Assembly (NCBI GenBank): GCA_964016885.1
Contig: OZ024743.1
Coordinates: forward strand, 106,578,001-106,642,000
Direction of reading: 5' to 3'
Length of the DNA: 64,000 bases
DNA from: Eledone cirrhosa
Taxonomy: Eukaryota
Shown: one piece after another, positions 1-64,000 of the stretch
Position numbering within the stretch: position 1 is the stretch's first letter
Layout: every line of letters begins with the position of its first letter
Notes under the pieces: model-generated
What the model was told of the DNA's origin: nothing
The model's database searches: none
What the model saw: the letters and a program-made list of their open reading frames with translations, nothing else
Position numbers and translations under genes: made by a program

Positions 1-547
1 GAATTACAATCTTTCTGACTTGACCACTGCCACGCCACAGTTCTTAGCCATTTTGAATTCGTTTCTGGCGGGGATCATTTAAGAAAATCTTCGTCCAAGT
101 GATTTTGGTTCCTGATAATTTCGAAGCTCGTGAATTTATCCTTGATCGGATATTTCCAAAAGCGAATGAAATCCCATGGCGTAGAAACGTAATATTGGTA
201 TGTTTATATACATGTTTTCTTCTAACTTTAATTGTATACCTAATTGTGTATGGTTGACGATATATTTAATCGATTTCCTCGTGCTATTGAAATGCTGGGT
301 AAATATTCTATAGCTGTTGTTCGCAAATAGATGGGTGTCGTTTATTTATCTCTTATTTCTTCATAGGTGCCTTTTAATCTTATATCCTGGTTTAATTGTT
401 TTTTTTATGTAGTTGATTATGCTGATTCGGAGAGGAGATGGTGTATATATCTTATCAAATGATTCTATGGACATACTTTATTGTATATTGCTCTGATTAT
501 TTAGTTAATTAATTCGTCATTGAGCCACATCGTGAATGGTTGCCAAA

Positions 548-639
<92 letters not shown>

Positions 640-1220
640 AGACTTTGTATAGTTTGTGTATATGTAAATATTTATATTTGATAATCTCCGATAAGGTTGA
701 GATGCAATTTAGGCAATATTAGACTGCACTTTCGAGCAACCAGCCCACTCGCCGTAAGGCACCAATCACATTCTTTCTGACTTGACCACTGCCACGTCAA
801 AGTTCTTAGCCATTTTGAATTCGTTTCTGGCGGGGATCATTTAAGAAAAATCTTCGTCTATGTGAGTTTGTTTCCTGATGATTTCGAAGCTCGTGAATTT
901 ATCCTTGATCGGATATTTCCCAAAACGAAACGTAATCTTGGTATGTTTATATACATTTTTTCTTCTAACTTTAATGTTATACCTAATTTTGTATGGTTGA
1001 CGATATATTTAATCGATTTCCACGTGCTATTGAAATGGTGGGTAAATATTCTATAACTGTTGATCGCGAATATATGGCTGTCGTGTATTCATCTATTATT
1101 TCTTCATAGGTGCCTTTTAATCTTATAGCCTGGTTTAATTGTTTTTTTGTGTGGTTCATTATGCTGATTGGGAGAGGAGATGGTGTATATATCTTATCAA
1201 ATGATTCTTTGGACATACTT

Positions 1221-1222
<2 letters not shown>
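1..1222 (-). mobile_element. Tandemly duplicated 3' relic of a Penelope-like element (copies ~11-480 and ~773-1222) with decayed GIY-YIG C-terminus
   Basis: Two ~450-bp direct copies are split by (TA)n 551-638. Minus-strand peptides (KKQLNQAIRLK...TTAIY; HFNSTWKSIKYI...LKLEEKMYIN) resemble a PLE endonuclease C-terminus. An HHR relic (...GCTC-GAAA-GTGCAGTC) lies at ~722-762. Confidence 0.5.
551..638. repeat. (TA)n microsatellite, representative of dozens in the window (e.g. 15655-15898, 25500-25745, 28448-28700, 44985-45100, 56125-56615)
   Basis: Directly visible dinucleotide tracts, often compound with (GA)n or (CA)n. Confidence 0.99.
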
Positions 1223-1260
<38 letters not shown>

Positions 1261-1661
1261 GCATAGGAAACAAACCTAAATATATCTGCTATTAGTTTGT
1301 CTCAGTGTTGTACGGAGGTGTTAGCTTGTAAGCAAATGACTAATTTCCCACATTAACAAAGCGAAAAAATTCAGGTTACAGGCTAATGCAAGAGCAGTGG
1401 TCGACATTTAAATAATTAAAATATTACGAAACAAAGAAAGGAAAGATCAACTGAATTAAGGTAATAATAATCAATAAACTAAAATAAGTGACTAAAATAA
1501 AAAAAAAAATACCAGGTGGGAGTAGAAAAGAAGTTGGATTGTAGCGTAGTCATGTAGTGTACCAAACAAAGGATACGCATTTAGACACATGGGAAAGGAT
1601 AGAGAGACAAAGAGATGAATAGGTAGATAGAGAGATAAATAATTGATTAAATAAATAAATA

Positions 1662-1780
<119 letters not shown>

Positions 1781-2254
1781 GAGGGAGGGTAGAGTAAGAG
1801 AGAGGGGAGTGAGAAATGGATGTAAAGCAATTGAGTGTAAGAATGACATATAGTGGCAGAAAAAGAGTAAATACTAAAGAATGAGAGTTGATAAAGAAGG
1901 TGATAATTAGAAAGCATGAAATGAATGTATTGACAGAGAGTGTGAAACATAATGATCTGATATAGAAAATAAAGGGAGAGAAAGTGAGAAAAGAAGAGAG
2001 AGAGAAAGTGAAAGTGAGTAAAAAGAGAAAATTAGACAGAAAATGATAAAGAGAAAAAGGACAGATTGATAGATGGAAAACGTTGTGAGAAAAGGAGACA
2101 AAAGCGTGAATGGAGGTGGAGGTAACTTTGTGATGGTATTTTTTTTAGTGTAATGTGTCCGACAAATGACATTACAGCTCAGTGACGCTAGCAAGTGATG
2201 TGGGCCCGACTGGAGTACGGGAGCGTTCTCTCGTGTGAGCGGCGTATTCCTAGT

Positions 2255-3570
2255 GGTTACAGTGGAGAACACTTTACCCCCGAGGATAATATGGGGGATG
2301 CGTTTGAATAGCCATTCTAACTCGTGGCGCTGGTATAGCCAACTCCTGGCTAGTAGCGAAAGAACCTCGTCCGGATGCCAGGACTTCTGGAGCTCTCCAC
2401 TGCTCAGGTTCAACCACAAACCTATCGGAGAGAGACCGATATTTCAATAGTTAGTGCTCGACATGTCTAGAAGAACCTGGGTTAGCCACCACAGTAGCAG
2501 CAGGTTCTTGGGTGGAAAGGGATAAATTACACAAAGATCCGTTCTGGAATATGCGTGGCTGACATATACAAAGGCTGCGCGAAAGAATGCAAGAGTATGC
2601 TGATCAAACCGGCGCTCCAGCATATCCGTGGCCATGTCCTTCTAGATGGTGTCTCTTTCGCTTCGAGGCGACGTTCGTCTTCAGAAGGTAGAAAGAAGTA
2701 GATGTCTACAAGGTGGTGGCCGAGCTGGTTCTACATTATGTAGATCACCACACATTCCCCGGTGAAAATTGATTCCGTTGTATTCTGAATGCATTATTGA
2801 TGATGACATAATAGGATGTCACATATGGAAGAATTACAGGCAAAACAAGAGTGATTGGTGAACGGAGCCTGAACACAGCTGTTCTGAACTATAAGGTGGC
2901 CTGTTGCCATTCGTTTTCATGGAACCGGATGACCCATAACTCCACAGCTCTCCGTTGGATAGAGGCATCGAGATCCACGAGGAGGGATGCGTGGATGTAG
3001 TTGAGGGCACTGTGGAAAATGTATGGAAGCTTCCCATTCGGGAATGAATTTCTAAAGAAGAAGGGGGTCGGTTGTGCGCAGATTAGGTTCACTCTGCTAG
3101 TCTTGAGTTGGCACCCGTGAACTTATTGTTGACCGGATGGTAAGTATGAAAATGTGCGAACAGAGGATGAGGACATGTTCATTCTGGATCCCCTGCATCA
3201 GGTTGAGTAATGATCGCACGTCTAAGGTGAAAGTCGTAATTGATATTCCTGACCTCCGACAAGAACGAGTTGATCACGAGAGCGAACTTACTTACGCGAG
3301 AAACATCAGAGATCATGACAGGCATTATGTACGGACTCGGTTATCCTTAGATTAACCAGGTAACAGAGGTTTAAACGAGTCTTGATATTCTGAGAAACGT
3401 TGTCTACTCCCAGAGTGAAAAGGGTAAAGCCCAATGGATCGCCCTTTTGAAAGTAGTTTAAAGATATGACATCATACGCAGTGAAGACATGTAGGCTAAT
3501 GGGTAGGTGTTAGAGGCAAACTTCGAGCAGATGGTTGCGGCGGACAGAAAGATGTTATTTGAAAAATCAT
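2255..3570 (-). pseudogene. Decayed CRE-clade non-LTR retrotransposon (RT C-terminal half plus restriction-like endonuclease region)
   Basis: Minus-strand fragments FQKGDPLGFTLFTLGV..LNLCYL (cf. QQGDPLGP..LNVWYLDD), FFFRNSFPNGKLPYIF, ENEWQQATL (cf. W.QATLP..GGLG) and ELEWLFKRIPHIILGGK (cf. WLFQRISLAI.RGN). Many stops and frameshifts. Confidence 0.75.
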
Positions 3571-3652
3571 ATGTAGATCGGGGATATTAAAACATCGTGA
3601 CAAAAATGGTTGAGAATATGATAATATATTGGAAAAAAATGTAGAGATAGAG

Positions 3653-3800
<148 letters not shown>

Positions 3801-4792
3801 GAGAGATAGTAAGTGAGTGGAATATAAAGATACAAACAACTAATAAAGTAACATATAAAGAAATACTGAAAACAAAAGAGATAGTGGAAACTGGAAATGA
3901 AAGGAAAGAAAAGTTATAGTAAAATTCAAATCTAAAGTGTGCTGAGCTGAATGAATTCCTACGAGTAATGAATTTAATAACTCCAGCCTATGAACTATGA
4001 GGAATGTGTCCGGCTGGTTTCCGGGAATTATTTAAAATATCGACAACATTGACACTTAATTAAAGCACAAATCCATTGATTCATACGATGGGGTTGCTAA
4101 AATCGATAAAATCGAATTAAATCGACAGCAGACGGCTAAATTTCTTAATGGACACGAATTTATTTGCATGTATTTTGTCCTTAATTGATTTAAAATAATA
4201 TTATTTTAGTGACTACTTTTTTATCCATTCATTATTGTCATTGGTTTTGTTATTTTTTTAATTTTTAATGAAGTTTTATTTTTTTTCACACTAAAATGTC
4301 TTTCCAAACATTCCACATAGCACACACAATCTTAAAGCCAAATAGGATAATTTAAGTTGCCAATAAAAACATACACATATACATACGTATATTCACCCTT
4401 CATTCACAGGTACACAGATAAAAACATATATACAGCACACTAACACAAGCGGAAGCATGCACACATTTTTACGAATTCACATATACAATCAATCGTCTAA
4501 AAAGACTGGAAGAAATACGAATAGAATCAGAAAGACAACCTAACATAACCATACTCATAATTCACTTCTCTGAACTCACACAAATATCGGGAAAAAAACT
4601 TTTTAACAAGTAAAACATATAATAAAGTATATTCAACACAAAGTTGAAAATAACATGGCATAAATAAACGAAGCAAAAAAACACAGACTACGAATTAGAA
4701 GAACTTTACAATATCATACTGAGATAGAAACCAAAAAATATGAAAAGTGAATCTAATATATAGCACTATATTATAAATCTGTTTACAGAGAA

Positions 4793-4920
4793 ATGCGGTG
4801 GTTGGTGAATTTGGCAATCGTTAGTACGTTGGATAGAATGTGTGCATTATCCATTATAGCCCTTTGCCTATTAGAGAAAAAAGCACCGAGGTCAACTTAG
4901 ATTCTCATCTTTTCGAGAAT
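4793..4920 (+). mobile_element. Highly decayed copy of the tRNA-derived SINE
   Basis: ggtgaatttggcaatcgttag head and ccgaggtcaacttagattctcatcttttcg resemble the SINE copies at 50.3-53.0 kb. Confidence 0.5.
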
Positions 4921-6332
4921 GGTTCTTTCTTCGAAGAAATCGGTGGTGCTGAGATTGGCTAGAGGGGGGGGGGGGGCTCCAGCATGTATTCAAATTCTCT
5001 AATCACGCCTTGTCATTATGATGCTACCAACCAAGAATTACGGGTTTTTACATAACATACATACACGCATACATTCATACATACATAGATACATACATAC
5101 ATACATACATACATACATACATACATACATACATACATAGGGAACTAAGGTGGTCGTTAGAGTTTTGAAAAATTGTTTCGGGGTTGAGTCCTATTCCTGA
5201 GAATATGTACGATGTGCCGCCATGTGAGAATCGAAATCGCATCTTCGCCTTGGATTTCTGATTTATCTTTTTTTTTACAACCTTCACCACAATTTACTTT
5301 ACAGTAATGTTGTTTTGATAAGATAATTTTCTTAATCGAATATAATAAGGATTTCTATGCTACCATTGATTTTTTTGGAAAAAATATATTTAACAAAATG
5401 TAAATAAAAATGAAGACAATTATATATTTCTGTAAAGGCGGCTAAAAGGATTAAGTTATTTTTTCTATTTTATTTCTAAATTTACCGGAATCAACACCAA
5501 AAACATCCTTCAGCCTAAACAATTATCATCTGTGTATCATTTTAGAATTTTTCTATTCAATTTCCAAGTTTTGCTATCATGTTAGATTATCACCAAAAGA
5601 AAAAAAAAGTTTTTAAAAAACAGCATTTTTTTATTTCTTAATTTTTGGTGAGCAATGCGCGATTTTCTTTCTAAGTTTTATTTCGGTTGTCCCAATACAA
5701 CATGGATCAATGAATAGAATATTGCCATATCTGTTTTAGGCATAATCTGCCCATCATTATAACTACATTACTTCGGTGTAGTTGTTGATATGACGCCCCA
5801 CGTCTAGATTGAGTAAAGCTAACATTAAAAACCCTTACGTGAGTATTCTGTTTTATTCTTGGCATGCAGGAATGTGTTATGGAATGCGATTTTCTATATA
5901 TCTGAAAGAACAAAGAGATTTAAGGCACATATTGCCTCTATTTCTAGAAGATATATCGATTATGGTAGCAGTTTTCCCTAACACTATTTCCAACTGCAAC
6001 ATCTATCACGGATTAAACGGATCGTTGGCCATTCATTTTGTCATTTTGTGATATCAGTTTGTAATCCAGCGCATATTTCTCATATTTCTGAACAAACTAT
6101 TTAATTATTCATTGCATCGTTTTTAATTAGCGTAAAAGATTTGGCTACATTGTTTCTTGTGATATAATATTTGTATCTATTATATTCATTATTATTTTTT
6201 ACAAACCGCGTATAAAATCAACATCAGCTTAATATTACATAAGGTGAATTTTTATCACTGATCACATACGATTAAACATACTTAAAACTAGGCACATGTT
6301 ATACCATGCATACATACAAACGCATTCACACT

Positions 6333-6370
<38 letters not shown>

Positions 6371-7202
6371 CGAAGATATGTAAGGTTAAAATTTGTTTGT
6401 GTGAATCAATGTGCAAACAAGGTAATCAAGGAAAATTGCTTACCAAAGTATTTATCTCGACAGGATTTTTGCAGGTGGTACGGTAACAGTCCAATTTGAG
6501 TGATCAATGTACTGTATCAAAGTGTTTTGAGTAGACAGAGGTAAAAAAATCCTCACTGCAAGATGCACCGACGTCGCCTCGAACTATGAACTCTTTCTGG
6601 TGAAGTGCAGTATCATAGATAATGCAAGCGATTGAATATGACAATAATATGCAATAAGCGCACATAGGGTGATGTTATACAGAAACATTTGTTAAAGAAC
6701 GGACTCTAACTAAATTTGTCTCCTATAACCTCTACTTCAGGCCTAATCATTTGCTTTTCCTAGTACTATAGCTTTAAATTTATATATACTGTATATATAT
6801 ATATATATATGAGTATGAATGAAGTAATTCCGTCGGAAAGGTACAGTAAAAAAAGAGTGCTCTATGTAGGTTACAGAGCTTATTAGTTACGTAATAAACA
6901 TCATAAGATAATTATTTCATTTACCAGTGGTTTCTTGAAAGCAAATAAATATGGTTTCAGTCATCGGAATGAAAAAAACATAGTGTTTTTATTAAATGTG
7001 GATTTGAAAACAAAAATATAAGAAATATATAAGAGAGGCTGAGGAAACAACGAGCGAAGAAGAAAAAAAGAATGATATATATATATAGATGTATACACAC
7101 ACACACACACATATGTACATATGTATACATATATGAGTTTCAGAAGATCCCGTTAAGGGTGAAAGCAGCGATTCTTTGCTTAATCTTTAATCTATTATTT
7201 TG

Positions 7203-7246
<44 letters not shown>

Positions 7247-7591
7247 CATAAATAAATAAACAAACATTCACACACTCGACCACGCGCATATAGTTAAAAC
7301 AATAACGTCTCACATAAGCGTATATGTATCAACCGGCATGGACAAATACATACATATATGTGAAGTAATCAGAATAAATAAATTTATGAATAAGAACAAA
7401 AAATATTCAAAGTCAAAAATAAAAAAATAAAGAATTAAAAAATAGACAGATGAAGCACGTTGACAACGATAATAGAGGGGAGGGTGTGTGTGTCTGTTGG
7501 GGGCAAACGAAATTAAACTGAGGTATGCAATTGCACAAAATAAAATACATACATATATACATATATATATATACACACATGTACATACAAA

Positions 7592-7686
<95 letters not shown>

Positions 7687-8039
7687 AGAAGCAAAAAATT
7701 GCTTATTGTGATCCAGTTTTTGGTTAAGAAAGCCAGTTTCATGGATGGTTTCAAAGTACGGTTAGGGGTAACTCCACAAGTTTGTAAGAATTCCGTTCAA
7801 TCTTGGAGTATAAAGTTTAAAAGAGAAAACACAGGTAAGCATTAAGAGAAGGATTTTATCCAGGTATTTACGACCGTTTCATTGGTAAGTGCAACCTTAT
7901 ATTGCTATACTGCAAATAGGAGCCACTCAATTATAATTGTTGTTCACAGTCCAAATTTTCAAAATAGTAAGTTACTCATGAAATAATTATTAATATATAG
8001 AGAAAAAACATTTATTTGGAATTGTATTTACTAGATGGT

Positions 8040-9150
8040 TGGTGGTCTATTGAGTGAGGGGTGGTGAGAATGTTGGTTCGTGAGAGAGGGAGAATTGTGA
8101 GAGAGAGTGAGGAGAGTGAGGTGTGTAGTGAGATATAGAGAGGAGGAGGGAATTTGGTGATCAAGTGAGAGAGGTGCAATTGTGAGAGAGAGTGAGGTAT
8201 TTAGTGGGATAAACAGAGCGGGGGAGTATATGTTGCTTTCGAGAGAGAGGGGAGTTTATGTGCGTGGAAGAGAGTGAGTTCTATAGTGGAATATGGAGAG
8301 GGGGAGAGAATTTCGTGAGCAAGTGATCGAGGCGGAATTGTGAGATAGTGTGAGGTATATATTGTTATATAGAGAGCGGGAGATAATTTGTTTGTTTAGA
8401 GAGAGAGAGGGGGAATGAAGTGCGTGGAAGTGAGTGAGTTATGTAAAAAAATATAGAAAGGGGAGAGTATTAGGTGTTCTAGTGGGAGAGAGGGATTGTG
8501 CATGAGAGTCGTCTATGTAGTGAGATATAGACAGCGGGATAGTATTTCTTTGTTTAAATGAGGAATTAGGAGAGTAAAGAGTGAGATATGTAGTGGAATA
8601 TAGAGAGAGGAAGAAAAATTTGGTGGGCTAGTGAGAAAGGGGGAATTGTGAGAAAGAGTGAGGTATATAGAGGATACAGAGAAGGTCAGAGAGTTTGGTG
8701 TATAGTGAGACAGGAGTAATTGTGAAAGCGATATAGAGTGAAGGATTGAGGGAAAGATAGTTTGGTGGACTAGTGAGAGAGTGGGAATTACGAAAGTGAT
8801 AGAGAGTGAAATTAGCACTGGTATATAGAAAGGGGAGAAAATTTGGTGATTTAGAGTGAGATGGGGAATTGTGAGAGTGAGAATATAGAGGGTAGCAGAG
8901 AGTTTGGTGGTGTAGTGAGAGAGAGTGAATTGTGAGAATGATAGATTGAGGTATGTAGTGGTATATAGAGAGGGGGAGAAATTTTGTAGGTTAGTGAGAG
9001 AAGGGGAATTGGGAGAGTGAGATATTGAGGTATGTAGTCGCATATATAGAGGGAAGAGAGTTCGTTGGTTTAGTGAGAGAGGGATAATGTTGGTTTGGAG
9101 ATAGAGAGAGAGTGTGTGGCATGTAGTGGTATGTAGAAAAGGTGAAAAAG
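8040..9150. repeat. Degenerate GA/GT-rich tandem repeat (~60-bp units), next to a PLE-like terminal segment 7690-8030
   Basis: Recurring gaattgtgaga(g)agagtgaggtat...gtagtg...atatagagagggg...aatttggtg. Minus-strand HHR half-site GAAACGGTCGTA at ~7869-7880. Confidence 0.8.
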
Positions 9151-9606
9151 GTATGTTTTAATATAATCATTCCCAGTAAAGAAACTGTGTATGTGAGTGT
9201 GTGTGTATATTTATAGATATTTTAGTTTGTATGTGTATATATATGTGTGTGTGTGTTTATTTATATATATATATGTGTGTGTGTATGTGTTTATTTATAT
9301 GTACGTGCTTGTGTTATTGTATGTGTGTGCGTGTATATATATATCCGAGCTTGTGTTTGTATATATATAAATATATGTATGTCTGTGTGTGTGTTTATAT
9401 GTGTGTTTACGTGTATGGATGCGCATGGTTACGGTATAGGGCTCTCGTGTCTGTGGAATGCTCAGCCACTTGTCAGTTAATTTCACGAGTAGGCTGTCCC
9501 ATTCATAGTGTCAACTGGAACACTCGTCGTCGTAATCGACGGAGTGACTCCATTTATATGTGTGTTTATATATAGTATATATATATACATATATATACAT
9601 ATATAT

Positions 9607-9668
<62 letters not shown>

Positions 9669-10192
9669 TATTTACGTATCGAGAGAGAGAGAAAAAAAAG
9701 GGGAGGATAGGTGATACATATAGTTATTTGCCAAGTTGCGTATGCCAAAGGTGCTCGATACTACTGCCGGCAGTATTAAATATTCGAAGTCTTAATATTT
9801 AGTGGGTTAGAGAATTAGCAGAGAATTAATAGGAGGCTGGACTGGTGTTAATCCTTGAAAGGTTTATTATACTATAATCATTTCAATGACCGGGTTCAGT
9901 ATGAATCCGGTGACATCAACAGATATTCAAAATATAACAAAGGAATATAACAGATAAAATCCATGGGCCTGAAAATCAGAGGCAAAAGGACGACCGACCA
10001 TTTAGCAGCTTGGTCAATCATCCTTTTATTTTATAATACTTAACTCCGTACTCGCACCACAAACTACACAAACGAAGACGGGTGAGTTACATTTCGTTGA
10101 GTGCTCTCCATAATATTACATCGAGGTTGATCATACAGAATGACCAGTGGTGAACCAACAAACCTAAACACATATATATATATATATATATA

Positions 10193-10279
<87 letters not shown>

Positions 10280-10299
10280 ATGTGTTTTTGTGTGTGTGT

Positions 10300-10645
10300 G
10301 TGTAAATGATAAACAGAAATAACAACACAATCGGTACAGTATATGGAAGGACTATATTAGATTAACGCTTGAAATATCAGGAAGAGGGTCTTAACATTTC
10401 TGACGCTAATGCTTCATCAGAAGAATGAGAAATAAAATAGATTGAAGGGACAGGTGGGTTGGAATTGGAAAAAATGCCTTTAGATAAAAATAACAGGTCC
10501 ATTCATGTTGACATCTCTTGGAAAACTGTTGATGCTGGCATTTTGTGTATGATTTTTTTTTGTTTAAGTGGATGATGGAGCGCGTCTATCTGAAATGGAA
10601 AAGAAACCGTTTGCCAAAGGAGCTATACTTGTGCGCGTACCTATG

Positions 10646-10725
<80 letters not shown>

Positions 10726-11088
10726 CGTGCCAATATACGTCCGTAAGAATCTAAAAAGAAGTGTGTGTGTATATGTAAGTAAAAGAGTGTGTGTGTATTT
10801 ACGAAGCTATGAGCAACAGTATATTAATATAAGGGTGTGTATGTGTTTATACAGAGGTGTGATGGGAAAAATGTAGTGTGCATATTTTGTCAGTCTGTAT
10901 TAGTTGTAACAGAATATGTCTCTGACCATAGGAATCTAGGGGTCAATGTACAAGCGCGTGTGTGATAATGGACGGGGTATTAAATAAATTGGGGAGGTGA
11001 GTTGAGTCCATAGGGAAACTAGGACTCAATGCGGTAAATCAGTCCCTGTTCAGTTCTGATGCGCGAGGCCTGTAAAAGACACCCAGGA

Positions 11089-11090
<2 letters not shown>
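10300..11090 (-). mobile_element. 3' end(s) of a Neptune-like PLE: endonuclease tail, simple-repeat UTR and pseudo-LTR with HHR
   Basis: Minus peptide SRIRTEQGLIYRIES*FPYGLNSP parallels HRLTVEQRTIFILQTHTPPGLNSP at 41.4 kb. CTGATGA-AGCATTAGCGTCA-GAAA at 10398-10420. 10300-10540 is homologous to 12742-12857 and 19755-20225. Confidence 0.65.
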
Positions 11091-11161
<71 letters not shown>

Positions 11162-11219
11162 TGAAATGTGTTGTATATTTAACATGCACCACTTTACATG
11201 ACATTCATATTTAAAATAT

Positions 11220-11300
11220 TCCGTCCCTTTTCCTTCTGAGCTCAAATCCGACAAGCAACAACTTTACCTTTCACATTCGGGGCTCGATAAAATAAAGTTC
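11220..11300 (+). mobile_element. tRNA-SINE fragment
   Basis: ctgagctcaaatcc...aactttacctttcacattcggggctcgataaaataaagt matches the SINE B-box and core. Confidence 0.75.
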
Positions 11301-12741
11301 GAATCATATAATTGGCTCCACTTTCACTCTGACAATACTGATATGCGACTGTATTATTGTTTAAAGGCATCATGGTAAATATATGCTGAATAAAATATAA
11401 TTGAATTATTTTCATAGAAATGTTATATGTAGCAGCAATATACTTAGACGTCTTTTAAAATGCTCGTTGTGTCGTACACCTTATGAATCGTTTTTTGTAA
11501 TTTTTTTTTTTTTTTTTGTAACTTAATACACTACATAATCTACGTAAATTCAGTTAATAACATGCCTAACTATAACAAAAAAAAAACATAAACTGGGTAG
11601 CATAATGTAGACTCTACTAAAAGTACAATAGTTGTAGATAATTAACTATATGTCAGGCTTACAATTTGAAATTCTGTGGCATTTGAAACAATTATTTTGT
11701 TTGACACTCTTTTCTAGATTTTCTTACTGGTTTGTCATGATAGAAAATAGGTTCCGCTCAATTGCTTTCTACTCCACAACCACGTTTGCAAAGCCACTTT
11801 GTTTTGGAAGGTGTTATGACTTGACTAGCTGTTTCGAAGCGTGAAATTGCACGAATGTCTTTCCAGCGATGACATGAATTAGTACTTCACTAAACTGATA
11901 GTTTTTAGCAAAATATATTGTTATAATGATTAATATATTAACAATACAATCGTATAATTATACAGATAGAAGCATGAAAATACTTTTGATAACCGTTCTA
12001 ATAATTCACTCCCCCAAGGTTACAGAAATAAGAATTTTAAATAACTACATATTTAAAAAACACAATTTGAAATGACATGCCATGAATAAATGACGTATTA
12101 GAAGAAATAGCTATATTATGCTTCAATAGAAGGGCAAAATGTGAAAAGTGAATATAGTAGAATAGAATAAGTTTGTACTGAAAGGTCCATGGTAATTCGT
12201 TGAACATGAAATCAACTGCATGACAGTATGAAGAACTCCCGAACAATTTTGTGGCGAGCAGCTGTTCTTTGTGTCCTATGTGTATTTTCACTGACATCCG
12301 TTAACAGAATCTTAGAGGTGAAAGCTCCTCATATCGGAGGATATTTATGTGTATATACTTAATCACCAAGAGAGTAGATAGTAGCAATACTGACAGCAAT
12401 ATTAGACTATACTGAACTTCTGATACACCATATCCCATATTGAAGAATTGTGACCTTACTGTAGTAGAAATTCGATAGTATAAATCCCACAAATGTAGAT
12501 ATATACAGAGAGCTATTAGTAAACATGTTGCAGTTTCTGCGACTCAGAGGCAACATAACCTAATGAATGTTTTACATGACCATAAAGTTTAGCTTATATA
12601 TATATATATTTGTAAATATGCACTTCTATATGAATGTATGTATCGGTGTGCATAAATGCATATGTATATGTATAAATGTATGTATGTGTATATATGTATA
12701 TATATATATATAGAGAGAGAGATATAGATATAGATATATGT

Positions 12742-12948
12742 ATGAAAAGGTAAACAGAAATAACAACACAATCGGTACAGTGAATGGAAGGTATATATTA
12801 GGTTAACGCTTGATATAGGAGGAAGAGGGTCTTAACTTTTCGGGCGCTAGTCCTTCAGACCCTCTTCCTGCTATATAAAGCGTTAAACTAATATATCCCT
12901 TCCATAGACTGTATCGATTGTGTTGTTATTTCTGTTTATCTTTTACAT
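12742..12948. repeat. Head-to-head fold-back of a PLE pseudo-LTR (~90-bp arms)
   Basis: aaacagaaataacaacacaatcggtacag...ggaagagggtct versus agaccctcttcc...ctgtatcgattgtgttgttatttctgttt. Confidence 0.9.
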
Positions 12949-13098
12949 GCGTACATATATATATATATATATATCAACGCTTACGTGGACCTCTCAAAAT
13001 TCGTTGGATTCTCTAATTGGATCTTCACCCGGAAACTGGATACCAGCCCGGAGTTCACCTGAACTTCCACCAGGAAATATTTTCTTTGCTATATATAT

Positions 13099-13198
<100 letters not shown>

Positions 13199-13208
13199 GG
13201 GGGGGGGG

Positions 13209-13241
<33 letters not shown>

Positions 13242-13254
13242 AGAATCATCAACC

Positions 13255-15545
13255 TTTCTATAGAAGATACTTTCTTTGGGACTTTGAAAGTACGGACTCT
13301 ATATACATGTGTAAGGGCGAATGCACTTCAACAAAAACTAGGTAGATACACAGGCATAGTAACGCCAGAATGACTGTATTTGGTGAGAAAATCTCAGATG
13401 AAAACCAGAAACTGTGGTACAGAAGAGATGACACCAAGCACGAACATAGAGTGGATTTAATTGTTAACAAATGTACGCCAATATCCAGCAGACACATAAC
13501 CACGCGTATGGCTGCAAGTTCACAGAACTTTACCATCATACAAAGCTATCCGCGATTATGAGGATGATGCTGGTGACGAATTCAATAGGGACATGCAGAA
13601 AATCATCAATGTGGATTTTCAATAAGAAATCCTCATCGCCGTAGGAGACTAAAATGTCACAGTAGGTCCAGGTGGATATGATCAATGAGTAGAACATTGT
13701 GGCGATTTGGGATCGGCGAAGAAAATTGATCGTGGACACAGCCTCCAAGAATTTGCTAGCACCCATGAACATACCCTACCCAATTCACGTTCCCACACAA
13801 AATCTGACGGAGAACAACACGGCATGCATCCTGTGGCGGGATTTACAACCAAATACACTTCAAGATCGCACCTTAAACGTTCAGGGCCCTTATCAATAAA
13901 GTCAGAATTAGGACCCTCTCTATTTTAAATGTCATCATTGATCATGATTTGGTTCTCGTGACACTAAATCTTGAATTAAAAAATGCCCCAAAAAGGGGAC
14001 TAATACGTATCGCGTTTAATGTAGACAAACACATAGATCCTGCCTTTGCAACAATATTTTAGCTGAACGTAGGTGGCTGGTTTGCAGCCATCTACCTTCT
14101 AGAATATATAAACTCCTTAACGGAAAACATCAAGAAAACATTTCATGAAACCGATTTAGAAGTGCTGAGGAGAACGAGAAGGAAAAATAATCTATGCGTC
14201 ACTGAAATCTTGGACCTACGTGATTTAAGACGTGAATATAGGAAGGCCAAGCTGACACTGAAACAAGAAGAGCCCAAACTTATCAAGACACTGACAGTTA
14301 CCTGTCAGAATATATGGGCTGCAAAGAAATAGCCAAAAGAGTGGACACAATTGTAGATGATAGTATTTCCACGAAATGAATCGTAAGAATCTGGCAGAAC
14401 TACAGAACATTTATCCTAATTAGCCACCCAAAGGAATTACTGCCAAGAATTCTTCTAAATGGACTTAAAGAAAAGGCGGAATAAATGCTTTTTGTGAAAG
14501 AGCTGGATTCAGGCCCAAAATGACAACAGAACAGATATTTAACATCAGACTGCTCACCGAGCAACATCTGCAGCACCAATCTGACATCTATCATAACTTC
14601 ATCGCATTTAAAAGAGATTGTGAACGTTTTTTTTTTTTGGCATGATGGTTTGTGAAATTTGATGAAGAATTACAACTTTTACATCAAGTAATTAAAGCAC
14701 TGTATTACAAATTAAACAGGGCAATTCTCATAAATAACATCACACAATTCTCCAGGAAAACAGTGGGAGTTCGACAATGCTGACTTCTTTCTACAGTGCT
14801 TTTCAGCAACGTTCTGGAAAACGTCAACTAAAAGACACTGCAATGCTTTCAAAACTCTGTTTCATTGCTGATAAAATTGGCTTGTTAAGGAAGCAGAACT
14901 TAAGGATCTCAACATTAGACCAGAACATATATCAGGAGAATGCCGAATGGAGATTATCTCAGAAATTGAAGATCATATCAGGGCAAGGTTCTGGTTAAGT
15001 GATAATCAGAATATAGCAACCAATAAGATTTAATTAATGGACACCTTCAAGTGTCTAGGATCAACTCTGACCAAAGATGGCAGGTCTCAAAAGGAGATAC
15101 TCATAAGAGTCACACTGGCCACCTTCGTTATCGTAGAGCTAAACGTCATATGGAAAATCAGCTACAGCAGTTTTCAATCGATCGTCATTTCGATCCGTTA
15201 GTCTGGGTGTGAGTGTTGAAATCACACAGTTCATATGGAACGAAGAATCTAGAAATTCGAGCAAAAATTCTTCAGTGGTTTGCTAAACATCCAGTCCATG
15301 TAGCACACACAGCTTTCTCGGCCGGCAAGTAAACAAAGATGCATCACTCTTTGTGATGGTAAAACGATGGAATCTTGTCTGGTATGGTCAGATATCTCGC
15401 CCCATTCCTTGTCTAAAACAATCTTCTGTTAAGGGTAGAGTCGAGAGAGGGCAAATATTCTGGTTCAACGCGATCAATGAATGGGCTAACTTCTACATAA
15501 CGAACCTTTTATGCACGGGGGAAAATAGTGACCATTAGCAACGGC
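13255..15545 (+). pseudogene. Decayed RTE-clade LINE (AP endonuclease plus RT)
   Basis: GTLKVRTLY (cf. GTWNVRTL), LWYRRDDTKHEHRVDLIV, GVRQ at ~14766, FKCLGSTL, KRWNLVWYGQISR (cf. KRRKLKWYGHISR). Many indels and stops. Confidence 0.9.
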
Positions 15546-15651
15546 CTGTACCAGCTGCGGGAAAACATGATTGATTGATGTATAGATGTAATCACAAACC
15601 GAAACAGCATGGCGCAGTGGTCGAGATTTTACATTTTTCTCTCTCTCTCTC

Positions 15652-15762
<111 letters not shown>

Positions 15763-15779
15763 GTATACATGTATGTGTA

Positions 15780-15830
<51 letters not shown>

Positions 15831-15834
15831 ATGC

Positions 15835-15897
<63 letters not shown>

Positions 15898-15899
15898 TA

Positions 15900-18230
15900 A
15901 GTGGTTACACAGCAGTTAGTTGACCATACTGAGAAAAATTGTTTCCTTAGCGGATCCTCAGCTCGTAATGGACATGGTATACGGAACAGGAAGGACAACC
16001 GTACGAACGCACACGCGCAGAAATGGTCACTTCACTCAGGCAATACTAAATTGCGTGCGTGAGATGTAAGGGAGATAACTGCGAAATTCCGAAAGTTTCT
16101 AGTTGATGAGAACATTAGGATGTTGTTGTAATTCAATCCGGAGCTTTGTAGTTATGTAAGAGGTGTTTCCAGAAATGTGGACAACGTGTGAAGAACTCAA
16201 TCTTGTTTTTAGGCAATCGCTATTGCGTAATCTCTTCAGAATTTTTATTCGTTCATCAATACATAGTCCACCCGACGGATTGGACTTAGTGATGGCTTTC
16301 CATTGAATGGAGTAGTTTATACTTGAGTCCTTCAGGAACCATACGTGGCTCGCGAGTTTCATGGATGAACGTCTGTCCGGGTACCTAAAGGTCGGCTGGT
16401 GGTTAAGGAAGCGTTCCTTAAATCGGCTCTCTACCATGCTCACATCAGATTTGACCTACCGTGGTTGAATTGGTCGGTTGGAAGTGACCACAGCTTCATA
16501 AACTACAGCGGGTGAGTTGCATTTCTGTTGACGACAAGCTTCGGGGTTAGGGCAAGAGACCCTGGTGGGATGTTGCTCTTAGGGCTGTTGGTGATATGGG
16601 CCTTCATGTTCTTCGCGCAAGAGTATCCTAGTTTTACTTTGTGTCGGTTAAAGATGGAGCGGTATTTATGACATATGGGAAAATGTCTATCTAAGAGGGC
16701 TAGACATATTTTGCCTACATTGGTTTTAACGTTGAGTGATAAGGGAAGTGTTTGTCTATTGTTACGCTTCCTTTTCTTATTGCTGTTGTTGTTAGTGGGA
16801 GAGTAAGTGATAGGTTGCGAGAAGCCGCTGTTAGCTAACCTATTGTTATAGTAGGGTGCCGCTCTGTCAAAGATAGCCTTATTAGAGGAGAGGTTTGAGA
16901 TTCCTGTACTGATATTATTTACGAAGTTTCTAAAAACAGTGGGCGGGTGGCATGAGTCCTTGTGAATGTAATTGAGTTTTTCCTTAACCTTATTGAAGGG
17001 TCTGCAGGTGTGTGTGCGAAGGTCTAAATTAATGTCTAAGAAATCTACGCTAGAACAGTTGATAGCTACTATTATCCTAAGTCTTAACTCATTGAAGGTA
17101 GAAGCTAAGATTTTTTTTTAAACCGGTGGAGGTCGTGACCACTTTTATGGCTCGATAAGGTCAGTCCATCGTCGCTGTATATTCCCGTGCGGAAGTCCGG
17201 GAATCTAACACGTAATATGTCTAAGATAAATAGGCCAACCAAGTCAGCACTGTCAAACGATCCCAAGCGGACGCCGAACAGGTCTGAAGTTGTTGACTTC
17301 TTTGCCCAGGCTACTCTGTTGTTAAAGAGGGGGGTTTTCCGGCAGAGAGCGATGATTTCCCTGTCTCAACTATGGACGGTAGTGTAAGTGGTAGCGAAGT
17401 CCAACGCTTTGTTTAACAGGGTCTCTGAGATCGACGGGTAAAAATCAACAATGTCAAACTGTGTGAACTTCCCTTTTGGGGGATTTGAAGGAGTTGAACC
17501 AGTTAATTACGGAGTCGCTGTTCTCCCGCACGGACAGGTTGGACTTGGTCCTAATGGTCTTACCTATGTTTCTAACTATGGCTTTACTGACTCGACCCAT
17601 ATCTGTGCGTGCCAGGTTTAGTAGTCTACGGGTTGGGTTAGAAGTAAAGTCTACCTTGTGATCTTTCAGGGTGTGGAACGCCTCCCGCTTATTTACCTTA
17701 AGGGCGGCGGCAAGTTCTTTGGCTTCTGTATTAATGTCGTGGCAGGCCATAGGGTTAGCTTTCTTATATTTGGAAGTAATAGCGTTATGGGCCAAGTGGC
17801 TGAAAGTGGTGTTGTCGACTTAGTAAATATTATTAGTTTTGTCGGAAAGAACGAAAGTGTTATTAGATGGCCTAAATATTTTAATATCATTTCTAAGTTT
17901 AGTATGAAAGGTGTTAGGGTGCTTGTGAAAGGAAATGTTAGCGACTAAGTCAAGAAGGTCCGCCTCGAAAGGAGCAAGTTCAGTTACCTTAGGAGGGTAG
18001 GCTCTCGATTTCAGGTTGAAGGTGTTACTGGTGCCTGTAATTTTGCCGACAAAACCTACGACTCGCCATCTTAAGCGTCTGACGACATCATCCGCTTTTT
18101 GTAGTATAAGCTTTTGGTAAACGATGTTGGAAGGAGTGGGAATGTTCTTCAGGGAGTAATCCAGTTCGTATAAATCCATACTGACGTTGATGAGACGACA
18201 ATTGTGTAGGACACCAGGATATAGCGAGCG
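15900..18230 (-). mobile_element. Near full-length decayed Penelope-like element, Hydra-type (RT plus C-terminal GIY-YIG)
   Basis: DYSLKNIPTPS..YQKLILQKADDVVRRLRWR, VLSDKTNNIY, TLKDHKVDF..NPTRRLLN, FDIVDFYPSI, GIYSDDGL, CPNPEAC..KC..AVVYEA, FKERFLNH, LASHVWFLKD..YSIQWK. Bounded by TA-rich tracts. Clade assignment is from recalled motifs. Confidence 0.88.
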
Positions 18231-18246
18231 CTCATATGTATACATA

Positions 18247-18750
18247 TGCATAGACGGTTGTACCCCTTGCTTCTGTTGGACATCACCAGAGGGCGTTAGC
18301 ACCCCGGTGATGCATAACTACGGCTTCCTAAGACCGTATTTTGTTGGAAATACGAAATTATTATACATATTTTATAAAGCTATGCCTGAAGGGAAATCCT
18401 ATTTATTTTCTATTATAGCTGGAGCCAACTGATGCAGATTCATATGCAAATGAAATTAATCACCTCATTAACACAGACGAGGAAACTATATATTCTCGCC
18501 TCTCTTCTAGTCCAGCAGTCGCAGGCGGTGGAAGGCACCGTCCTGACGATGACCCGTTAAGCCTGAAATGCATAGACGGTTGCCCCCCCCCCCCCCTGAT
18601 TCTGGTGGACATCACCAGAAGACATTAGCCCCCGGTGTTTGCATAGCTACAGCTTCCTAAAACCGTATTTCTTTGAAAATACAAAATTATTATGCATATT
18701 GTTATATATATTGTATAAAGCTATGCTTGATGCGAAATCCCATTTCTTTT
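18247..18750 (+). repeat. Tandem pseudo-LTR-like direct repeat (18247-18410 and 18569-18745)
   Basis: tgcatagacggttg...ggacatcaccaga...ccccggtg...gcttcctaa...gaaatcc occurs twice. Confidence 0.85.
18534..18584 (+). ncRNA. Minimal type I hammerhead ribozyme
   Basis: Stem I accgtc/gacggt (extended by ggc/gcc). Core CTGACGA...GAAA, palindromic loop III TGCA, cleavage after UA at 18574. Stem II is imperfect. Confidence 0.75.
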
Positions 18751-18771
18751 ATGTGTATAGATATATGTGTA

Positions 18772-18836
<65 letters not shown>

Positions 18837-19569
18837 CGAACGGTTGGTTATTATTAGTTGGCTGTAGCTCTACGCATTTACGTATAATGGGAGTGTATAC
18901 GTAAACATAAACTATATTTGTGTATACAATAGTCATATTGGTATCGTAGCTATCAAAGGAAAATATATCTTAATGAAATATTTATTTATATTTTTCATTA
19001 GATCTCACTTTTGTTAATATAACCACAATGACACATTGCGTTGCTTCAATTCTGTTTTATTTTACCTTTCATCAGTAGCAAACATTTAACCGGTACTGAC
19101 ACTGAAATAGCCTAGAATTTATATAGAATTTTGCCTTATGAATATTTGCTGCCGATTCTCATTTGCATATAGTAAATATAAAACTTCGGCTTGAAATCCC
19201 GTTTGCACAGTGCAACAATGTCTGGTTAGAATTAATTGGTAGTAGAACGAAGACAAAGTTTAAGCATAATATGGGTGTATATGAAATCAAATTTAAACAT
19301 ATACTATATATTTATATACAATAAACATATAAGTAGTATCGCTATGAAAGGAAGATTTTTTTTTCTTAACGAAACATTATTTTCCTCTATGGAAATATCG
19401 TAGAATTGTCACCACGTTCGAGAGATACAAGATATATTAATAGTTCATCAGTGACACTTACTCAACCGATATAGACATGGAAATATACTTGCGTCTATAT
19501 AGATATTTGAGAGAAGAACTATTGCTGGAGATGCTCATTTGCATAGTGCAAATAGAGAATTCCGATTGG

Positions 19570-19617
<48 letters not shown>

Positions 19618-19629
19618 GCACACAGTAAC

Positions 19630-20225
19630 ATACGAGCAGAAGTATAGCTCTTTATACAAAACGTTTTGTTTCATTTTCAGAAACGCTCCATCATGCACTT
19701 TTCTAAAAAATTATAGACCATACACTAGATACCAGCTTCAACAATTTTCCGAGAGATGTTAACATAAATGGACCTGTTATTTTTGTCTAAAAACATTTTC
19801 TCCAATTCTACCCCGACCGTCCCTGCAATTTTACTAATTTCTCATTCTTTTTTCTGATGAAGGACAAGCGTCCGAAAAGCTAAGACCCTCTTCCTGCTAT
19901 TTCAAGCGTTAACCTAATATATCCCTTCCATATACTATACCGATTGTGTTGTTATTTCTGTTTAACTTTTGCATACGCAGGTGTGTGTGTATGTGTGTAA
20001 AAGTTAAACAGAAATAAAAACACAATCGGTGCAGTATATGGAAGGAATATATTAGGGGAATGCTTGAAATAGCGGGAAGCGGGTGTTTGCGTTTCGGATG
20101 CGAGTCCTTCATCAAAGGAAATAATGAGAATTAAGATAGATTGAAGGTACGGGTGGGTTGGAATTGGATAAATTGTATTTAGATAAAAATAACAGTTACA
20201 TTCATGCTGACATTTCTTGAAAAAC
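19630..20225. mobile_element. Tail-to-tail inverted pair of PLE pseudo-LTRs, each with an HHR core
   Basis: Plus copy 19630-19977 has CTGATGA-A-GGAC-AAGC-GTCC-GAAA (19854-19877). Minus copy 19995-20225 has TTGATGA-AGGACTCGCATCC-GAAAC. Confidence 0.8.
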
Positions 20226-20535
20226 TATATATATATCACTCGCTCGGTATGCAAATGAGGCTACACAGCTGTTGTGTACTAAAGAAAATATTATATATTT
20301 TCAACCGTCCAACAGACTGGCAGAGATATACAATACCGATGAAGGGTAATGACCCAGAAAATGTTTGGTTGTTCCTCAAAGCCAGTGTTGCGCCATGCCG
20401 GTGACGATGGGTCACCGGCATGGGTCATCTATCACAGTAAAAACTGCATCTGTGCAATGGAATCAACTATACAGAACCGCTTATATTCAGAAGAAACTAA
20501 TAATGTTGTGATTTCACAGAATGTTATAGATAGGA

Positions 20536-20609
<74 letters not shown>

Positions 20610-20613
<4 letters not shown>

Positions 20614-21056
20614 CGGCGATAAATACATTAACCCAATCACGAACACACATCAAACAAAACACTATACACACACGCAAACGCATACGAATGAAGACAAAAC
20701 AAAACAAAAAACAAAAAACATAAATAAAAATAAATAAATAAACAAATAAATAAATATATAAACAGACAAAATAAAGATGGCGTGGGAAATACAATGCAAC
20801 GGGAGGAAACAATGACACCACTGACGATGTTGCAGATGTGCAACGATACAATTTTGATAGACTATATATATGTGTTTGTGTCTATATTGTATCTGTATGT
20901 TTGACCGTTGGTCAGTTAATGGCAAAATTGAGGACCGAATAAATTAAATTAACCGATATTAAAGACACAGAAGCGAAAAGCTAAAACCAACCAAACAGTG
21001 AGTGTGTTCTGTTATTAATTCGGGCAATATAACACAAATATGACCCTCCCCAAGTA

Positions 21057-21060
<4 letters not shown>
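20610..21060 (+). mobile_element. HHR-bearing non-coding repeat family A, copy 1
   Basis: CTGACGA-T-GTTGCA-GATG-TGCAAC-GATA at 20821-20848. Ends in tgaccctccccaagtataac followed by (TA)n. Confidence 0.65.
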
Positions 21061-21123
<63 letters not shown>

Positions 21124-21254
21124 AAGAGAATGAAACGAAATTTCATTTCTCACTCTTAGTCCGGCTGATACTCAAATGTAAGTATGTATACGTACATACA
21201 TATATGTATACAGATGTATAGTAGCGGTTATATATATATATATATATATATATA

Positions 21255-21560
21255 TGGTGGCTGCCAACTCGTTTTCAAGTACGGCCACTACTTTATATCC
21301 ATGTAGGAGAACCCCTACCGATGCGCTAAACAAGTGTGACTTTTAGTCCAGCCAGCGACTTGAAAACTCTGGTACAAACACTACACCTGTGACAATTATT
21401 GACACATAGTGTTGGGCCTTTGGTACCATGTGACGACAAGTGTAGAGAGATCTCCAGATATAAAGCAATGCCTGTGCCGTGAAGCTTTTATAGTGAGCAA
21501 AGGCACTGCACAAAGCCAGTCCCACTCTCTTAACCAAGATGATATTTACCAAAAAGAAGA
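21255..21560 (-). mobile_element. 5'-truncated copy of the RTE-dependent element at 58914-59520
   Basis: Near-identical to 58915-59220 over ~300 bp. Confidence 0.9.
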
Positions 21561-21964
21561 ATATATATATATATATATATATACATGCACACATATATAT
21601 ATATATGTACGTATAGGTTTACCGAACATTTATGATAATGTTCGGTTTGTTTGTAAAAAAACAGCCCGAATTACGCCGTTCAGGCAACCATCGTCGCCTT
21701 TTTTGTTCAACACTGACACAGGAACACTGTACTAGTTTCAAGCTTATTATCTATCGTTAGCATCGTATACCTTCCTGCCAGATGATTGAACGTCTGAAAG
21801 TATATACTGTCCTTATGCATATTAACGGCTGAGCAGCCTAATTTGCATATTGAGTGAGTTAGTCGGCCGGTCGCATCGAAAACGATAAATGTGAAAGAAT
21901 TAAACGAAATTGATATATATATATATATAATTACACACAAACACACACACAAACATACATATAC

Positions 21965-21992
<28 letters not shown>

Positions 21993-21995
<3 letters not shown>

Positions 21996-22105
21996 GGAAC
22001 AAGTAAGACCCCGACGGCTGAACTCAAGCTGTCGGCTGAATTAGCCATCAGAATAAGCCGTCGAAACGGCCTGAGCTCAGCCGTCGGGGTCCTACTTGTT
22101 CCTAT
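21993..22105. repeat. Inverted repeat (~34-bp arms)
   Basis: ataggaacaagtaagaccccgacggctgaactca versus tgagctcagccgtcggggtcctacttgttcctat. Confidence 0.9.
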
Positions 22106-22181
22106 TACCCACTCTACTACCCTAAGTATTGAGTACTTTGGTGCGTTATGGTCCACCTGGTTCCTTACCACATTTCCTTCG

Positions 22182-22245
<64 letters not shown>

Positions 22246-22451
22246 GTATACACACGTACACACATATATATACACATATATATATACATACGCTCACGTA
22301 TATACATATACATATGTACGTAGAGGTTATATCGAATATTAATAATAATGTTCGATTCGTTTGTAAACAAACGGCCCGATTTGAAGTTGCACCATGCCGG
22401 TGACGATGGCGATATGAAGTTGCGCCATGCCGATGACGATATATATATATA

Positions 22452-23279
22452 CTAGCAGTAAAGCCCGGCGTTGCTCGGGGTCGCTCAGTAGCTGTGTTAA
22501 AGTTACAATGTTAAGTTTCTTTTTTGGCTTAAACACTGTAGTGTCTACTGTGCAGACTTGCATGTGGTGTTTTTGATTAATATTCCCTCAACCAACAATA
22601 TGCCTTATGAAGTTAAGAAAACATAACGATAACCCGAATGTTATAACAAAAGAGGATGCTGGGGATAAAAACTGCACTGGTTATTTATTAACAAAGATCG
22701 AAAATGTAAACACTGCAACGCAGAGAAAAACATTAGCGTAACCAAATTATCAGTTATGTCTGTCTGCACGCCTATATCACCTCTCTGCACGACTGTCTGT
22801 CTGCACGCCTATATCACCTCTCTGCACGACTGTCTGTCTGCACGACTGTCTGTCTGCACGCCTAACGACGAAATATTTGCTTGTTTTACGTAGTCTTTAA
22901 ATAGACTTGTTTTCAAGTAAAAATATTGTTTTAAAATGCTTTTAAATGGAAATGAAGCAAAACGGAAGCTTAGTGTTCGAACGCGTATTGTGTTAATGTC
23001 ATTTTAAACGCTGAGAAAGCCAGCGTAATTTTTTACGTAAGACGCTCAATGTAAACAGAACATAGGGAAATAACTGATAACTTACGCTCAAAAATCGATA
23101 CATTATATCGATTTCGTCACATAGGGTGGGTCAATTTGAAATTTTTTTTTTCCGATGTCTTCGCTAGGGCTCAATGTACAAGTATAGCAATTTCAGTGGA
23201 ATTCCGTGAGAGATTCTAAGAGGAGATGTGTGCCAAAAATCGATAGACAGACAGACAACCACAGTTTTATATATATAGA
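22452..23279 (-). mobile_element. Non-autonomous Helitron
   Basis: The minus strand begins TCTATATATATAAAACTGTGGTTGTCTGTCTGTC and ends with hairpin CCCGAGCAACGCCGGG followed by CTTTACTGCTAG. It is inserted between A and T with no TSD. Internal ~37-bp tandem repeats at 22757-22860. Confidence 0.85.
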
Positions 23280-23576
23280 TATATGGGAAAGTAAAAAATA
23301 ACAACACATTAGTAAAAGTTACGAAAGGTATTATATATATATGTGTGCGTGTATGCATGTATGTATGTATATATATATATATGTGATTACACAAACACAC
23401 ACACATTAATATGTGTGTGTGTGTGTGTGTGTGTGTGTAATTTATATATATATATATATAAGTAAGATGTATGGTAGGTCGTATGTGAATCGCGATGATC
23501 ACGTCTGACTTACCAAATATGTGACGGTAGCTAGTTAAGCTCTATGTAAACAATGATCTTGCAATCACATGTTATA

Positions 23577-23623
23577 TGCCTTGATAAGTCCCACCATGGG
23601 GTCGGACGAAACGGCTGTCGGCA
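23577..23623 (+). ncRNA. Decayed type I hammerhead ribozyme
   Basis: tgcc-TTGATAA-GTCC..GGAC-GAAA-C-GGCT-G-TC-ggca. All three stems are present, with two core substitutions. Confidence 0.65.
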
Positions 23624-23667
23624 ATAAACTTGTTATAATGCCATAATAGTTCCTTTGTTCTTTTTCA

Positions 23668-23708
<41 letters not shown>

Positions 23709-24357
23709 GATAAAAAGGACGATTGATTATTCCTTCATTGCATTTATTGATAGGTGACGCGCGTTTCGCCACTGATCAGCTCAAGGTTCGATCTATATCG
23801 ATCCTACCTGACTCAATAATCCGCAGCTCGACGGACCTTCTTAAAATGCTATAAGAAAATGAAATAAATGCTATGTGATAAAGTCAGATATTCAAGAGTT
23901 TGACAGAATGAGTTGTTTTGATTGGTGGGAATGGTCAAGGCGATGTACTGGCCTGTAGTGTATATGGGGGTGGGGGTGATGGTGAGATGTTGGTGACGAT
24001 GGGTGGATGAGATCGGTTGTGGTGTGGTGGTGGTTGATTGGCCTGGGCGTGTAGAGTATGTGGGGGTGGATGTTATGATATGGTGGTGGTTATGGTTGCT
24101 TAGCGGGATGGGCTGTGGTATGAGGTTAGTGGGTTGTCAGTAGACGTCCTTTTTATCCTTTCTATATATTACACTCTGTATAGCTCTACACATCATCACA
24201 GAAGTGAACCTAAACATCGAGTGCTCACCCGGGTGAACCTGCAGTAACTCCTAGTTACACCCCCTGGATATATATATATATATATGACAATTAAAATATG
24301 TTTTGAAACAGTGTGCAGGTTTGAAATTAGACAATAAAATAGCTTTCACCGTATTTT

Positions 24358-24503
24358 TGACTAAAGAAATTTTAGTCTGATAATGGGGTTTAGAACCCTC
24401 AGATAAATGGAAAAAGATGAGTATTGACGTACGTCAATACTCATCTTTTTCCATTTATCTGAGGGTTCTAAACCCCATTATCAGACGAAAATTTCTTTAG
24501 TCA
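24358..24503. repeat. Spacerless palindrome, 73-bp arms, 1 mismatch
   Basis: Centre gacgt|acgtc at 24430/24431. Confidence 0.97.
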
Positions 24504-25498
24504 TATATATATATAAACTCATATCTATAACATTCTGTGAAATGTGAAATTACCAAATTATTAGTTTCGTGTGAATATAAGCGGTTATGTATAGTTGATT
24601 CCATTGAACAGAAGCAGTTTTTACTGTGATAGATGTGGAAGTTCGTGCACCCATAAAGACAGATATTTATCGAGAAATGTATTTATAAAAATAATTTTGT
24701 ATCTATTTTCTCCATTAAATTGCAGGAAATAAAAACCTGCATAGAGAGACCCCCAGATATAATAGTAGTGAAAAGATCAATATAGGGGGAACATATGAGA
24801 ATCAATCGTTGCTCAGATGGAAAGTAAAAAGCGCATAGAGGAAAAAAAATTAATAGAAGCATATATACATTGATAGAAAGATACATAGGTGAAAGAGGTT
24901 AAAGAGATATGATTTTAAAGTATACATGGCACATATGGATATATCTGCAATCTATATAAACATACAATCATACAAACGTTTATACATAAATAAGTGACTA
25001 TGCTACCATATTTTATATATATATTTATATATGTACATTTTAAACATACAAAAAATAAGAGCATCTATGTATACAAACCTAGATTTGTCTATACATATAT
25101 GCACATAGATATACCGACAGACTCAAGCTTTTCTACATACATGAATAACTATGGTGATACATCATAGACACAAAATATCGTATTAAACTTTGCTATAACC
25201 AAATAATGTCATTATATACCTGTATTGTCATACATATCCTTAACTCCAACTTTCGTTGTCTACAGCATAGATGACATTTTCTTAAGTTCCTCTTATGGCC
25301 TCAACTAAATATCATGACCTTTTAAATTGTATATGCATTAGAGATTATATATATGTATATATATATATATATGTACGATATACGCACATACAAACTAAAG
25401 AACTAACGGGTATAGAAGTGTGCATTCGATGCTGTATATAAGTGATTATAAATGCCTGTCATGTATACATATATACATACAAATATATGTATAAATAA

Positions 25499-25698
<200 letters not shown>

Positions 25699-26590
25699 GC
25701 ATATATATATTTATATGTATATGCATATATATATTTATATGCATATTTATATACACATTTATATGCATGCATATACAAATGTCAAAACATGTCAAACTGC
25801 AATTATTTGTTTATAGCTATATATACAATGTACACATTTATACTACAATGTAAGAATACATTTTATATACGAATCCATTTATACCAATCAATGTGTGCAT
25901 GTACTCTTCATATTTCGCAATATCACGTATGCACACACACACACACACGCACGCATACACACCCACAAACTAACTTGTATAGAACCGTGCATACGATATT
26001 GTAAATAAGTGATTAAACATGTCTGTCGTGCATACATATATACATACAAATATATGTATAAATATATATATATAATTAAGTTAAAAATGTACATCCACAT
26101 ATGTATACTGAAATACTAGTATGCATATGAATACACACACGTATACATATGTAGATGTACCGAGTTTTTCACTGGTCACTTCACTGTGAGTGTCCAGCTA
26201 TTCTGTATGCAAACACACAGACAAACCGGTTTTTAGAGTCATACTGGTTTTTGAGGAAACACCTTTCCTCTATTCTCCAGAAAGCCAGACAAGGAATATT
26301 GAACTAGTTTCGATGTTGTTACATCTCATCAGCAATATTTACCTATCTTCCGGCCTCTCTAGAGAAACGTAAAAGCACATATCGTTATATGCTTTTTCTA
26401 TGAAAATTAATTGTTTAAGCGTCAGTCATACAAAAGTGAGTTACAAACGAAACGAAATTTAATTTCGTTTCGTTATTTGTTTTTATATATATATATATAC
26501 ATAGTAATAATAATAAATTTGAAGACTAAAATCCAAAGAGGGCTCGATAAGGATAAATATATATCAAACATATGAGAACCGTAGAGCAAA

Positions 26591-27187
26591 TATTTATTAA
26601 GATAACAGATTAAAGTTTAAGCAAAGAATCGCTGCGTTCACTCTTCTGAAACTAAAAAAGTCAAACTGTGAACGCAGTAGTAAATATTTCAAAAAACGTT
26701 GCAACCGGAGGAAGACGGGAAGACGATACTTTGGTTCGTGGAAACGTTCCCTGGCAAAGAACCGAAAACAAACGAAGATAATTCGTCATTATGTGGAACG
26801 GTGAAAACAATTACACGCAAAGACAAAACCACGTTTATGGTATAAATGAAGTCGTAGACTAATATTCTATTAGGTGGTTCAAGGAGATGTTCTCTGGCAA
26901 TGAACGGAAAAACGAAGATAATACGTCATTATACGGAACCCTGAGAACAATTGCACGTAAAGACAATACCACGTAAATAATGACGTATTATCTTCATTTG
27001 TATTCGGTTCTTTGCCAGGGAACGTTTCCACGAACAAAAGTATCGTCTTCCTGTCTTCCTCCGGTTGCAACGTTTTTTGAAATATTTAATTCTGCGTTTA
27101 CAGATTGACTTTTTTAGTTTCAGAAGATCCCGTTAAGGGTGAAAGCAGCGAATCTTTGGTTAAACTTTAATCTGTTATTTCAATATA

Positions 27188-27190
<3 letters not shown>
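26591..27190. repeat. Inverted repeat (~200-bp arms) enclosing a partial direct duplication
   Basis: 26591-26792 is the reverse complement of 26977-27190. 26750-26835 is repeated at 26895-26975. 27118-27180 recurs at 7137-7200. Confidence 0.9.
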
Positions 27191-27220
<30 letters not shown>

Positions 27221-27255
27221 TAATATTTCAATATATATATGTATATATATATATA

Positions 27256-27295
<40 letters not shown>

Positions 27296-27579
27296 AAAGT
27301 ATAAACTTTTTATATAGAAATGGCTTCTACAGGACTAGAACTGTTTCATAAAACATCTCTAGTCCTGTAGAGGCCATTTATATATATATATATACAAATA
27401 TATTACACAGAGAGAAGTGTGTTACACAGTGAGATGTGTGTAAATAATTATTACATGTGACTTTAACCGTTATAGTATGGAAAATAACACCTACTGGTTG
27501 GCAATTAAATAGAAAGAAGACTGAGTCAGAATCAAATCTCTGAAGTAGAGTTTTAAATTACCAACCTTATAACTATAAG

Positions 27580-27655
27580 CTTGCTGATACGAATCTATTT
27601 CGTTTCGCCACTGAAATGTGTAGTTTAAAAGTCCACTGGGTCCTCATTCAGCAAG
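27580..27655 (-). ncRNA. Type I hammerhead ribozyme with mutated core
   Basis: Stem I cttgctga/tcagcaag (8 bp), core ATGAGGA, stem II CCCAGTGGA/TTCAGTGGC, GAAA, stem III ACGAA/TTCGT, GUA triplet. Confidence 0.75.
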
Positions 27656-27844
27656 TGTGGTATTTTTAGCTACACATCTATGCCTAATGGAAAGAGAGAA
27701 CGCAAATATACACGCTGCCCAGAGCAGGGCGAAAACACGTGTTATTTGCATCAAATAACGGCTCTCATGAATTGGGGAAGATGCTAGAGAGGGCAGCCCA
27801 ACCATTCGAATTTATTAGCTCAACCATTCGAATTTATTAGCTCA

Positions 27845-28440
27845 AAAAAGAATCATCTGTACTCTACCAACATGCTAAAATAGAACATAAGGGTAAATTA
27901 AAGAACATAGAAATAAAAATAGAATCTACACACAGAAAAGACGCAATGTTTAGACAAATCACAGAGGCAATAAACATAAATGAACTCCAACCAAAATTAA
28001 ATAGAAAACGTGAGTGGAAAACAGCAACATCACAACTTGCAATTTAGGACAGAATGAAAACACACACGCAAATAGAACAAACAACCAACCAGTAACATGT
28101 AAATAAACAAATAAATAAACGAATATAAACACACACAGACACCCGGATGTGGCGCATGCGCAGACTGAGCACACAACACACACACAGAAACAAGATGGCG
28201 TAGCACAGAACAAAGGAGAGGCACAAAAACGAAGAAAGGAATCCCCAGTCGCTGAAGAGGTCACAGAATATGTGACGAAAGAACTTTGACAATATATAAA
28301 CAATCATCTGGTTGGGGAACCAACCAACCAACCGGAAATTTATAAATTCCTAAATTTATAAATTTATTATAATAAATTGAAGTAAAAGCATGGTGCGTGT
28401 ATTTCTTATTGGCAACATGACCCTCCCAAAGTATAACAAT
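27845..28440 (+). mobile_element. HHR-bearing non-coding repeat family A, copy 2
   Basis: gtcg-CTGAAGA-G-GTCACA-GAATA-TGTGAC-GAAA-GAACTT-tgac at 28248-28290. Ends in tgaccctcccaaagtataacaa followed by (TA)n. Confidence 0.75.
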
Positions 28441-28443
28441 ATT

Positions 28444-28535
<92 letters not shown>

Positions 28536-28536
28536 T

Positions 28537-28655
<119 letters not shown>

Positions 28656-28667
28656 AATATATATAAT

Positions 28668-28701
<34 letters not shown>

Positions 28702-28839
28702 AAGAAAAAGAGATGAAATCGAAAATGCAACTGGAGTCTTATTTTTTTTTTAAATATATATATTTATTTGGTTCCTTTACCGGTTTTGCAGTTCTTCTGC
28801 TTTTCAAAAGGTGAGTTGAGATGGAGGGTCTGTGGCTTT

Positions 28840-28900
<61 letters not shown>

Positions 28901-29529
28901 GTATGTATTGCAGTGAATCTCGTAAATACTATATTTCCAAATATGGCAGAGCCTTCAGTCCGACGTACGAGATGTTATATATAAACTTTGGTACATTAAG
29001 AACATATTCATCTGTCAAATACACTCGTTTCACTGTATCATCTCTCCTTCAAGCAGTCATGAAGCTAACGATTAGTTTTATACGATTTTCCGTCTATAAC
29101 ACGTGTGATATGTCTCTTTACAGTTAACTCTTAGTTTTAAGATTTAACTGTTCTTTCAATATTGATCTTGTAGTTATTCCAAATTTTAAGTTGTGGCTGG
29201 AAGACACAATTCTTTGCGTCATATACGTACGTCTGATTACCTCTCATATTTAATCACATCGAGATTCAATTTTACCTCTCAGAGTTGAGGAGTCGAATCA
29301 GAATGTAACAATCCACTACTGAATGGATATAAACGAATCCTCCGATAAATAATCCTCTTTGTACAAGAATTAGAAATAGATTTTTTACTTCAGTATGATT
29401 TCTCTTTGAACATTCATTATATTTAGTTAATTTACACCGTACATTAAATGAGCATCTCTAACATCATCATCATCATCATCATCACCATCACCATCACCAT
29501 CACCACCACCACCACCTCAAGGCTCGAGG

Positions 29530-29892
29530 GAGGAAACCGATTTCTGTCATTTGTATTATCGCGACTGTATACTAGCACTGATAACATAAGATCATGATCA
29601 TGGATAAGGGTTGTAACGAACACAATTGAAGATAGCAGATTTGGCTTTTACACCTACTTCCTTTTTGTATTCACAAAAAACAAGATAGTGTATGATAGAA
29701 CAAGGGAGAGACACGAGATAACAATAAAGTTAGTCACTTACGAGGTCAAAGAATGTGTGTTGAAATATCGTTCACAAACAACAACTACACAATGACCCGG
29801 TTACTAAGCAAACTGACTGGGACTTTATAAGACTTCGATGTAAAAATTAACAGGTACGTGTGTTATTAACATGACCCTTTCAAATTATAACA

Positions 29893-29895
<3 letters not shown>
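29530..29895 (+). mobile_element. HHR-bearing repeat family A, copy 3 (decayed)
   Basis: agtca-CTTACGA-GGTCAAAGAATGTGTGTT-GAAA at ~29732-29765. Ends in tgaccctttcaaattataacaa. Confidence 0.55.
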
Positions 29896-29930
<35 letters not shown>

Positions 29931-29932
<2 letters not shown>

Positions 29933-30411
29933 TCGTTTAATTGTAAGAGACTACTTTGAGTTTCTAATTCAGTATATATGTGTCGGCTCCATCATGTAGT
30001 GCTAATGTTAATGTCGTGTTAACAAGGCTGCTATTTTTAGCAGCATATGTTTTGGAGACAAACTAGGCTCCGACGACACGTGCGTTATTTCATATCGCAC
30101 TCAATTCAGTCTTCTAATATTTTTAGAAGTGGGAGGATCGCTAATTTCTCAACACCTACTGATGAGGAGAGAAATAGTGATGACTTCGCTTAATATGATT
30201 TTGCGGAACAGTTTCCATAACTGTCTAGGTGTTTTCAGGCAGTTGCCCAATATAGGCTTGTTATTATTTTTCTTAATTTACTACTTCAAATTAAGACTGG
30301 CAAACTATATTGCTGTAGTTAGTACACCCCCCCCCCCCCCCCTAGCAAACTTAGTCCTTACGATTCGGATACATGTATGTTTATATTAGTGTTCAACTCT
30401 CTTGTTTATTC

Positions 30412-30415
<4 letters not shown>
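29931..30415 (+). mobile_element. HHR-bearing non-coding repeat family B, copy 1, between (TA)n tracts
   Basis: Homologous to ~47630-48056 (ggctgctatttttag, ttagaagtg, ggcaaac..tattg, ccttacgatt, ttcaattata). Confidence 0.8.
30151..30233 (+). ncRNA. Type I hammerhead ribozyme (A13->G variant)
   Basis: Stem I aacaccta/taggtgtt (8 bp), CTGATGA, long stem II, GGAA, stem III ACAGTT/AACTGT, GUC at 30223-30225. Confidence 0.8.
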
Positions 30416-30483
<68 letters not shown>

Positions 30484-30539
30484 CTTCTTTGCAATAATAC
30501 ATTTGTAAATCCCATTTAGCGTGTGATAATTAAAGAATT

Positions 30540-33260
30540 ACATATGTTAATGCCATCATACTCATTACATTCAATCTCAACCCCGGCATTATCAACAACA
30601 CTATCACCATCATCAGGGTCATCCTTAATCTATATCATTAGTAACGTTTCATTTATCTCCACAGTCATCGTTTTGAAAGACACAATTTCTGCACTATTAC
30701 TCAGTTGCTTCCCATCATCATCGTTATATTGCTATCACCTCCATGAATTCCATTGTCATTAGAATTATCAACATCTTCATCGCATCCATCGTCCTCCTAG
30801 TCTTCTTCGTCCTCATATTTGCATTCCTATCGTGATCACCTTTCGAACATCATCATTATAATCATCTTTGTCTTCATCATGATCCTCCAAGACTTTCTCA
30901 TCATCAGATTTACATTACTCTCGCTATCATGATTGTCGTCATCGCCATTCTAATAACATCAGGATAATCATCATCATCTTAAACGCCGACACCCTCATCT
31001 TCCTCATCCTCAATCCACCATCATCATCAGCTGTTGCAGCAGCATCCTCATCACTTCAATGAAATTCAGTATTAGTGCATTTTTTTTTTTATAATTATTT
31101 TTTCATCGGGTACACATTTTGATAACATCATTATAATCATTATCATGTTCGTCGTCGCCGTTGTCGTTGTCATCCTTGTCTTCCTCATCATCATCATCAT
31201 CATTATCATCATCATCATCATCATCATCACCGTTCTTATAGAATCATTATAATCATTATCATCATCAACACTACAATAAACCAATTGTGCATGTGAGTAA
31301 TGTTCATTTATTTATTTTCTTCATCAGGTACACAAACGGGTGATGTGTTTATAATTATTTTAGCAAATTCATTTCAGAATAATGATCCGCAGAATTAAAC
31401 TATTCATTGAAATGCTAAATACGTTTTCACTTCAAATCTAGAAAACAGTAATTATTCTTAGAATCCAATTTAAAATTCCAGTAAAAGCATATATTTTTCT
31501 TGTAAAACACAAATACATTTACCTTATATACACTCTGTTTGTTTGTTTTACTTTACTTTTATTTTGTATTTGATTTTGTTATCCTCCTATTGGTGGTTTG
31601 TAACGTATTTCTCTTGTTGTTGTTTTGCTATATTTCCTTCTTTCACGCCTTCTTTATTGTTGCTCTCTTTTATATTCCAAATGATGCATAAATGCATTAG
31701 TTACTTAGGTTTCCATTGTAAGTAAAACAACTTGGTTGTTTTAAGCTAAACATTTGTAGTTGATGCTTCTTCGGTTGTTGTTACCGATCTTGTCGTTCTT
31801 GTTGTTGCTAAACTTCTTCTGCCACACCCATATTTCCTTTTCTTCTTCATTCTCCTTATTCCTCTTTTTCTTCTTCGTCTGATTCGTCTCCTTCGTATAT
31901 TTCTTCTTTTTCTTCTCCTCCTCTCTTTTCTTTTCCTTCTTCGTCTGATTCGTCTCCTTCGTAAACATCCTCTTTTTCTTCTCCTCCTCTCATTTCTTTT
32001 CCTTCTTCTCCTACGTCATCTTCTTTAATTCATCTATTTCTAGGCGCCATGGCTCAAACATGCATAGCAAGTAGTAGAGGATTTAACGTCAATATCCTAG
32101 CAGATATGTAAGGATATAATTATACACTATTCTAATAGATTTTTTTCTACTTAATTTCTTTCGTTTTTGTTTTATTTTGTATTTCTTTTATTTCATTTTT
32201 TCCTGCTTTCTATTTCTATATTGTGTTACATTACTTTTGTTTTTGCGCAAAACAACATAGATCATTCTATGTAATAACATTGAAGAATAATTAAAAGAAT
32301 AACAGTTCACGTCGAAACACTTTCATTTGAAATGTAACACTTGGAGAAGATATTTCAATTTGTGAAGATTTATTTTAATGTATTTTATTTTATTGTCGTT
32401 ATATTTATCAATTCTCTTCCGGGGAACAACAACAACTTCAATAACAATGTTAAAAACATTAACAATATCAACAACGGCAATAACAATTACACGAATGACA
32501 ATAACAGAAACAGTAACAACAGGATCTTCAACAACTAGAATTCCAGCAACAGTGGCAATTACAACAACCATAAAAAATCCATCAATAGCCACAACTACAA
32601 CGTCAGTAATGAAGGAAACAACAGAAACTGCAGCAACAACAACAGCCAAAACAAAACTAGTAGCAAAAACAAGAACAGTAACGACATGAATAGAATAAAA
32701 TAAATCGTAGAGCTATTAGTTCTTAGTAAATATTGATTAAGACATGAACGGATTTTAGAGATAAATCTTCCCTAGAGAGTATTGTGTTAAATAAATATAT
32801 GTGAAGCGATTGAGCGACATATTAAGCGATACACTAGAACGCGCAGCTAAATCCTAACAAAATGATTCAGTTGACTTATTTATGATTCTCTCTCCAGTGG
32901 CATTTCATATAAAAAGAAAATATGATATTGGTAGTGGTAGTGGTAGTGGTCGGCGTCGTGGTTGTTGTTATTCACGTGGTAGTAGTAGTGGTGCTGGTGT
33001 TGGCCGTAATGTTTGATGGAAATGGGTGGTGGTGTTCAGCAAGCTGATGATGGGGGTGCTAGTCATAATGTTGGTAATAGGTGGTGCTGGAAGATATAAG
33101 TTCTGGTGATAGTGGTAATGGTATTGGTTGTGGTGTTTGTGGGAGTTTTGTTATTTGTAGTTGTGATGGTTGCGGTGATGGTGAGGTTCGTTGTTGTTGA
33201 GGCGGTAGTATTGTTGATGGGGGGGGTCTTAGTGGTGAAGGTGGTGGTGGTTGTTGGGAA
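30540..33260. repeat. Blocks of degenerate trinucleotide repeats: (CAT)n 30540-31270, (TTC)n 31770-32030, (AAC)n 32420-32690, (GGT/GTT)n 32930-33260
   Basis: Visible triplet periodicity. Confidence 0.9.
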
Positions 33261-34141
33261 GGATATCGCTCGCAATGTTGTTAATTTCCAGACCAATCCT
33301 TATAAAGGGGATACATAACGAAAACCTCCTTAATGTCGACTTTTCTGCGGCTCTGAGATAAGTATATCGAATATGACGTTTGAGACATATCTGTTTGATA
33401 TTTTTACCATGTAGTTTCATATCACAGAGAGGTCCTCGTTTCATCGACAACGTTCCAGTAATATATTGTGATAGACGTATCATGGTGAAATAGTTAAGAA
33501 CGTCGTTTCGGACAAATGATGCTTATGATTCAAACTCTTTGCTTACCATCATGTGCAAGTATTATCTGCCATAGTTTCTGATCAACTCATAAGTGCGGAG
33601 TGTACCATTTAATAGGTCAATTTAATGGGTCAAACATGGCATATATTCTCACGCTGAAACTCCCTGAGAATTATAACAAATTGTTCATGTATGTGAACTG
33701 CACGAACATATATACATCAAATTCAATAGCAGGTTATTCCTATATTCTAGGGATACGCTACTTCACTAAAGGACTGGCACTCACTCCTCATCATTGATTG
33801 AAGTCCATTCAATTACATTATTATCCCCGTAATTCTGAATGCATTACTTATAATTTATTTGTCCAATGCCATATTGAAGACGGTAGAACGATCCTGTGAT
33901 ACGGCGTTTGTACCATTTCAGAACTCAAGAATGTTGAAACTTTCAATGATATTTCATCACTAGATACTCAAGAAATGATATTATAAGAGGGATTTTGGTT
34001 ACGAATACAATAAAGATATTGTAGTTTTATGACAACTGTTTCCATTATCAAAGTAAATCGTTGTCTTTCAGATAACACACACATACAGCCACAAGCAAAT
34101 ACATACAGGCAGACACACACAGTCACACACAAACACAGAAA

Positions 34142-34173
<32 letters not shown>

Positions 34174-34315
34174 ATTGGACAAGCGTTAACATGTGCAGAT
34201 TCCAGAGTGAGGCACGTACTCTGTTCGCTCGTTCCTCGAGCTGCTCGGCACTGAAACATATAGAATATGTAATTAAATATTTATATGATGCAATACTGAT
34301 TCTTTGTTCTCATTT

Positions 34316-34368
<53 letters not shown>

Positions 34369-34418
34369 TCATACTTTCTCTCACTCTCTCTTTGTCCCCC
34401 CCCCCCCTCTATCTCTCT

Positions 34419-34757
<339 letters not shown>

Positions 34758-34831
34758 GTATACAGCTACGTTAGAGCGAACACCTTAAATATAAATACAC
34801 ATACACACACATACACAAACACACATACATT

Positions 34832-34873
<42 letters not shown>

Positions 34874-34919
34874 CATACACACATACACACATACACACAT
34901 ACACACACATAAACATCTA

Positions 34920-35011
<92 letters not shown>

Positions 35012-35146
35012 CATGTATATATATATACATTAAACTTCGAAAAATGGTGAAACCAACACGTTTTTTTTATTAATATAAGTCTGTGTTTTTCTTGGTTATC
35101 TTGAAATATATATATATGTGTATACATATATATGTATATATATATG

Positions 35147-35193
<47 letters not shown>

Positions 35194-35820
35194 GTGCGTG
35201 TGTGTGTGTATATATATAAAGAATAGACAAAAAAGACCCATGTTTTCTTCAAATCTGATTAAATGATTTTTAAAATTCTATTGATTATTTGAATTCGTTC
35301 GGTCATTGAGTAAACTGGTCAATGCGGTATACTACACAAATATATTTATGTATTTATGTATCTCTGTTTGTATCTTATTACTGTATTGTTCCAACACTCT
35401 TTTTGGTAGGGGTACTTAGGCATGTGCTGGCTGCTATTTCTCTCAAATGTGGCACACGCCCAATGTCTGGCTTTTGCCTCCCTTCTGAGACCTATACGAC
35501 GAGGTTCCCTCCAGAGACATATTCACTTTATAAAGATCAGGTCAAGAAACAGTCGCCATATTGAGTCGTGAAAGGGGTGAGTCGACAGCCGCAAAGCGTT
35601 GGTTCATTTCCTTCGTACACCAGTGCTGCAAACTTGTCGATGAAGCTGCAGTATGGCTTTTGAAGAAAGAAAGGAGTAATTATTTGTTTATTTTTTACTC
35701 GTTTTCTAATTTGACAAATACCTCTGATTAAATAATTATTTTAATTCTTCTGATTACTTAACTCGTTCAGCACACATCACACTCATATATTTATGTATTT
35801 ATATATCTGTGTGTATGGTA

Positions 35821-35864
<44 letters not shown>

Positions 35865-35908
35865 TAAAATAACTAAAACAGCTATATATATATATATATA
35901 TATATATC

Positions 35909-36028
<120 letters not shown>

Positions 36029-36159
36029 GAGAGAGAGAGAGTGAGAGAGAGAGAGAAGAGAGGTTGAGTATAATGTCCCTCCCTAGTTGTGATAAAAAAT
36101 AATCATTAAACATCTCTCATCCAATCCACTGTCTTTATTTATTTTTAAATAACATGATA

Positions 36160-36690
36160 TAGAATTTTAAACAGTCTTAAGAAATATGTTCAAAATGACC
36201 ACTTTCCATCGACATTATCATATCAAATCGTTTCACGAAATCGTCGAATGCAGCTTCAAGATGGTCATTTCTTATTTTGGTAGTTGGTATAGCCTGGAAA
36301 TATTCTGCGTCACTATACAAGAAGCTTTTCAAAATTGATCACTTTCATGGATCATTACTTTCAGTTCAGTGTAAATGGGGAGTCTGGCAGCGTTATCAAA
36401 TAGTTGTTGCACCATTGATAGTTTATATGGCTTCATCGCAATATGTTATCTTAAATTCTCACGAATGCTTGAATAATGTATACCAAGCTGACTTGGTGCT
36501 TATCTGAGAGGTGTTGATGGGGTTTTTTCTAATGTTTAGTGAAACTGCTTCATCTTGTCTTCATCCAAAATGGGTCATCCAATCCTGCCAATGTACTATC
36601 CTGTTTCTTTGAATTTTACAAAGAAAGCTCGTATTCTTTTGGGGCTGGTGATTTGTGCTAAGTTGACCATTTTCACTGAACAGCAGATAC
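36160..36690 (-). pseudogene. Internally deleted Tc1/mariner transposase relic
   Basis: Minus peptides FVKFKETG, TPSTPLR..SQLGIHYSSIRENLR*HIAMKPYKLSMVQQL and LEAAFDDFVKRF..MESGHFEH. The DD(D/E) core is missing and no TIRs were recognised. Confidence 0.75.
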
Positions 36691-37759
36691 ATACTTGTAC
36701 TCTGCCATTAACAAAACAATTAATTTGGCAAGATATATATATATAATGGTAAATTATGTGCGTTGATAATACAACATTATAAAGCATTCAGATATTTAAA
36801 GATCCGATGTGATTTCGTCAATATGCAGATTGGACATCCGTAAGTATGGTAACACGTAAATCAAGTAAGTATACTTCCTGTCATCATAGCTTTGCAAATA
36901 ACAGAGCAAATATACCACAAACAAAATCACCAAGGTTTAACAATTAATATATCATTTATTTGATTTACTTATGTTTCATTCTTCTCCAAATGTTGTACCT
37001 TTTAATACCTTATAGAGAAATTATCAAAACAATTATATATAACATATAAAAAGTATTTATCTCCCCACTGTGTGCCTGCAATATGGGCTTACATAGACTT
37101 TTATAATATTAAGACTTATTATACCGTTTACTCAGTTTAAATTCGATTGTTACTCCAGTAAATAAATAGTATTTCATTGTACTGCCTAAAATCATATAGT
37201 ATATTCATGTCAGAATATGAGTACTGAAAATATCTGTTGTACTAACACTGATATCAGTGCGGTTAAATAATTCCTGCACCTGTAAGCCTCCATAAGCTTT
37301 AATGTTTCCATAACGATTAATGCTTCAATGGCGGTGTATGCACATGGTCGGTAAATAAATACCTTTTATATTTTATATATAATTGATTCTGATTATATGT
37401 CTCCAGAGGTATTGAAAGCAACAGCCTTTATAGAAGAATGAAACATCTAAATCAACTAAACAATATATTATCGAAGCGTTTCGATTGACAGAAATTTGAA
37501 AATATTAGATTACCAAAGGCAGCGAAAATGACTGTAACAATAATCAATCGCTATTAATATTATTTGAGAAAAAAATGAGTATGAAGAACGTGGTCAAATC
37601 GGAGAATTTTATCTATCATCAACTCTATCATGATATATTATTTTATAAATCCCGATAGAATGAAAAGTAAATTAACTTCGGTGTGTTTTGAACTCAGAGA
37701 GCAAAGGATTAAATCAAAACCCACTGTGAAGAATAATTCGCTGCGATTATCATCTAGAC

Positions 37760-38106
37760 ATTATTTCTACTTTTGGCACAAGGCCAGCAATTTCTAAGTA
37801 CATAACTGGTACTTTATTTTATCGATACCTTCAGTATGAAAGGCAAATTTAACCTGGACGGGATTTCAACTCAGGCTGTAAAGGGACGTAACTATGCTAG
37901 AAAGCATGGCGTCCAACCCTTTACCGATACTGCCATATCGGTAGAGGGTCGGACGCCATGCTTTGCAGCAAAGAGTTACGGTTCTTTATGGTGTGAGTTC
38001 AAATCCCGCCGAGGATAACTTTGCCTTTCATCCTTACGTCGTCGATAACATCAAGTACCAGTAATACAGTGGAATAATTGCTGGCCTTGTGCCAAAAGCA
38101 GAAACA
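37760..38106. mobile_element. Head-to-head pair of tRNA-SINEs (minus 37760-37934, plus ~37937-38106)
   Basis: Both copies have the B-box-like gagtt(c/g)aaatcc, the core gcctttcat...tcgataa and the tail ggccttgtgccaaaag. A further SINE fragment lies at ~37650-37710. Confidence 0.92.
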
Positions 38107-38120
38107 ATTATCATCTAGAC

Positions 38121-38153
38121 TCTAGTAGTGGTAGCAGTAATATTGGAGTTGGG

Positions 38154-38205
<52 letters not shown>

Positions 38206-38222
38206 ACAGTAGCATCAGCAAC

Positions 38223-38288
<66 letters not shown>

Positions 38289-38312
38289 TGTTGTTATTGG
38301 TTTATTATTATT
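38121..38312. repeat. (GTA)n/(GCA)n microsatellite
   Basis: Directly visible. Confidence 0.97.
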
Positions 38313-39720
38313 ATCTACATGAGGTCTGAAAAAATTATATGTTCAAGTTTGTGAACTGAATGCTTAAATTCTTAGAAAACAACATATGAAGAGAAAGCAT
38401 GTCATAAATACAGAACTTATTTCCACATTCTTTGAGAATCTAACATTTTCGAAATTATAATCTAAATGAAAAAAAAAGAGAAATTAATAGATAATAAATT
38501 AATAATTATATAAATACACGGCGAAAATATGAAAGACGAAAACCAAAACAAAACTAGCACAAGGCAAGTAAACAAGAAAGAAGTAATAAACAGAATGAAA
38601 GTGAGAAATTGTTAGAAGTAGAAGGAAGTTAAAATACTATTTAGAGTTTCCTTGTCGCTAATAAAGCCAGATAATTAAACAAAATCTTTCCAAGATTAAA
38701 GACTCTGTGCGACAAAGTTGATTGAAAAGATATATCCGGTGTTATTTTGCGTTGAAGAATTATAAAAACAAAAAAACAATTCAATTGCAGTAAGAGCATC
38801 AACAAGAACGGCAGCTCTCACAATGCTGTATTGTTCAGATATTTTAAAGAATTTTTCTTTTCTTTTCTATTTCTTTTTTCAGAATGAAATTCATTATAGT
38901 GTATCAATAACCCCAGTGTGATGATTATGTGTGATTTCATCCGTCGAAAAAATAGGTTAAATAACAAAAGACTGTAGGTTTTTTTATCATTTGTATTCTT
39001 CGATAACAAATTCTAATTGAGATGGTCTTGCATAATGTTTAGCTATTTTATCATTTTATTGTTGCTTTGTATTATTTTTCCTTATTACAATTTCAATTAA
39101 AAGTTGATCGATTTTATTGTTGATGAGTTGGGCATGAGAACTTCATTGAACTATATCGAATTATTATGTTAAATGTGGTTTGACGTATGACTGGGAGAAA
39201 TAAAATGAAATGGAGCGTCAAACATAAATACAAATTTAGTGAAGACATAGAATATATACTTCGTGTTATTTCTATTCTCTTTTATAATTGTGTTTATATT
39301 TGATTCATTCTCATTAAAAAAAATGAAGGTATTACAAACAATGTTATGGCCATTTAAGCTGAGGTGAATCCAATTAGCATCGAGAATATTTTGGGATATG
39401 AGGTTTTGGTACAGTAGAATATGTTATCCTGCAATCGTTTGACACAGTACAAAACAAATGTAATAAAAAAAAAACGGACGCTATGGTTTACCGTCATGAA
39501 AGCAGATGGTTTTAATCGGGCGTTAAACAAACTGAATTGTAAATCTCTTCAAAAACGGAATTTAACTTGATATTATTCTCTAATGGTTGATGAAAATATT
39601 TGATTTAAATTAAATTCCTTTTTTCGTAACAAACAGAAAAGAAATATTTATTTTGTTAGAAAAACGAAAAAAAAGAATCTTTAAATATACTTTTGTGTAA
39701 GGTTCTATATGTAATTTTTA

Positions 39721-39795
<75 letters not shown>

Positions 39796-39860
39796 TACAT
39801 ATATATATATATATACACACACACATATATACATATATTATCTCTCCCTCTCTCTATATA

Positions 39861-39918
<58 letters not shown>

Positions 39919-39924
39919 TATATA

Positions 39925-42900
39925 ATGACAAATTTGAACAGGGACAGAACAGAGAGGCAGTACAATAAATGTTTATTAAATACACGCTCAGGAGAGTGGG
40001 GGGTAGGTGGGGGACGACGTTTCGGGCATAAGCTCTTCCTCAGGTGAGAAGTGTCTGGGGACAGAGTTCAAAAGGTGTGTAGGGGAGTGGTGGAGAGACA
40101 TATAGCGAAAGGAAACGGTGCGAATGAAAAATTAACAAATGAAGACAAAAAATATAAAAAATAAAAATAAAGCATGATCAAAATACAAGGAATGAGAAAA
40201 TTTAAAAATAAAGGCATGATCAAAATAAACTGAAATTAAAAGGGTGGTAAACAGGTGGTGGAAGGGTGTGGGGTGAGTAGGGGTGGTGGCGGGTGGAGTG
40301 GGGAGAGGGAGACGGGGTGTCCGATCGGGGAGGGCTGAAGGTGGTGTGTGTGTGTAGGTGTGCGTGTGTGTGTGTGTGTGTGTATGTGAAAGTGAGGGTT
40401 GGGGGAAGAACGGGGTTGCATGTTCAAGAAGAGGTGTATGCGGGGGGTGTTTTTGTGGGTCGGAGTGTCTGTGCGTGTGTGGATAGGGGGGTGGGGGGGA
40501 GAGGAATCAGGAGGCTGAGGGTGTAAATATGTGGTGGGAAGCACGTGTGTGTGGGGTTTAAGCGTGTTGTGAGTGTGGGTGGCGTGTGGAGAAAAAAATG
40601 TTTTTGGGGTGTGTGTGTGTGGGTGAGTTATATAGGTGATGGCGTAAGAGGATGGTTGAAAAGTTGGTAAGTTCCACGGATGTTTGGAGATTTGGTTATA
40701 AGTCAATTTCGCGTGTGGGTAATCCAAGAAGCGGTGGTCGGAAGAGGAGAGATGTGGGGTGCGCGCGCAACAGGAAGTGGTCAGCAGTGGGAGTGCTGTG
40801 GTCAGTTGGTGCTGGGAGGTCATAGCAGCAGTCGGTGGAATGGTAGGGAGGCGAGGATGGGTAGGTGTGAGAGTTGGAGTGAGGAGGGTGTGTGTGTGTG
40901 TATTAGTAGGGGTGTTAGTGGGATGAGTGAGTGTGGACGGGGGGTGTGGGTGGAGCGGGGAGATAAGGGTGTGTGTGGTTCTATGGAGGGAGTGTGGTGT
41001 ACTGGTGTGTGTGTAGTTTGGTGAAGAGGTGTTAGTGGGTGTTAGTATACGGGAGGTGGGGAGGGGTGGAATGCAGGTGTGAGTGTGGGTTAGTGGTGGT
41101 AGGGTGTGTAGAGTTGGTGGTGTACGAGGGTGTGTGGGTACGGGTGCGTGGGGTTGGGGGGTTTTAGTGATGTTAGTTGCGTGCGGGGTGGGTGGTGTAA
41201 GTGGGTGCGTGTGTGCGTGTGATAAGGAGGGGGAGGAGGAGAAGAGGGGAGGGAAGGGATGTTAGTATGTTAGTTGGGGAAGGGTGGTCAGATGAGGGGT
41301 GGGGTGGAGGTGTTAGTATTGTTAGTGTGGGGTTGGCGGTGAAAAGGAGGGGTGTGTTAGTGGTGTTAGTGGGTGATAAGTGTGGGGGGAGAGGGCGGTC
41401 GAACGCTAAAGGAATAAGGGTGGGGAGTTCAGGCCGGGGGGAGTGTGGGTCTGTAAGATGAAGATAGTGCGTTGTTCGACCGTAAGGCGATGGGCGGGTG
41501 TTCCGTGGCACTGGAGTAGGCCACAGACTGTGAGATGGCGTGCGGAGTGTCCAGGGCCACCAAAGTGGCGGGCGATGGGGGAAGTACCCCCGAAACGAAT
41601 ATCCCGGAGGTGCTCCGTGACTCGGTCCGCCAGGCGACGTCCCGTCTGTCCGTTTTTCGATGTTTTCGTGCCAAAGGATGAAGCAGTCATCTAGATATCG
41701 CTTCCAGTTCCTTTCAATGTGTAAGTGGAGGGTGTTTGCAAATTTGTTTAGGACTTTAGTGTAGAGGGTGATTTCCAGGTATCCCATGACTAGGTTGGCA
41801 TAAGTGGGGCTGTTTTCGTACCCATAGCGGTCCCAGATTTCTGCCTGTAGGGTTTGTTATTGAAAACGAAGTAATTGTTCTCCAAGATAAATTTGAGTCC
41901 CTCTATCACGAATTCTTTTTTGATGCGTTGTGGGAGTTCATTGTGGAAATTATCCAGCCAGAATTGGATAGCTTCTATTCCTAGGTTGTGGGGGATGTTG
42001 GAGTATAGGTTGACTACATCGAACGTCACTAGTAGGGTTTGTTCAGAAAGTGGCATATTAGGGAGGTGATTGAGCATATCTAGGTCGTACCTTATATAGC
42101 TTTTGATGTGCTTGAGGAAGGGTTTGAGAAGGGTATCAAGGAAGTTGCTAAGACGGTGCGTTTCGCAAGCGGGGCCTGCTATTATAGGTCTTAATTTGAG
42201 ATCATTGGGTGAGGGGACATTGATGACTATGTCTGTGGCTTCCTTGCATGCCTTACTTATTGATTCGCTTTTATGTAGTTTAGGGATACCGTAGAAAAGG
42301 CTGGATTTACTTGTGAAGTCTGTGAAGAAGCTGAATTCCTTGTTAGTGAGTCCTTCTTTGTATTGGTTGATTAGAGTTTTTAGGTTTCTCATAATTTTCT
42401 GTTGATTGTAGTGTTCAGCCTTTTCGTAGTATGTTTCGTTTTCCAAAGTGGAGAGCGCTAAGTTGATATAGAATTCTGTCTCCATTAGGACTACTGTAGT
42501 CCCTTTATCAGCCTCTTTAATTGTAATGGTTCTGTCGGTTTTTAATCTATTTAATTCTTCCCATTCTTTCTTGTTGAGGTTTGGCTTCTGTTTTTGTCTG
42601 TGCAAGTGTTGGTAAGGGAAGTTTGTGATGTGTTCACAGAATTCGTCCAGGATTTTATTTCTACCTTTTGAAGGGGTGTAATTGCTTCTATTTCTGGCTA
42701 ATGATTCATCCTCATTGTACTGGTCGAATAGTTGTTCACTAAGTCGTAACTTTCTACAGAAGTCTGTGATGTCTTCCTTCATTTCATAGTAGTTAGGTCG
42801 TAGTAGGGTCGGTGTGAATTTAAGACCTTTGGAGAGTAAGTTGATAAGGTTGGGTGTTGGTTCTGCACTAGTAAGATTGATAATTTTTATTACTATCGGT

Positions 42901-43070
42901 TTCTCCTGCCTGTCTTGTGTTATTTTGTTTGCCTGTATCTGTGTGCTGTGTCTAAAAAATGGTTGGGGTAGAGGGGTTGTCTGCTGATGTTAAGTGGTCT
43001 CCTGTGTTTGTTATATTCCTTGTTGTTGTAAAATGTGGTTCGGGTTGGTGGTTGTAGATTGAATGTGGTA
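39925..43070 (-). mobile_element. Neptune-type Penelope-like element, internally deleted or chimeric, with 3' low-complexity UTR and HHR
   Basis: LLSKGLKFTPT, IKEADKG, FYGIPKLHK, LRPIIAG, FDVVNLYSNIPH, GTAMGTK and RYLDDCF are joined directly to the endonuclease segment GQTGRRLADRVTEH..IARHF..GH..EQRTIFILQT..PGLN. HHR core CTGAGGA-AGAGC-TTAT-GCCC-GAAACGTCGTC at 40013-40043. Confidence 0.92.
41790..42782 (-). CDS. PLE reverse transcriptase fragment (330-aa ORF, frameshifted at its C-terminus)
   Basis: ORF-track protein with the PLE RT motifs listed above. Confidence 0.85.
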   Translation of the reverse strand: MKEDITDFCRKLRLSEQLFDQYNEDESLARNRSNYTPSKGRNKILDEFCEHITNFPYQHLHRQKQKPNLNKKEWEELNRLKTDRTITIKEADKGTTVVLMETEFYINLALSTLENETYYEKAEHYNQQKIMRNLKTLINQYKEGLTNKEFSFFTDFTSKSSLFYGIPKLHKSESISKACKEATDIVINVPSPNDLKLRPIIAGPACETHRLSNFLDTLLKPFLKHIKSYIRYDLDMLNHLPNMPLSEQTLLVTFDVVNLYSNIPHNLGIEAIQFWLDNFHNELPQRIKKEFVIEGLKFILENNYFVFNNKPYRQKSGTAMGTKTAPLMPT

Positions 43071-43222
43071 TATATATATAGTGAATATTGTGTATATATA
43101 TATAGTGAATATCATTTCACACCTTTTTTTGTTAAGATTTTTGATGTTCTATTAAGAGAACCGATTTTACTGAAAAAATCGAATAATGTACACCATTTTA
43201 CCAGGGGGAAAAAAATACTGGT

Positions 43223-43324
<102 letters not shown>

Positions 43325-43492
43325 GCGTACATCAACATACAAAGATACTTATATATACACACACACACACACACACACGCACTTCTCCGTATAAGACAAA
43401 AGCTGAAAAATATCTTTTGACATTCCAAAATACCCCCCATTGCTTTCAGACACATTCTTACTGACCATCCCTGCCACCTCGAATTACTCTGC

Positions 43493-43573
<81 letters not shown>

Positions 43574-43712
43574 ATCTTAATAGCCATTTGACACACATCG
43601 CTGCTAACCATTATCACAACATCGAACACCTTACAACTACTACTACACACACACACACACACCCACACACACACACACACACATATTTGTTGTGAAAGAG
43701 TCATTTTTCAAT

Positions 43713-43929
43713 CTTGGCGCAAAACCAATTTTTTATTCACATGACCTCTACCGACCAATCAAAATTGTTTTGACCAAAAGAATTTTTGCTGGAGCCACTT
43801 TTTTTACATAAAAACAGTCTTGGCGCAAAATCAATTTTTTACATTCACATGACCTCTACCAACCAATCAAAATTGTTTTGACCACAAGAATTTTTGCAAA
43901 TTGGAGCCACTTTTTTAACATAAAAACAG
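43713..43929. repeat. ~108-bp tandem duplication containing CCAAT
   Basis: tcttggcgcaaaa...catgacctctacc.accaatcaaaattgttttgacca...tggagccactttt...cataaaaacag occurs twice. Confidence 0.92.
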
Positions 43930-44184
43930 GTAGAATTCCCAAAACTAATCAGATCAGAGCAAACAGCACGGACACTCTATCTCAAAATTATTTTTGAAAA
44001 GCATTTAGAAATGCGCAACCGGTAAAAACTTAAAAACTTAAAAACACAACTGAATACTAACCCATACAATCACTAATACTCTTTTATTCCTAATTAAACC
44101 ATTTTTCAACTGTGAGCAATTTGTCAGCATTTTCTATTCCGTTTACCAATATATAATAACTTGTGTGTTACACCTCTATTCTTT

Positions 44185-44260
<76 letters not shown>

Positions 44261-44309
44261 TGTGTGAGAGAGTGTATATATATATATATTTATATGTATG
44301 TATATATAT

Positions 44310-44930
44310 TTGACACGATGTCATCAAATCTCACTCGTCCTTCTCCATCCAGACACACACATACACACCTACACCCATACAGGGACAATACACGCACAAA
44401 CATACACTCCACCCAACACACACACCATGGTTTTTCAAAATCCATATTCAGATACGTTCATTTCCTTCTAGATTCTCAGACATCCACACATACGCATTTA
44501 CATCTACACATACACACACACATTACCTTCAAGCATCCCCACTCGGACTCTAATCATATTCATTTCCCTCCTCGCTCTCCCCCATTCCACACACCCTTTA
44601 CACACTACCACACCCTTGTCATCCCGGACCCGTACACTCCTCCCACCCCCTACATTTTCACATTTTTTAGATTCTGTTTTTATCTATTTATTTATTTATT
44701 TTTTAATTCAGTTTTTATTTATTTTCATTTTCATATTTATTTTTATTTCTATTTTCATGTTCTTCCAATGAACTCCCCTCCTCACCCCCCCCCCCCCCCG
44801 CAATCCCTCCCTACTTTCCTGATGAATGACTTATGTCTGAAACGTCGTAATCTCCCCCACTCTCACCAAGCGTGAAGCTAAGAACTATGTACCATTGACC
44901 CCTGTGTTGCTTGATTGTCCTTCTGAACTA
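44310..44930 (+). mobile_element. Solo PLE 3' end/pseudo-LTR related to 39925-40240, opposite orientation
   Basis: A C/A-rich tract, then a T-rich tract, then CTGATGA-ATGAC-TTAT-GTCT-GAAACGTCGTA (44819-44849), then cccccactctc..agcgtg. Confidence 0.7.
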
Positions 44931-44982
44931 TATATATAGTAATAATAATAAATGTGAAGAGTAAAATCCGAAGAAACTTCGG

Positions 44983-45784
<802 letters not shown>

Positions 45785-45788
<4 letters not shown>

Positions 45789-46270
45789 TTCGTTATTGTA
45801 TTAATATTGCAAGATTGTTCATCTGAAAACGCGTGTCGAAACAGATACATAATTCTAGAGCGCCATACTGCCAATAAAAACATACACATTACATAAAAGG
45901 TGCAAGGACTAAACTAATAAAACAAACCAAACAAAATACCGATCGAACAAGCACCCAACCAGTTACAATAAACACACATATACACATATAGACACACACA
46001 TAGAAACCAGGATATATAGCATGCTCAGAACAAGTACACTCCTGAAAAAATAGAGAGTGTAGAACATATTAAAGGAGACAGACAAATTAGAATCAATGGT
46101 AGTCACTGAGATGGTCACAGAATGTGTGACCAAATAGCTATGATAATCAATAACTAAACAACCATACGGTTATTAAACTAACCGACAGGGTGTTTATAGT
46201 AAATGAAGTGAAAACCAGCAGGCGCGTGTGCTTTTACTGTCAGCTTCACCCTCCCAAATTATAACAAGAT
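45785..46270 (+). mobile_element. HHR-bearing repeat family A, copy 4
   Basis: gtca-CTGAGA-TGGTCACA-GAATG-TGTGACC-AAA-TAGCTA-tga at 46102-46143. Ends in accctcccaaattataacaa. Confidence 0.7.
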
Positions 46271-47413
46271 ATATATATAAAATAAGGGTCTAGATCGCTA
46301 TCCAGTGATTTTGATCTTGTTTACAATTTGCTCGACAAATTCATTCGTAGCATATGCGAAAGAATAATTGTAATACGACATCCCGGTTAGGAGCTTATTC
46401 TAAGCGAGCATTGCAATTGCGAAATAATGAGTCCCTAGTTATGTAAATAAAGATATATTTATATTATTTTAAATGCACGGTGACATAGCATACTTTTTCT
46501 TATTACACTCGTGAATGATAGTGCCCGGTTAATTATAGCAAATATAATCTCGCGTGCACCATCTGCCTTTCTATAAACATATATGCTAACGGAGTCTTAT
46601 ATACTTCTGGTGCTACTTCAAGTGGAAAGGATATTCTTGAACAATTTGGTTCTCTTTTCTCTTAATCTAGAGTAGGCATTTCATTGGAAGAAAACATGTT
46701 TATAACATATGCATTTACTTTTCGTCGTATATAGCATGTACGTGCGCGAAGGAAACGTCCCGTCTTTTCTATCTGGCTGGCATAAGTGATGTAGAATCTA
46801 CATCAGTTATGCCATCTCCTTATTGGTTGTGGCCAGATGTAATGTAAAATATTGGTATCTTCTAGGAAAAGTTTCATAGTTATATTCTAGTGTTATGGAA
46901 GATGTTAGGTTCTAATGACTTCTTCAACATCAACCAGTATTCAGCCATAACAAATCCGTCTTTCCTGGTTCCGTTAATATACATATTTCTTCATTCTTCT
47001 AGTTCAAGCTGTATTCTTCCAATTTCTAATCGTTACGGAAGAGAGTTTCTCTGACCTGGCTACGGAAAAATAGCGTATGCTTCATATAGCGCTATTTGAA
47101 TTGGCATTCTGTGATAACGAGTTATTGTTTGCGACTGATGGTTCGGTCTGGGAGTGTTATGTTTGTTGAAGTTATTTCAGTTTGATTATTTTACTATGCA
47201 ATTTCAATAAAACATGATATTTTGAGATTGATATATTCAAATAGTTTCTAGTCGTAAACTAGAGTATATATACACATATACAACGAGGTATAACCTCTCT
47301 GTCTTATGAAAGATCTATACGTATCTTAATATAGTCTAGGGTCCTGAAACCTTTGGTAATCGTTCTATTTTTCCTTTGCTTTATCTTCAGAAATACTTAA
47401 CACACACACACAC

Positions 47414-47445
<32 letters not shown>

Positions 47446-47447
<2 letters not shown>

Positions 47448-48052
47448 AAGATATATATTGCGTTAGAAACTCAAAATAGTCTCTTACAATAAAATAGCTC
47501 TAGGAAAGAGATTTTTCCGAGCCGTATATTGTAATTGATATATAAAAGAAAGACGAACGCAGATATATAGATATGTGTGTTGAAATCGTAAGGGACAAGA
47601 TTCGCTAACTCAATATATACCTTTGATATATTCGGCTCCGTTAATTTGTTGAGCTAATTCAAATGTCGAATAAACCTGGCTGCTATTTTTAGTGGAGTAA
47701 GTTTGTGAGACGCGCTAAGTTCGGATACCATGTGAGTTGTTATATATACGTACACTATTCAGTTTCTTAATATACTTAGAAGTGTCTAGGATAATAATTA
47801 TTCACACACTGATGAGCAAGAATTGGCATTGCTATTCACAATTAATTTTGCGAAACAGCAGTACCAAAAGCTGTCTGGGTGATTGGTAGTTACTACAATT
47901 CCGGTTTGTATTTATTTTCTTGATTTATTCTTAAATTGAGTCAGGCAAACACTATTGTCTATAGTTAGTATTCGTTTTACCGTAGCAAATCTGCTTCCTT
48001 ACGATTTGAACACATATATGTATATATCTGTGTTCTTCTTTCTTTTATATTC

Positions 48053-48056
<4 letters not shown>
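47446..48056 (+). mobile_element. HHR-bearing repeat family B, copy 2, between (TA)n tracts
   Basis: Homologous to 29931-30415. Confidence 0.8.
47802..47882 (+). ncRNA. Type I hammerhead ribozyme, intact core
   Basis: Stem I tcacaca/tgggtga (6 of 7 pairs), CTGATGA (47809-47815), stem II GCAAGAATT/AATTTTGC, GAAA (47852-47855), stem III ACAGC/GCTGT, GUC with cleavage after C47875. Confidence 0.9.
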
Positions 48057-48092
<36 letters not shown>

Positions 48093-48214
48093 TGTATGTA
48101 GCTCGTTCATTAATGATTTTAGCGGTTGTTTTCATTGAAAACATTTTATATTGCCACATATAAGGTATTTGGAATTAGACGGACAAAATGTATTTTGTCG
48201 TATATGTATATATG

Positions 48215-48261
<47 letters not shown>

Positions 48262-48570
48262 ATTTTAATCACTTTCACTTACAATTATAGACACATATCA
48301 TCGTCACATATATTTGAATTATTTATTTTGGAAATGGTCCACTTTTTACTGTTAAAATTAATTAGTACTTTCAATCAATTAGTAAACTTTTGATGTATGT
48401 ATTAGCCTAAAATTTATTTTGAAGACATGCACAATGTATGTATTAGCCTAAAATTTATTTTGAAGACATGCACAATGTCTGATACTTAAGTAAGCAAGAT
48501 ATATCTTGTATTAACATTATATACACACGCACAAATTTGTACACACAAACACAGACACATTAATGCGCAC

Positions 48571-48634
<64 letters not shown>

Positions 48635-48643
<9 letters not shown>

Positions 48644-48977
48644 AGGAAACGAACAATCAGTGATGCATCTGGACTTAGTTTATTTCGTGTAACAAATGTT
48701 TCGCCAGCATGTAGCTCGAGACATCATCCTTGTATGGATCTGGCTGATTCTACTTCTGCGGGTTCCTTCAGACACGGGTGTTACGTCCGGAGCAAATTTT
48801 ATCACAGTGATAACATTTGCTCCGGACGTAACACCCGTGTCTGAAAGAACCCGCAGAAGTAAAATCCGCCAGATCCATACAAGGACCATGACTCGAGCTA
48901 CATGCCGGCGAAATATTTGTAACACGAAATAAACTAAATCCTGATGCATCACTGATTTTTCGTTTCCTTTATAATAT
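48635..48977. repeat. 343-bp fold-back palindrome (171-bp arms, centre 48806)
   Basis: The arms are reverse complements with scattered substitutions. This explains the mirror ORFs at 48680-49054 and 48696-48932. Confidence 0.97.
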
Positions 48978-49057
48978 CTACACTCTAATTGATGAATATC
49001 GAGTGCTAGTTTTGGCATACCGCCTATGGAAGCACCATAGCTACCACTATACACAAC

Positions 49058-49125
<68 letters not shown>

Positions 49126-49296
49126 CAATATCGGAGAAAGCTTTTTAGCGATACTCCGGCCAAATTCCAACTCACTCAACAAACATTAGGAAATAAGTGA
49201 TTATATTCCTAATTAAGCGTTCGGGGTGCTAACTAAAAGTATTGCGTGGAAAATTGGCTGTATTATTTCATATGAGACATATCGAATATATCTCTT

Positions 49297-49423
49297 CCCA
49301 GACGGACGTCTCATTTCATTATAGGATTCCTACAATTTGGGTGAAATTATACCAATTTATGTAGGATCTTGTATACCATCAATAGATATATATTCAAGTG
49401 TGCTCCTATAATTCATCAGTGGG
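49297..49423 (-). ncRNA. Type I hammerhead ribozyme with branched stem II
   Basis: ccca-CTGATGA-ATTATAGGA-[~80 nt, two hairpins]-TCCTATAAT-GAAA-TGAGACGTCCG-TC-tggg. Confidence 0.75.
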
Positions 49424-49719
49424 TGCCCCAATAATACTAATATTGATAATCTAATCAACATCAGTATTTAGCGATAATCATCATCAGTGCCTGAGGTATC
49501 TGTCAGGTTGCTTGTCCAGCAGTTCTAAAGAAATGCTCAAACTGATTCAAAAATGAGGAAGTAAATTACCGCCAAAAAAAACAATACATGCGCATGACAA
49601 TGAACTCTAAAAGGAATTCAGGCCACTTGCTAGAACTCAATTGGAAATTGAGAAAATTTCTGTGTGTACAACGTTTGATGACACACACAGATATTTATAT
49701 ATATATATATATATATATA

Positions 49720-49761
<42 letters not shown>

Positions 49762-50335
49762 TACATACATATATATATATTCGGAGTCGTCTGGCGCAGC
49801 CTTAAAATCATAGTTATATTATTAATGTTCTATAGAGACTCATTCATACTCATCCTTCATTTCAGCTTATGTTTTCATTGTTAATTGTTTTTCTGTCTTG
49901 TCACATATAACATGCATGTGGTAGTAGACGGAAAAATATGTTTTCTCATAATATTTAGATACAACAATGATGCCATTACTTGGATGACATTAACTAATTT
50001 CAAACTTTCTTTAATAAGAAAACCTATCAACTCTTTTTATTGACACTAATGTCATCTGATTCTTCCATCATACCTGAGGGGTGAAACGATATGCTTTGTG
50101 CTTCCCCACCCATTGAATTACTTTTAAAATGAACATTCTTTCGTACACTGCAATGAAATATCTGCTTATAACTACCTATTGTATAACTAAGTATTTTATT
50201 ATAAAGTAAGTCTACGTTTTAGCGCTACCTGTCAATGGATTAACTTAACGAAAGTGTTATTAATGATATTGTATACTAGTTGCAAGCACCTCTCCATACG
50301 TCATCTATCATTATTGATATGATTAAGGTTACTAA

Positions 50336-50558
50336 GGTGGTAGATTGGCAGTATCGGTAAAGCACCAGACACCGTAAGTCGCGGCGGCAGAGAGTTACTG
50401 CCTATTAAGTTCTGTGTTCAAATCCTGCCGAGATTAACTTGGCCTTTCATCCTTACGGGATCGATGGCTTAAAGCACATGTAACACACTGGTTCCGATTT
50501 AATCAAATTTCCCCGCGCACAAAATTGCTAGCCTTGTGCCTCAAGTAGTAACAATTAT
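50336..50558 (+). mobile_element. Full-length tRNA-derived SINE
   Basis: A-box TGGCAGTATCGG, B-box GTTCAAATCC, core gcctttcatccttacgggatcgat, tail gccttgtgcc..acaattat. The core resembles the Meta/MESC SINE domain (from memory). Confidence 0.88.
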
Positions 50559-50694
50559 ATAGAGGTAAAATTCGATACTCAAAAATAATGAATTCGCTAC
50601 AAATATTTTTTTTACACCCTGTCAATTTTGTTATAACGGAATTTCACTGGATATATACAGTATATATATATATACATATATATCTTTTCTTATT

Positions 50695-50840
50695 TTCGCT
50701 CAGAGACTGGGATTGGCTCAGTGCACAGTCTTTCGTCACTTTAAAAATATCTTCTCGCACATGCATTGCACGATAGAATTAATTAATTATTATTAATAAT
50801 GGTATATCGTGCAATAGCCATACTCGATAACGAGGCGGCA

Positions 50841-50846
<6 letters not shown>
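50695..50846 (+). mobile_element. 3' fragment of an RTE-dependent element (reverse complement of 59668-59820)
   Basis: High identity to 59668-59820. Ends in CTCG-ATAA-CGAG-gcggcagccat followed by (AT)n. Confidence 0.85.
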
Positions 50847-50873
<27 letters not shown>

Positions 50874-51188
50874 AGGAAAATAAGAAAACAGTTGAAATTG
50901 CTAATAGAATTTCATCATAGAAAAACAGAAAAATATATATCAATTAACATTTTCTAATATTCTCTTCTAATTAATATACACCTGTACTTTATATATTTTT
51001 ATCATATTTGTTCTCGTATGAAGAACGTGAAATTTGTATCGACTGAAACCGGTTCTAAAAATTATTTGTTAAAATAATGTTTTTTTCTCTCTTTCTATGA
51101 ATCAACTCAATTAGCATTTTCTACTGTTTTTTTTTTCTTATTTTCCTAATATATATCAACTTGCGGTCACTTCTCAACAGTCTAAATG

Positions 51189-51285
<97 letters not shown>

Positions 51286-51670
51286 GTGTGTGTGTCTGTG
51301 TGTATGTGTGTGTGTATGCGTGTGTGCGTTTGTGTTTGTAAATTTAGTTTTACTAAATGTTTCCCCATCTCTCTCTATCGATTTACACCTGCTTTCAATA
51401 AGCCAACAAGGAACGTATTCTGCCCTCACTTGACATATTCCTGGAAATATTACTGACATTTCTCCATGATCGCATCCAACATCTTAAAATGATGCCGCAT
51501 ATTCGATAATTGTAGCATATATACAAATATATATAATCAATATCTAAAATGAAAATGAGATGGTCAAGTCTAGAAGGTCTTTAATCATCCATTGGCCTAT
51601 CCAGGGCTGAACTATGGTCAATTCAAAACTAAGCTTCCATTGTGGCTTTTTAACACATTCGTTTTTCTGA

Positions 51671-53016
51671 AATAATAATTGTTTCTACTTTTTGGCACAA
51701 GGCCAATAGTTCTTCTAGTGCATTACTGGTGCTTTATTTATCAACACCGTAAGGTTGAAAGGCAAAGTTAACCTTGGTGTGATTTGAACTCAGACCGAAT
51801 AGGGGAAATAATGTTATCAAAACCATCTGAAGTTACACGTATAATTTATTATTAATAGCCGGCCGATATGAATAATATGTTTTGAGATAAATCCACTGAA
51901 AACAGTGATGGCAAGTTTAGAATTTATTCGATTATATGTCATCTTTATCTTTGCGTATCAAGTTAAATAACTTAAGCAGTTCAATATATATTAGATGCAG
52001 TCATTGGCAGAGTTTATTAAGCTGCTCGTTAGAACATATCTCGTGGTTTGCTTAGCATTTGAAAATACCTAACGTCTAAACGATCCAAAGAATTTAAGTG
52101 CTTCGTGTATAATAATAAACCTTTGGCAAAAGGACAGCAATTACCTCAGGGCATTACTGGTGTTTAATTTTATTGACCCTGTAAAGCAAAGCTAACCTCG
52201 GTGGGATTTGAACTAAGAACATAAAGGGCCATAACTCTACGCTGTAAAGCATTGTGTCTGACGATTCTACCTATACTATTAATATAATAATTGTTTCTAC
52301 TTTAGGCACAAGGCCAACAATTATCCAGTGCATTACTGGTACTTTATTTTATCGACCCCGTAAGGATGAAAGGCAAAGTCAACCTCGGCGGGATTTGAAC
52401 TCAGATCGTAAAGGGACGTAACTATGCTGGAAAGCATGGCGTCCGACCCTCTACCGATACTGCCAATCCACCGCTATTAATATAATAATTGTTTCTACTT
52501 TAGGCACAAGGCCAGCAATTACCCAGTACATTACTGGTAATTTATTTTATCGACCCCGTAAGGATGAAAGGTAAAGTTATAATAATGATTTGTAAATCTA
52601 ACTTCTATATTTTCCATCTTTAATTAGTTTGCATTCGCTTTTAATAATTACGATTTCTTATTAATTCCGAGTAGCTGTACGCAACAACACTACAATAAAT
52701 AATATAATATAACAATAATTTATTGCAAGTGATTACAGTAATTATTCCAAATATTTGTTTAGTCTTATGGAAAGCAATAGCATCGTAGAAGGTTTTTAAT
52801 GATTTCTAGTATAGGCACAAGACCAGTAATTTGGGGAAGGGGAAAGTCGATTAAATCTATCCCAGTACATTACTGCTGCTTCATTTTATCGACCCCCGTA
52901 AGGATGAAAAAGCAAAGTTAACCTCGGCGGGATTTGAACCCAGATCATAAAAGGCCGTAACTCTATGCTGCAAAGCATGGTGTCCGACTCTCTACCGATA
53001 CTCCCAATTCACTGCC
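51671..53016 (-). mobile_element. Cluster of five same-orientation tRNA-SINE copies (~51671-51795, 52111-52278, 52280-52474, 52475-52578, 52797-53016)
   Basis: Repeated ggcacaaggcc..cattactgg..tcgaccccgtaaggatgaaaggcaaagt..ggatttgaactcag. Confidence 0.92.
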
Positions 53017-53562
53017 CTTAAAAGGTTTATAATATCGTTGAAATCCATCAATTCTCTGTTAAAATTTTCTCGATAAAATGTATGCGTTCGATAATGATCA
53101 GAACCGATTATTCATCATTAAATCATTAAAGTTGAATGAGATTTCGCAAACAGCATATATAATTTTTTTTTCTGTACTCTAAACACTTTTAACCGATATT
53201 TGCTATTAAATATAAACATTGATTACACAAAGAAAACATTTATTCAGCTGGAACTCTTTACCAATAAATAACAAACAATATCAAATAATGACTGTTTTTC
53301 TTTAACGCTAAATGATTTGCTGCATCGAGTTTATTACTATTTATATTATTCTCATTTTACTCTGTGGCAGCTTTGTTGTTGAGATTTTGTTGGTGTTAAT
53401 GTCATTTCAGTATTATTTGTAATTAACATGATGGATATAAAAGTAAAATTTGATATTTCGTCTGATTAGCAATTGTAGGTCAATGACTACCTGAAATAAT
53501 TAGTTACAGCTAAGCGTGTGCATACATATACACACAGAATTATGTATATCTATATATCTATA

Positions 53563-53632
<70 letters not shown>

Positions 53633-53692
53633 GGGGGGGGGTATATGGGTGTATGTGTGTGTGTGTGTGTGCACGTATATATGTGTATATAT

Positions 53693-54086
53693 GATGGCTG
53701 CAAACTCTGCTAAGAGTATTGCATTCGCTTAGACTACAGCCAGCCACATGAACCTGTAACAGATCCTGAACAAGCAATGCCGGTGCTTTGAAGTTTTATT
53801 AAGTGGGGAAAGGAATTGCACTCAACTAATCCCATTCTCTGCGCATCGAAAATACTACCCTAAAAGGAGAACTGGTCAACATCATCGGATGCTTCCGAAG
53901 CTGCAGGGTTTCTTTAAAAGTCTCGCTCTCCTAGAAATGTGTTGTGACAACAACTGGGGCCTTTCAATCCCAGGAAAGGGGAAAAATACAATTTTGATGG
54001 CCGTTGACTCTGCTGAGTTCCTCCGTCCTTTGCTGGGTCTTGTATTTAATCCCGAGGGTGTCCAAATTTCGCCCCCCTCACCAAGC
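53693..54086 (-). mobile_element. Divergent RTE-dependent bipartite element
   Basis: Shares ggtcaacatcatcgg, ctcctagaa and atggccgttgactc..gag..cctcaccaag with 59220-59420 and 59848-60185. Confidence 0.7.
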
Positions 54087-54841
54087 ATATTGTTTTTGTT
54101 TTTGTTACGTTACAGAGTTTCATATATGTTTTCAACAATGCTTCAGTCTGCAACACAGAAAACAAATGAACCGAAATGTCAGAAAACTGTTGATAAAAGG
54201 AATCACTCCCTGTAAATAGACAAGCCTCCTATCAAAACAATCCTGTCTGATGAAAGGCTGAGATACGATACGCTGAGAATACAACTATTACTTGTGTGTA
54301 GTGTCTTTGTTTTTACGCGATTATCTAATAACATTCTCCGTGTTTACCTTCCTGAAAATGAAAATTATATGGTCTAATCTATGCATTACCCTTCTATTGG
54401 CAGTATTGGCATCAAGACTTTCCTCAAATGTAACAATATAACAACACACACATACACACACACACACACATATATATATATATCTATATATATATATATA
54501 TATATACATACATACATACATACATACATACATACATGCATACATACATACATACATACATAACTATATGTGTGTGTGGTTGGGTGTGTATGTATGTATG
54601 TATGTATGTATGTATGTATATATATATACGAATATCTGCAGGTGTGAAACAAAAAATGCAAACAGTACTCAAGCGGGAAGGGAGCAGATATGTAATATTA
54701 TTTATTTATCTCCATACACTGAACAAAAGCGTTACCAACGGTTTCAAGGGCCAATATTAAGCACACTTCTAGAATACAAGTGGCATCACAATTGTGATCT
54801 AACTTCAGGCGCTTCTAAATAAATAATATAATGTATATATA

Positions 54842-54911
<70 letters not shown>

Positions 54912-55695
54912 CGTGTGTGTGTGTGTGTGTGTGTGCGTGTGCGTGTGTGTGCGTGTGTGTGTGTGCGTGCGTGTGTGGGGGGTGGGGGTGGGGGCGCGCT
55001 TTGTACAATTTGCGTGAGTTAAACATCTGACGCTAGTATACGAAGGCACGGATATTAGTGAAGTATACAAGTGTTATTTCTACTCCGGAGTATTGGTATG
55101 ATAATGATGTAGAAGTCAGGAAGTTAGAATTGACCGCATTTTATTCCTTCCATAATCGATATTATATGTATTTCGTGGGTAACTATTATGAAACAGTTAG
55201 CATTTCATCAGACATCTATTACCCGAACATAAAATTAGATGAATAAGAATTACATAAATAAGATAACTTTAACCCAAATAAATGAATAAAAATTACTCAT
55301 GCAATTTCCATGTAACGATATCCCATTGCTTATTAGTTTGTTCAATTAAGGCTCTACTGATATATAAATAAGTTCAAACACCCTAACAGCGGCAACAAAG
55401 AGGGCGTTAAAAAGAGCTAACCATTGGTTGGTTATAGTCCCAGCGTTATAACTCCCTTGCTTACTTAAACGACACTGTAGTTCCAAGGTCTGAGACCGTC
55501 TAAGCTCTTGTTTTTGCGTTATCAATGGCTGGCTGCCATGTAACCCAGTACTGATAAAGAATTTACAACTGACCTAATAACAGATTAAGTGGACGATCTC
55601 AGACCTTGGCGCCATCATGTAATCAATAAAATAAGGTAAATTCTAACCTACTGGCTTCTACTTCATTGTTATAAATATATGTATATATATATATT

Positions 55696-55766
<71 letters not shown>

Positions 55767-55777
55767 ATGTATTTGTA

Positions 55778-55830
<53 letters not shown>

Positions 55831-56122
55831 CATATATCAGTATATAAAAATATTGAGAAGTTAGGTAAGCAAATTGGTGATAGGAATATAATATATTTCC
55901 GTCTCCGACCTCTACACGTTACAGCCATACAAACAGTAAATAATAAACGGACAATGTTAGTTATTAAATATACGATGGTTTCTAAGTTCCAATTGACTGG
56001 TTATTCTATTTCCTGTTGCCAGTTTTATGGTTTTGATATTATCTTCGCACATACACACACATACACCCACATACACACACACACGCGACTCACACACATA
56101 CACACATACGCATATATTTGTT

Positions 56123-56238
<116 letters not shown>

Positions 56239-56286
56239 TATACATATATATATATGTATATATGTTTATATATATATATGTATATC

Positions 56287-56321
<35 letters not shown>

Positions 56322-56325
56322 TTGC

Positions 56326-56356
<31 letters not shown>

Positions 56357-56449
56357 TATATACATATACATATATATTTATATATATATGTATATATATA
56401 TATATATATATATACATATATATAAATATATATATATATGTATATATAA

Positions 56450-56524
<75 letters not shown>

Positions 56525-56548
56525 TATGTATATATATGCATATATATG

Positions 56549-56618
<70 letters not shown>

Positions 56619-57052
56619 TATTAAACTGATATTTTATTCACTGTTGTGATTTTGTATTGTAGATAATTCTTTTGGTTTGGTTTTGCCCAGACAACGTGAA
56701 ACGCCAGTTTCATATGCGTAATTCAGAATTTACTTTGTTCCGTGTTATACAATATTGTACTGTTTTGCATACATACACACGTACATACATATATGCATAC
56801 ATACATATATACATACATACATACATACGTACATACATACATACATACATACATACATACATACACACACATATGCACACACAAACATATATATGTATGT
56901 ACATGTACGTATGTATTATGTATGTATGCGTATGTGAGTGGCTGATATTTTATATGTGTGTGTATTTATATGATTTTCCTCTAAATTTGTTTATATTCCA
57001 TATATCGTTATGGTCATCAGATAATTACTATGCAATACCTATATAGAGATAG

Positions 57053-57143
<91 letters not shown>

Positions 57144-58913
57144 AATACATATATACATACATATATATATATCATATATATATATATATATAATATTTTA
57201 TGTTGCATTAAATCAAATTCATGTGAGTTCATTGGATTCTACTGACTTGGTATTAATATGTTTACACATTATTTCATGTCTCTTAAAACAATCTATTCAA
57301 ATTTCAATTTCTTTCGCAGCATCATCTAAAATAATTCGAATATATCTTCTGTGGTATTTAATAGATTATTGTTTTCTTTTTATTCTTCATTTTCATTGTA
57401 TGTGTGTATGTGCGTCTTCTTGAGTCTATGCCGATGTGTGTGCAATGTCATATAGGCTGCTTAAATTCCCCTTAATGCTCTAAATTGACGGCTGGTTACG
57501 CGCATATGTATATAAAATAAAAAGTAATTTCGTATTGTCTATATGCTGCAAAAGAGATAATGTCAGTTCAATTATTTCGTATTCTTCGTTTATAGTAATT
57601 GACAATAATTAATGGACATATTTATTTTCCGCATTTATTTTTAATCAGTTAATTAAGTACTCATTATTTATATAATGACAGACAGATTCTGTTTCAACGA
57701 TTACTTACGCCTTTCATCACGATGCTGTTGCAGGTTAACTAATTCCACAAAGAATATAAGAAGTACTTTTTGCTTTAGAAGTGAAATGGAAAGGTTTTGA
57801 ATGCTTCATTTAAATATAGGTATTTGAGGGGGGCTTTTTTATTTGGAAATATTTAATAAATAGAAAATGTTTACAGACAAGGCGACTGCACATACACACA
57901 CGAACATACACAGGTTCACACATGTACACGATGTAGCTTAAAAAGACATGTAGTAATACCTACATTCACTAGTTATTTAATGTCAGTTGTAACGAATTTC
58001 ATGTGCTTGCATTTATTAAAATGTAATCTGGCTGTCCGTAACTTGAATAGACAGACATATTGGTTCTGAAATAGTCAGTGATTACTAGTAGAAATTTACT
58101 AGAAATGCTTACTTACAATGATATCTGTAACTACAAGGTCTCTTTTCACAACAAGTATGAAAGCACGTTGATCATAGTGTCCGATATCCTAACACTTCTA
58201 ATATTAATTCGTATACTAACGAATTTACAATTATTTGAACTTTCAAATTTTATCTATAATAGTAAAATTTATTATTATCACTATATATACAAAACATTGC
58301 GTCTACATAGTGGTGATGGATCTTTAACTCATATGCAATGTTTGATATGAAGGGGATTTATTCAGTATGGACCTATTCCTAGATACGCATATGTATCAGT
58401 TTCATGGTTTTTATTGGGTTATGTCTGTCATATTTCAAAACATCCTACTGCTTTTAATGGCAAGTGTTTACATATAGACTTATCATATAATACCAATGAG
58501 CAATTCAGTCATCAGAATTTTCAGTAGAACCAGCGGGATTATTTTTTCATTGGCTCCAGGTTATAAGTATGAGAGGAATTACAATTATATGGAACGAGAA
58601 AAATTAGCATATGCGTGTCATATGTTTCTATCCATTGTAATATGGCAAACAATTTAGTCTGTTTCGAACACTTGCGTTCACAATATTGTTTATAGTAAAT
58701 TATCAACATCCAAATAGCTGAGCTTGCCATCGATTAATTCGATACCAAGAATATCATTGGATCATCGAGAAATAGTCCCCAGTATTGACTTGATTATAAA
58801 CGTAGAAAAACGCAAATTATTGTTTTTATTTTACCAGCTAATTTCTATTACAAAAATCAAATAAATGTTCATATTCATACATACATGCATACATGCATAC
58901 ATGCATACATACA

Positions 58914-59520
58914 TGTTGGGTGCCAACTCGTTTTCGAGTACGGCCACTACTTTATATCCATGTAGGAGAACCCCTACCGATGCGCTGAACAAGTGTGACT
59001 TTTTAGTCCAGCCAGCGACTTGAAAACTCTGGTACACACACTACATTTGTTACAATTATTGACACATAATGCTGTGCCCATGATACCATGTGACGACAAG
59101 TGCAGAGAGATCTCCAGATATAAAGGAATGCCTGTGCCGTGAAGCTTTTATAGTGAGCAAAGGCACTGCACAAAGCCAGTCCCACTCTCTTAACCAAGAT
59201 GATATTTACCAAAAAGAACAAGTCAACATCATTGGATACCATCAGGGTTGCAGATGTTATATCAGAGTTTTCCTTCTCCTAGAATTCTGCCTTGACAAAG
59301 GCTAAGGGTCATCTCTCCCGGTGATTTTGGATGGCTATTGACTCTTAAGAGCTCCTTTGCCCTTTGACAGGTTTTGTCTTTAGTCCTGCCTGATGTCCAA
59401 AGTCACCCTCCTCACCAAGAAACCGTGGTGGGGTTGCCAGTTTAGTTGCCAACGACCCGACCATGAGACAGGTTGTACTGGGATACATGTTACCAGTAGC
59501 ACCAACTGGTGATCTGACAT
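58914..59520 (-). mobile_element. Non-autonomous bipartite retroelement (RTE-like 5' UTR fused to an ORF end with a C2H2 finger and 3' hairpin), within (CATA)n
   Basis: The minus strand has ttagccttgtcaaggcagaattctaggagaaggaaaactctga (RTE 5'UTR-like), the peptide CSVCTRVFKSLAGLKSHTCSAHR* and the hairpin CTCG-AAAA-CGAG, then (TATG)n. Confidence 0.7.
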
Positions 59521-59667
59521 ACATACATACATACATACATATCTACCTAGTTGATGTTGTGTAAATTCCAGTGAGAGAGTCTTGTATCTATATTAGAAAC
59601 CGACTCTCTCTATTGACAAACATTTGTGAAATTATAAAACCAGAAGAACATACATACATACGTACAT

Positions 59668-60285
59668 AATGGCTACCCCTGCGTTATCGAGTATGGTCAT
59701 TGCACGATATACCATTATTAATAATTATTAGTTAATTCTATCGTGCAACGCATGTGCGTGAAGATATTTTTTAAAGTGAGGAAATAATGTGCACTTAGCC
59801 AATCCTACTCTCTGAGCGACAGTAGCTATAACCCGAAACGAAGAAAAGGTCAACATCATCGGTAACTACTGAGCCGCAGGTTTTATATCGGAGTTATCCC
59901 AGTTTCCTGAGTTGCCTTCTCCTAGAAGAATGCCCTGACAAAGACTAGGGGCCCTTCACTCCCAGTGGTTTAACCGCGCGATCGGGTGTCCAGCCCGACT
60001 ATTTCTATGTCCTCGCGCATATATATACACACGCACTCACGTACATACACATATACATACATATCTATATGTGTATATACATATTTACACACTTTGGTAT
60101 GGCTGTTGACCCTTATGAGTTCTTCCGCCCTTTGTCAGGTTTTGCTTTTTGTCCTGCTGAGTGTCCGAAATCACCCTCCTCACCAAGTAAACTTGGTGGG
60201 GTTGCCGGTTTAGTCGCCAACGACCCGACCATGCGACAGGTTGTACTGGGTTACATGTTACCAGTAGCACTCAAGAGTGCATATA
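59668..60285 (-). mobile_element. Second bipartite element: same 5' module, different 3' body
   Basis: 60099-60270 matches 59332-59500, and 59848-59965 matches 59220-59320. The 3' part matches 50695-50846. Confidence 0.75.
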
Positions 60286-60334
60286 TACATACATAGGTAC
60301 CATCATAAGAGCTGTAAGATTGTCGACGTAAGAT

Positions 60335-60390
60335 TCGGCTGAGTGGCCGACAACTTTTCTTCACTATTGCGAGGTCCCAGATTTAATCCC
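60335..60390 (+). mobile_element. tRNA-like SINE head fragment
   Basis: A-box-like cggctgagtgg and B-box-like agatttaatccc, followed by (ATAC)n 60391-60468. Confidence 0.4.
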
Positions 60391-60596
60391 ATACATACAT
60401 ACATACATACATACATACATACATACATACATACATACATACATACATACATACATACATACATACATAATGGCGACCGCTGTTGTCAGTGTCCGATAAT
60501 CGGACGTGTGTAATTACGGCTTACATGAAGGCAACATACTATATATTGGAAAAGTTGAGCTACATTACGCGGTAAGATTACATGCAATAATTCTAC

Positions 60597-60925
60597 ATAA
60601 GTGTTTGAACTGTAAGTGTGTTGTAAAACACCTATTTATATGAACGATACATTCACTTATGATATATGAACGATACATACACTTTAACATATAAATGCAA
60701 CGTTGTTATATTACATTTATAAAGAAATATAAAAGTAACGTTTTCGATTCAGAAACAAAAACTTAAGTGTTTGAACTGTGAATATGTTGTGAATAAGTTG
60801 TAGAACACCTATTTATATGAATGATACATACACTTTAACATATAAATAAAGCGTTGTTATATTATATTACATTCATAAAGAAATATACTAAGTAACGGTT
60901 CTTTTTGTTCTCGATTCAAACGATT
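60597..60925. repeat. ~165-bp imperfect tandem duplication upstream of the R4 ORF
   Basis: taagtgtttgaactgt...aacacctatttatatgaa...cactttaacatataaat...cgttgttatatt...ataaagaaatat...tcgattca occurs twice. Confidence 0.88.
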
Positions 60926-61101
60926 CAAGAACAACGTTGAAAACACAGTTGTAGAATTAAAAACTAACTGAAAAGAAATATTACCCAAGCTGTGAATATC
61001 TTTAAATTTGATTCTGACAGAACTTTGTCGAAACTTTTAAAGAAGATCATCGACTATTTTGAAAAATAAATACGAAATATTAGTGAATAGACGAACTCAT
61101 C

Positions 61102-64000
61102 ATGGCAAAAAGTACAAGTCTCCTTCGACCAAATCGCAATTACAACAGTTGTATACAGTGGAGCTACGAGTTTAACAAAGTATTATATGAAGCATACAAA
61201 CAATCTGAACCCCAAAAGTTCGATTTTATGCAAAGGCTAAAAACTTTATGGAACTCCAAACACCAAGAATTAGACTTTTCTCCAAAGCATTTAAATGAAC
61301 GGACAAAACGTATCATTAGATGTAAATTGATACATCTAACGGAATTGAGTGATACTACAAATACATCCCTTGCAGACAACCACCTACTCCACTGACAGAC
61401 AAAGAGAATGTCCAGCTAAATCTAACAGTGAACAGCTCACCAACAATTTTGCTGAAATCCATCCCACTTCCACTGAAGAACAGCGAGAAAGGTCAGCTAA
61501 CTTTAGTAGTAATTGTCACCACATCAACAACGAGGCTGAAATTCATGACTCTACTGAACAAACAGAGCACCAAAAACTTGTGGACACCCTACAAGTGACA
61601 TGGAACGATATGTTTCAAGAGATACACAGCTTTAACGTGAGTGACAGACTATACAACACCAGAATCAGTAAAGAACCCACTAAATTGGAATTGGAAGCGG
61701 TGAACGAAATAGCTGGCAATTATCTGAAGCCTATACGATCTAAAGGTGTAGAAACGACATTTGAAACGCTTAATGTTTTGTTATATGTTTCAGCTGTCAC
61801 ATTGCTATCATATAACACACATCTAAAACCACGCAATCAAGATACAAACAGAAAGCCTGAACCAGCGTGGATGCGAAATTTTAAAACCATAATGTTGTCC
61901 CTGAGACGAAGTATCTCACACATCGCAGTCGTTATGAAATGCAACATAGAGAGCAACTTCACACGACACCAGGAAGACCTAAAGAAAATGTCAGAGAGAC
62001 GATTTGGAGATACAAAATTTAAAACTTTGAACTCCAAATTACACCAGTTGAAACAACAACTCACAGCTACAACAGAAAGACTAAAATATAAGTCAACAGC
62101 ACATAAACGACAAGTGCTAAATAGATTGTTTGCCAGAGATCCTAAATCAGTTTATCGCAGCTTCGGTGGCAAAAGCTCAATCCCTGTAAACGACACCCCT
62201 TCAAAAGAACAGGTTGAGAGCTAGTGGAGATCTGTATGGGAAACGGATGACGGATTCAACAGACAAGCTAATTGGCTAAAAGAACTGGAACAGGACAACT
62301 GCCAACATGTCCAGATAAAACAATATGACATAGATGGGTCAATACTGGAAACAGCTCTACAGAAAATGTCGAATAGGAAATCGCCAGGCCCAGACCTCAT
62401 TACAGGATACTGGTTGAAGAATTTCACTTTCTATCGGCAAGATCTCATACGGCTGTTTACAGAAACCATTAAAGGCACAAAAGAACTGCCCAGATGGTTA
62501 TCAACTGCCACTACTCTCCTCATTCCCCAAACTAGCCAAACCACCCTTGCTAAAAATTACCGCCCAATAGCCTGCCAAAACATCATGTATAAATTATATA
62601 CTGGGTGCCTTAACCTGTTCTTACAGGATCACTGTGCTACCAACAACATCATAACACCTGAGCAAGCTGGTGGAAAGAGGGAGGTGTGGGGTTGCATAGA
62701 TCACCTACTAACTAACAAAATGATTCAGGAAAAAACAACAAAGAATCGCAGAAACATGACTGTGGTGTGGCTGGACTATCAAAAAGCATTTGATAGTGTA
62801 CCTCATGGGTGGATTATTAAGGCTTTACAGTTAGCTAAAGTCCCACAACCATTGGTAGCTGCTGTTGAACGCCTAACGAAGAACTGGTACACCAATTTGA
62901 TCCTTAGAGGTGAGAAGGAGCAAGTTAAGACTGATAAGATACATTACCAGAAGGGCATCTTTCAGGGTGATAGCTTGTCAGTGCTACTCTTCGTTCTCTC
63001 ACTGAATCCACTATCTTACCTACTCAGGAAACAGGGTGGACAAAGAAGTGGGCCCAGAAGTATCTCCCATCTTTTCTTTGTTGATGGCCTGAAGTTGTAT
63101 GGGCCAAATATCAATGACATCAAGAAACAACTAGACCTCATTACACAATTTTCAACCGACATCAAAATGAAATTTGGTGAGTCCAAGTGTTCATATTTGG
63201 CAATAAAACGTGGAAGAGCTGTGCTCTCCTCTAGAAATCTAGAGATGAACGACCTGACAATACAGCCTCTGCAGTCAGGTGACAACTACAGATATCTTGG
63301 ACAGGATGAGAATGTCAGATATGATGGACCCATAAATAAGGAGAGAACCAGAACTGAATACCTCAGAAGAGTAAAGAAAATATGGTCATCAGAACTGTCA
63401 GCATACAACAAATACATTGCCCACAATACTTATGCTGTGCCAATTCTAACGCCAACATTTGGCCTGCTGAACTGGTCATTACAAGAACTAAGTGAGATGG
63501 ATGTTAGAACTCGCAAACTTTTCAGTGTTACTAGGAACTTTAACATCAATGCTGATATGGATAGGCTATACTTCTCACGCAAGGAAGGTGGCCGGGGTCT
63601 AAAATCAATATTAACAACATATGAGACCCGGATAGTAACACTGAAGCAACACCTTCAACAGAGGAAAAAGGTTGGCAACCATCTTGCCCAGGTTTATGAG
63701 CATGAAAAAACAAATATCATTAGAATAGCGACTGATCTGGAGGAGAGATATGGAATAAAGCCTGATATAAATATCTCACCCAGAGAAATCGGAAGATCCT
63801 ATTCAATGTTCAAACAAGATAACAAACTTGACCAATTTACAGAAAAAGTTGTGCATGGATACTTGAGGCGTAAAACACAGACCATAGAGGGGATAAACCA
63901 CTCAAAAAGCCTGGCATGGAGTTCCGACAAGTTTATGACATCACACCTTGAAGGTTATCTCTATGCAATACAGGAACAAGAACTCCCTACCAAATATCTG
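61102..64000 (+). mobile_element. R4/Dong-clade non-LTR retrotransposon ORF, lightly disabled, continuing past the window end
   Basis: N-terminal WSYEFNKVLYEAY..S.P..FMQRLKTLW and PAWMR. RT motifs KSPGPDLITGYWLK, NYRPIACQNIMYK, WLDYQKAFDSVPH, GIFQGDSLS, SHLFFVDGLKLY, RLYFSRKEGGRGL and EGYLYAIQEQ. One frameshift at ~61350-61395 and TAG at 62222-62224. The frame appears open from 62225 to the end. Confidence 0.92.

What the first reader, a model, noticed from the sequence alone, without database searches (positions are those of the whole stretch)
47802..47882. Apparently intact full-size hammerhead with a covarying paralogue at 30151-30233
Seen: a perfect core and three stems. The paralogue differs in sequence but keeps the pairing (stem I tcacaca/tgggtga vs aacaccta/taggtgtt; stem III ACAGC/GCTGT vs ACAGTT/AACTGT). 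Unlike minimal PLE HHRs it has a real stem III, so it could cleave as a monomer (inference). Both copies lie in ~0.5-0.6 kb ORF-less units flanked on both sides by (TA)n. If the region is intronic on the + strand it could cut host pre-mRNA.
Basis: partly seen in the sequence, partly recalled or inferred. Interest (0 to 1): 0.75.

Follow-up and report, generated by a model that had tools for sequence, protein, structure and literature searches.

The report
Hammerhead retrozyme riding Hydra Penelope elements
This is one slightly damaged copy of a 517-base protein-free jumping repeat that carries a hammerhead-ribozyme motif in over 600 copies; its insertions stop just before a small predicted RNA hairpin also found in Hydra-type Penelope retrotransposons, which likely lend it their copying enzyme.

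Summary
The hammerhead motif at 47802-47882 is real: intact core, three stems, GUC site at C47875, and compensatory changes at 5 of 14 pairs across subfamilies. It is not a lone intronic ribozyme. It lies in a 517-bp ORF-less, circularly permuted repeat (631 exact core matches genome-wide, 0 controls) that inserts into (TA)n, mostly as head-to-head inverted arms like Penelope-like elements (PLEs). This copy has three private stem I substitutions and is predicted to misfold; the 30151 paralogue carries A13G and is likely dead. Insertion ends fall at two fixed sites (64 of 78), neither at the cleavage site. Each lies just before a GCTC-stem-loop-2-nt-bulge-GAGC hairpin. The same hairpin follows both ends of a co-aged autonomous Hydra-clade PLE here and, by eye, 4 of 6 published Hydra consensus sequences. 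Best model: a non-autonomous retrozyme; rare two-hammerhead copies release a monomer that circularises and is reverse-transcribed by Hydra RT/endonuclease from hairpin-marked sites. Cleavage, expression and circles are untested; no host gene was found nearby. The scan noted the same reading on other DNA of this genome.

The parts
47417..47445 (.). (TA)n target array, left half
47440..47608 (-). inverted arm of the insertion (monomer positions M377-544); its sense 3' end at site B runs into the left (TA)n
47497..47522 (-). site A hairpin GCTC-stem-loop-2-nt bulge-GAGC (follows the first fixed 3' end in the monomer)
   Evidence: fold predicted
47605..48065 (+). direct arm (M1-459), about 4% from subfamily majority; sense 3' end at site A runs into the right (TA)n; joined to the inverted arm over a 4-nt microhomology
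47635..47654 (+). site B hairpin, same motif, follows the second fixed 3' end in the monomer
   Evidence: fold predicted
47802..47882 (+). type I hammerhead: stem I 47802-47808/47876-47882 (A47806.G mismatch), core 47809-47815 and 47852-47855, long bulged stem II from 47816 to 47851, stem III 47855-47859/47870-47874, predicted cut after C47875
48056..48091 (.). (TA)n target array, right half
29935..30424 (+). paralogue of another subfamily (about 70% identical to the first copy), single arm ending at site A, (TA)n at 29896-29930 and 30415-30482
30151..30233 (+). paralogue hammerhead with A13G (30206) and a broken stem II pair (30167): likely inactive

Best explanation
The hammerhead belongs to a decayed copy of a 517-base non-coding retroelement (a retrozyme) that is likely copied by the reverse transcriptase/endonuclease of Hydra-clade Penelope-like elements, probably from a circular RNA that the ribozyme would cut out. 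Steps: (1, shown) most copies, this one included, hold a single hammerhead and are dead ends; about 5 of 78 span two cleavage sites. (2, inferred) read-through transcripts of such copies self-cleave twice and release one 517-nt monomer, which is ligated to a circle as shown for other animal retrozymes. (3, inferred) the Hydra protein nicks (TA)n, binds a GCTC/GAGC bulged hairpin and starts cDNA at the AT-rich stretch just 5' of it, at either of two sites 85 nt apart. (4, footprint shown, mechanism inferred) both target strands prime, and the two cDNAs join head to head, giving inverted arms whose outer ends are both sense 3' ends. (5, inferred) cDNAs that run more than once round the circle make new two-hammerhead copies.
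For: Family: 631 core matches, 0 control; circularly permuted monomer. Selection on the ribozyme in master lineages: 5 of 14 pairs change on both sides, 97% of cells paired, 0 of 500 shuffles reach the covariation score, slid controls at most 43% paired (24 hand-picked sequences); in 22 copies chosen on the site B hairpin, core positions differ 13 of 242 against 1063 of 8351 elsewhere. PLE footprint: antisense arm in 51 of 78, (TA)n right in 57 and left in 44 of 78; sense 3' ends at two sites in 64 of 78, inverted-arm ends in 31 of 41, matching the inverted copy and optional tail of Craig 2021 and the two internal RT starts of Frangieh 2024. Partner: an abundant family with open frames of about 710 codons and Hydra marks (RLRWR, DKT, CxCX5C, C-terminal GIY-YIG) has two 3' ends about 87 nt apart in (TA)n, each followed by the hairpin (seen in the 5 of 13 loci that retain the upstream repeat, L219 in part); one pattern fetches both it and the retrozyme, 356 matches, 0 control; a second Hydra family has the hairpin before its ATG; ages overlap (median 4.7% vs 3.2-3.7%). 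By eye the hairpin, with different inner stems, is in Hydra-2_Amil, Hydra-2_Ajap, Hydra-1_Ajap (twice) and as a GCCC/GGGC variant in Hydra-1_Crog. Circle: every copy ends before its hairpin, so linear templates would shorten each generation unless long arrays exist; none was found (longest 2.4 monomers among 30 best loci); inserts read across the cleavage site and 0 of 119 5' ends fall on it; circular monomer folds with z = -4.2.
Against: No cleavage, expression or circle was observed. Frangieh 2024 found uncleaved RNA to be the main substrate of a Poseidon PLE in vitro and priming without homology to the target. The monomer has no overall sequence likeness to the Hydra family's ends (score 95, shuffles up to 104), so the exact partner is not identified. 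Tandem halves are not more alike than the best other copy (8 of 35; inverted 1 of 17). The genome-wide test of hairpin versus (TA)n ends was noisy: 18 of 53 clusters against 8 of 51 controls, many clusters being junction variants. The hairpin is unclear in Hydra-1_Obim and absent from the incomplete Hydra-1_Amil. The search for arrays saw only the best 40 of 3519 candidates, and the two-core pattern (2 matches) misses short-loop subfamilies. Li 2026 saw cleavage in only 1 of 9 frog dimers.
Confidence: 0.65

Rival explanations
1. Same Hydra-driven mobility, but from linear, uncleaved read-through RNA of tandem masters; the hammerhead only trims transcripts or is a passenger inherited from a PLE pseudo-LTR.
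For: Uncleaved RNA is the dominant substrate for the anole Poseidon element; intact junctions in all inserts fit this too; 5' ends show a mild excess at M279-310, just 3' of the ribozyme.
Against: Needs long arrays to avoid shortening each generation; none found. Core and stems are kept across subfamilies up to 24% apart.
Confidence: 0.22
2. The copies are merely 5'-truncated ends of an autonomous PLE whose ORF-bearing copies were not sampled.
For: Only about 160 loci were inspected; truncated ends of autonomous Hydra elements have the same footprint.
Against: The monomer closes on itself: site B hairpin runs directly into the 170 nt before the hammerhead in all subfamilies; no PLE frame adjoins the element in sense in 164 oriented loci; 0 of the 28 retrozyme loci chosen on the site B hairpin continue into a Hydra ORF (read by eye).
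Confidence: 0.08
3. This copy acts as an intronic ribozyme that cuts or regulates a host pre-mRNA.
For: Core intact; both window copies lie on the + strand; conserved intronic hammerheads exist in amniotes (recalled, not read).
Against: Ordinary neutral decay (4% from majority, three stem I hits, predicted misfold); paralogue core broken; no host exon seen in 264 kb.
Confidence: 0.05

Closest known systems
Metazoan non-LTR retrozymes (Cervera and de la Pena 2020, PMC7229834, parts 2-3 of 6 and passages read; Li et al., bioRxiv 10.64898/2026.07.22.740005, parts 1-3 of 5 read, supplements not seen)
   Same: Non-coding, AT-rich repeat unit with one canonical type I hammerhead; monomers and dimers; self-paired predicted circle; PLEs proposed as mobilisers.
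   Different: 517 nt (Cervera 150-450; Li 51-972); dispersed rather than in long tandems; (TA)n-targeted, head-to-head inverted arms with two fixed ends; a named cis signal shared with one PLE clade. The words inverted and microsatellite do not occur in Cervera's main text.
Hydra-clade Penelope-like elements (Craig et al. 2021, PMC8557442, section 11, passages, supplement parts 1, 2, 52, 53 of 59 read)
   Same: (TA)n insertion, canonical hammerhead upstream of the 3' end, inverted 5'-truncated copy, optional tail, and the bulged hairpin beside the ends.
   Different: No RT/EN frame; tail 85 nt rather than 30-40; hammerhead with long stem II and 5-pair stem III; no overall sequence likeness to the sampled Hydra families. 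Hairpin and stem-loop do not occur in that paper's main text.
Poseidon element of Anolis (Frangieh et al. 2024, PMC11167929, parts 1-2 of 4 read, supplementary figures not seen)
   Same: Two internal RT start sites that explain the tail; both target strands cut and extended; AT-rich target.
   Different: There RT starts inside an AC-rich stem-loop without target homology and the hammerhead needs the protein; here ends lie in AT-rich stretches just 5' of a duplicated hairpin and resemble the (TA)n target.

Membership tests
Type I hammerhead ribozyme | CUGANGA and GAAA core with NUH site | tested here: met
   47809-47815, 47852-47855, GUC 47873-47875; not met for the 30151 paralogue (A13G)
Type I hammerhead ribozyme | Three helices with open stem I, supported by covariation | tested here: met
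   5 of 14 pairs change on both sides; 24 picked sequences; 66 of 86; this copy has one stem I mismatch
Type I hammerhead ribozyme | Loop 1-loop 2 tertiary contact | not tested
   A pyrimidine bulge in stem I and a bulged stem II are seen but no contact was modelled
Type I hammerhead ribozyme | Self-cleavage | not testable with these tools
   Only folding energies
Rfam hammerhead families (HH9, HH10, Hammerhead_1) | Covariance-model match | tested here: not met
   0 matches at E up to 5 in 47600-48040; the long stem II may explain it
Non-LTR retrozyme | Non-coding repeat unit with one type I hammerhead | tested here: met
Non-LTR retrozyme | Head-to-tail tandem copies with two or more hammerheads | tested here: inconclusive
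   Not this copy; 5 of 78 sampled span two cleavage sites; longest run 2.4 units; no long array found in a limited search
Non-LTR retrozyme | Expressed as circular RNA | not testable with these tools
   no RNA holder listed; predicted circle fold z = -4.2
Hydra-clade PLE (autonomous) | ORF with RT and C-terminal GIY-YIG | tested here: not met
   No ORF in the monomer; so not filed as an autonomous member
Hydra-clade PLE (as mobiliser) | (TA)n insertion, inverted 5'-truncated copy, optional tail | tested here: met
Hydra-clade PLE (as parent) | Sequence homology to the pseudo-LTR of an autonomous family | tested here: not met
   only the hairpin motif and layout are shared with the families sampled

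The most novel reading that the evidence does not exclude
The GCTC/GAGC bulged hairpin is the clade-wide RNA recognition element of Hydra reverse transcriptases, a template-recognition signal 3' of an internal priming site in a telomerase-related enzyme, and these retrozymes are minimal circular replicons (hammerhead plus two origins) that the enzyme copies by rolling circle from both target strands.
Probability: 0.4. Interest if true: 0.72.

Novelty: new variant of a known kind. Interest (0 to 1): 0.5.

Why it matters
Which enzyme moves animal retrozymes, and what hammerheads do in Penelope-like elements, are open questions. A short shared hairpin at fixed insertion ends names a candidate enzyme clade and a 20-30-nt signal that can be mutated in an existing in vitro assay. 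The single locus itself is an ordinary decaying insertion.

Tried and rejected
RNA evidence: no RNA holder listed; the two runs laid (2 of 3 listed) are contigs of unrecorded type from one sample and served only to confirm private substitutions. Exact autonomous parent: flanks of 164 loci, 30 loci of one Hydra family, 30 hairpin-chosen loci; none found. Pfam gave no family for 10 PLE-like frames, so the Hydra call rests on motifs from Craig 2021 read by eye. An idea that M40-70 encodes a remnant of the endonuclease C-terminus was dropped: no tblastn support, and the stretch is the hairpin. Within-insert identity as a test of rolling-circle copying was uninformative. The local aligner overextends some 5' ends (e.g. 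L101, L162), so counts of two-site copies come from BLAST. Two of 80 fetched loci (L091, L092) belong to another family and were left out of the counts of 78. Host gene search negative but incomplete (103 of 192 frames, 55 aa or longer). Literature searches for the hairpin or this family; nothing found in the listings; Repbase/Dfam entries and subscription journals were not searchable.

Full report
Observation. The window lies in a 3.0-Gb, microsatellite-rich animal genome. At 47802-47882 the + strand holds a type I hammerhead: stem I, core CTGATGA, a long bulged stem II, GAAA, a five-pair stem III with a 10-nt loop, and GUC ending at C47875. Two corrections: this copy has C-to-A changes at 47794, 47800 and 47806, all on the 5' side of stem I and private to it, and its hammerhead fold is predicted 8.5 kcal/mol above a competing fold, whereas some relatives fold to the hammerhead as their minimum. 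The paralogue has A13G and a broken stem II pair; the majority of its subfamily is intact. Rfam does not recognise the motif.

The family. DNA searches gave 3172 and 1408 first-look candidates for the two copies; a core pattern gave 631 exact matches and 0 controls. I fetched 80 loci from the first 100 listed matches; 78 belong to the family. In 66 of 86 pattern matches the unfixed parts of the fold are present. On 24 picked sequences from all subfamilies plus the L091/L092 family, 5 of 14 pairs change on both sides, 97% of cells pair, and slid controls pair at most 43% (relatedness inflates the shuffle test, and 55 of 500 shuffles reach the count of five pairs). In 22 copies chosen without regard to the ribozyme, core positions differ from the pooled majority at 13 of 242, other positions at 1063 of 8351; 13 of 22 have an intact core. 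Six subfamily majorities differ by 8-24%. So the ribozyme is kept in the master lineages and decays in inserted copies.

Anatomy. The unit is a 517-bp monomer without an ORF, circularly permuted between copies. The window copy is an inverted arm (47440-47608, M377-544) joined head to head to a direct arm (47605-48065, M1-459); both outer ends are sense 3' ends running into (TA)n. In the 78 loci an antisense arm is present in 51, (TA)n on the right in 57 and on the left in 44. Sense 3' ends fall at M450-466 (39) or M20-32 of the next unit (25), 64 of 78; inverted arms end at the same sites in 31 of 41. The cleavage site (M271) is neither a 3' end nor, in 0 of 119 cases, a 5' end (with some 5' ends overextended). 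Five of 78 sense arms span two cleavage sites. This is the PLE footprint of Craig 2021 (inverted 5'-truncated copy, optional tail), and two ends are what two internal RT starts produce (Frangieh 2024).

The shared signal. Both ends lie directly before a predicted hairpin, GCTC-stem-loop-2-nt bulge-GAGC, kept in the subfamily majorities that cover them. An abundant autonomous family with frames of about 710 codons carries the Hydra marks listed by Craig 2021. It also ends at two sites about 87 nt apart in (TA)n, and in full-length copies each site is followed by this hairpin, the second about 25 nt before the ATG. One pattern fetches both families, 356 matches, 0 controls. A second Hydra family has it before its ATG. 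In the published Hydra consensus file I read it by eye in 4 of 6 sequences, with different inner stems, from coral, sea cucumber and copepod; it is unclear in Hydra-1_Obim and absent from the incomplete Hydra-1_Amil. Ages overlap. Against: no overall likeness between the monomer and the Hydra ends, and a wider test was noisy (18 of 53 against 8 of 51). The motif occurs 383 times in 1.3 Mb of loci against 34-100 for five scrambled stems, but those loci were chosen for the family.

Mechanism. Because an insertion stops before its hairpin, a daughter made from linear RNA is always shorter than its parent; arms longer than a monomer need long arrays or a circle. No array was seen: longest 2.4 units among the 30 best loci for a dimer query, two matches for a two-core pattern that covers only some subfamilies. 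Double cleavage and ligation, shown for coral, mussel and axolotl retrozymes, would restore both hairpins and give an endless template; the circular monomer folds with z = -4.2 on 40 shuffles. I put this at 0.65; linear uncleaved templates at 0.22 (Frangieh 2024 favours them for Poseidon). Identity between halves of one insert did not discriminate. No RNA run was listed.

Host effect. No host exon was detected in the window plus 200 kb (103 of 192 frames scanned), and only the two window copies lie in that span. Intron status is unknown; nothing suggests domestication.

Comparison and novelty. It works like a non-LTR retrozyme (Cervera 2020; Li 2026 already argues PLE origin from Xenopus sequence likeness) and is not an autonomous Hydra element. 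New, as far as eight literature searches show: the dispersed inverted form with two fixed ends and the hairpin shared with the Hydra clade. Supplements of Li 2026 and Frangieh 2024 were not seen and may bear on this. I had noted this reading before finding that other agents of this scan reached it on other DNA of the same genome; those notes are not independent support. The HH9/HH10 intronic ribozymes, RtcB chemistry beyond and the telomerase comparison are recalled. Verdict: real motif, weakened copy, new variant of a known kind; interest 0.5.

Noticed in passing
window 26279-26350 (-), 40043 (-), 44819 (+), 28252 (+), 19854 (+), 10420 (-), 15961 (-), 18543 (+): Further hammerhead-like cores, mostly of the minimal PLE type; the first scores 36.5 bits on Rfam HH9, below its cut-off.
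   Followed up: no
L172, L202 and relatives; window about 26560-26800 (-) and 26980-27190: The abundant Hydra family (72311 first-look candidates) has no CTGANGA after its ORF; by eye a hammerhead-like fold with CAGAAGA (U4A) and a U.U base of stem II lies about 60 nt before its first 3' end.
   Followed up: no
L091, L092: A separate (TA)n family with a canonical hammerhead (GUA site); its 3' end also lies just before a GCTC/GAGC hairpin.
   Followed up: partly
window 6859-6879 and 490-525: Other repeats with the same hairpin motif; several such families end in (TA)n just before it.
   Followed up: partly
window 15900-18320 (-) and 41173-42989 (-): Decayed PLE ORFs: the first with Hydra motifs (DKT, RLRWR), the second with the DKG motif.
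   Followed up: partly
monomer M59-61 (window 47663-47665): An ATG 8 nt after the site B hairpin is kept in all six subfamily majorities, where Hydra elements have their start codon; it opens at most nine codons.
   Followed up: no
L148: Perfect genomic palindrome centred inside the element: later inverted duplication or assembly artefact.
   Followed up: no
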